Under the pieces are notes generated by a model. That model made no database searches. It saw only the letters and a list, made by a program, of their open reading frames with translations, and had not been told where the DNA came from. Below, piece by piece: positions 1 to 33,773 of a stretch of 33,773 nucleotides of DNA. The stretch comes from a virus (Duplodnaviria; Caudoviricetes), in IMG/VR virus record IMGVR_UViG_3300043296_000058, positions 1-33,773 of that record. One strand, given 5' to 3'. Within the stretch, counting starts at the first letter, position 1. The number at the start of each line of letters is the position of its first letter. Both the position numbers and the translations under genes were made by a program.

Positions 1-128
1 TCACCCTTTATCATTATTTTATAGAGTTGCCCACTTGTTAGTCTCCACCATGGATCGGCGAGGCATTCTTTAAACTCTTCAGCGTTTTTTGGTACTCTAG
101 TGTCTCTTTCTCTAATAGCCCTAGCCAT
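1..128 (-). CDS. terL: Terminase large subunit, N-terminal fragment (runs off window edge)
   Basis: Own translation from ATG at 128: MARAIRERDTRVPKNAEEFKECLADPWWRLTSGQLYKIMIKG... The LxDPxWRL...LYKI motif is typical of one TerL N-terminus. Overlaps the terS stop. Confidence 0.8.
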   Translation of the reverse strand, partial: MARAIRERDTRVPKNAEEFKECLADPWWRLTSGQLYKIMIKG

Positions 129-615
129 TTGAAGGGCCAAGCGTATTACCTGATATTTCTTGAATAACTAAAGTTAAAGGATTTTCAACACTTCCTGATA
201 ATTCCTTCTTATCAGTTAAGCCTAAGTCTCTTGCAATGATGTTAGGATTTAACAGCCCTGCACTAGCTCCTTCAAACTTCTGAGTCTCTATAATTTCTTT
301 GATTGTACTTGTGACTGAAGAAAAATCTTTTCCCTCGTCAGTGTCTAATTTTAAATTACTAATGAAATCATCAAGATATCTAGTATTCACCCCCCAGAAG
401 ATACATAGCCCTTTTATAGTCATAGCTCGCATTAACTTCTCAGGCTTAGCGCATACCTCTCCTTGATAGATTATCGCCTTTTCTAAAGGGTTATCCTCTA
501 CCCATGAAAAGTAATCAAAGGCGGCCTCAAGCATTAACTCAGGCGTTTTAAATATCTTATCGCGTCCATGCTTTGCTCTTGCTTTCCAGAATTGATTTCC
601 CTTAGTTGCCGCCAT
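121..615 (-). CDS. terS: Terminase small subunit, P22 gp3 family
   Basis: MAATKGNQFWKARAKHGR...F.WVEDNPL...RAMTIKGLCIF...QKFEGASAGLLNPNIIARDLGL closely follows P22 gp3. Confidence 0.95.
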   Translation of the reverse strand: MAATKGNQFWKARAKHGRDKIFKTPELMLEAAFDYFSWVEDNPLEKAIIYQGEVCAKPEKLMRAMTIKGLCIFWGVNTRYLDDFISNLKLDTDEGKDFSSVTSTIKEIIETQKFEGASAGLLNPNIIARDLGLTDKKELSGSVENPLTLVIQEISGNTLGPSNG

Positions 616-929
616 TATGCTAACACCCTAAATTTTTGATAATCACTTTGTCTAATATCTGTTGTTGAAAAATCTAGCTTTGCCTTGTTTCTCCACCTAC
701 CCACATAATCTAAATCATCTAATACAGTGAGATACTCTACATACTCATTAGCAAGCAAGGTTTCACCGTCTACCGTTACAGGTACAGCAGGAATAGAAAC
801 ACCGTTTGTTATTTCTTTAGTTAGCCCTACCTCTGGTTGTAAAATCAACGTAGGAGTTGCCAAGCTAATATCTTCGCCGAAATTAATCCGTATTGGCTGT
901 CCTACTTCATTTTTATTCATGTTACCCAT
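615..929 (-). CDS. Putative virion accessory beta-sandwich protein (BppU N-terminal-like)
   Basis: 104 aa, beta-rich, EY.T..DDLD.VG.W..KAK pattern; coupled to neighbours by overlapping start/stop codons. Confidence 0.5.
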   Translation of the reverse strand: MGNMNKNEVGQPIRINFGEDISLATPTLILQPEVGLTKEITNGVSIPAVPVTVDGETLLANEYVEYLTVLDDLDYVGRWRNKAKLDFSTTDIRQSDYQKFRVLA

Positions 930-1171
930 TATAGTCTACCTCTTGATGTCTTGCCGTTACCCGTAGATGCTGTTTGCGTTAAGCCGTTGCCCGTTGAACC
1001 ATCACTCAATAAGCCATTACCTAATGAGCCACCGCTAATAATACCTCCTGCAACTGGAATAGTAGGAGGTATTATTGTCGATATATCATAACCCATTGTT
1101 ACTAACTCACCTATCGAACCGATAAACGAGCCATTACTAAAGCCGCGAGTAACTAAGCTTGCAATACTCAT
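929..1171 (-). CDS. Small Gly/Ser-rich putative virion accessory protein
   Basis: 80 aa, repeated GS(L/T)GNG motifs; TAATG-type coupling. Confidence 0.55.
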   Translation of the reverse strand: MSIASLVTRGFSNGSFIGSIGELVTMGYDISTIIPPTIPVAGGIISGGSLGNGLLSDGSTGNGLTQTASTGNGKTSRGRL

Positions 1172-2097
1172 TAGCTTGCTCTTGTGCTGCTTGTTGGGTT
1201 AGTAGCATCGTCTAGCGTGTAGGTTGCCGCTGTTGTGCTTCCATCAATCTTCTTAGTTGTTTTAGTTGTGCCAGCATAGGCAAAATCACCTAAATTCTGT
1301 TGGATGTTAAATATACCTTGCGCCAATGTAGGGGCAACACCATCAGCAGCATAACTTTCTGTCATTTGAGTAGTTAGTATTTGTGACACTGTTGGAGCTG
1401 TTGCAACCATATCAGTATTAGTTGTGGTTGTTGCACATAATGTAACGTTTGCCACTGCGTCCGCTGCGGGATCGAAATAAGAAGCCGCTACCAACGTCCT
1501 AGCATTGAATTCTGCCACTGTTGGAACGTCTGCAATGGCTGCTGTGTGGTCTGCTGTTTGCGGGGTATTGCCTGTGTAGGTTGTTAGCGTATTAACTAGC
1601 GTTACAACTGCTACCGCGTCTGTTGCCCATGAGAAGTAATCTGCATCAGGTCTTGTTCTGGCATTAAATTGTGCAACCGATGGGGGTACAACAGTATTAA
1701 ATCCGGTGGCGGTTAACCAGTCACCTTGATTGGTTTGTAGGTCGTTGGTGTCCACTAGTATTGTGTCAACAACCGTATCAATTGCAGAAAACCCAGTTGA
1801 GCCAGCAGCTAAAACATTATTATCTACTGTCTGAGGGAATTGAGTATAAGTTTGAATTGTTGCTGGAATAGCGCCTGTACCAGTAAACGTAACAGAGATA
1901 TGATCTCCATTAGTTTCAGCCTGTGTGATAGTGTAAGAGTGAAAGCCATTACCTTCATGTGTTACAGCACCGCCGCCAGCGCCTTGAGTGCCGCCGTCAA
2001 CAGTAACTAAGGCACTAACAGTACCAGTAAATGCTGTGCCGTCTGCCGCTGTTATCATTTGAGCGCCAATAATTTGAGATGCTACATTTTTTTTCAC
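1171..2097 (-). CDS. Thr/Ala-rich putative fibre or decoration protein with internal repeat
   Basis: 308 aa; two copies of VP..VA.FNART....YF..A.DAVA.VTL; low-charge structural composition. Confidence 0.65.
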   Translation of the reverse strand: MKKNVASQIIGAQMITAADGTAFTGTVSALVTVDGGTQGAGGGAVTHEGNGFHSYTITQAETNGDHISVTFTGTGAIPATIQTYTQFPQTVDNNVLAAGSTGFSAIDTVVDTILVDTNDLQTNQGDWLTATGFNTVVPPSVAQFNARTRPDADYFSWATDAVAVVTLVNTLTTYTGNTPQTADHTAAIADVPTVAEFNARTLVAASYFDPAADAVANVTLCATTTTNTDMVATAPTVSQILTTQMTESYAADGVAPTLAQGIFNIQQNLGDFAYAGTTKTTKKIDGSTTAATYTLDDATNPTSSTRAS

Positions 2098-2106
2098 TTT
2101 ATGCCC

Positions 2107-3582
2107 TTACTGTATTAGTACATTTGCGCTTCTAGCCCAAGCAACTTGAAAGCCAGACACCACCGCTGTAACTGTATGTGTTGGAGTTGCTATTATATCA
2201 CTAGTTCCCGTGGTTAGGCTAGCCGCTGGAATTGTCCATGTGATTGTTTCTGTTTCGGCAGTGTCGTAAGTTGCGAATGCGGGTAATGTGATTGTTGCGA
2301 CTGTATCGCCAACTGATAACACGACATCAGCATTATCTAATGTGCTTTTTATTAACGCATCCCATTTGTTAGCGCCTGTTTTATCTGAGTCTGAACCGCC
2401 TGCAATACCATCTTCGCTTGATGTGCCAGTTACGAAAGTGTCACCCGATAATGTCAATATTATTGTTTTGCCACCCGTAACTATATCAGCTTCGGTTTGT
2501 GTTGGTACTGCTGTACCTGTTATTGATACACCGCCGCTACTAACAGGAATAGGGGTTCCTGCTGTCATAAATGTACTAGGCGAATCTTCATTGTTGAATG
2601 ATGTAGATACAAATGCAGCAGTAGGCTCTATTTGACCGACCATTATTTCATCAATTTCACCAGCGTACGCTAATCCTCCGCCGCCGCCTGTGTTTGCTAT
2701 ATTGTTGCTCTGCGCCACGCCGCCCATTGCGGCAGCAGTTGAAATTGTTACAGATTGTCCATTGATATAAACGGTAAACGAGTTTATATCAGCAGCATCG
2801 ACACCATCAAAAGCTATATCTAGTTTTGTATAGTCGTTTAATATTAAACCTGACGCTCTTAAATTAACCCATTCTGCGGATGATGAACCGAACGTAAATT
2901 GAGTATAAGAACCGCTGCTATTTGTAAATATTTGCCAGCCCGCAGCGGCATCACTCGCTAACGATAACATAACATCATTATCTGTTATATCTGACGCAAT
3001 CCATGCCGATATGTGGTACGGAGTTGCTTTTAGTATGTACACTGTACTACCAATCGCTACCTGTTGATTTGCCCCGTTAAAATCCTGACCGTTGCCGATT
3101 TTACCCGTGACAATAACCCCATTTGATGTACCGTTATTACCGTTCCCCGTTGAATCTACAGCCGTTAATGACTCTAAATGATGGACTATTTTTTTACTCT
3201 GCCATGTGTCATCACGTCCAAAAACTGCGGATGTAGCTGGCTGGGTTAATGCCGCATCACCGTATTCAACATAAATAACCGTGTCAACAGTAGATGAAAC
3301 AACCCAAGAAGGGTCGCTACATCTTAATTGTATCTTTGCATCACCTGCACCTGTGGAAGTATCGTACTCAAAAGTAATAACTTCAAGATTCAATCTGCCT
3401 GTTTGATTTGAATTTAGATAGAAGCGTAAGTCACCACCATCAGCTTTAGCTCTATTAGAGCCGGAAGGGTCAACAATTTCGTTATTTAGCTCTGTACGTG
3501 TAACAAGTAATTGCATACCCGTAACATCAGAAATTACTTTTGTATTGTCTATTGTTATTGATTGCTGGCGAGTATTTGCCAT
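2107..3582 (-). CDS. DUF2341 + LamG/concanavalin A-like lectin domain protein (putative adhesin or virion appendage)
   Basis: DGGDLRFY...IYVEYGD (DUF2341-like) followed by VHHLE...DSTGNGNNGT...GKIGNGQDFNG...ISAWI...VYING...GEIDE (LamG-like). Confidence 0.75.
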   Translation of the reverse strand: MANTRQQSITIDNTKVISDVTGMQLLVTRTELNNEIVDPSGSNRAKADGGDLRFYLNSNQTGRLNLEVITFEYDTSTGAGDAKIQLRCSDPSWVVSSTVDTVIYVEYGDAALTQPATSAVFGRDDTWQSKKIVHHLESLTAVDSTGNGNNGTSNGVIVTGKIGNGQDFNGANQQVAIGSTVYILKATPYHISAWIASDITDNDVMLSLASDAAAGWQIFTNSSGSYTQFTFGSSSAEWVNLRASGLILNDYTKLDIAFDGVDAADINSFTVYINGQSVTISTAAAMGGVAQSNNIANTGGGGGLAYAGEIDEIMVGQIEPTAAFVSTSFNNEDSPSTFMTAGTPIPVSSGGVSITGTAVPTQTEADIVTGGKTIILTLSGDTFVTGTSSEDGIAGGSDSDKTGANKWDALIKSTLDNADVVLSVGDTVATITLPAFATYDTAETETITWTIPAASLTTGTSDIIATPTHTVTAVVSGFQVAWARSANVLIQ

Positions 3583-3585
3583 TAC

Positions 3586-3798
3586 TTACCCTTGTTTATC
3601 TTGCTTGTTAGTGTCCGTTCCGTACCAATTCTTTCTTATTAATACAGCTAATAATATAACGCCAAGTATCGAAGCTATAGCGTCAACTAGAGGGCTCCCC
3701 CAAGCGATCCACCAAGTTTCCATTGCTGTCATTGAGGCTACAAAATACCCAACTTTTGGATTACTTAATATTGCTTCTGTTGCTTGCTTTAAGCTCAC
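3586..3798 (-). CDS. Small two-TM membrane protein, possible holin or antiholin
   Basis: 70 aa, two hydrophobic segments and a charged C-terminus; near the lysis genes. Confidence 0.55.
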   Translation of the reverse strand: MSLKQATEAILSNPKVGYFVASMTAMETWWIAWGSPLVDAIASILGVILLAVLIRKNWYGTDTNKQDKQG

Positions 3799-4268
3799 GC
3801 CACTTTCTCCAACGGTACTTTATCTTTCTCCATGCTATCAATCCTAATAATGCGAACCACAAACAATCTGAGAAAATTTGAAATGCCTCCTGACCCAGCA
3901 GACTTTGTAAATATTCCATGAAGCGACCTTATTGTTAATATTAGTATTTGCATAGATATTATTGATAAGGCTATATTATCATATATTACAGGATCATAAT
4001 ATTTCATGAATAAAAAGTAACCCACTAGGTTTACGGGAATTAGTGAAAACGAAAACAATCCAACAATAAAATGCTTATTGATTATCAGTAAGCCTATACC
4101 GAGATTTAAAAGTGCGCAAAAATGATAATAGTTAAAACCATCAAGGGGGAGGATCAGGTTATCGTAAACAAAGTAGGACACCAAAAAAACACAACATGCC
4201 TTTCTAGTGTCTGAGTTTATAGATAAAAGAATAAATAAAACTATAAACAAATAGTGCAAAGGGTTCAT
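3795..4268 (-). CDS. Polytopic membrane protein of unknown function
   Basis: 157 aa with about five hydrophobic segments; ATGA-coupled to an upstream basic peptide. Confidence 0.75.
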   Translation of the reverse strand: MNPLHYLFIVLFILLSINSDTRKACCVFLVSYFVYDNLILPLDGFNYYHFCALLNLGIGLLIINKHFIVGLFSFSLIPVNLVGYFLFMKYYDPVIYDNIALSIISMQILILTIRSLHGIFTKSAGSGGISNFLRLFVVRIIRIDSMEKDKVPLEKVA

Positions 4269-4375
4269 TTTTTGATTTTACTTTTTTTTGTTCGTGCCGC
4301 TCTAATCTTCTTTTTTTCCTCTTCTAGTTGCTGTGCGGTTTTGCGCTTCTTTCCATCGCCTGAAATATATAACAT
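4265..4375 (-). CDS. 36-aa highly basic peptide (not in ORF track)
   Basis: MLYISGDGKKRKTAQQLEEEKKKIRAARTKKSKIKK; AAGGA RBS upstream; its TGA overlaps the ATG at 4268. Confidence 0.7.
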   Translation of the reverse strand: MLYISGDGKKRKTAQQLEEEKKKIRAARTKKSKIKK

Positions 4376-4403
4376 GAATTAATCCTTTTGTGAGTGGATG
4401 TTT

Positions 4404-4412
4404 ATTGTATCA
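4404..4412 (-). promoter_or_regulatory. Putative extended -10 promoter heading the peptide/membrane/appendage/terminase operon
   Basis: TGA-TACAAT (TGn + -10) overlapping the holin stop codon, about 30 nt upstream of the ATG at 4375. Confidence 0.5.
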
Positions 4413-4796
4413 TTTTTTATAATTCTTAACTGACTTTTCAATGGTTCGCCCTACCGTATAGCCACCAATACCGATTTTTAATAAATCCCACATATCGGGG
4501 GGCAGATCTAGTTTAGGTGCATTATCTAAAAATAATGATAGGTACGGATATAAAATATAGTTGTTGGCAATAATAAAAACAAACACCAACATTGTTATTG
4601 GTCGCCAGTTTGCAGCAAGCCAGTGCTCACTATTAGCCTCTGCGGTTATTACTCCTGCGCTAATCTGTAGCTTTGATAGCTCACCGCTTTGTTGCATTTC
4701 AATTAATTTTATCTTTGCTTTTGCCGCTTCGCCCTTGTCAGGGAAAAACTTATCTAACAATGTCGAACCAAAATTAAGTATCGCTAAAGGGTTCAT
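4410..4796 (-). CDS. Holin of the 3TM (gene-transfer-agent-release type) family
   Basis: LLDKFFPDK..AAKAKIKL...I.AEA.S..WL...WRP...DMW.LL..GIGGY..GRT.EK motif set; directly after the endolysin. Confidence 0.85.
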   Translation of the reverse strand: MNPLAILNFGSTLLDKFFPDKGEAAKAKIKLIEMQQSGELSKLQISAGVITAEANSEHWLAANWRPITMLVFVFIIANNYILYPYLSLFLDNAPKLDLPPDMWDLLKIGIGGYTVGRTIEKSVKNYKK

Positions 4797-4805
4797 AATT
4801 ATTCC

Positions 4806-5186
4806 TTATTTACAAAGGTTATTTTTAAGCCACCACTGAACATTAAATCCTGGGCATTTTTTTCTTGAAATTTCATTATGCCCAATTACTTTCAGTTCAG
4901 GATATTGAATCTTTTTCTTTAAAATTAGGCTTTTCAATATAGCCCATTGCTTATCGTTAAACTCATCAGTGCCAATCATACAAACACCAATGGCGTTATT
5001 GTGACCGCGAGCATGTGAACCTTTCCAATACTCAGGACGACCAGCCTGAAGCTCTCCTTTGGGTGTAATGACCCAATGATAGCCAATACCATCCCAACCA
5101 TTTTCTAAATGCCAGCGATGTATGTCTTCAGCGTTATGGTAGCGTCCATTGGGGGTGGCGCTACAGTGGAGTATTAACTCTTTCAT
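4806..5186 (-). CDS. Endolysin, N-acetylmuramoyl-L-alanine amidase (T7 lysozyme / Amidase_2)
   Basis: ILHCSAT...IHRWH...GW..IGYHWVI...GRP....GSHARGHN...GH......K.CPGF. Start moved to ATG 5186, which has a GAGG RBS. Confidence 0.93.
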   Translation of the reverse strand: MKELILHCSATPNGRYHNAEDIHRWHLENGWDGIGYHWVITPKGELQAGRPEYWKGSHARGHNNAIGVCMIGTDEFNDKQWAILKSLILKKKIQYPELKVIGHNEISRKKCPGFNVQWWLKNNLCK

Positions 5187-5346
5187 CTTTAAAGCCTCTA
5201 TATTCAATGTAATTATCGGAATTTCGTACATCATCATCAATAATTCCCGCCGATATTGCAACGCCAAACGCTACTATACTCATTATAAATACTAACACGC
5301 AAAACATCGGAAATGTATGATCTAACAATTTAAGTATATTTTTCAT
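5161..5346 (-). CDS. Small single-TM membrane protein
   Basis: MKNILKLLDHTFPMFCVLVFIMSIVAFGVAISAGII...; ATG 5346 overlaps the upstream gene end. Confidence 0.6.
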   Translation of the reverse strand: MKNILKLLDHTFPMFCVLVFIMSIVAFGVAISAGIIDDDVRNSDNYIEYRGFKDERVNTPL

Positions 5347-5704
5347 GATTACGCCCTTTTTCAAACTCCGCTTTATACTCACTGACTTTTTTACGCGGTG
5401 CACCTGTTTTCTCAACAATTATACAGCTTTTAATTCCCTTTTTTAATAGCCTCATGATATTTACTTTTAGCGCTTCTTTGTGCCAATACCTAAGCGTTGA
5501 ATCAGCTATGCCAGTCATTTCCTGAACCGTCTTAAACCCTAGCTTTTCATCTAAAAGGCTTAACGCATCAGCTTTAGCCTTTTGACTGTAACGTGTGCCA
5601 GTTGACCCCTTTACCGCAACAAGCCCCTTGATTGATTTGTTTTTAGTGTAATGTGCGCTTGCTTTCTCTGCGCCCAGTTCCTTTGTTAATGTTGATAGGT
5701 TCAT
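5330..5704 (-). CDS. Tandem-HTH DNA-binding protein
   Basis: RYSQKAKADALSLL...FKTVQEMTGIADSTLRYW, then IMRLLKKG...IVEKTGAPRKKVSEY. Confidence 0.7.
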   Translation of the reverse strand: MNLSTLTKELGAEKASAHYTKNKSIKGLVAVKGSTGTRYSQKAKADALSLLDEKLGFKTVQEMTGIADSTLRYWHKEALKVNIMRLLKKGIKSCIIVEKTGAPRKKVSEYKAEFEKGRNHEKYT

Positions 5705-5823
5705 TATATCACTCCAATTAATTTTAATAAAAACGGTATCGACTCAGGATAGTAAATCATTACCGCGACCAATATCCATAAGCAAACATTCACTACTATG
5801 TAAAACTCTGTACGTAAACTCAT
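5704..5823 (-). CDS. 39-aa single-TM protein (start corrected from ORF track)
   Basis: MSLRTEFYIVVNVCLWILVAVMIYYPESIPFLLKLIGVI; ATGA overlap with the upstream 39-aa ORF. Confidence 0.6.
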   Translation of the reverse strand: MSLRTEFYIVVNVCLWILVAVMIYYPESIPFLLKLIGVI

Positions 5824-5939
5824 CCGAATAAATATACCAAGAATGATACAGATAATATTGCAGATACTGCCAATGCTAAAACGCAAAATATAAAATGCTT
5901 AAATCTTCTGTTTCCATATTTATTAAGTAAGTTACTCAT
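5820..5939 (-). CDS. 39-aa single-TM protein (not in ORF track)
   Basis: MSNLLNKYGNRRFKHFIFCVLALAVSAILSVSFLVYLFG; GGAG RBS; overlaps both neighbours. Confidence 0.6.
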   Translation of the reverse strand: MSNLLNKYGNRRFKHFIFCVLALAVSAILSVSFLVYLFG

Positions 5940-6324
5940 GATCATTCTCCGCTCTGATTTCTTTTAGATTATTTCTAACTGTTACCACTGAAACGTCCAG
6001 TGTTTTTGCTAATTCAAGTGGAGTTAATGCAGGGTTATCCTTAAGTAACTCAACCATTTTTAACTTTCTTTCTTTTTTGTTCTTTGCTATTGCGGCGACT
6101 GACAACTCTTTAGCTCTCACCTTCCCCAAAATTTCGATACAGAATCGGGCAGCTGAGTCGTAGGAAGTGGATAGCGCTATTGATATGTCAGTCATTGAAG
6201 CGCCTTTTTCTCTCATGACCGCCGCTTCGACTTTTGAGGCTTGAGAGTATCTTGGCCTCTTAATGCTAACGACCTCGACAGGTGTATCTGTTTTATAGCT
6301 TGCAAAGATGTTGTTTATTAGCAT
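5932..6324 (-). CDS. Tandem-HTH DNA-binding protein
   Basis: RYSQASKVEAAVMREKGASMTDISIALSTS, plus a C-terminal DeoR/HTH_24-like ELLKDNPALTPLELAKTLDVSVVTVRNNLKEI. Confidence 0.75.
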   Translation of the reverse strand: MLINNIFASYKTDTPVEVVSIKRPRYSQASKVEAAVMREKGASMTDISIALSTSYDSAARFCIEILGKVRAKELSVAAIAKNKKERKLKMVELLKDNPALTPLELAKTLDVSVVTVRNNLKEIRAENDHE

Positions 6325-6368
6325 GGTTATTCCCCTAATAGAACGCTCTTCCCTGAGCTATGATTGAT

Positions 6369-6803
6369 CTAAAATGGCAAATCATCGTCGAAATCTACTG
6401 CGCCATTCGTGTTAACTTGTTGCTGACCTTGGTTGACGTTTTGCTGCACTGCTTGGTTTGTATTCTGTCTCGCAGGGCTTTGTTGCTGCTGTGACGCTGG
6501 CACTTGTTGTTGTTGCTGTGGTTGGTATTGCTGTTGTGATGGTTGTTGTGCTCCTTGCTGCGGAGCTTGACCACCTTCTTTCCAGAATATTTTGCCATTA
6601 CCTAAAATATTACCTTTAACGCCTTGCGCCTTTTCTTCTTTGGTAACGTCTTGAGTAATCATTCCGCTATTGCCATATTGATCAAGCTGATCTAAATCAA
6701 CAAAAATAGTGCAATCAAGGTACTTGCCTTTTTGCCCTGCGAATAAACGCGCCTTGTCGATTTGTGATACGTTAATTTTTAAACTTAATGCTACTTTGCT
6801 CAT
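6369..6803 (-). CDS. ssb: Putative single-stranded DNA-binding protein
   Basis: Compact beta-rich N-domain, Gln-rich linker and acidic tail DFDDDLPF; located in the recombination module. Confidence 0.75.
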   Translation of the reverse strand: MSKVALSLKINVSQIDKARLFAGQKGKYLDCTIFVDLDQLDQYGNSGMITQDVTKEEKAQGVKGNILGNGKIFWKEGGQAPQQGAQQPSQQQYQPQQQQQVPASQQQQSPARQNTNQAVQQNVNQGQQQVNTNGAVDFDDDLPF

Positions 6804-6813
6804 GTTGTTATTC

Positions 6814-7560
6814 CTATTTAATTAATCGTTCGTGAATTGCTTTAACCATTGCTACATCATCGTGACAATAATCAATTACTTTTTGCGGGTCAGTTTGCCA
6901 AGTGTCATAAACTAGTGAGCCGTCCATGCCTTCTGTTTTGCCTTTAATACCAAGTATTGCACATAGGTTATCAGCGCTAATTGAATTGCCGTAACCTGCC
7001 CATGCTGTCATCGTGTCGTAACAGTTATAACCATGCTTGGCATCATTCCACTTTACGTTTTTGCAAGTGGATACATTATTAATTACTGAGCGTTTCCAGA
7101 TGAACGGCAAATCGAATTTTGTTATGTAATGCCCAATAAAATTAGGTTTACGAACTTCTAAGCCATTTCTTGAGCACATAGAATCAATGTGTTCATGAAA
7201 GCATTTAAGCATCATAGACTCACTACCTAAACTTTTAATGTCGAATCGAACAGTGTCACCGCCAACATCAATACAAATGCATGCTATCGGAGCAACATCA
7301 GGGTTAAAGCTTGTTTTCTCCCACTTAGCCCGTGCAACATCAGCGCTTTTGCTTTCTGCTAGTTCGTTTTCCCAACGTGAGATCATATCGTCTTTGCTGG
7401 TAAACTTAATTTCTTTAGCATCCGTCAATCCCAAATCAATTGCCGCTTGCGCCTTACTTAAAGTTGATGGTGCTTTAAAGTTTTCTTTAACATCTGCTAA
7501 AATTTGTAAGCGATGTTCTTCTGGTGATCTAAGTGTTTCTATATCTATGTAAATATTCAT
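6814..7560 (-). CDS. DEDD/DnaQ-like 3'-5' exonuclease (PolB-exo2 type)
   Basis: ExoI IDIET, ExoII GHYITKFDLPFI, YDTM, ExoIII YCHDDV. Confidence 0.9.
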   Translation of the reverse strand: MNIYIDIETLRSPEEHRLQILADVKENFKAPSTLSKAQAAIDLGLTDAKEIKFTSKDDMISRWENELAESKSADVARAKWEKTSFNPDVAPIACICIDVGGDTVRFDIKSLGSESMMLKCFHEHIDSMCSRNGLEVRKPNFIGHYITKFDLPFIWKRSVINNVSTCKNVKWNDAKHGYNCYDTMTAWAGYGNSISADNLCAILGIKGKTEGMDGSLVYDTWQTDPQKVIDYCHDDVAMVKAIHERLIK

Positions 7561-8144
7561 TGAGCTGTACCTTTGTTGTAAGTATTATTTAAAATCGTTG
7601 TTAACTCTTCCGTTAGAGTTGGCCATTTTTTAGCAATAACATCACTCCAGTTATCAACAACCCATTGCGCATCACCTGAGTTTATTATAATCAATTCAGT
7701 TTCTTCATCCTTTGGCGCGAAGTGGTTAATCATTTCCTGAACATATTTATTATCATTAAACTTTTTAAGAAATACATCAGCGTTAAAGCCTATTAATGAT
7801 AAGCACTTTGTTATGCCGTCAGTAGTAGCCTTTTTAAAGCAATCTGTGTCCTTTTTCTTCTGAGCGTTGTCGATGTATAAAGAAGCCTGCCCCCATTGGT
7901 CAAAGGTGTTAGCTTTGTCCGTGTGCCACATTCTAATCAACAGACCTAGTTCATTAGTTGGCAAATGCTCAACCTTAACGACTGACCAACCCCAGCCAAT
8001 ACCAACTGGGCCAAACTTAGCAGTAGCGTTTTTAATTTGCTGGTAGGGGTCGATAGCTGTTATCTTTCTGCCAAACGTCACCTCTGTAGTATGATCAGGG
8101 TTTGTTTTTTCTACGCTATCCCACAGCTTTAGATTATCGTTCAT
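7557..8144 (-). CDS. Putative ssDNA-annealing recombinase (Rad52/Sak-like)
   Basis: NLKLWDSVEKT.P...ITAIDP...FGPVGIGWGW...D.FKKATTDGITKCLS.IGF.ADVF; next to the exonuclease and SSB. Confidence 0.65.
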   Translation of the reverse strand: MNDNLKLWDSVEKTNPDHTTEVTFGRKITAIDPYQQIKNATAKFGPVGIGWGWSVVKVEHLPTNELGLLIRMWHTDKANTFDQWGQASLYIDNAQKKKDTDCFKKATTDGITKCLSLIGFNADVFLKKFNDNKYVQEMINHFAPKDEETELIIINSGDAQWVVDNWSDVIAKKWPTLTEELTTILNNTYNKGTAQ

Positions 8145-8280
8145 CAGCTTGCCCACTTAGCATTTCACTTAATTCATATTCAAAACCATCAAGCGCCTTA
8201 GTTACTTCGTCTACATCATCAGTATCTAAATCAATAACTAGTACGCCACCATGTGTGACCTTTAAAATAAAATTACTCAT
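8134..8280 (-). CDS. 48-aa acidic hypothetical protein (not in ORF track)
   Basis: MSNFILKVTHGGVLVIDLDTDDVDEVTKALDGFEYELSEMLSGQADER; GGAGG RBS and ATGA coupling. Confidence 0.7.
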   Translation of the reverse strand: MSNFILKVTHGGVLVIDLDTDDVDEVTKALDGFEYELSEMLSGQADER

Positions 8281-8474
8281 TTTGAAACCTCCATTTTATC
8301 AACTTCTGCCTGAGCTTCTGTCGCAAGCTTTAAAATTTCATCGGCGCCAAGATTAAAATGCACTTCTCTTGTGTCGATTAATTTCCAGCCTTTACAACAA
8401 TGATTGATAGGTGTTATTAAAAACTCAGGCTTGCCGTTAATATCTAACCCTGTTACGAATGTGTAAACTTTCAT
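8277..8474 (-). CDS. Hypothetical protein
   Basis: Start at ATG 8474 (MKVYTFVTG...), ATGA-coupled, with GGTGGA RBS. Confidence 0.7.
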   Translation of the reverse strand: MKVYTFVTGLDINGKPEFLITPINHCCKGWKLIDTREVHFNLGADEILKLATEAQAEVDKMEVSK

Positions 8475-8644
8475 TTTTGTCCACCTAATTCTATAACGTG
8501 TGAGCATTGTTGGTTGTCACACCCTAACCAGTGAGCGCCAGCGTAATGCTCTTCAGTCATCGGTGATTCACATTTAGGGCAGTATTCTTCGTCTGGCTCG
8601 TTAACGTGGTCTGCGATTTGGCTTGATACTGGGCAATTGCTCAT
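8471..8644 (-). CDS. Small zinc-ribbon protein
   Basis: CPKC...CDNQQC; first gene after the leftward promoter. Confidence 0.65.
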   Translation of the reverse strand: MSNCPVSSQIADHVNEPDEEYCPKCESPMTEEHYAGAHWLGCDNQQCSHVIELGGQK

Positions 8645-8674
8645 TTCGTTTGCTCGGTTTGTTTCAGTCATTAA

Positions 8675-8771
8675 ACTTTAGCACCTATTGAAATGAATGC
8701 AAGTATTAATCATAAAAAAGTTAATATGTTTATTAATTGATTTATCGCCCTTATTAAGCTAATGTTTAGCT
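8675..8771. promoter_or_regulatory. Divergent sigma70-like promoter pair with palindromic operator
   Basis: Leftward TTGCAT(8702-8697)-16-TAAAGT(8680-8675) with TGn. Rightward TTGATT(8737-8742)-17-TAATGT(8760-8765). Palindrome AGCTAA-TGT-TTAGCT (8757-8771) covers the rightward -10. Confidence 0.6.
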
Positions 8772-8795
8772 AACTTAAATAAAAAGGAAATACCC

Positions 8796-8981
8796 ATGTC
8801 AGAAAAAGTCAAAGCATCAACGGTTACATTACCTGGTTACACAATGGTTCAATTACGCCAGATATCATCTAAACGTAAAGGTGATAAAAATCTTGCTTGG
8901 TCACATGACAACATTGTTATCGAGTTAATCAATAAAGAAGCTAAAAAAATTAGTAGGGTGGTAAGCTATGAACGCACTTAA
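8796..8981 (+). CDS. Putative ribbon-helix-helix (Arc/CopG-like) regulator
   Basis: 61 aa; STVTLP strand followed by two predicted helices (..SHDNIVIELINKEA); AAGGA RBS. Confidence 0.55.
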   Translation: MSEKVKASTVTLPGYTMVQLRQISSKRKGDKNLAWSHDNIVIELINKEAKKISRVVSYERT

Positions 8982-9023
8982 CAAACTACTTAAGCTTATT
9001 GATGATTTATTATTTTAAGGGAA

Positions 9024-9434
9024 ATGGATATGCGACAAATTAAATTTCGTGCTTGGGATAAAGAGGCTAACTACTTCTTGAATGATTTTGTTATTGATAA
9101 TAGTGGTGATATTATTTGTTTTGATACTGATGGTGTCGCTACGATTGTTGACGCTGAATTAATGCAGTTCACCGGATTACAAGATAAGAGCGGTGTAGAT
9201 ATTTATGAAGGAGATATTGTTAGCGCGAGAGTTTTAGATAAAGATGCTGGTAATGGTACTTGTATTTATAGAAATCTCACCGTTGAATTTGTTGATCATA
9301 TGTCGCATTGTGGGTATAAATTTTACGGTAGTAATAGAAGATTTAATGTTAGAGCTACCCCTTTCTTTATTGTTAGTAATGATGTTAGTCGTATCGGTAA
9401 CATTCATTCTGACCCTGAACTACTGGAGCAATAA
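9024..9434 (+). CDS. YopX family protein
   Basis: RQIKFRAWDK...LMQFTGLQDKSGVDIYEGDIV...IGNIHSDPELLE. Confidence 0.93.
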   Translation: MDMRQIKFRAWDKEANYFLNDFVIDNSGDIICFDTDGVATIVDAELMQFTGLQDKSGVDIYEGDIVSARVLDKDAGNGTCIYRNLTVEFVDHMSHCGYKFYGSNRRFNVRATPFFIVSNDVSRIGNIHSDPELLEQ

Positions 9435-9435
9435 C

Positions 9436-9582
9436 ATGAACAAAGACTTTACTTATAAAGACGCTGTTAACTGGGTTGACGTTGTAGAGTGCAACTATTT
9501 ACAGCAGGGCCATCGTGATGATAGAAGTTGTTTTGATTCTTTTGAGGAATTAATGGTTGAATTAAAGGAGATACGCAAATGA
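9436..9582 (+). CDS. 48-aa hypothetical protein (start corrected from 9244)
   Basis: MNKDFTYKDAVNW...; GGAG RBS upstream of ATG 9436. Confidence 0.7.
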   Translation: MNKDFTYKDAVNWVDVVECNYLQQGHRDDRSCFDSFEELMVELKEIRK

Positions 9583-9776
9583 AATGTAATCTAGCTACAG
9601 ACGAACTGCTTGATAATATAATTGAAATTATCGAATCAGAAACTAAACCTGGCTCTAAAAGGCTTGACAATAAATCAGAAGCATGGCGGAAGGTTGATGC
9701 TATGCGTGACAAGCTAGACCTTGAGAAGGAGGTTGATATCGACAGTAATTTGAAAGATTTTGCCAAGACTCTATGA
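9579..9776 (+). CDS. Hypothetical protein
   Basis: AAGGAG RBS, ATGA coupling. Confidence 0.75.
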   Translation: MKCNLATDELLDNIIEIIESETKPGSKRLDNKSEAWRKVDAMRDKLDLEKEVDIDSNLKDFAKTL

Positions 9777-9940
9777 ATGAATTAGACAAGCAATTCGAGG
9801 AGTTAATTTCGTGGCTAAATAGGTCGTTCCGCAAAATTGATGAACTTGAAAATAAGCTTGATGAAGTTGAAAGTAAAAGTATAGGGAGGTTTATGGCAGA
9901 TTGGATAATGTCAGTGGTTTATAATTTAATAAGAAGATAG
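9773..9940 (+). CDS. 55-aa coiled-coil hypothetical protein (not in ORF track)
   Basis: MNELDKQFEELISWLNRSFRKIDELENKLDEVESKSIGRFMADWIMSVVYNLIRR; ATGA coupling; ends at a terminator. Confidence 0.65.
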   Translation: MNELDKQFEELISWLNRSFRKIDELENKLDEVESKSIGRFMADWIMSVVYNLIRR

Positions 9941-9960
9941 GCTCATTACGAGCCTTTTTA
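9939..9960 (+). terminator. Intrinsic terminator between convergent units
   Basis: AGGCTC-ATTAC-GAGCCT followed by TTTT. Confidence 0.75.
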
Positions 9961-9964
9961 TTAT

Positions 9965-10117
9965 CTAAACGCCTGTAAATCCGTTATCAATACCACCACC
10001 AGCGCCGTGAATATTACCTGAGCCACCACCGATACCAAGTAGCTTATCACCCATGACCCCCTCACCGCTAACCCATGATTTTTCTTCATAACCGTGTATA
10101 TCGTTCCACTCTTTCAT
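9965..10117 (-). CDS. 50-aa Gly-rich peptide (not in ORF track)
   Basis: MKEWNDIHGYEEKSWVSGEGVMGDKLLGIGGGSGNIHGAGGGIDNGFTGV; strong AGGAG RBS. Confidence 0.7.
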   Translation of the reverse strand: MKEWNDIHGYEEKSWVSGEGVMGDKLLGIGGGSGNIHGAGGGIDNGFTGV

Positions 10118-10131
10118 AATATCAATCTCCT

Positions 10132-10240
10132 ATTTAGTACACTACTCGAAATCACGCTAAGGATTTCACAATCACTGCAAGAGTGTCTTACTGTTAACTC
10201 TGTGATAACCACTAAACGCATTGAGTAATGTTTCAAGACA
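10132..10240 (-). ncRNA. Putative structured 5' leader RNA (multibranch with pseudoknot)
   Basis: Helices ACAUUACUC/GAGUAGUGU, AUCAC/GUGAU, AGAGU/ACUCU, GAAAUC/GAUUUC, and pseudoknot GUUUAGU/ACUAAAU next to the SD. Confidence 0.5.
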
Positions 10241-10245
10241 ACCCT

Positions 10246-10254
10246 ATTATACCA
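10246..10254 (-). promoter_or_regulatory. Extended -10 promoter for the leader and Gly-rich peptide
   Basis: Consensus TGG-TATAAT. Confidence 0.65.
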
Positions 10255-10298
10255 AAAAACACCGGCTAAGACTCGTTATTCTTTAATCACATTACTCG

Positions 10299-10910
10299 TT
10301 ATTCCATATCCTCGAACATCTCAATAACATCTTCACATAAAGGAGATCGAAAACATTTAGCTTCAGCAAAGTCTATAACGTTCATATTTTTATGTTTCAA
10401 CATGCCGTGATAAACCTTTTCTAAGCCTGAGCTTCTCTGGTTGTCACTGGTTTGTTTTAAATCTCCAGTTATCGCCATGCGTGTTTTTTTGCCTGTTCTA
10501 GTCATGAGTACATATAATTCGTTAAGTGTGCAGTTTTCAGCTTCATCAAGTATTAAAAATTCGCCGTCAATTGTGCGGCCTTGTAAGTGCTCGAAACTGG
10601 CAAAGGTAATAAATCCTTTTTCTGGGCATAGTGCTGCGGCTGGGAATACACCTAAATCAATCAATATGTCGGTTATATTTGCCATCCACGGATCAACTTT
10701 CTTATCCAGTTCTCCAGGCAGGAAACCGTAGCTTTTACCAAAGCTCACTGGTGGTCTAACAATGGTGATGTGGTAGTCTTTTTCGATTGCTGATTGCAGT
10801 GCTGCGCGGGTTTTTCCTGTTCCTGGTGGCCCTATTAGAAGTGTTATTGAATCTTTTTCTGTTTGCATTGCGCGCATTGCGCTTTGGTATATTTCGCCGC
10901 TGTCTCTCAT
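10299..10910 (-). CDS. phoH: PhoH-like ATPase
   Basis: GPPGTGKT, RP, GFLPGELDKK..PW, QGRT, ILDEAEN, TRTG, GDLKQ. Confidence 0.93.
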   Translation of the reverse strand: MRDSGEIYQSAMRAMQTEKDSITLLIGPPGTGKTRAALQSAIEKDYHITIVRPPVSFGKSYGFLPGELDKKVDPWMANITDILIDLGVFPAAALCPEKGFITFASFEHLQGRTIDGEFLILDEAENCTLNELYVLMTRTGKKTRMAITGDLKQTSDNQRSSGLEKVYHGMLKHKNMNVIDFAEAKCFRSPLCEDVIEMFEDME

Positions 10911-10976
10911 ATCCGCACCTTTTTGGTTAAATCTGATACTAGGGTTAGTTTACTATTTAATGGTGTTAATGTCTCT

Positions 10977-11165
10977 TTACTCCTTATTGGTTAAAGATTC
11001 TAGCTTTTTCATTATTGATGAACCTACGCTAAATATTATACTTATAACTAAAAAAAATAATATTCCTAGCGAATACTTGTCGACAACCAACATATACACA
11101 AAGGCAATTAATGCCAGATAAAAATGTATTTTTGACCAAACTTCCATCGCTTTGCTATTCATCAT
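10977..11165 (-). CDS. Small two-TM membrane protein
   Basis: 62 aa, hydrophobic, GGAG RBS. Confidence 0.7.
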   Translation of the reverse strand: MMNSKAMEVWSKIHFYLALIAFVYMLVVDKYSLGILFFLVISIIFSVGSSIMKKLESLTNKE

Positions 11166-11186
11166 CTCTTTACTCCATTACGTTAA

Positions 11187-11357
11187 TTAATCTTGTTGAT
11201 TACAAAATAATTCTATCTTTTTAAGCTCTAGAATACCCATTACAGCAACTAAAGATAATTCGCCATCATACTCACATATTAAGTCTGTAATCCTTCCAAT
11301 TAATTCAGCCTCTTTAGTAAATACCTTTTCTTTATTTAAACTTTTAATGTTTCCCAT
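11187..11357 (-). CDS. 56-aa hypothetical protein (not in ORF track)
   Basis: MGNIKSLNKEKVFTKEAELIGRITDLICEYDGELSLVAVMGILELKKIELFCNQQD; GGAG RBS. Confidence 0.7.
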   Translation of the reverse strand: MGNIKSLNKEKVFTKEAELIGRITDLICEYDGELSLVAVMGILELKKIELFCNQQD

Positions 11358-11386
11358 TTGTGTTTCTCCGTAACTTACAATTAAAA

Positions 11387-11569
11387 TTATAATTGTCTTA
11401 TTTCTGAATTAAAAAGCTTTGCCAAACCAAATGCGCCCATAGCCATTAAACTATATTTCATCAGTTTCATGTGATGTTTTCTTTTTGTTTTTGTTGGAGC
11501 GCACATAGCCCTATCTCTTTTTCTGGCAAGGTTATATATCTCTTGATGCATATTGTTAGCGTAGTTCAT
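11387..11569 (-). CDS. Basic hypothetical protein
   Basis: 60 aa, AGGGA RBS. Confidence 0.7.
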   Translation of the reverse strand: MNYANNMHQEIYNLARKRDRAMCAPTKTKRKHHMKLMKYSLMAMGAFGLAKLFNSEIRQL

Positions 11570-11592
11570 TTCTATTCCCTATAGTGTGACAA

Positions 11593-12297
11593 TTAATGGC
11601 CATGAATAACTAGGACCACTTCGCCATCATCTAAATACTTTTTAATTTCTAGCTGATAAAGTTCTGCAGTATCTTTCTGCTCCCAAACTCTATTGGCCCC
11701 GTTTGGTATTTTTGTTCTACGAATATTTTCAACAGTAAAATTTAATAAGCCTCCTTTTCTGTTAGTGGCCACGCTAATTAACTTTGCAAACTCCCACTTG
11801 GCCACGTGCTTTTTATTAGGGTTGAATGAATTTACAGTATCAATACATTCCATCGTGAACCATTCGCCTAGAATATGAAACTGCTTACAGGCCCTATGAA
11901 GCTTTTTCTCTATCTTAACTGCTTCTGCAGGCGTATTGGCTATGTAGTAACTCCAAAGTAAAACTAACTTAACTGGGTTCGCTGTCTGCAGTGATTTTAA
12001 TCTAGATTTCACATTGCTAGACATTCCCAGTTTAATTTGCTGGCCATTACTGATCGCATATAAATAATGCTTCTTGGCCACTGCAGGTTTTTTCTTTACA
12101 TAGGTTAATTGCTTGGCCAACTTCTTTTGTGCTGCAGTAAGATAATTATTTATTTGAAACCATTTAATTAACGATACTGCTTTTTGCTTATCATCGTGGC
12201 CAGTTGTCTTGGCCAATGAAAATCGTTTTAAATTAACTATGATCATTTCTTCATAGCTTAAGTGTGATTTATACTTCTTCTTTTTAGCTTTACTCAT
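11593..12297 (-). CDS. GIY-YIG superfamily nuclease, T5orf172/MUG113 type
   Basis: YLYAISNGQQIKLGMS.NV..RL..LQTANP..L.LL...EKKLH...F...GEWF. Confidence 0.85.
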   Translation of the reverse strand: MSKAKKKKYKSHLSYEEMIIVNLKRFSLAKTTGHDDKQKAVSLIKWFQINNYLTAAQKKLAKQLTYVKKKPAVAKKHYLYAISNGQQIKLGMSSNVKSRLKSLQTANPVKLVLLWSYYIANTPAEAVKIEKKLHRACKQFHILGEWFTMECIDTVNSFNPNKKHVAKWEFAKLISVATNRKGGLLNFTVENIRRTKIPNGANRVWEQKDTAELYQLEIKKYLDDGEVVLVIHGH

Positions 12298-12885
12298 AAC
12301 TATATCCCTTTCTTATCTCTAGATACTGTAATCAAGGATAACTTCCTCTGAGTATGTAGATAATAATAATAAGGTCCCCCTAAATTAATATTTCATCATT
12401 GATAACACGGATACAAGGTAAAGCATGGCCGTGATTTATAAAGTCGTGTTTAAACTCTTACTTTCCTGAGTGTAGGGATTTTTACAAGATACCAATTAAC
12501 TTGGCAGTGTGAACTATTCGGAATTACCTAATAGTTGATAATCTGTATTGTGAAATGAGCTATGGATAGTTGATTAGTTTATCTGTCACCTAGGTTTATC
12601 AATAACCATTATCAGGACATTCGCACTAGCTCACTTCACTAATACAGACTATAGAAGAAGCTTTGAAAGGGGTTGCGCGCGGATAGTCGATTAAGTTATC
12701 TGTCATCATTCCTAAGTTCTACGCACAAAAAAGGCTTATAGTTCAGCCCTAGATAATCGGGGTGGTAAAGATACTTGTGGAAGTTAATCCCACGAATACC
12801 ATAGACCTGAACTATAAACCCTCTTACCTTTACCAATTTACAAAGCAGCTTCCACACTGCTATCAATTAAACTTCAATTGACAAT
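12298..12885 (-). ncRNA. About 590-nt structured non-coding RNA or leader with a 5' C4/CI-like module
   Basis: No ORF of 60 aa or more. A 20-bp stem (12732-12751/12802-12821) and a 21-bp stem (12542-12562/12627-12648) whose imperfections are mostly G-U pairs only on the minus strand. Several further hairpins; own promoter. Confidence 0.6.
12564..12705. repeat. Two 25-bp direct repeats (22/25 identical)
   Basis: GGATAGTTGATTAGTTTATCTGTCA (12564-12588) and GGATAGTCGATTAAGTTATCTGTCA (12681-12705). Confidence 0.9.
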
Positions 12886-12889
12886 TACT

Positions 12890-12917
12890 ATTTTACACTA
12901 ACCTTGTTTATTTTCAA
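12890..12917 (-). promoter_or_regulatory. Sigma70-like promoter driving the structured RNA
   Basis: TTGAAA(12917-12912)-16-TAAAAT(12895-12890). Confidence 0.6.
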
Positions 12918-13209
12918 GTTCTTCTTTTAGTGCTTTATTTACTTTTCCGAGTGCTTCACTGGTTGTAACGAATCTTTTTCTAAGCTCGTCACCATCATTA
13001 ACTAGCCACTCTATACTTCCAATTAAGTCAATAGCTAACTTTCTCCCCTTCTCGTCATCACATGAGGCTGCTCTTTTTAAGTAATCAACCAGTTTGTCAT
13101 CTGAAAATGTCCATTCGCCATGATTTTTTGACTGATTGACAAAATCCAAGACACTGCCGAACCTTCCTACTTGGTGTCGCTCTAATATTGTTTCTTTTAA
13201 ATCACTCAT
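12898..13209 (-). CDS. Hypothetical protein
   Basis: 103 aa, GAGG RBS, coiled-coil C-terminus. Confidence 0.75.
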   Translation of the reverse strand: MSDLKETILERHQVGRFGSVLDFVNQSKNHGEWTFSDDKLVDYLKRAASCDDEKGRKLAIDLIGSIEWLVNDGDELRKRFVTTSEALGKVNKALKEELENKQG

Positions 13210-13212
13210 ACA

Positions 13213-13401
13213 CTAACCTCTTTTGTTTTTAAGTTTCTGTTGCAACCTGTTAATTTTCATCTTTAACCGTGATATTTCATCCTTCTGCTCAAGTATCAGT
13301 TCAGCATCCATTGCTAGCACCTTTTGAAACTGCGCCTCTGTCATTGGCATTTTATCGCCCTTCTTTGGGGTTAGTGCCAGTTCGTGCCATTTCTTACTCA
13401 T
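13213..13401 (-). CDS. Hypothetical coiled-coil protein
   Basis: Start at ATG 13401 (MSKKWHEL...), AAGGAG RBS. Confidence 0.7.
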   Translation of the reverse strand: MSKKWHELALTPKKGDKMPMTEAQFQKVLAMDAELILEQKDEISRLKMKINRLQQKLKNKRG

Positions 13402-13405
13402 TGCT

Positions 13406-13588
13406 CTATAGCTCCTTAACTGCAAATTCTGGAAATTCTAAATCCATAATTCTTAACTCTAATTCAGATGAAGCACAACCGCCATCCCACTTTAAATCAC
13501 AATCCTTACAGCCAATAGTATTGCAAGTTCCTAGTATTATGTTTTTACTTCTTTCCCGTAAATCTTTTAACTCTGCTGATTCATTCAT
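13406..13588 (-). CDS. Small Cys-rich hypothetical protein
   Basis: CNTIGCKDC...C; GAGG RBS. Confidence 0.7.
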   Translation of the reverse strand: MNESAELKDLRERSKNIILGTCNTIGCKDCDLKWDGGCASSELELRIMDLEFPEFAVKEL

Positions 13589-13591
13589 TAT

Positions 13592-13666
13592 TCATTCCTC
13601 TTCTGTAAATACTAGCTCTAATAAAGCCAGCAATAAAATAGACCATGTAAATATCAATTCAATCAT
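13592..13666 (-). CDS. 24-aa hydrophobic micropeptide (not in ORF track)
   Basis: MIELIFTWSILLLALLELVFTEEE; ATGA coupling with the upstream ORF. Confidence 0.5.
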   Translation of the reverse strand: MIELIFTWSILLLALLELVFTEEE

Positions 13667-13842
13667 GATTTAATGCTCACATGAAAATTCTTCGACATTA
13701 CTTTGAAAAATTCAATACTGATAGCGCGATGCACAAGCTCTGGAACGCTAAGATTTAACTTTTTAGCTGCTCCTAGTACGCCTAAGTCTCTTAGTGCGTC
13801 ATATGCCATGATGTTTTGTTGTACTGCTTGTGATACGTTCAT
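13663..13842 (-). CDS. 59-aa hypothetical protein, possible HTH (not in ORF track)
   Basis: MNVSQAVQQNIMAYDALRDLGVLGAAKKLNLSVPELVHRAISIEFF...; AAGGAG RBS. Confidence 0.7.
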   Translation of the reverse strand: MNVSQAVQQNIMAYDALRDLGVLGAAKKLNLSVPELVHRAISIEFFKVMSKNFHVSIKS

Positions 13843-13865
13843 TTTAGTTCTCCTTGTTGATGGAG

Positions 13866-14240
13866 TTAAAGGTAATGCGCCTCTTCTGCATGTTTAAGTT
13901 GCTCTTTTAAAGATTGTATTTCTAAATCTTTAGGGCAAACAGGCATAACTGACAATAAGCTTTTTCTCAAACAATCCCACTTACCATCTGTTAGCGCTAT
14001 CTCGACAGTGATTTCGTTATCATCTAAAACAGATACAGACTTTTCGTTGATACGCTCAAATTTGCCAGCGATTATGTTTTCAATTACTGTTTGGCTTCTA
14101 TATTGAACATTCATGAAAGTATCATTTTCAACGTGTGGCAAAATATCAGAATAAGCGTTACTTATAGCCTCGTCAGCTTCAGCTAATATTTTCTTTCTAA
14201 AGTCATCAATAATTTCTTTTGCTTTATTTTCAATATTCAT
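13866..14240 (-). CDS. Hypothetical protein
   Basis: 124-aa ORF co-oriented within the operon. Confidence 0.75.
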   Translation of the reverse strand: MNIENKAKEIIDDFRKKILAEADEAISNAYSDILPHVENDTFMNVQYRSQTVIENIIAGKFERINEKSVSVLDDNEITVEIALTDGKWDCLRKSLLSVMPVCPKDLEIQSLKEQLKHAEEAHYL

Positions 14241-14272
14241 GTTTTCTATCTCTCTATTGGTTAGTTGTTAAA

Positions 14273-14530
14273 TTAATTAAATTCGCTTGCTAGCTTTCTT
14301 ATGTCACCTAATCGCCAATACCATTTAGTTGCCGATTTCCCTCCTAAGTGAGATCCCATTTTTAAGCCCGTACCTTTAAGGTTTATTGGTTTTGGTATGC
14401 GCCCCTTACTTACAAGCCCACTAACATCATTAATATTTTTATAATTGAAAAATTCTATTATGTCGCAAGAAAAAAGCATCGTGCTATTTGGTAACCCTTT
14501 GCACCACTCTGGGATTATCGGTTTTTTCAT
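14273..14530 (-). CDS. AlpA/excisionase-like winged-helix DNA-binding protein
   Basis: DIIEFF...LVSKGRIPKPINL...WYWRLGDIRKL pattern. Confidence 0.65.
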   Translation of the reverse strand: MKKPIIPEWCKGLPNSTMLFSCDIIEFFNYKNINDVSGLVSKGRIPKPINLKGTGLKMGSHLGGKSATKWYWRLGDIRKLASEFN

Positions 14531-14561
14531 TTTATTCGCCTTACTTGTTGTTGATAAATTA

Positions 14562-14628
14562 ATCTTAGTTCATTGGGGTTGACTTGTCTAATACTTTCTA
14601 TTATTATTTATAGAGTAAATATTAACTC
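14562..14628. promoter_or_regulatory. Overlapping divergent sigma70 promoters with palindromic operator
   Basis: Rightward TTGACT(14579-84)-17-TATTAT(14602-07). Leftward TAGACA(14590-85)-17-TAAGAT(14567-62). Near-perfect palindrome GAGTAAATATTAACTC at 14613-14628. Confidence 0.7.
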
Positions 14629-14644
14629 AATGGAAAACATATAT

Positions 14645-15064
14645 ATGAAACGTAATACAAAGATTAGTTGTGATGTAAGTAGAGAGGCCGATAATATGCT
14701 TAAGGCTTATTGTGCGAAGCATGAGCGCTCTAAAGGCTTTCTATTGGAGAAGATGATTAGAAAGTTTTGCGGTGGTGATATTGAGCCAGTGGCGGCGACT
14801 GAGGTTATCGTTGTTGAAAAGCCTAAACCTAAAGCTAAGCGCAAAGTATTTAAGCCACCAACAGTTGAAGAAGTTCGCGAGTATTGTGATTCGCGTTGTA
14901 ATGACGTTAACCCGCAAAAGTTTATTTCTCATTACACTGCAAATGGATGGGTTAGAGGTAAAGCTGAAACTAAAATTAAATGCTGGAAATCTTGCGTTCA
15001 AACTTGGGAAGGTAATAACAAGACACCAGTTAAATCAAATGAAAGTTTACAAGGGGATTGGTAA
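14645..15064 (+). CDS. RHH-like N-domain fused to a replisome-organiser (replication initiator) C-terminal domain
   Basis: N-terminal KISCDVSREADNMLKAYCAKHERSKGFLLEKMIRKF; C-terminal FKPPTVEEVREYC...PQKFISHY.ANGW..G...K.WK..V.TWE. Confidence 0.7.
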   Translation: MKRNTKISCDVSREADNMLKAYCAKHERSKGFLLEKMIRKFCGGDIEPVAATEVIVVEKPKPKAKRKVFKPPTVEEVREYCDSRCNDVNPQKFISHYTANGWVRGKAETKIKCWKSCVQTWEGNNKTPVKSNESLQGDW

Positions 15065-15651
15065 TGATTGATTCAGACAAGGCAAACTTTGAAGCGCTAC
15101 TACGCGGAATAGCTGATGTATTTAGCACCACTAAAACAATAGTTGTTAATCGTCCTATGCTGCAGGTTTATTTTATGTCACTTACTCAATACAGTTACGA
15201 TCAAGTTGAATGGGCTATCGGTGAACATTTAAAAGATCCCGTTGATGGAAAGTTTTTCCCTAAGCCAGCAAATATTATTAAACACCTACAGCAAACAGAA
15301 GTTAGCACTGAAGATAAGGCTATGTTGGCATGGGGTCAGATAATGCAGGAGTTACGAAAGCATGGTGCTTATGGCTCACTTAAGCTAGACGACAAACAAG
15401 CTATTGCGGCACTTGCTGCGGTTCATACTTGGAAAGACTTTTGTGCAATGCCTGAAAGCAACCTAACGTGGGCTAAAAAAGAATTCCTAGCTAACTATCG
15501 CACGTATGAAAATACACCCGCTGAATTACTTCCTAGCTCGTTACCTGGATTAGAGGAATTGCACGAACATAAACAGCAAGAAAAATGTAGTGATGCCGCT
15601 AGTATTTTAGAGAGCTTAAATAAAATGCGTTTGATTAATAAACAAAGTTAA
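15064..15651 (+). CDS. Replication-associated protein, DUF6475-like with helicase-loader-inhibitor-like N-terminus
   Basis: YF..L..YS.DQV..AI..HL.DP..GKFFPKPANII...A..AW...G.Y.S...DD; follows the replisome organiser. Confidence 0.7.
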   Translation: MIDSDKANFEALLRGIADVFSTTKTIVVNRPMLQVYFMSLTQYSYDQVEWAIGEHLKDPVDGKFFPKPANIIKHLQQTEVSTEDKAMLAWGQIMQELRKHGAYGSLKLDDKQAIAALAAVHTWKDFCAMPESNLTWAKKEFLANYRTYENTPAELLPSSLPGLEELHEHKQQEKCSDAASILESLNKMRLINKQS

Positions 15652-15696
15652 CCAATATCAGTATGGCACTTTAAACACAAGCAATAAGGAAGAGTA

Positions 15697-16077
15697 ATGA
15701 AGCTACCAAAATTATACAGAGTTTGCTGGGTTAAGTTGTACTGGTTAACTGATACCTGTGAAGGTGGGGAGCATGTGCAACGTGATGGTTATTATCATTT
15801 AAGAGCAAGGCGCGCATTAAAGCCTGATAAATCTTGGTTTTGGCAGATAGACAAATGGGATGCCGAACAGTGCAAATGGGAACTATCAATGGTTGAAGAT
15901 TTGGATCCAGAAGATATGTTTGAAGATGTAGTTTATAAAAACCCTTACCCGTGGAGTGAAAATGATTATTTAGGCTTTACGTATAACAGGGGAACTTTAA
16001 ATACATACAAACCACCAGAAAAGCTATTTAAAGCTGTTAATTATGGTGATGCTGATTTAGATGATTGTCCATTTTAA
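15697..16077 (+). CDS. Trp-rich hypothetical protein with SSB-like acidic tail
   Basis: 126 aa ending in DADLDDCPF; TAAGGA RBS. Confidence 0.75.
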   Translation: MKLPKLYRVCWVKLYWLTDTCEGGEHVQRDGYYHLRARRALKPDKSWFWQIDKWDAEQCKWELSMVEDLDPEDMFEDVVYKNPYPWSENDYLGFTYNRGTLNTYKPPEKLFKAVNYGDADLDDCPF

Positions 16078-16104
16078 TTAATTTGGCAATAAGGAGATAG
16101 AGAG

Positions 16105-16185
16105 ATGGAATTACTATTAATATTTATAGCAGTATTTTTTATTCAATTAGCGGCAATTCTGTTGCTGTATGGTATTAACGATTAA
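16105..16185 (+). CDS. 26-aa hydrophobic micropeptide (not in ORF track)
   Basis: MELLLIFIAVFFIQLAAILLLYGIND; TAAGGAG RBS. Confidence 0.6.
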   Translation: MELLLIFIAVFFIQLAAILLLYGIND

Positions 16186-16196
16186 GGGGAAATGAA

Positions 16197-16421
16197 ATGT
16201 GTCACTACTACGAAAATGAAAACGATTTAGGCACCAAGGAATTTGAGCGCTTAGAAGTTAAGCACGAAATCAAAGACGTTGATATGTCCGATTATACTAA
16301 ACAACGCTGGTTTGATGAAATGCTTGATTACCTAGTTAATGTTATGAGTATGAATAAAGAACAGGTTAAAGCTGAATTTGATAAGCGGTTCCCTGAACTT
16401 TTAGAGCGAGACTCATTATGA
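16197..16421 (+). CDS. Acidic hypothetical protein
   Basis: 74 aa, AAGGGG RBS. Confidence 0.7.
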   Translation: MCHYYENENDLGTKEFERLEVKHEIKDVDMSDYTKQRWFDEMLDYLVNVMSMNKEQVKAEFDKRFPELLERDSL

Positions 16422-16615
16422 GGCAATTTAAAAAAGACGATCAGGTTTGGACATCGCTGGGTATTCATGGGCACATATTCCAACCAGTGTTTAGCCCTGA
16501 ATCACATAAGCTTATCGCGTACGTAGTATCACTCGATCAACCTAATGAGCTTAACATGGATGAAACACATCAATCCTACAGGCAATTAATTAACGCTGAA
16601 ATAAAATACGGGTGA
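16418..16615 (+). CDS. Hypothetical protein
   Basis: 65 aa, ATGA coupling. Confidence 0.7.
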   Translation: MRQFKKDDQVWTSLGIHGHIFQPVFSPESHKLIAYVVSLDQPNELNMDETHQSYRQLINAEIKYG

Positions 16616-16618
16616 TTT

Positions 16619-16786
16619 ATGAATTACGCGCAAACGATTAAGTTTTACAAAAAGCGAGCAATCAAAGCTGAGTGTGATAGTGCTTGGTTGCGTCAAGAAC
16701 TTAATCATGAAGAAGAATGCCACTTTGATGAGATTGCATCTATTAAAGCTAATATCGACCATGAAGAGCGGAGAGGCTATCACTAA
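16619..16786 (+). CDS. 55-aa hypothetical protein (not in ORF track)
   Basis: MNYAQTIKFYKKRAIKAECDSAWLRQELNHEEECHFDEIASIKANIDHEERRGYH; GGGTG RBS. Confidence 0.65.
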   Translation: MNYAQTIKFYKKRAIKAECDSAWLRQELNHEEECHFDEIASIKANIDHEERRGYH

Positions 16787-16878
16787 TGAGCGACGACGAT
16801 ATAGCCAAAGCTAGGCGCACAGAGTTTAACTGGTATTGTGTTTGGGCGGTTGTGATAACTATTGTGAGTTGTTTATGA
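16786..16878 (+). CDS. 30-aa membrane micropeptide (not in ORF track)
   Basis: MSDDDIAKARRTEFNWYCVWAVVITIVSCL; TAATG and ATGA couplings, GAGG RBS. Confidence 0.55.
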   Translation: MSDDDIAKARRTEFNWYCVWAVVITIVSCL

Positions 16879-17318
16879 AAATAAATCTGATAAAAACGGC
16901 TAACGGTAAATTCTGGCCTGTGGATGAAGAAGCTGAACTTAAAATAGCCAAGCTTAAAAAAGGTGATGTTTATGCTGCTGATATTAAAGTTAACCATAAT
17001 TACGAATTACACAAAAAGATTTTCGGCTTCTTTAAATTCTGCACAAATTATTATTACGGCGATATGGAAGCAAGCAAGTGTGAATATCAGTTTGGGCGCG
17101 TGAGACGCAAATTAACGATAGCAGCGGGGTATCGTAAGCAAGTGTTCGGGCGTGATGGTGTTAGCTTCGAAATAGTACCGTTAAGCTTGAAATACGAGTC
17201 AATGCCAGATGATGAAAGGCAAGTATTTTACAAACGAATGACTCAAGCCGCATTAGATAATATATTTAATGATGGTGCAGATGATAATGTGATCAATCAG
17301 TTGTTGAGTTGGTTTTAA
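16875..17318 (+). CDS. DUF1367 family protein (nin region)
   Basis: MKINLIKT...P.DEE....I.KLK.G.V...DIK...NY..HKK.F.F...LTI.AGY...P.SL.Y..M....R..FY. Confidence 0.8.
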   Translation: MKINLIKTANGKFWPVDEEAELKIAKLKKGDVYAADIKVNHNYELHKKIFGFFKFCTNYYYGDMEASKCEYQFGRVRRKLTIAAGYRKQVFGRDGVSFEIVPLSLKYESMPDDERQVFYKRMTQAALDNIFNDGADDNVINQLLSWF

Positions 17319-17346
17319 TTTTCTCTAACCTAATGCAATAAAAAGC

Positions 17347-17375
17347 TTGCGTGCAACAAATATATAGCTTATAGT
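17347..17375 (+). promoter_or_regulatory. Sigma70-like promoter
   Basis: TTGCGT-17-TATAGT in an intergenic gap. Confidence 0.55.
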
Positions 17376-17407
17376 TACTACATCAACAACGCAACGAGAT
17401 TAACGAA

Positions 17408-17533
17408 ATGACTACATACAACCAAGAAGCACTTACCGCCCTTTACAAATCTTTAGAGTTTATGGAATGTAACGACTTACCATGTAACGAAATCAAAGTA
17501 GCAATCAACGAAATAGAAAGTAATCGCAAATGA
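17408..17533 (+). CDS. 41-aa hypothetical protein (not in ORF track)
   Basis: MTTYNQEALTALYKSLEFMECNDLPCNEIKVAINEIESNRK. Confidence 0.6.
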   Translation: MTTYNQEALTALYKSLEFMECNDLPCNEIKVAINEIESNRK

Positions 17534-17703
17534 TTAAAAGGATAAAAGCAGAGTTTACAAGGACTCTGCACCTTCCTCGCTTTACCATGAATAAGGGCGA
17601 TGTTTGGGAAGTTCGAGTTGATAGGTTAGAAAAGAACGGCTTTAAATTGGCAGGCGGCTTTGTTTCAAACGATGAATATAAGGTAATAAATGAAACTAAT
17701 TGA
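17530..17703 (+). CDS. 57-aa hypothetical protein (not in ORF track)
   Basis: MIKRIKAEFTRTLHLPRFTMNKGDVWEVRVDRLEKNGFKLAGGFVSNDEYKVINETN; ATGA coupling. Confidence 0.6.
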   Translation: MIKRIKAEFTRTLHLPRFTMNKGDVWEVRVDRLEKNGFKLAGGFVSNDEYKVINETN

Positions 17704-17893
17704 TTACATAAATAAACACTATAGCAGTGTAACAGCGTTCGCAGAGGCTAACGGTATGAAGCGACAACAAGCGGCTGAATGCGTTAACAAGGGTTATTAT
17801 CACGCCATTGAAATTGATGGTGTGCTGATGCTAGTAATTGCTAAGCGAGAATTAGCTTTACCTCCATCACGTAAGAAGCCTAGCAAGCACTAG
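17690..17893 (+). CDS. Cro-like HTH protein
   Basis: LIDYINKHYSSVTAFAEANGMKRQQAAECVNKG. Confidence 0.65.
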   Translation: MKLIDYINKHYSSVTAFAEANGMKRQQAAECVNKGYYHAIEIDGVLMLVIAKRELALPPSRKKPSKH

Positions 17894-17985
17894 ACTTAAA
17901 AAGAACGAATACAACGAGGGTTTATAGTCATACTTAGCGGTATTTTGTCTATAAACTCACAAAGCAAACCTTGACGGGATTTATT

Positions 17986-18165
17986 ATGAAAGAATGGGAA
18001 CGGATAGTTAAAGAAAGTCGGAACAACTTATGGTTAGTGGTTACTGAATTCGGTTCTTTTATTTGTAAAAAATTTAGAGGTCGATTTTTCGTTAAAGATT
18101 GTGTCAATGAATTACCAGTAAAAGGCGCGGTTTTATCTAGCGTTAAGCTTTGCAATTTCTTATAG
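17986..18165 (+). CDS. Hypothetical protein
   Basis: ATG 17986 with GGGA RBS; overlaps the start of the DpdA-like gene. Confidence 0.6.
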   Translation: MKEWERIVKESRNNLWLVVTEFGSFICKKFRGRFFVKDCVNELPVKGAVLSSVKLCNFL

Positions 18166-18767
18166 ATGGAAGTTCTAATCGAATAAGAGAGCGTAGGCTA
18201 CAGGCCAATGAACTTGTTGCTGGGCAACTGTTAACGCCTTTAACTGGCTACAGAAAATGTGAAGATGTTTTTGGTGTTGATAACGGAGGATTTAAAGAAG
18301 CTAGACCAAAAGGTTTTTCAAAGATTCTTCAAAGGCAATTCGAGTTCAGAGAGCAATGTTTGTTTGCAGCTGTACCAGATAAGGTAGGAAACCATAAGCA
18401 AACCTTAGCTATGTGGGATGAATACCAGCATCTAGCGGATGGGTATAAAAAAGCGTTTGTTGTTCAAGATGGTTTTGATGAATGGCCTAATAATGCCGAT
18501 GCTATATTCCTTGGCGGCAGTACAGAATTCAAGGATAGTATTGAGGCGGATAACATAGTAAATGCCGCATTAAATAATAATATGCACGTTCACATAGGGC
18601 GAGTAAATACTATCGAAAGGTTTTATCACTTTCATAAGTTAGGCGCTCACACTTGCGATGGTAGCGGCGTAAGTATGTATGACCACATGCTAGAAAAACT
18701 ATATAGATTGTTCAAGATTTACGAAAGTGGCTCGACAATCAAAATGAAACAAATAAATTTATTTTAA
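18150..18767 (+). CDS. TGT-fold, DpdA-like (7-deazaguanine DNA transglycosylase-like) protein
   Basis: Motifs in TGT order: VDNGGF (cf. DSGGF), VPDKVG, AFVVQDG, AIFLGG, VHIGRVN, TCDGSG. TTG start, with an in-frame TAA two codons upstream. Confidence 0.7.
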   Translation: MQFLIDGSSNRIRERRLQANELVAGQLLTPLTGYRKCEDVFGVDNGGFKEARPKGFSKILQRQFEFREQCLFAAVPDKVGNHKQTLAMWDEYQHLADGYKKAFVVQDGFDEWPNNADAIFLGGSTEFKDSIEADNIVNAALNNNMHVHIGRVNTIERFYHFHKLGAHTCDGSGVSMYDHMLEKLYRLFKIYESGSTIKMKQINLF

Positions 18768-18804
18768 AGTAGACTAAACGGGTAATTAATTAAATAGGTG
18801 ATGT

Positions 18805-19413
18805 ATGCCAAAGTGTAGATATTGCAAATCAAAAACAGATAAACCGATACGAAGAGGTATTTATAACTTCTGTTCGATTGCGCACGCTACAGAATTCACA
18901 CTTGAGCTACTCAGCAAGCAACGCGCAAGGCAAAAACAGAAAGCTAAGCAAGTGGCAGTCAAGAAGGTTAAAGCCTTTAATCGTGAGACTAAGCGCCGCA
19001 AAGAAGCTATTAAAAAAAGAACTGGTAAAGGTGGTTTTTATGAAAATTTAAAAACAGCGCTTCACCGATATATTAAGCACGTATTGAGAAAAGGCGAAGA
19101 TTGTTATACTTGTGGCAAAAAACAACGTTATGAAGACTCAGGCCAAGCTTTTCATGTTGGTCATTTTATACCGCAAAAATCAGTTGATCCCCGACGGTTT
19201 ATGTTAGCGAATTTAAGGATGCAATGCTACAAATGCAATACTCATAATTCAGGTATGCGAGCCGAATACAGACAGAGATTAATTAAAGATGAAGGTCTTG
19301 ATCACGTTGAATGGCTAGAGTGCGATACTAATCACAAAGAGCTAAAAGAACAATACCCCGAAATTTCAGATATAAAAGCTGAAACCGCAAGGTATAGGAA
19401 ATTAACTAATTAA
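18805..19413 (+). CDS. ninG: NinG/Rap family recombination endonuclease
   Basis: KCRYCK...FCS..HA; CYTCG...HVGHF...RF...N...QCYKCNTHNSG...YR..LI...G...VEWLE. Confidence 0.9.
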   Translation: MPKCRYCKSKTDKPIRRGIYNFCSIAHATEFTLELLSKQRARQKQKAKQVAVKKVKAFNRETKRRKEAIKKRTGKGGFYENLKTALHRYIKHVLRKGEDCYTCGKKQRYEDSGQAFHVGHFIPQKSVDPRRFMLANLRMQCYKCNTHNSGMRAEYRQRLIKDEGLDHVEWLECDTNHKELKEQYPEISDIKAETARYRKLTN

Positions 19414-19436
19414 CATAACCAGCACAGAGAGATAAA

Positions 19437-19650
19437 ATGAAGTACATATTAATAGCGATATTACTAGTCGGTTGCGGCGGAGAGTCAAAGCCAGAAGTTA
19501 ATTGAAAAAGGTGGTGTGATTTACTTGGCGGGGCATGTGATAAATAACGAGTATTCGACAAGGTTTTTCACCCCTGCCGAATACTTGATAAGTCTTATTG
19601 ATTACGCTCAATCAAAAGAAATAGAGTTTTGTAATTTCTCAGACTGTTAA
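19437..19650 (+). pseudogene. Broken lipoprotein gene: lipobox signal plus out-of-frame C-terminus resembling a polysaccharide deacetylase
   Basis: 19437-19505 encodes MKYILIAILLVGCGGESKPEVN*. The +1 frame at 19501-19650 encodes IEKGGVIYLAGHVINNEYSTRFFTPAEYLISLIDYAQSKEIEFCNFSDC*. Confidence 0.55.
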
Positions 19651-21852
19651 TGACATTATAGGCCCGATAGCATTGAATTTAATATATGCTGTCGAGTCTA
19701 TGTCAGTAGTCAATAAAACCTCTAAAGATCTAAAATTACCGCCTGTTTCGTTTCGTTGAGCCGTAACAACTGGATTCAATGTACTTACCCCTAATCCTGC
19801 CGCGTTACTTGTTCTTGATGTATTTACTAGCTCAGTATAAAGCGGTTGAATATTAGCATTTGGATCGTTAGACCATCCAGCCAGTATAAAGCCATGTAAT
19901 GCGGCAATATCAAGAATTATGGCGCTAGTTGATTGAATGCTACATGTCATTTCAACAGTTGCCACCTCACCCTTGACCATTGAGTCAAATACTAGCTTTG
20001 GAACACCAGCAAGCAAGCTTGATTTTCTTTGGTACGTTTTTTCGTAACCTAAGTCACTAACTATTACCGAATCAAGAGGCTCACCGTTCAAATAGTTTTC
20101 CTCAAATCGTACCGAAGAAAACCCGCCTGTAACGGTTATGTTATCACCGACAACAGATGTAGCCCTAACGTCTAACTCTGTGACTTCTCTGCGCCCAAGG
20201 TTAGTGCCTTCACCTTCAAATACAACTAAGTTATGAAGGTTGACGCCTGTTATAGAGTGGTTGTTTATTTTAACGTCCGAAGTGTCGCCCGTTGTAAACT
20301 GAGAAACGATAGGTTTAAAATCAACTCCGCGTAATTGGCTAAATGATGACAACACCTGGAATGATTCGCCAGTAGCTAGACCGTTAACGAAACTTAATCC
20401 GACGACATTTTCTGCGGCTATATTGGTAACACCGAAATCTTTAGTTAAATTGAATACCTGATTGTTACCTTCAATTATTGTTGGTACTCCACCACTCGTA
20501 GCAATAGCACCACTAACACCTAATTGAATTCCAGTGTAAGCAAGTTCGACATTGACTGTCTGGTCATCACAAAAAACAATGTTATTAGTGACAGTTAACG
20601 AGCGCGCAGCATTACCGCGAGTTACCGCGTATATACCCGCTATAACGTCCTTATAACAGATGTTGTCAGTGACTAATGCTGTTTGATGTGAGTGTAAATC
20701 CAAACCTCTACGGGCGTTTTTGTATGTTCTGTTATTGGTTACAGTTACATTTTTAACAGAAGTCGCAGACAAACAAGCAAAACCGTAACCAGTGCCATTA
20801 TCACCTATCAATCCATTTTCTCTAAATAAGTTTTTAGTAATTAATGCCATGTCCGAGTGACCCAAGAAGCCACCAGCCAAGCGGTTATGAACAAAGCGAT
20901 TATTTTCAATTCTAGGATTTAGACAGTCTGCACCTTCAAAGCCTACTGACACAGCGCTATGATTAAAATCATGACCGTAAATGTTATCAACAACAACATC
21001 ATCAGAGTTGATAATATAAATACCACAAACACCACCCACCAATCCTGTGTCATAAGTTCCTGTATAAGCAACTTCAAAATCTTTAGCTGAAAATTTGTCT
21101 TTACCATCTACTAAAAACAATGAATTTGTTATTTTATCAGCATCACCAACTTGCTCATAGGTTGCTGTAATCTTAGCTTTACCAGTTGAAATCATACCAA
21201 TACAAGTGGAGGCAGTGTGCGGGGTCGATGTTTCTATCTGTGAGTTGCCCCAATCAATAATCTTATTGTAGGTTGCACTTTCAGCAATACAAGCATCTAT
21301 AACCAGTGTGTTATCAATGTTATCAATAGCGCCCATTTTGCGCGCTTTAATGTATGATTTATGGATTAGTTTAGCGTAAAAGCCAACCGTTAAAGCAGGG
21401 GAGCCAACTGATTCAGGGCTTGCGCCAGCAGTAACAACGTATTTAGAGCCGCCAGCGTTTGAGGTCGTATTGTGTACGGCTGTTTTTAAAACCTTGCCAA
21501 CCGGAAATACGATCACGCTCGATGTCATTGCTGCGACCGTTGGGAATTCATAAGCTTGTGATAGGTCGTTTATTAAATCGGTAGCAACTTCAGTAACTGG
21601 ATCAGCCTCCCATTCTTGAACGTCATTTTTATCCTTTAAAATAACTTTGTATGATCCGGTGATGAATATATCAGGGAATACACCGACAGCATTAGCAATA
21701 ACAGGGTTAGTGTTAGGAGTTGTCGCGGCTAAATCGCTAAAAGTATCTTTCTCTGTGCTTGTACCTGTAGCGAAAAAGAAAAGCTGCGCACCTGAACTTG
21801 GCTTTAATCCGCTACCAACATCAGCGAATGGTAATATAAATCTACTGGACAT
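19639..21852 (-). CDS. Tailspike with right-handed parallel beta-helix (putative depolymerase)
   Basis: N-terminal particle-binding domain (GAQLFFFATGTST..TFSD...NTNPVIANA.G.FP.IF), GA....DNT motif, repeated I.NN.F / V.NN rungs. Confidence 0.9.
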   Translation of the reverse strand: MSSRFILPFADVGSGLKPSSGAQLFFFATGTSTEKDTFSDLAATTPNTNPVIANAVGVFPDIFITGSYKVILKDKNDVQEWEADPVTEVATDLINDLSQAYEFPTVAAMTSSVIVFPVGKVLKTAVHNTTSNAGGSKYVVTAGASPESVGSPALTVGFYAKLIHKSYIKARKMGAIDNIDNTLVIDACIAESATYNKIIDWGNSQIETSTPHTASTCIGMISTGKAKITATYEQVGDADKITNSLFLVDGKDKFSAKDFEVAYTGTYDTGLVGGVCGIYIINSDDVVVDNIYGHDFNHSAVSVGFEGADCLNPRIENNRFVHNRLAGGFLGHSDMALITKNLFRENGLIGDNGTGYGFACLSATSVKNVTVTNNRTYKNARRGLDLHSHQTALVTDNICYKDVIAGIYAVTRGNAARSLTVTNNIVFCDDQTVNVELAYTGIQLGVSGAIATSGGVPTIIEGNNQVFNLTKDFGVTNIAAENVVGLSFVNGLATGESFQVLSSFSQLRGVDFKPIVSQFTTGDTSDVKINNHSITGVNLHNLVVFEGEGTNLGRREVTELDVRATSVVGDNITVTGGFSSVRFEENYLNGEPLDSVIVSDLGYEKTYQRKSSLLAGVPKLVFDSMVKGEVATVEMTCSIQSTSAIILDIAALHGFILAGWSNDPNANIQPLYTELVNTSRTSNAAGLGVSTLNPVVTAQRNETGGNFRSLEVLLTTDIDSTAYIKFNAIGPIMSLTV

Positions 21853-24127
21853 TTTTATTTTCCTTATCTAATTCTCTAATTTCTAAAAATGCTAATGTTC
21901 TAGCGGCTTTCTCTAATGCGCTTCTGCTCATAGTAGGGTTACTTGCTTTTAATTCAACTAGTTTACTGTTGGTTATTTGGCTTAATACCTTTTTACGTTG
22001 CGCTAATTCTTTGCCTTTTTTTGAGCCTGCAACAATTAGAGAGCCAATATTAAACTGACCTAACCCTGCAAAATTACCTAGTCGTTCAGTCATGTTTAAC
22101 AGTTTCGTAAATGTTCCGCTAGGGTTTGTTGTTCCTGGTGGTGGTATCGTAGCCGTTCCGATTGTGTCTTGTAGTCGCTTAAGTTCAGCAAATTGTTTCT
22201 TGCCTAATAGTTCTTGTAATGCTTCAGGCTTGTATTTTTTAATAGCAGAATTTAATCTAGCTCCTGAAATTTCAAGTGTGTCTTTATTTATTGCTTGTGC
22301 AAATATATCTCCAATAGCTTCAGCCTGAATTGATCGCCAAGCTTTTTTGCTTTGCTTTGTTGGGTTCTCTAGTAAAAGTTGCTTAACCTTTCTAATATTG
22401 GTTACTGCTTTATCACCTTTTACTATTTTATTAATAACAGTTTCAGGATCAACGATAGGTGTTCTAGTTCCTTTTTTAAATCCGACTAAATCCTGAATAA
22501 CATCTTTTGCTTTAAATTTAGCTATTTGATCACTCGCCGCTTCTCTCGCGGTTTTAAATGCCACTGTTCGTCCTGACTCTGCGCCAGCATCTATAATTTC
22601 TTTTACTTGGCCATCTAGCGAAGCAACAACCAATTTAGCGCTACCTGTTTGATCAGCGCCTACTGCTTTGTTTAATGCCTTTCTGAAATCTTCAGCGTTA
22701 CTCAATGTTAACGGAGTAACATCGCCGGTTATCGTTATAACATCTCCGCCATCAGTAACTTTAAATTTATTTCTTGAAGATTTTTCAACACTATCACCAA
22801 TCAAGCCAAACTTAGCTAAGGCGGTATTAATTGACTTTTCAACTTCTGGAGTTATTGGTCTATTAACAATTATTTCATCAGCAACTTCAACGATAGAAGA
22901 ATTATTAAGCGGTACAGCTTCACCAGTAGATTCACCGGCTTGTTTATATAGCTCTGAAACTTCTTTACGACCTAACTCTTGTATATCTTTTAATTCTTCC
23001 TGTATGATCGCGCCTTTATCTCTAGCGGTAATATCTGCAATATCGCCTTGTGCCTCTCTTAACCTTGAAGAGCCACCGAATTTATTAGTAAAATCATCGG
23101 CGGCTTGCTTTAATTGTACTTGTTGTTTTTCTTTGAATTGTCTTGCGACCTCTCCTTCTGGTGATACTGATTTTAATAGTGTTTGCTCAGCCTCAGCAGA
23201 GCCAAAGTCTTTTAATGCTTCAGCTCTTGTTAATTGAACTCCTTGAGACTCTGCCTGTTTAATTCTTTGTGCAGCTTCAGGGGTTAAGTCTTTTTGTGTT
23301 GCTTTAGTTAGTTTTTCGCCTACTGTTTTTTTATCTGAAAATTTACGGCTTGTGAATCCCTGTGGTTCGAATGATTTTAATACTTGATCAGGATCAACGT
23401 TTACATCTTTTTTCAATACGTCTCTAATGCTTCGACCTGTAGCTTTTGCCACTTCGAAAGCTTTATCAAGCAATCCGGCGGTAACGGTATCAATAGCAAC
23501 CTGTGAAGCGTCAAACTCGCCGCCAGATAACTCTTGTAAAGCTTCAATGCCCGCACTAGTAACGCCAGCAGCCCCACCAACCTTTAAAGCGCCTGCAACA
23601 CGACCAGCAGGCGTGAACGCCGCCGCAATACCTAAGCCTTGCATTATGTCTATTTGACTAATGCCTGGCTTGTTAAGGGCGACACTTGCACCGGTAGTAT
23701 TGTTCCTTGCAAATAAATTACCTTTCTTATCGGAAGTTACGCCAATATTAGGAAAGTTAGAGCTTAAAATCTGCCCCATCTCTTCAGGGTTTGTTGCGGT
23801 TAATAATGAAGGGGTGATGGCTGCGGCTTTCGCCTTATCTTCACCAAACAATAACCCACCTTGACCAATTTCAGGTAAATCGCGCGTAGCTTGTGTTTCT
23901 CTGTCGCTACCGGTAAAGAATTCGCCTACTGACTGGAGGAAGCCTGTTTCTTTTCCTTGCCCGACAGGTGAACCAATAGGTTGACTATCGCTAGGTATAT
24001 CAGCAGGGATATTAATATCGACATCTTGCAATCCTTTTATTTTTGACGCGAATAGATTTGCCGCCACTGTATCACCGGCAGCATCGGCCTTTATCAGTGC
24101 ATCTCTTAACTGTTGCTCAGTAGCCAT
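21842..24127 (-). CDS. Large DNA-ejection protein (P22 gp16 position)
   Basis: About 761 aa, Ala/Gly/Gln-rich and helical; MATEQQLRDALIKADAAGD start; synteny. Confidence 0.75.
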   Translation of the reverse strand: MATEQQLRDALIKADAAGDTVAANLFASKIKGLQDVDINIPADIPSDSQPIGSPVGQGKETGFLQSVGEFFTGSDRETQATRDLPEIGQGGLLFGEDKAKAAAITPSLLTATNPEEMGQILSSNFPNIGVTSDKKGNLFARNNTTGASVALNKPGISQIDIMQGLGIAAAFTPAGRVAGALKVGGAAGVTSAGIEALQELSGGEFDASQVAIDTVTAGLLDKAFEVAKATGRSIRDVLKKDVNVDPDQVLKSFEPQGFTSRKFSDKKTVGEKLTKATQKDLTPEAAQRIKQAESQGVQLTRAEALKDFGSAEAEQTLLKSVSPEGEVARQFKEKQQVQLKQAADDFTNKFGGSSRLREAQGDIADITARDKGAIIQEELKDIQELGRKEVSELYKQAGESTGEAVPLNNSSIVEVADEIIVNRPITPEVEKSINTALAKFGLIGDSVEKSSRNKFKVTDGGDVITITGDVTPLTLSNAEDFRKALNKAVGADQTGSAKLVVASLDGQVKEIIDAGAESGRTVAFKTAREAASDQIAKFKAKDVIQDLVGFKKGTRTPIVDPETVINKIVKGDKAVTNIRKVKQLLLENPTKQSKKAWRSIQAEAIGDIFAQAINKDTLEISGARLNSAIKKYKPEALQELLGKKQFAELKRLQDTIGTATIPPPGTTNPSGTFTKLLNMTERLGNFAGLGQFNIGSLIVAGSKKGKELAQRKKVLSQITNSKLVELKASNPTMSRSALEKAARTLAFLEIRELDKENKNVQ

Positions 24128-24128
24128 A

Positions 24129-25286
24129 TTAAAGCCCATACTTAGCTAAAATTTTAGCTTCATCATCTTGTGTTTTTGCCGCTTCTTTTTCTTGTTTCGC
24201 TATAAAGTCAGCAATCGTATTGCCTGGAGTGCCCAAGAATGAAGCTGCTTTTCTCAACTCGTTAGCTAGCTTGGTTTGAGTGTCTTTTTTTCTAATTAAC
24301 CATGCTTTCAAAGCTTTTGGCTCTAGGTTGTCAGGCAATGCAACATTAAGCGCGAAAGCTAATTCACTTTCACTTAACGCGCCAAAGGTGGTAGCTCCGA
24401 CAACATCTAAGCCCATTCGGCCTCTGACATTATCAAGTTCAATTGACGCCTGCCTAAAGCTTGGCAGCTTCGAAATTATTGGCCCTGTTTCTGCTCCATT
24501 GTCTAATGCTTTTACTGCATCGCCTATGTTGGCAATTGTGAGCCTAACACCTTTTAAGCTATCGAATGCTTCTTTTGATGCGGTAGCCGCCTGCCTAACT
24601 AAAGCCTTGCCAGATTCTTTCTTGACTTCTATATCAGCTAATTCTTGTGGCGTCTCTCTATCAAAGCCAGATTGACGACCAAACTGTTCTGCTAATTGAA
24701 TATCAATAGGATCTTGTGTTTTTAATGCACGCTCATTTAATTGTTTAAATGTTTTAAAGTCTTGTTGTGATGAAGTTGGTTTAACCTTACTAGCTTCTGA
24801 AGCCTTTAAAAATCCAGACTGTACACCAGATTGAATAGCCTGCCCAACTAAAGCATTGCCGCCTTCAATATCGCCAGACTTATATAAATCTAATAGCTCT
24901 TGAGTGTCGCTTGTGTTTGTTACTCCTTGGCTTGGTAAGTCAGATGCTATTCTGTTTTCAAGGAAAGCAATTTTACCTTCCACTGTAGGAATACTTTGAA
25001 CCTCTTGAGCGCCACGAACAACAGATTTAAATCTATTCTCTTGCTGTGTAGCTATAAAGGTTTGTATTTTCTTCGCTGCCTCTGGATCAATACCAGATAA
25101 CTGCGTTAAAGCTTGTGGGTCACCTGTTGCCGCTTTACTAGATAAATCTTGTATTTGCTGCGCCTGCTGATTACCTAGCTTTTGTTGTTGTATTTGCCTA
25201 AACTGCTGACCAAGCTGAAGCCCTTGTTGAGCCGCTAATCCTGTATTAGGTTGTAATTGAAATTGATTTGCTGTGACTAACGGCAT
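24129..25286 (-). CDS. DNA-ejection protein (P22 gp20 position)
   Basis: Gln-rich N-terminus, FGALSESEL motif, synteny. Confidence 0.75.
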   Translation of the reverse strand: MPLVTANQFQLQPNTGLAAQQGLQLGQQFRQIQQQKLGNQQAQQIQDLSSKAATGDPQALTQLSGIDPEAAKKIQTFIATQQENRFKSVVRGAQEVQSIPTVEGKIAFLENRIASDLPSQGVTNTSDTQELLDLYKSGDIEGGNALVGQAIQSGVQSGFLKASEASKVKPTSSQQDFKTFKQLNERALKTQDPIDIQLAEQFGRQSGFDRETPQELADIEVKKESGKALVRQAATASKEAFDSLKGVRLTIANIGDAVKALDNGAETGPIISKLPSFRQASIELDNVRGRMGLDVVGATTFGALSESELAFALNVALPDNLEPKALKAWLIRKKDTQTKLANELRKAASFLGTPGNTIADFIAKQEKEAAKTQDDEAKILAKYGL

Positions 25287-25287
25287 G

Positions 25288-26163
25288 TTAAACCCCTATC
25301 GTATGGTAATTTACTTTCATGTAACCGTCGACAATACTAACTGCTTCAGGGCTTTTTATCATAACTTCGTTAGCCATAACACCGCGGTCATTACCAGTTA
25401 AGCCAATTGACTCTGCCAATTTATTCCAAGTCCATGACCAGATTGTATGACCGTTTTTCTCACCTATAATCTTTTTATTTGTTTTTAGTTTAGGGTCTGA
25501 AAAGAAACTTAATGCGGCAAATCCTGTCTGTTGTAATTGTTGCTGTTGTTGTGCTGCTGCTTGCTGTTGACCAAGTATTCCAGACGCTCTAGCTTGTCCA
25601 GAAACATTAAGTCCTTGCTGTATATTGTTAGCGGTATTTTGCCCAAACTGACCTACGTTAGTTGTAGCTGACAGTCCTTGCCCTGCTAATTGGCCTAAGC
25701 GACCAAATTGATTTTGGAAGTCTTGCTGTGCAAATCCAACTCCTTGCTGAACTAAAGCAGAGCGAACATTACCACCACCTAGACCACCAATAGCGGCAGA
25801 ATTGCGTAAAAGGTTCTTTTGTGCTCTGTCGCGTAAAAATTGTTGCCCTGGAGATTGATTGAATTGATCGAATGCTGACTGTTGCGCGCCTGCACCACTC
25901 AAGCCTAATAAAGCTTGTTGCTGCCCAATAGCTCCAACACCAGCTTCTTGAAATGGCCTAAAACTCTCTTGGGTTATATCAAATTGTCGGCGTTGCTCAG
26001 CTATACCAGCAAACGCCGCTTCTTCTTGCTCTTTAGCTGCATTTTTAGCTGCTTCTTTCGCTTGCTTCCCTGAGTGCGTACCAGCAAGATCGGCTGGGTC
26101 TAATAGTGATGTCAGTGTGCCTGGTGCCACCGCCCCTAATCCGTTATCTCTTAAAAAGCCCAT
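25288..26163 (-). CDS. DNA-ejection protein (P22 gp7-like) with C-terminal S74 chaperone-like domain
   Basis: RQFD.TQ....PF.EAG..A...SPG.QF...SAA..GGL.GGN; C-terminal FSD.KLK.N...W.W...GVMA.EV...PEAV...GY..VNY. Confidence 0.85.
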   Translation of the reverse strand: MGFLRDNGLGAVAPGTLTSLLDPADLAGTHSGKQAKEAAKNAAKEQEEAAFAGIAEQRRQFDITQESFRPFQEAGVGAIGQQQALLGLSGAGAQQSAFDQFNQSPGQQFLRDRAQKNLLRNSAAIGGLGGGNVRSALVQQGVGFAQQDFQNQFGRLGQLAGQGLSATTNVGQFGQNTANNIQQGLNVSGQARASGILGQQQAAAQQQQQLQQTGFAALSFFSDPKLKTNKKIIGEKNGHTIWSWTWNKLAESIGLTGNDRGVMANEVMIKSPEAVSIVDGYMKVNYHTIGV

Positions 26164-26594
26164 TATTTCAACCTCAGTATATTGTCATTGTATGACTGGC
26201 CATTCTTAATATAAGTATTCTCTGTGGTTTTTATAACCTCAAAACCAAACAAGAACGAAAACTCTAAAACATTTTTGTACAAATCAGGAATTACAGCGTA
26301 AAGGGGTAAACTACCCCGAAACAATAGTGACTTTAGCCCAAACTTCAGAGCGTATTCCTTTCTAAATTGTGGTAATACTTGTACATGACACGCATTTCCG
26401 TCTAAATACTTATGATAAACCATCAAGGCCACTATCTTGCTACCAATGTAACCACCGACATATAAATGATTTTCTAATGGTGGCTCAAAACATTCAATTA
26501 AAGGACTGTCATCATCTGTGATTGTACTGTAAATGTCAGGGTCACATAAAACGGTTTTGATGTCCTTTAAATTAGTTGTTTCTTTTACTATCAT
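26163..26594 (-). CDS. P22 gp14-like (DUF2824, GNAT-like fold) assembly protein
   Basis: L.DP.IY..I.DD...CHVQVLP.FR...A.IP..Y.NV..F...FGF; located before gp7. Confidence 0.7.
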   Translation of the reverse strand: MIVKETTNLKDIKTVLCDPDIYSTITDDDSPLIECFEPPLENHLYVGGYIGSKIVALMVYHKYLDGNACHVQVLPQFRKEYALKFGLKSLLFRGSLPLYAVIPDLYKNVLEFSFLFGFEVIKTTENTYIKNGQSYNDNILRLK

Positions 26595-26609
26595 TGGTCA
26601 ATTCTACCA
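26595..26609 (-). promoter_or_regulatory. Putative extended -10 promoter giving a leaderless mRNA
   Basis: TGG-TAGAAT-TGACCA-ATG, with no SD before ATG 26594. Confidence 0.5.
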
Positions 26610-26626
26610 AATTTTAGCCTATTCCG

Positions 26627-26974
26627 CTAACTTATGATTTCAGTAACCGTGCCTGTTGCGCTAATCGCATCATTTGCACTTGCTTTGGCTTGCATTGTCC
26701 CGCCAACCAAGATGGTCTGACCGATTATCGCAGAGGCTAAGTCATTAGAATTCGCACGAATATCTTTGTCTGTTATTAGTTCATTTAATACGGTTGCCGT
26801 TCCTGACTGAACTATTCTTACGCTAAATGATGCGTTTGACGCCGTGTAATTATTAAACACCGCCGCATCAATGCCTGTTCTTAGTACATCGCTTTCAGTA
26901 GCAACATAAATAGTCTGCCATGCTGTTGTTAGGTTAAAAGCGCTAAACGCTGATGTCAGTGGTCTACTAGCCAT
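26627..26974 (-). CDS. Putative virion structural beta-sandwich protein
   Basis: Start at ATG 26974 (MASRPLT...) with GGAGG RBS; within the tail operon. Confidence 0.7.
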   Translation of the reverse strand: MASRPLTSAFSAFNLTTAWQTIYVATESDVLRTGIDAAVFNNYTASNASFSVRIVQSGTATVLNELITDKDIRANSNDLASAIIGQTILVGGTMQAKASANDAISATGTVTEIIS

Positions 26975-28203
26975 TAGAATTCCTCCCTCCAATTTATTTG
27001 TATTGACATATCTCCTCCACCGCCAGCAGGAGCATCAACGGCAAATGTAACCTCATCACCAGCATAAAGACTAAAACCTTCTACTTTTGTGTTGGCCCTT
27101 AGTGACTGCCTTAATACGAGGGCAACGTCATTAGGTGGTAAGTCCTCTGTTATTGTCGCGGCGGTTATTGATGTTTGCATCGTTGATTCTGCTGTGTTTA
27201 CATCAGCGTAAATCAAAGGGGTACTTGGTGTTATTTGGCTGGGCGAATAAGCTTTAAATATAACGTCTTTATTTCCTGAGTTTGCAGAAACAATAATTTC
27301 AACTTTTGATCTAACGTGATTACTTTTACCTTGGTATGTAGCTCTTGGTTTTAGTGACAACAAGTGAGTTATAGTATTTGCCGCAGCAGCCAAGTTAACA
27401 TTAAAAGCCGCAAACCTTCTGTTAGATACATCATCATCCCTAGACTCTCCGATGACACCAGCCCTAATAGAGCTTGTCTGTATGTGAATGTTGGAGCCTG
27501 TTCCTGATGTTCTGCCAACCTCAAAGGACACGGGCAGCGATGGGTTTTCAATGTGCGGGGAATCTTGAGTATTAGCAAGGTCTATAACGTGCATTAATAC
27601 CCAGCCCAATTCGTGACCAGCATACACAGAAAAATAGGCAGGAGCTATGCCCAACCAACCAAATGATATTTTATAAATATTGTACCTTTCTGGATTTAAA
27701 ACAAACCCGCTAACTCCTGTTCCATCAACCTTATCTTGATTGAAAGATGATTGTGGTATCGGCGTTTCTGAACCACCGCTTAACATAAAAACGCTAAAGA
27801 CAGTGTCTTTGTACCCCAAATAAAAACCATCAGAACCGTTAAATATACCATAATGCTGAAATGTATTTACCTCTGGCGATGTAAAGTCAGAAGTGAACAT
27901 GGTCAAACATTCATGGCCTGGCCTGTACCTTACCGAGTCCCTAGTTGATAATTTTGCTGATCCAACACCTGTGCCGCTTTCAACTGATGCCATGTTAGTT
28001 ATGTGACTAACAGAACCTGTGCCAGTTAAATCACCAAGTGGGTTTTTTATATCGAACCCTGATATTGAATACTGAAACTGTACATTTATATTGTCAGATC
28101 TTTGCCCGACAGTTAATTCTCCAAACATGGTATTCATGGCTTTTTTATTTTCAAAGTCATTTAGTTGCGCATTTATAGTTTCAGGAAAAACGTTGTTACT
28201 CAT
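26974..28203 (-). CDS. Putative virion accessory protein (beta-rich, 409 aa)
   Basis: RYRPG...G.F...DGFY.G...IPQS.FN.DK.DGTG.SG..LNP...NIY.I.FGWLG pattern, familiar from aquatic phage virion proteins. Confidence 0.65.
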   Translation of the reverse strand: MSNNVFPETINAQLNDFENKKAMNTMFGELTVGQRSDNINVQFQYSISGFDIKNPLGDLTGTGSVSHITNMASVESGTGVGSAKLSTRDSVRYRPGHECLTMFTSDFTSPEVNTFQHYGIFNGSDGFYLGYKDTVFSVFMLSGGSETPIPQSSFNQDKVDGTGVSGFVLNPERYNIYKISFGWLGIAPAYFSVYAGHELGWVLMHVIDLANTQDSPHIENPSLPVSFEVGRTSGTGSNIHIQTSSIRAGVIGESRDDDVSNRRFAAFNVNLAAAANTITHLLSLKPRATYQGKSNHVRSKVEIIVSANSGNKDVIFKAYSPSQITPSTPLIYADVNTAESTMQTSITAATITEDLPPNDVALVLRQSLRANTKVEGFSLYAGDEVTFAVDAPAGGGGDMSIQINWREEF

Positions 28204-28664
28204 TAAATTTCACTCCAATCAGTACCATCAAATATTAAGTGCATACTGTAATTTAAAATATTTATTGTTTTATTGGTGAGCCCATCAATAGAACCTATAA
28301 CCTCTATTGATTCGCCTCTTCTTTTTATGTGTACTTCATCATCTTCTACCGCTTGAGGATCTAGAGGTATCGTGATGGCAGAAGTGTTTTTGCAAATAAT
28401 CACCTGAAATGCGGCGGTAGTTACACCAACAGTAGTTTTAATTATTTCAAATTCTTTTAATTCTATTGAGTTAATCCTCGTTGCGTTCCTACTTACTCTT
28501 GAGCCTGTGCTTGTTAACTCTTGCTCGGTAGTCTCAACAATAATAGACGTACTATTTGTTTGCCCTGTAACGGACTCAATCCACCTTATAAAGCGATGGG
28601 TGGGATCTCCATTTTCATCAAAAAAATCCTCCCTCCGTCTTGGGACTACTATATTTTCTGCCAT
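28203..28664 (-). CDS. Putative tail needle or short fibre protein (gp26 position)
   Basis: Short coiled coil followed by a small beta domain; follows gp10. Confidence 0.55.
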   Translation of the reverse strand: MAENIVVPRRREDFFDENGDPTHRFIRWIESVTGQTNSTSIIVETTEQELTSTGSRVSRNATRINSIELKEFEIIKTTVGVTTAAFQVIICKNTSAITIPLDPQAVEDDEVHIKRRGESIEVIGSIDGLTNKTINILNYSMHLIFDGTDWSEI

Positions 28665-30118
28665 TAGCTAACACCTAATGATGGGGTAGCTGATATTTTA
28701 ATTAAATTAGCATTTATTGGATCAGTTACCGTGAAGCGAATAGTTCTAAATTTAGGTATTTGCCCTTGTCTACGCCAAACTGTTTCATGCCCGAACTCGC
28801 CAATTTTACCAATAAATCGACTAAACTCATTTGAAAAAGTACGGTTATTATCTGAAAAGTCCATTCTTACAACAGGGTTGGAGCCTTGACCAATAGTTAA
28901 ACCAGTGCCGGCTTGAAAAGTAGCTTCTATTTCTCCTGCAAACACATCAACATCATCAGCAGAAAAAGGTTGCGTTGCCGCCTGCCTTAAAATAGTTTCG
29001 CCATATTCAGTGTAAACGTTATCAACTATTTCACCTATTCGACCGTCGATAGAATCACCGCAATATAAGCGCCCGTAAGCCTTGGTAATTGAATTGACGC
29101 GCCAAACGTTATCGGTTACGCCTGTTTGAAATTCAAACCATACAGGAGAGCCTGACAAAGCAGAAGCTGTGCCGTTATATACAAATGTTTTACCTGGTAT
29201 TCTATTCGAGTTAAAAGAAAATACAGCGAAAAACTGACCCTTTTTAGAGAAGGTCATTGTAAATGCTTGCGCTATTTCATCTTCGTTAAATTTTTGTATC
29301 TCGTTATCTATTGCATCAGATGAAATTTTAGTAGCTGAAGCGCTAGAAGTTTGACGCCATATAGCAGTTAATTCATTCTCGCCACCACCTATAAACATAT
29401 AAGTATTGTCGAACTTAATCACACCGTACTTAGTGTGAGCACCTTTTTGTGTGAATGCGCCTGGTATAATTTGCAAAGGAAATCCCACACCGCCAACGTT
29501 ACGAAATACCTCGGTTGTTTTAGAACCGATAATTGAAAGCTCGTCGTGGTCAACTTCCTGTGTAATTATTCTGTCAGGGTCACCCTCTGCGCTTCCGAAA
29601 TCTAAAGCATCAAAGGTTAATGGTTGATTAAGATTGGAAACAAATAACTGCTTACCATCAGTTGTGGTGAATACAAAAAAGCCACGGTAAAACTTAACGC
29701 TATCAGAAAGCTGAAAGTCCGGATCGGTTACTTGCGTTAACACATCAGTTTCGTTATTGAATGCGTAAGCGTCACCGCCAGGCACCACAATAACTAAGTT
29801 AGTGCCATTATCTGCCATTGATACGCGTACAGTGCCGGTAATGGTGCCGTGAGTGTTGATTGTATTATCTTCATTTAATGATATTAACGTGTTGCCGACT
29901 ACAAAATATGGTACACCTTTCATTGTGTGAGAGCCACGACCAGCACCGAAGCCAGTTTGTATTTTTAGCTCAACACCTGATGGTTGTAAAAGCGCATTAG
30001 GATTTAACGCGGATTTCTCCAACACTACGGGTATCCAGTTAATACAACGCTGAATTGATAGGGTAGGACTTTGGGCTTGATAAAAGCCTATTGGTACTGG
30101 TACGGGAGTTCTTGGCAT
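28664..30118 (-). CDS. Tail hub / packaged-DNA stabilisation protein, P22 gp10 family
   Basis: Q.CINWIP, VSMADNG..LVIV, F.SAEGDPD, G..T.EVF, G..GE.....WRR.G. Confidence 0.9.
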   Translation of the reverse strand: MPRTPVPVPIGFYQAQSPTLSIQRCINWIPVVLEKSALNPNALLQPSGVELKIQTGFGAGRGSHTMKGVPYFVVGNTLISLNEDNTINTHGTITGTVRVSMADNGTNLVIVVPGGDAYAFNNETDVLTQVTDPDFQLSDSVKFYRGFFVFTTTDGKQLFVSNLNQPLTFDALDFGSAEGDPDRIITQEVDHDELSIIGSKTTEVFRNVGGVGFPLQIIPGAFTQKGAHTKYGVIKFDNTYMFIGGGENELTAIWRQTSSASATKISSDAIDNEIQKFNEDEIAQAFTMTFSKKGQFFAVFSFNSNRIPGKTFVYNGTASALSGSPVWFEFQTGVTDNVWRVNSITKAYGRLYCGDSIDGRIGEIVDNVYTEYGETILRQAATQPFSADDVDVFAGEIEATFQAGTGLTIGQGSNPVVRMDFSDNNRTFSNEFSRFIGKIGEFGHETVWRRQGQIPKFRTIRFTVTDPINANLIKISATPSLGVS

Positions 30119-30555
30119 TAGAAGTTCTCGTCTTTGTTATTACTAAAGAATCGTCTATCAGTATCAAAGTCACAGCCTTGATTGCCTGAGCCGAGAGGAA
30201 GTGTGTCAGGATAAGCAACCTCGCCAATAAAAATATTTGCGTTGATCAATATATCTAAAGAGTTTTGAGCTTTACCAGCTAAACCTGGCGATATAGCGCG
30301 ATTGAATGGCACGGCAAGTTCAATAGCTAGGTTTGATTTAACCGCCCTAACCACACTGGCTTCAATACCTAAATCATCATCGCCGTTAAGTACAGGGCTA
30401 TAACCTACTATGTAGCCGATATCATCCCAACTAGATAATAGGTCATTACAGCGCCTAATGCCTGCTTGTAATTCATCAGGTTGAAGCGCTTGTTCAGCTA
30501 CCTTTACGTCTATTTCTTCAAAAGCATCGTTAACAACTTCTAGCATGGTAGTCAT
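30118..30555 (-). CDS. Head-tail adaptor, P22 gp4 family
   Basis: V..AFEEI...L.P.E.Q.G...N.L...W...NLA.ELA...YP.TLP.GSGN. Confidence 0.9.
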   Translation of the reverse strand: MTTMLEVVNDAFEEIDVKVAEQALQPDELQAGIRRCNDLLSSWDDIGYIVGYSPVLNGDDDLGIEASVVRAVKSNLAIELAVPFNRAISPGLAGKAQNSLDILINANIFIGEVAYPDTLPLGSGNQGCDFDTDRRFFSNNKDENF

Positions 30556-30557
30556 GA

Positions 30558-30902
30558 TTAGCCCTTAATTAGTTTTTTAACTTGCTTGCGTAATGTGCCA
30601 ACTCTTTTGCGCCTATCTAACTCAATATTAAAGTGTTCACGAGCAAACATTTCTAATTGCTCTTTATCTAAAACATCAATATTCAATTCACCGTTGATGC
30701 GATCAGCAACACCTTCAATAGCTTCACCTAATGCCTGAACCTTTTCTTTGTCTTTAGGGTCTACGCCGAAGTCAGTAGTTTTTACAAAGCACGATGGGGA
30801 GTCAGCCCAACCTTTTTCTTTGTAGCTCTCAAATTCATCAGAGTTAATAATTTTTGCTTCTTCCGTTTTATGGTAAATCCACGTTCTGTATATATTCGCC
30901 AT
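30558..30902 (-). CDS. Hypothetical protein after the coat gene with a C-terminal short helical (HeH-like) motif
   Basis: WIYH...GW.DSP N-terminus; DKEQLEMFAREHFNIELDRRK C-terminus. Confidence 0.7.
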   Translation of the reverse strand: MANIYRTWIYHKTEEAKIINSDEFESYKEKGWADSPSCFVKTTDFGVDPKDKEKVQALGEAIEGVADRINGELNIDVLDKEQLEMFAREHFNIELDRRKRVGTLRKQVKKLIKG

Positions 30903-30928
30903 TATTTAGCCCTTTTGATTAATAATTC

Positions 30929-30937
30929 AGTATAACA
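30929..30937 (-). promoter_or_regulatory. Putative extended -10 promoter re-initiating after the coat terminator
   Basis: TGT-TATACT about 27 nt upstream of ATG 30902. Confidence 0.45.
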
Positions 30938-30953
30938 TTAAATAGGCAGAAAT

Positions 30954-30983
30954 AAAAAAGGCCACCGATTAAGTGACCTTTTC
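30954..30983 (-). terminator. Intrinsic terminator after the coat gene
   Basis: GAAAAGGTCAC-TTAATCG-GTGGCCTTTTTT. Confidence 0.85.
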
Positions 30984-30999
30984 AAAACTCTATACTGGA

Positions 31000-32223
31000 T
31001 TATGAAGTTGTACGAACCGCAAAATCAGGATTCTGAGCCTTGACGCCAAACAGAATATCAAAACGATAAACTGTTTCATCTGTTGTGATGTTGTATTGAC
31101 GTACTGCACGTATAGAAATATTACCGAAGCTTTCGCGACTAGCGCTAGCGCCATCAGTAGGTAAATCTAAAGGAGCCATTGCAAGTGTAATGGCATTTTG
31201 ATGGAATGCTAAGTTTTGCTTGTGCTCTGAAGCTGCCGCACCAGTTTTAACAGTGATAACCGCATCGTTTGCCGGTGCCGCTGTTACTGTCTGGAATGGG
31301 CCACTTGTGATCATAGGTGGTGAAATCGTCAATGTAGCTGGGCCAGTAGATGCTCCCGAAGTTGCATCAGCGGTAACCACGAATGTTTGTAAATCACCCG
31401 TGTTTTTGCGTGTTTTACGGTTTACTGAGTTTACACCAGCAATCGTAATAACATCGCCTGCCAGCAACACATCAGTAACATCACTAGTCCAACCATTAGT
31501 TACTAATGATTGAGTCCATGAATCACCCGAAGCATCGTAGGTAACGTTTTGCGTTGCGCCATCTACTAACGGTGTACCACCATGAGCACCAACAGTATGA
31601 AGTGCTAACGATTGATTTTCAAACAATTCAAACTTACTGTACCGACCAATTGAAGCCTCTTCGATTGCTTTGGTTGCAATTTCAGTAGGGAATACACTTT
31701 GTAAACCGTTAGCCAATGCAAGACTCGCATCCTCATCGTAGAAAGCAGACCAGCGCACATCCATTGGAACGCCCAGTTTAGTAAGCACTTTAGCTGCGCC
31801 ACCAACTGCTAAAAATGTAGCAGGAGCAGTACCAGGGGTGCCGACAAAATTACCGATTTGCTTGTATACATCACCAATAGCGGTTTCGACTTGTTGCGCT
31901 AACTCAGCGGCAGCAGGACGAACATATCGAGCTGTAAAATCTTCAACTTTTAAAGTTAAATCTTGCGAGGTGATGGCAAAGCCAACATGCTTGCGCTGAT
32001 CTAACGTTACGGTTGCTGCTTTTTCTTCAACATCTTCTTTGACCAATGTCGCGCCATCAGTAGCGGTAAACATAATAGGACGACGAACTTCAATTGAAGC
32101 TCCGACCTTGCGGAATTGACTATCTAATTGACGATCAACCTTTGCACCCATTTGAAGGGAGTTCATAAATTCTTTTAACATAATACGAGTTACAAGACTC
32201 GTGTTCTTAAATGTGTTACTCAT
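31000..32223 (-). CDS. Major capsid protein, P22 coat (gp5) family
   Basis: N.L.....VDR..D..F.KVG.....RRP, L.....HV, Y..PA...LA, L.AGDV.TIAGV..VN, NLAFH..A..L, R.DIL.G. Confidence 0.95.
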   Translation of the reverse strand: MSNTFKNTSLVTRIMLKEFMNSLQMGAKVDRQLDSQFRKVGASIEVRRPIMFTATDGATLVKEDVEEKAATVTLDQRKHVGFAITSQDLTLKVEDFTARYVRPAAAELAQQVETAIGDVYKQIGNFVGTPGTAPATFLAVGGAAKVLTKLGVPMDVRWSAFYDEDASLALANGLQSVFPTEIATKAIEEASIGRYSKFELFENQSLALHTVGAHGGTPLVDGATQNVTYDASGDSWTQSLVTNGWTSDVTDVLLAGDVITIAGVNSVNRKTRKNTGDLQTFVVTADATSGASTGPATLTISPPMITSGPFQTVTAAPANDAVITVKTGAAASEHKQNLAFHQNAITLAMAPLDLPTDGASASRESFGNISIRAVRQYNITTDETVYRFDILFGVKAQNPDFAVRTTS

Positions 32224-32244
32224 TTTAGTTCCTTATAGCCCTGC

Positions 32245-33069
32245 CTAATTGTACTTAGCCATCCACGCGTCAATAGACATTTCATCATCTATCTTGTCGC
32301 TTAGTGCACTGCCAGCAGTTACCGGCTCAATTGGATCAGGAGCTGCACTTGTTTTAATTTCGGGTTTAACAGACATTTGCGCTGAAATACGACCTAACTC
32401 CATCATTGCCGCCATCGGTGTCATGTTAGCTAATGAATCAGCTTTATCTAAATGTGTACCAAGATGATAAACCATCTCCGCACCATTATCTAAATCCATG
32501 ATTGCACTTGCAACACCTTCGGGTAACTCTGGAATAGCTTGAGCTTTGGCTTCAAAATCATCTTTACCTAAGGCGGTCGCTCGTTCATTAAATGTTTTTA
32601 ATGATTGTTGCATCTTTGCCTGTTGGTCGCTCTGCTCTTGCTTAGCCTTTTGAGAAGTTAATTCGGACTTTACTTGCTCTTGAACCTGATAACTGACACT
32701 AGCTTTATTAAAAGCATCTTCATCATAGTCATGCTGTTCAAGTGTTGGCTGTTCAAGTGTCGGTTTGTTAGCCTCGCCATCATCAACCTGTTTTTGCAAG
32801 TCGCTTAATTTCTTCTCTACTGCTTCACGCTTTCGTCGTTCTTCGTGCTTGTCTGCTGTTACTTTGTTAATGCGCTTTTGAAAACCATCTTCTTTTGGCT
32901 CGTCACCTTTAGGTTCGGTTGCTACGGTTGCTTCTGGTGTTATCGCATCTACTGTAGGGGCTGATTCTACGGGTTGATCTTCTGTCTTTGTTTCTTCAGT
33001 AGCCTGATCGAGGGCTTCTTGAACAAACGCATCTAGCGGATCGAGTGCAGCTGGTTTTTCATCTGACAT
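32245..33069 (-). CDS. Scaffolding protein
   Basis: Acidic, helical; FQKRINK.T....E..R, G..M.YHLG, ELGRI, S.AP.PI.PV; directly upstream of the coat gene. Confidence 0.88.
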   Translation of the reverse strand: MSDEKPAALDPLDAFVQEALDQATEETKTEDQPVESAPTVDAITPEATVATEPKGDEPKEDGFQKRINKVTADKHEERRKREAVEKKLSDLQKQVDDGEANKPTLEQPTLEQHDYDEDAFNKASVSYQVQEQVKSELTSQKAKQEQSDQQAKMQQSLKTFNERATALGKDDFEAKAQAIPELPEGVASAIMDLDNGAEMVYHLGTHLDKADSLANMTPMAAMMELGRISAQMSVKPEIKTSAAPDPIEPVTAGSALSDKIDDEMSIDAWMAKYN

Positions 33070-33129
33070 TTATTACGCATCCTATAAGGAAGAATTTTAG
33101 CCTTCATTTAAAAGCATGAAGTAGGCTCG

Positions 33130-33164
33130 TGGTCAATTATACTAAATAATGGTCAGATTAACAA
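33130..33164 (-). promoter_or_regulatory. Promoter of the scaffold-coat operon with two TGACCA boxes
   Basis: TTGTTA-17-TATAAT(33141-33136); TGACCA at 33155-33150 and 33135-33130. Confidence 0.65.
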
Positions 33165-33182
33165 ATGTAGGATTTTGGCAAT

Positions 33183-33206
33183 AAAAAACACCGTTTAAGG
33201 TGTTTT
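33183..33206 (-). terminator. Intrinsic terminator closing the accessory genes upstream of the scaffold
   Basis: AAAACACC-TTAAAC-GGTGTTTTTT. Confidence 0.75.
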
Positions 33207-33398
33207 GAATGTTGATGATAGTAGGTTTGGGTTTATAATCCTACAATCTACAGGAGGTAATCCTAAATTGACCCCATATTTTGGTAGTCGGTCGTAATGC
33301 ATATCATAATAATCTTCAAGAATAGTTATGGTATGCCCGCTTTCGTTAACAACAAACCATCCCGACCAACCCAGTTTAACTCTAATTCTAGGCTTCAT
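33195..33398 (-). CDS. Hypothetical protein
   Basis: ATG 33398 (MKPRIRVKLGWSGWFVV...), overlapping the upstream Phd-like gene. Confidence 0.6.
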   Translation of the reverse strand: MKPRIRVKLGWSGWFVVNESGHTITILEDYYDMHYDRLPKYGVNLGLPPVDCRIINPNLLSSTFKTP

Positions 33399-33591
33399 AA
33401 TAACCACCCACCCCTAATATATTTAGTGACTTACTAACCAAGCAATCACATTCTGACTTACTCATCAAAACAAACTCCTGTCTTACCTCGCCATTAGTCT
33501 CTAACTGCTGAATTATAACACCGTTAGCTTTAGCCTCTTTTAATACTTCGGCTCGCTTGTGTGTTAGGTCGCTAGATTTATATACTTTCAT
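33388..33591 (-). CDS. Phd/YefM antitoxin-like protein
   Basis: MKVYKSSDLTHKRAEVLKEAKANGVIIQ...EFVLMSKSE matches the Phd N-terminal DNA-binding pattern; GAGGTG RBS. Confidence 0.6.
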   Translation of the reverse strand: MKVYKSSDLTHKRAEVLKEAKANGVIIQQLETNGEVRQEFVLMSKSECDCLVSKSLNILGVGGYYEA

Positions 33592-33773
33592 CCGCAACAC
33601 CTCGCCATAATACCGCCAAATTGCACCTGCGCCAGCCCCATACCAGCTAACCCACCCATTAGTCCCATTTGCTGTTGCCGTTGCGCTACTGCCATTTGCA
33701 TATATCCAATATGTGAGTTTTGCAGACCTCTATCAAGTTGATTTTGATACAAAGATAAAATATGTGATTGTCT
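33588..33773 (-). CDS. C-terminal part of a Gln/Gly/Met-rich hypothetical protein (5' end outside window)
   Basis: Open frame ...RQSHILSLYQNQLDRGLQNSHIGYMQMAVAQRQQQMGLMGGLAGMGLAQVQFGGIMARCCG*, ATGA-coupled to 33591. Confidence 0.6.
   Translation of the reverse strand, partial: RQSHILSLYQNQLDRGLQNSHIGYMQMAVAQRQQQMGLMGGLAGMGLAQVQFGGIMARCCG

Follow-up and report, generated by a model that had tools for sequence, protein, structure and literature searches.

SegB of phage T4 is said to be a homing endonuclease of a tRNA cluster, which resembles the position of the gene analyzed here behind tRNA and small-RNA modules, and Odn is reportedly a chimeric, origin-directed nuclease whose DNA-binding domain comes from a satellite replication initiator. 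T5orf172 genes are regarded as putative homing endonucleases in the vibriophage ICP1 in the available text of PMC10448857. As far as that text describes them, these genes and Odn share with the present gene the nuclease subfamily, modular extra domains, and a variable presence and context (PMC10448857). The present gene is unlike them in its central nuclease domain, in a frame that is intact in all 15 loci, and in a covarying RNA leader. Neither site islands nor methylation were found for the ICP1 genes or Odn in the part of the source available (PMC10448857).

Phage genomes avoid restriction sites, and P1 pac sits inside a terminase gene. The words found here belong to the class that is avoided, and outside the nuclease gene there is a depletion of GGWCC and GGTACC, whereas the gene itself trends the opposite way, up to saturation. 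The island also resembles the cyanobacterial HIP1 and alternate HIPs, which the accessible portions of two sources describe as GC-rich coding palindromes that are tied to methyltransferases, swapped between lineages, and raise recombination when methylated (PMC4390886; 10.1101/2024.09.10.611283). HIPs are genome-wide with one word per genome, whereas the words here are confined to one 0.7-kb phage gene, number two to four, and are rare otherwise. A cluster of methylation words in a phage also recalls P1 pac, for which Dam methylation is needed in packaging according to the available text of PMC12707154, the cis function being that of pac. Unlike pac, which combines GATC with terminase, the locus lies 11 kb from the small terminase gene, GATC is not among the words used, and the words vary between alleles. 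Among open-licence papers and preprints, no report of site saturation inside a phage gene was found. The protein adds one new member to a known family, and for its multi-word, allele-switching saturation we could find no described counterpart.

Two Palindromes Saturate a Phage Nuclease Gene

The window, that is, the whole 33,773-nt stretch of viral DNA that was analyzed, contains a T5orf172/MUG113 (GIY-YIG) nuclease gene of 234 amino acids at 11593..12297 on the minus strand, identified by Pfam profiles, a structure model, and an alignment of 53 sequences. Within 11597..12215 lies an island of eight TGGCCA sites (11597, 11766, 11799, 12041, 12075, 12114, 12197, and 12210) and five CTGCAG sites (11664, 11925, 11986, 12081, and 12132). 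Three further GGNCC words are located within 11613..11894, GGACC at 11613 and GGCCC at 11695 and 11890. The gene carries 8 of the 11 TGGCCA and 5 of the 6 CTGCAG sites of the whole window. An earlier note, made by reading the sequence, had listed these 13 sites together with TGGCCA at 7620, 22608, and 26197 and CTGCAG at 15160 outside the gene; all coordinates were exact on recount, and the outside list proved to be complete. The back-to-back pair that it mentioned was located at 12075-12086. The spacing of the sites in the island is irregular (6–126 nt). Three codon phases were found, in line with the claim that sites fall in more than one phase and that the signal is at the DNA level.

Word enrichment far beyond chance was confirmed for the nuclease gene. 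Shuffling synonymous codons 20,000 times gave means of 1.79 for TGGCCA and 0.97 for CTGCAG and a maximum sum of 9, with 13 never reached; the enrichment therefore persists under the codon-preserving shuffle that the note had proposed as a check. A null model with the codon usage of the genome gave 0.55 and 0.50. The note was right about the enrichment but not about its expectation of 0.1 per hexamer, which is a base-composition value; the proper null is 0.5–1.8. When the window was scanned for clusters within 700 bp, TGGCCA and CTGCAG took the top two places among all hexamers. GGNCC was the third enriched word in the allele of the window (3 versus 0.34 expected, p = 0.001). Given the protein, every position at which synonymous codons can write these palindromes is used, 8 of 8 for TGGCCA and 5 of 5 for CTGCAG. 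The other 41 genes of the window use 3 of 89 and 1 of 113 possible positions (Fisher p 1e-9 and 3e-8 against the nuclease gene), and genome-wide over-representation of the HIP1 type is thus absent from the window. Outside the sites, GC3 of the gene is 0.32, and 24 other genes span 0.23–0.40.

The Predicted Protein and Its Domains

The GIY-YIG assignment in the note was borne out by matches to PF13455 (43.3 bits, cut-off 22.3) and PF10544 (24.1 bits, cut-off 20). The structure model of the 234-amino acid protein (pLDDT 84.8, pTM 0.56) comprises an N-terminal three-helix bundle, a central GIY-YIG domain, and a beta-rich C-terminal domain. Profile, alignment, and structure place the GIY-YIG/T5orf172 catalytic domain at residues about 76–160 (11818..12072, minus strand). 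Y78, Y80, G91, R99, E130, and H134, which from the GIY-YIG motif we take to be the catalytic residues, do not vary across the 53 aligned homologues, and neither does GEWF. Structure matches in BFVD were T5orf172/GIY-YIG proteins (E about 1e-6). VIA-align gave middling scores for HIGLE (Z 6.8, rmsd 3.4, 81 aligned), Slx1 (Z 6.4, rmsd 2.6, 80 aligned), and I-TevI (Z 5.5, rmsd 2.7, 70 aligned), and a Foldseek search against the PDB gave no match at E<=0.001. The modeled protein has a GIY-YIG fold and is a putative nuclease. PADLOC returned no match for it.

The C-terminal domain (residues 163–232; 11602..11811, minus strand) shows 41% identity over 70 amino acids to a stand-alone gene of 85 amino acids. 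This homologue is an unannotated gene (L024:11230-11487, plus strand) between the PfiAT and ParD toxin-antitoxin genes of PM2-like Vibrio prophages, and it is not annotated as RepA. For the domain itself there was no Pfam, PHROG, or NCBIfam family and no Atlas match, and its single-sequence model was too poor for a structure search (pLDDT 52.5). The first two domains form a broad family of 338 representatives at E<=1e-10; among the best 150 of these, the C-terminal domain was covered only by the long-form clade and one 73-amino acid piece. Exact-pattern scans of GTDB contigs with protein patterns or a 21-mer of the leader gave no cellular homologues.

Word Sets Differ between Alleles

Of 231 candidates, 60 were hits in the protein search, and 53 of these, the query included, were aligned as full-length. 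At the DNA level 15 distinct genes were compared, the one of the window included, after removal of duplicates (L001–L003, whose contigs equal L004–L006; L012, equal to L005; and L019, whose gene equals that of L007). Saturation was found in 11 of the 15 distinct alleles, which come from unrelated phage contexts, and the sets drawn from CTGCAG, TGGCCA, GGWCC, and GGTACC are allele-specific. To the question raised in the note of whether homologous genes and their donor genomes share the enrichment, the answer is yes for most of the homologues, and no cellular donor was found, all homologues being in virus or metagenome records. Summed over the 15 alleles, 50 of 59 possible positions are used for CTGCAG, 47 of 64 for TGGCCA, and 7 of 10 for GGTACC; the remaining 61 palindromic hexamers together use 139 of 1837. 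Individually significant were 11 alleles for CTGCAG, 8 for TGGCCA, 6 for GGWCC, and 3 for GGTACC. GATC (24 of 169) and CCWGG (4 of 89) are not enriched in the same alleles; the gene of the window holds two GATC. Word use is almost all-or-none per allele (permutation p<5e-5, 2e-4, and 0.012). Three long-form alleles are free of sites (L007, L018, and L011), and L010 holds two CTGCAG. The short-form genes, which lack the C-terminal domain (Vibrio phage 1.110.O, L028, and L031), are without all four words in 3 of 3 cases.

The enrichment is confined to the coding sequence, with 104 hexamer sites in 10,446 nt compared with 3 in 11,107 nt of flanks. Word sets vary between alleles that are 73–81% identical in DNA, and the four unrelated words interchange among proteins 69–84% identical without tracking the protein tree, 5 of 12 inner branches of which are well supported. 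The codons that create the sites differ between alleles and include variable residues. At site columns 55, 124, and 211, Ala alternates with K/E/D/T, TGGCCA is written through VAS, VAT, LAN, TGQ, and HGH, and GGTACC is written through GTV and GTE in L004. Ratios of GGACC to GGTCC are 4:1, 0:2, and 2:0; the middle base of GGWCC is thus free, which marks it as a word of protein recognition and not of RNA pairing.

A search for hidden non-palindromic or bipartite words in the site-poor alleles reached z of 5.5–5.7 on counts of mostly 3–6 with no shared word and was dismissed as noise. A test of possible positions at the protein level over the 53 sequences was set aside because shared ancestry confounds it, with CCGCGG in first place.

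A Conserved Leader and Mosaic Alleles

The gene is preceded by a conserved structured 5' leader of ~180 nt (12298..12475, minus strand; mean pairwise identity 0.845) with helices at 12464-12440, 12433-12406, and 12366-12313 and a Shine-Dalgarno-like GAAAGGG at 12312-12306 on the same strand. In a 32-pair consensus structure, 97.8% of cells are paired and both partners have changed in 15 pairs (0 of 500 shuffles), with 28–52% paired in slid controls; these controls flatter the structure, since it was derived from the same alignment. No Rfam 15 family matched the leader at gathering score: only two tRNAs were found in 8 sources, and the best E value on 12200-12900 was 1.8, which is at chance level. 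The leader belongs with both long- and short-form T5orf172 genes, including that of the cultured Vibrio phage 1.110.O, and its central hairpin is also found 5' of short-form genes.

Neighboring genes differ in the six long loci, a sporadic presence in unrelated contexts as for free-standing homing endonuclease genes. The reading frame is open in 15 of 15 loci, although L017 ends at the contig end, P0055 may be frameshifted, and the searches favor whole genes. The alleles are mosaic: the nearest neighbor shifts along the gene, local incompatibility is 0.447 versus 0.497 when permuted (0 of 300 as low; calculated for this gene family only), and near-identical tracts of 54–88 nt join otherwise diverged alleles. 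An apparent proximity of tract ends to sites (p = 0.006 on 39 non-independent ends) was rejected, as 19 distinct ends gave a mean of 15.4 versus 18.0 nt (p = 0.28).

Genome Context and Word Avoidance

The window (38.8% GC) represents most of a P22-like podophage genome, with small terminase (121-615), coat, scaffold, ejection, and tail-accessory genes as well as NinB, NinG, and PhoH; replication genes lie at 14573-15651. The PhoH-like gene, at 10299-10910 on the minus strand, was observed in a small P22-like phage here. The scan of 45 ORFs of the window gave no large terminase, portal, integrase, or methyltransferase gene, so the sequence probably falls short of the whole genome by a few kb, although CheckV puts it at 98%. 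The sequencing run that best represents this DNA is a marine sediment metagenome, which may be its source. The integrase profile PF00589 was found in 0 of 5 related records and, likewise, not among the window ORFs. The best cultured matches (proteins of 27–44% identity) are from phages of Vibrio, Shewanella, Thalassomonas, Aeromonas, and others, which points loosely to marine Gammaproteobacteria as hosts.

The four words, which we take to be the recognition sequences of MscI/BalI, PstI, KpnI, and AvaII, are uncommon in the remainder of the window. Observed counts outside the gene, with order-2 expectations in parentheses, are 1 (6.1) for CTGCAG, 3 (8.2) for TGGCCA, 0 (4.8) for GGTACC, and 1 (17.4) for GGWCC. 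None of the possible positions in the other 41 genes is used for GGTACC (0 of 72), GGACC (0 of 155), or GGTCC (0 of 157), and of the sole two GGWCC in the window one lies in the nuclease gene and one in the leader. In six pooled records, observed/expected ratios under an order-3 model are 0.80 for CTGCAG and 0.84 for TGGCCA, a weak depletion, and 0.09 for GGTACC and 0.46 for GGACC, a strong one. In the complete record G001, 14 CTGCAG lie between 6.3 and 22.4 kb and the other 15 kb are without CTGCAG except for the nuclease gene, a case of regional avoidance.

The whole window contains zero ATCGAT, AGTACT, AGGCCT, GAGCTC, GGTACC, and CCSGG. CCNGG occurs almost solely where Pro-Gly forces it, with 1 of 747 free positions used. 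The avoided words ATCGAT, AGTACT, CCSGG, GAGCTC, and non-forced CCNGG have not been collected by the allele of the window. A Rha/ANT antirepressor gene (G005:30248-30880; L041:10248-10880, plus strand) holds 4 of the 5 CTGCAG of its record and 3 CTCGAG. Among 68 distinct Rha/ANT sequences (79 loci), enrichment of CTGCAG and CTCGAG was found in this gene only. This example, from a complete record, shows that islands of this kind do not depend on a nuclease.

Possible Role of Host Methylation

Profiles of C5 and N6/N4 methyltransferases gave no match in the window or in G001, the two most complete of the site-rich records. PF00145 was found in one of five records (G002, directly upstream of the gene) and PF01555 in 0 of 5; a phage-encoded type II restriction-modification pair, with a methyltransferase beside the nuclease, was not found. 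As the methyltransferase families searched are absent from the window and G001, and a C5 enzyme occurs in G002 only, the enzymes are probably those of the host, and it is very probable that host enzymes methylate the words. Some CTGCAG methylases, such as AplI, are reportedly C5 enzymes. In the site-poor sisters L010 and L011, three of four distinct one-base CTGCAG losses are of the inner-C deamination type (CTGTAG, and CTACAG twice) and two alter the residue, a tiny number of cases that hints at C5 methylation. One-base neighbors of TGGCCA and GGWCC showed no clear deamination pattern. Cytosine methylation would also explain why GATC is unused. TGGCCA (m5C) and GGWCC (m4C) have been detected as methylated motifs in marine metagenomes, according to the accessible text of PMC8919816.

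We tentatively favor a reading in which host methylation biases allele exchange toward marked copies, so that the nuclease cassette becomes recoded with restriction-modification-type words. The gene would be recoded codon by codon into such palindromes, host methyltransferases would mark them, and the marked copy would be spared nicking and serve as the repair template when cassette alleles recombine; the bias toward the marked copy would then drive the sites to saturation. The methyl-sensitive nick in the heteroduplex, which might be made by this nuclease or by a host Vsr or mismatch-type pathway, is the least supported step. In a phage lineage whose host lacks the methylase, the drive would be lost and the sites would decay. 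The methyl mark is favored as the useful state because cutting should select against the sites. Since flanking genes differ between phages, pairing is limited to the gene and leader, which would account for the confinement, and since the leader is constrained by its structure, a methylation-dependent bias acting on this shared DNA would fill exactly the coding sequence. Saturation, confinement, allele-specific sets, the scarcity of the words among the remaining genes of the window, mosaic alleles, and the conserved catalytic motif are all observed and support a drive of this kind. In the available portions of two sources, methylated HIP1 sites are stated to raise integration of donor DNA about 100-fold (10.1101/2024.09.10.611283), and methyl-directed repair is modeled as creating such palindromes (PMC4390886). 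Against the drive, 13 extra sites should be costly on unmethylated entry if cognate endonucleases exist. Avoidance elsewhere is uneven, being weak for CTGCAG and TGGCCA (G001 keeps its 14 CTGCAG), and GATC, CCWGG, and other avoided words are not enriched in the gene. The all-or-none use despite mosaicism looks more like whole-phage selection than passive drive, and the Rha/ANT island of G005 is a further point against it. That a selfish cassette collects the words its current host methylates, and that in mixed infections gene conversion favors the allele with the denser marks, is possible but doubtful.

Selection on the gene itself is central to a second, rather unlikely explanation, in which host marks silence or time a toxic nuclease and fast replication dilutes the marks and releases expression, a methyl clock like that of P1 pac. 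Both the ORF confinement and the all-or-none use per allele fit such gating, the covarying leader and a possible anti-Shine-Dalgarno motif point to tight control, and the other island lies in a regulatory Rha/ANT gene. P1 likewise requires Dam methylation at pac in the available text of PMC12707154. However, the Dam and Dcm words are unused here, and an endonuclease, if present, would cut unmethylated progeny. Moreover, we know of no reader for four unrelated words, and to our knowledge gene-body methylation seldom blocks bacterial elongation. The same absence of Dam and Dcm words, with the use of words typical of complete type II systems, would suit a restriction fuse or break hotspot, where host type II endonucleases cut the sites and either destroy the toxic ORF or feed allele exchange and recombination-dependent replication. 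Several words are rare elsewhere and the alleles are mosaic, as this would predict, but we consider it unlikely: the ends of shared tracts lie no nearer to sites than chance (p = 0.28, 19 ends), contigs of 4 runs, which drop rare variants, contain no site-to-site deletion forms, a cut allele normally loses in repair, and the non-coding flanks would be equally suitable yet are without sites.

The note had offered three alternatives, namely import, target sites of the nuclease or of a modification enzyme, and an origin or protein-loading array. Sites of a modification enzyme, likely that of the host, survive from the second of these. Binding or cutting of the words by the encoded protein, in an autoregulatory or origin-like array, is very unlikely even though the two extra domains could bind DNA in the model, 3 of 3 short-form genes without the C-terminal domain are also without sites, and I-TevI can act as a repressor in the accessible text of PMC10448857. 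Four unrelated words are swapped off-tree among proteins 69–84% identical, 3 of 15 alleles (the long-form L007, L018, and L011) have none, and the spacing is irregular. This spacing, the change of word between alleles, and the position of the replication genes at 14573-15651 tell equally against an origin or loading array. Selection of self-complementary words for mRNA folding or multimerization is highly improbable. Against 25 synonymous shuffles, folding of six site-rich genes gave z of -0.85 to -2.65 and that of two site-free genes +0.45 and -0.69, and in the minimum-energy fold about half of the sites are base-paired to a second site; nevertheless, any repeated palindrome yields such a modest gain as a by-product, sets of only GGACC or only GGTCC cannot self-pair, and the rarity of the words in other genes is left unexplained. 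Horizontal transfer from a genome rich in highly iterated palindromes would suit a gene that is mobile between phage contexts, but it is hardly credible where 73–85% of possible positions are filled and sites were gained at allele-specific codons. In addition, GC3 is normal, the exact-pattern scans of GTDB gave no homologue, the co-travelling flanks and leader are not enriched, and the sets differ at 73–81% DNA identity. A model has to account for the saturation, the confinement to the frame, the use of several unrelated words, the switching between alleles, and the scarcity of the words in other genes. As import, an origin array, and own-target binding fall short of this, recognition by host restriction-modification enzymes remains.

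Phages are expected to shed restriction sites, and this gene family does the reverse, so that host enzymes would give a local advantage that is absent from current models. If the drive by host methylation is true, it would be an epigenetic gene drive, and the methylome of an uncultured host would be readable from the word set of an allele. Provided that the words mirror host methylases, they would give access to the hosts of uncultured phages from sequence alone. The system is small and lends itself to testing, since it comprises a 0.7-kb gene, alleles that are naturally site-rich or site-free, and enzyme specificities that are commercially standard.

The Upstream RNA Cassette

A motif complementary to the Shine-Dalgarno-like word lies at 12660..12672 (minus strand); in 12 of 19 loci its CCC/CCTTTC core was found at no more than 620 nt upstream, with several others too short. 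The distance between motif and Shine-Dalgarno-like word is variable, about 200–380 nt in many loci, and the motif is a possible long-range anti-Shine-Dalgarno element that would block translation. Further upstream, a long hairpin ending in a T run (12728..12825, minus strand), common to L028, L031, and L032, forms part of a modular tRNA/small-RNA cassette, which in related phages lies ahead of the gene. tRNA genes are directly upstream in L006, L010, and phage 1.110.O. On balance, the cassette probably behaves as a free-standing homing endonuclease gene attached to a tRNA/small-RNA cluster. Contigs of two runs skip 146 bases (12508-12655), which indicates that the upstream small-RNA cassette is modular. 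A short hairpin module at 12470-12510 (minus strand) had a summed contig depth far above that of the gene in four marine runs and is therefore probably present in many more phages than the gene.

What the first reader, a model, noticed from the sequence alone, without database searches (positions are those of the whole stretch)
18150..18767. Orphan, compact DpdA/TGT-fold enzyme with a C-terminal beta-clamp motif (QINLF)
Seen: TGT-type motifs in only 205 aa, a TTG start, and the terminus KQINLF. No folE/queD/queE/queC/gat genes occur in the window. Known: TGT/DpdA enzymes exchange guanine for 7-deazaguanines, phage DpdA protects DNA from restriction, and QL[S/D]LF is the sliding-clamp-binding consensus. 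Inference: the phage scavenges host preQ0/preQ1 and modifies DNA at the fork. Alternatively the enzyme inserts another base or acts as a glycosylase.
Basis: partly seen in the sequence, partly recalled or inferred. Interest (0 to 1): 0.72.

Follow-up and report, generated by a model that had tools for sequence, protein, structure and literature searches.

The report
Minimal clamp-tailed phage DNA guanine swapper
This phage gene encodes a stripped-down, 205-residue relative of the enzymes that swap guanine for 7-deazaguanine; it likely marks the phage's own DNA with a base taken from the host, and a tail motif enriched across its large, unassayed family would tether it to the host's DNA-copying clamp.

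Summary
Observation confirmed: ORF 18150-18767, TTG start, ends KQINLF. No preQ0-pathway gene was found in this 98%-complete P22-like phage contig. The model is a bare TIM barrel (pLDDT 93). The three TGT/DpdA aspartates (D44, D77, D170) are kept in 112-115 of 116 diverse homologs; the zinc site is absent. It is no sequence orphan: it belongs to PHROG 15826, about 2,400 clusters at 50% identity, labelled 'DpdA-like' in SEA-PHAGES records but matching none of DpdA1-4 by profile. In relatives the gene abuts queD, queC, queE, a preQ0 importer or a mini QueF-L (29 of 55 groups; random 3.6), which ties the family to 7-deazaguanines. A clamp-motif-like tail occurs in 44 of 126 representatives (shuffles 9.7) at a near-fixed offset, but one subclade lost it and binding is untested. 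Best reading: a replication-coupled DNA guanine/deazaguanine exchanger fed by host preQ0. Orphan dpdA phages are already known, and those tested carried trace dADG or nothing, so restriction protection is uncertain. This scan met the family before on other DNA (e1-139227, e1-189158). The clamp link is the new part.

The parts
18150..18767 (+). Compact DpdA/TGT-fold protein, 205 aa, PHROG 15826
   Evidence: E 1.4e-22; model pLDDT 92.8
18279..18281 (+). D44 after strand 3; inferred general acid/base (DpdA D95, Z. mobilis TGT D102); aromatic F48 four residues on, as DpdA F99
   Evidence: D in 112 of 116, F/Y48 in 115 of 116; roles from PMC10164549
18378..18380 (+). D77 after strand 4; inferred guanine-edge recognition (DpdA D130, TGT D156)
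   Evidence: 115 of 116
18657..18659 (+). D170 on strand 8; inferred nucleophile (DpdA D256, TGT D280)
   Evidence: 115 of 116
18750..18764 (+). C-terminal QINLF, fits the clamp-binding consensus Q-aliphatic-x-L-F; low-confidence tail in the model
   Evidence: pLDDT under 50 at 203-205; consensus in 10.64898/2026.05.27.728225; enrichment
17971..18165 (+). Small overlapping upstream ORF (59-64 aa, likely start ATG 17986); similar 54-61 aa ORFs precede the gene in 7 of 9 close relatives inspected; may couple translation to the TTG start (inferred)
   Evidence: no Pfam match
16836..17318 (+). Context: NinB-like gene
   Evidence: phrog_319, E 3e-28
18805..19413 (+). Context: NinG/Rap endonuclease gene directly downstream
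   Evidence: PF05766, E 2e-22

Best explanation
The gene encodes a predicted bare TIM-barrel enzyme that keeps the TGT/DpdA active-site residues and likely swaps guanines in phage DNA for a host-made 7-deazaguanine, while its C-terminal QINLF would hold it on the host beta clamp. Inferred chemistry, by analogy with DpdA: D170 attacks C1' and releases guanine, forming a covalent DNA intermediate; D44 then activates the incoming base. This phage has no synthesis, import or tailoring gene, so the base would be preQ0 or ADG from the host queuosine pathway, probably at low density. The protein lacks the zinc site and the large insertion that gives bacterial DpdA its DNA-binding surface; clamp tethering would stand in for them and bring the enzyme to newly replicated DNA. 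Shown: ORF, conserved residues, gene linkage in relatives, motif enrichment. Predicted: fold. Inferred: residue roles, DNA substrate, inserted base, clamp binding, benefit.
For: Fold: eight strands alternating with helices, pLDDT 92.8; TGT entries fill most of the Foldseek PDB list; TGT Z 12.0, rmsd 3.6, 193 aligned and DpdA 7ui4 Z 11.5, rmsd 4.5, 191 aligned, with the highest identity listed, 15%. Residues: D44 112, D77 115, Q106 116, G122/G123 116, D170 115 of 116, in the order of D89/D143/Q187/G214/D264 of E. coli TGT and of the DpdA catalytic set. Profile link to DpdA1: probability 65%, E 6e-5. Linkage: 35 of 55 locus groups hold a queD/C/E, folE, Vut or mini-QueF-L gene, 29 within 300 bp (random anchors mean 3.6, max 9 in 1000), all 95 hits on the same strand. 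Salvage: Vut/YhhQ importer within two genes in StevieRay, ReqiPine5, Aoka and CRP-701; mini QueF-L upstream in 75%-identical relatives L001 and L096. DNA context: nin/replication region, with DNA methyltransferases near the gene in L093 and L098. Tail: 44 of 126 representatives against 9.7 in shuffles (max 19 in 500), 23 of 682 other ORF tails and 25 of 1044 body windows; the Q lies 20-26 residues after the nucleophile in 44 of 47; 33 of 53 relatives at 66% identity or more. QLNLF binds clamps in vitro.
Against: The fold match is tied with unrelated TIM barrels (pyruvate kinase Z 13.0), and profile comparison with bacterial TGT gave nothing (probability 0.4%), so the residue mapping rests on motif order and strand position, not on a superposition. 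No member has been assayed in any paper found. Tested dpdA-only phages had 50 dADG per 1e6 nt (7-11), none (Orion) or 0.13% of G with little effect on the restriction enzymes tried (MED16). 20 of 55 groups show no pathway gene in the DNA fetched. 5 of 55 already carry a full DpdA1, and the phiG7 and SHIN8 copies are split. Tail: 82 of 126 representatives lack the patterns, a subclade has lost it (1 of 54), the patterns are looser than the published consensus and were chosen after seeing the tails (the strict QxxLF/MF form is 11 of 126, shuffles 0.6), and a fixed offset also fits a structural role. The host is unknown.
Confidence: 0.5

Rival explanations
1. It is a DNA deazaguanine exchanger fed by the host, but the tail does not work through the clamp (it packs on the barrel or a partner, or is dispensable).
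For: Motif missing in 82 of 126 representatives and in 53 of 54 members of one subclade with an intact active site; fixed offset after helix 8; deazaguanine insertion is held to be post-replicative (PMC10516641).
Against: The motif switches between five- and six-residue forms among close relatives, as clamp motifs do; the tail is low-confidence in the model; QINLF is at the extreme C-terminus and is the only such tail among the window's ORFs scanned.
Confidence: 0.22
2. It removes bases without replacing them (glycosylase), for example attacking deazaguanine-modified DNA of competing phages, or it is a near-inactive relic here for lack of substrate.
For: No supply gene in this phage; Orion's lone DpdA gave no modification; split copies in phiG7 and SHIN8; glycosylases against deazaguanine DNA exist (10.1101/2025.10.29.685425).
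Against: Adjacent synthesis, import and tailoring genes in 29 of 55 groups only make sense if a base is put in; both catalytic aspartates are kept; no PADLOC match for 8 members; 83%-identical intact relatives exist.
Confidence: 0.14
3. The target is not phage DNA: host or phage tRNA/RNA, or a protein as in Cap10-type deazaguanylation.
For: Q106 is of the tRNA-TGT type (Q203) rather than the DpdA His181; Cap10 is a zinc-less TGT-fold protein that binds a deazaguanylated protein and appears at Z 10.5; lone QueC neighbours in 4 groups.
Against: A clamp-type tail, replication-region placement and DNA methyltransferase neighbours point to DNA; no QueA-type or CBASS partner appeared among the recurrent neighbour clusters that were annotated; the nearest profile is phage DpdA1.
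Confidence: 0.1

Closest known systems
Phage DpdA1, including dpdA-only phages (Salmonella phage 7-11 gp32, Pantoea phage MED16; PHROG 887)
   Same: Same motif order around the three aspartates; stand-alone gene relying on the host; 7-11 protein only 234 aa; nearest profile.
   Different: Separate PHROG (15826, not 887); family HMM scores DpdA1 proteins at 1.4-7.7 bits; own invariant set Q106-D-G, K128, H-x-G-R-V-N, R157; clamp-like tail not seen in the three DpdA1 references; coexists with DpdA1 in 5 of 55 groups.
Bacterial DpdA (S. Montevideo, PDB 7ui4)
   Same: TIM barrel, Z 11.5 over 191 residues; catalytic D95/D130/D256 and F99 have counterparts.
   Different: No CXCX2C zinc motif in 0 of 277 family proteins; the chain ends 35 residues after the nucleophile, leaving no room for Ins8; Gln where DpdA has His181; half the length.
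SEA-PHAGES 'DpdA-like tRNA-guanine transglycosylase' genes (StevieRay 54, Sonali 81, Aoka 40)
   Same: Same family, 32-35% identity, PHROG 15826; 11 of 25 matching records carry this label.
   Different: An annotation only; no assay, subfamily definition or clamp motif found in print.
DpdA2 (nt-1), DpdA3 (phiST), DpdA4 (HVTV-1 gp69, DUF6610)
   Same: Divergent viral TGT-fold exchangers; DUF6610 is the nearest named cluster by language-model features (0.90, 190 shared).
   Different: No significant profile match to any of the three references (probability under 1%); 259-464 aa.
Clamp-binding motifs of DNA polymerases, MutS and Hda
   Same: QINLF fits Q-aliphatic-x-L-F; relatives show the six-residue form.
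   Different: Here on a base-exchange enzyme; binding untested.

Membership tests
TGT/DpdA transglycosylase superfamily | (beta/alpha)8 barrel | tested here: met
   the fold alone is tied with other barrels
TGT/DpdA transglycosylase superfamily | Three invariant aspartates after strands 3, 4 and 8 | tested here: met
   D44 112, D77 115, D170 115 of 116 at those strands; mapped by order and position, no residue-level superposition available
TGT/DpdA transglycosylase superfamily | Guanine pocket: aromatic at Asp+4, Gln/His after strand 5, Gly after strand 6 | tested here: met
   F/Y48 115, Q106 116, G123 116 of 116; reference residues
TGT/DpdA transglycosylase superfamily | Guanine exchange activity | not testable with these tools
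   needs an assay
Bacterial DpdA / tRNA TGT | Structural zinc site CXCX2C...H and the large insertion after strand 8 | tested here: not met
   0 of 277 proteins with the motif; chain ends after helix 8
Bacterial DpdA / tRNA TGT | Match to PF01702, NF041059 or PADLOC DpdA models | tested here: not met
   no hit
Phage DpdA1 (PHROG 887) | Profile membership | tested here: not met
   no PHROG 887 hit for the window protein or 9 other members; 1.4-7.7 bits; only remote profile similarity (65%)
DpdA2 / DpdA3 / DpdA4 | Sequence similarity to the type proteins | tested here: inconclusive
   one reference each, hhalign probability 0.3-0.9%; DUF6610 nearest named cluster at 0.90; single sequences limit sensitivity
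Viral deazaguanine-modification loci | Linkage to preQ0 synthesis, import or tailoring genes | tested here: met
   met for the family (29 of 55 groups adjacent); no such gene in this window
PHROG 15826 (unknown function) | Profile match | tested here: met
   E 1.4e-22; 9 other members 7e-27 to 2e-123
Beta-clamp-binding proteins | Q-aliphatic-x-L-F in an exposed terminal stretch, enriched in homologs | tested here: met
Beta-clamp-binding proteins | Physical binding to DnaN | not testable with these tools

The most novel reading that the evidence does not exclude
A fifth viral DpdA subfamily, thousands of clusters strong, is a minimal base-exchange barrel that has traded its zinc and DNA-binding insertions for a beta-clamp tether, writes 7-deazaguanines into DNA at the replication fork, and takes its chemistry from one plug-in neighbour gene (QueD, QueE, QueC, QueF-L, a DpdL-like gene or a preQ0 importer), with the tether dropped where the phage brings its own clamp.
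Probability: 0.3. Interest if true: 0.75.

Novelty: new variant of a known kind. Interest (0 to 1): 0.55.

Why it matters
Deazaguanine insertion in phage DNA is held to be post-replicative and is assigned to four viral DpdA subfamilies. A very common fifth subfamily that is about half the size and clamp-tethered would tie the reaction to replication, show how a small temperate-type phage can tap a scarce host metabolite with one gene, and offer a 200-residue DNA base-exchange enzyme. It makes an open question testable: what lone dpdA genes do. The test is one gene in E. coli, with and without five residues.

Tried and rejected
No match of the window protein in Pfam, NCBIfam or PADLOC. PDB sequence searches gave one chance hit and none. 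hhalign with the narrow alignment A1 against 7-11, HVTV-1 and phiG7 DpdA gave 5%, 0.1% and 7%. hhalign against 7 bacterial TGTs gave nothing. One source name for P0011 (Cmr3) was set aside as unsupported by any profile or fold. My recalled idea that TgvAB is TGT-like was wrong: it is GmrSD-like. Searches for a Mu Mom-clamp precedent found nothing relevant; a T4 glucosyltransferase-gp45 interaction is recalled only and unverified. Promoter and terminator scans were at chance level (15 against 17.7; 3 against 3.8). GC of the gene (37.5%) matches its flanks, no sign of recent import. Own-clamp against motif: 0 of 8 against 12 of 44, Fisher p 0.17, not significant and not independent. An earlier count said L093 has an ATGA overlap; one search shows TTGA.

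Full report
Observation. The ORF lies at 18150-18767 on the + strand, is 205 aa, starts with TTG just after an in-frame stop and ends KMKQINLF. Homologs start at the same residue, and the 83%-identical L093 also uses TTG while 8 other close relatives use ATG. The contig is a linear virus record, 98% complete by CheckV, with P22-type coat, scaffold and ejection genes and NinB and NinG on either side of the gene. It breaks inside what is likely terL and no portal gene was found, so a few kb are unseen. Best coat matches are 31-34% identical, to phages of Vibrio, Pseudomonas and Xanthomonas among others; a gammaproteobacterial host is an inference. No supply gene was found: 0 hits for 92 pathway queries; no QueF, ArcS core or mini QueF-L.

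Family. The protein matches only PHROG 15826, unknown function. It has 251 relatives by single search, 4064 of 5813 candidates by profile and 2416 clusters at 50% identity, 1495 of them at E 1e-10 or better. Of 50,697 phage records 25 match, duplicates included; 11 carry the label 'DpdA-like tRNA-guanine transglycosylase'. The scan noted the family before in two coliphages with a split copy.

Fold and active site. The model has eight strands alternating with helices, pLDDT 92.8, pTM 0.89, and a low-confidence end at 203-205. Foldseek returns TGTs and other barrels at E 1e-4 to 1e-3. The wide search ties many barrels: pyruvate kinase Z 13.0, TGT 12.0, archaeal TGT 11.9, DpdA 7ui4 11.5 (15% identity, the highest listed), Cap10 10.5. 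The fold alone does not name the family; the residues do. In 116 sequences (the window protein plus the 115 of 150 representatives with 180-230 aa) D44 is kept in 112, F/Y48 in 115, D77 in 115, Q106, G122 and G123 in 116, K128 in 113, H148, G150 and R151 in 114, R157 in 113 and D170 in 115. These follow strands 3 to 8 in the order of E. coli TGT D89, F93, D143, Q187, G214, M244-G245, D264 and of DpdA D95, F99, D130, H181, L236, D256, where D95 and D256 are the tested acid/base and nucleophile (PMC10164549, passages; PMC5699537, passages). The mapping is by order and strand; no tool gave residue pairs, and profile comparison with 7 bacterial TGTs failed. The zinc motif is absent from all 277 family proteins held and the chain ends 35 residues after D170, so the insertion that forms the DNA-binding surface of bacterial DpdA is missing.

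Subfamily. Against 5 DpdA1 proteins the profile gives 65%, E 6e-5; against single references 37% (7-11), 34% (Sonali 87), 12% (phiG7) and under 1% for DpdA2, DpdA3, DpdA4 and TGT. DpdA1 proteins fall in PHROG 887, this family does not. The nearest named Atlas cluster is DUF6610, the DpdA4 domain, at 0.90. It works like a DpdA but is not a member of DpdA1-4 by these tests.

Neighbourhoods. 87 loci (the window, 5 annotated phages and 81 IMG/VR loci; one search kept the best 80 of 107 confirmed among 600 stretches scanned) collapse to 55 groups at 80% identity. 35 hold a queD, queC, queE, folE, Vut or mini-QueF-L gene in the DNA fetched and 29 have one within 300 bp; random same-strand anchors give mean 3.6, max 9 in 1000; all 95 hits are co-oriented. 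20 groups, the window among them, show none, though many loci are short. The partner is often single: QueD 10, Vut 6, QueC 4, mini QueF-L 3, QueE 1. The 80-aa neighbour matches archaeal QueF-L (5jyx, E 4.8e-4) and lies upstream in two relatives of 75% identity. Three QueD-like neighbours read IHRHNY/VHRHNY in place of CxxxHGH, like the proposed decarboxylase DpdL. Among cultured carriers StevieRay, ReqiPine5, CRP-701 and Aoka have a Vut importer beside the gene, Aoka also QueF; nothing of the kind was found among the neighbours tested for Weirdo19 and Ssp-JY42. Mycobacteria lack the preQ0 pathway (PMC6884629), so an importer there fits salvage of a free base. The 5 bacterial genomes tested (of 6 loci) all have TGT and QueC. 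5 groups also carry a full DpdA1 with its pathway; in phiG7 and R29Z the gene follows a phage clamp gene.

Tail. QINLF fits Q-aliphatic-x-L-F, and QLNLF binds both E. coli and B. subtilis clamps, 3-4-fold weaker than QLDLF (10.64898/2026.05.27.728225, passages). Of 150 representatives 126 were scored (24 dropped as fragments, or with no usable tail). 44 carry Q..[LMFI][FLW] or Q..[LMF].[LFMIW] in the tail, against 9.7 in shuffles (max 19 in 500) and 23 of 682 tails of other mechanically called ORFs; the strict Q..[LM]F is 11 against 0.6. Body windows give 25 of 1044, and the Q lies 20-26 residues after the nucleophile in 44 of 47 cases; in the window it is 31. Among close homologs (125 of 127 scored): 33 of 53 at 66% identity or more, 4 of 18 at 58-66%, 1 of 54 below 58%, where tails are shorter. 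The patterns were chosen after seeing the tails and are looser than the published consensus.

Mechanism. Most likely: double-displacement exchange of guanine for a host-made 7-deazaguanine in phage DNA, with the tail parking the bare barrel on the clamp behind the fork (0.5). Exchange without a clamp role 0.22; glycosylase or idle relic 0.14; RNA or protein target 0.10. The benefit is uncertain. dpdA-only phages are a described group of 76; 7-11 has 50 dADG per million nt and Orion none (PMC6884629, parts 2-4 of 7 read); MED16 has 0.13% of G as dADG with little effect on restriction (PMC8306585, passages and section 10). K128, at the place of TGT E219/E235, may read the 7-substituent; that is untested.

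Prior art. Searches: DpdA with sliding clamp, 2 listings with one mention each, not read; clamp-binding motif with phage DNA modification, 0; DpdA5, 0; DpdA-like, 5 listings; TGT-like since 2023, 2. Five cultured carriers' or cluster names are absent from the 11 supplements of PMC6884629 and six from the one supplement held for PMC10516641; its phage table may not be in that file, so a listing there is not excluded, and subscription journals were not searched. PMC10516641, 10.1101/2025.04.06.647259, 10.1101/2025.10.29.685425 and PMC12137116 were seen as passages only.

Verdict. A real gene of a large, loosely annotated, unassayed DpdA-like subfamily. The lone-gene state is ordinary; the minimal barrel, the single-partner cassettes and the positionally conserved clamp-like tail are not in the papers found. 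New variant of a known kind; interest 0.55.

Noticed in passing
L001:9760-9999, L096:407-646, L062, L032, L017, L087, L112, L113: A 79-90 aa mini QueF-L family (CP...E...E...H) next to the gene; matches archaeosine synthase QueF-L 5jyx at E 4.8e-4 and PHROG 37496. Shorter than the 109-aa solved QueF-L.
   Followed up: partly
L029, L030, L040, directly downstream of the gene: QueD-like proteins with IHRHNY/VHRHNY instead of CxxxHGH, resembling the proposed CDG decarboxylase DpdL, with no other que gene in the DNA fetched.
   Followed up: partly
L003, L004, L008, L012, L019, L024, L027, L038: All 8 groups with a phage-coded clamp-like gene lack the tail motif (12 of 44 others have it); p 0.17, kin not independent.
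   Followed up: partly
L003:10001-10593 (phiG7); SHIN8: The gene is split into two ORFs in both Seuratviruses, which also carry a full DpdA1; L092 and L113 copies are also in two pieces.
   Followed up: no
window 17971-18165: Small upstream ORF conserved in close relatives; in the window its stop has moved four codons past the TTG start. No family match.
   Followed up: partly
L007:4427-4957, L129:2141-2674, L131:1577-2430: Unannotated Vut/YhhQ importers (and a QueF-like gene in Aoka) beside the gene in actinophages; their records call them hypothetical or membrane proteins.
   Followed up: yes
L129:3385-4302: ReqiPine5 has a PAPS-reductase-like gene directly downstream of the family gene, next to terL.
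   Followed up: no
window 10299-10910, 11593-12297, 6814-7560: PhoH-like gene, MUG113/T5orf172 endonuclease-like gene and a stand-alone 3'-5' exonuclease in the early region.
   Followed up: no
window 1171-3582: Two Ala/Thr-rich ORFs (308 and 491 aa) between the lysis genes and terS with no Pfam or PHROG match; may be virion proteins.
   Followed up: no
BFVD entry A0A0F7L9Z1: A 499-aa marine virus protein matches the model at TM 0.70 over 220 columns, suggesting a fused form of this barrel.
   Followed up: no
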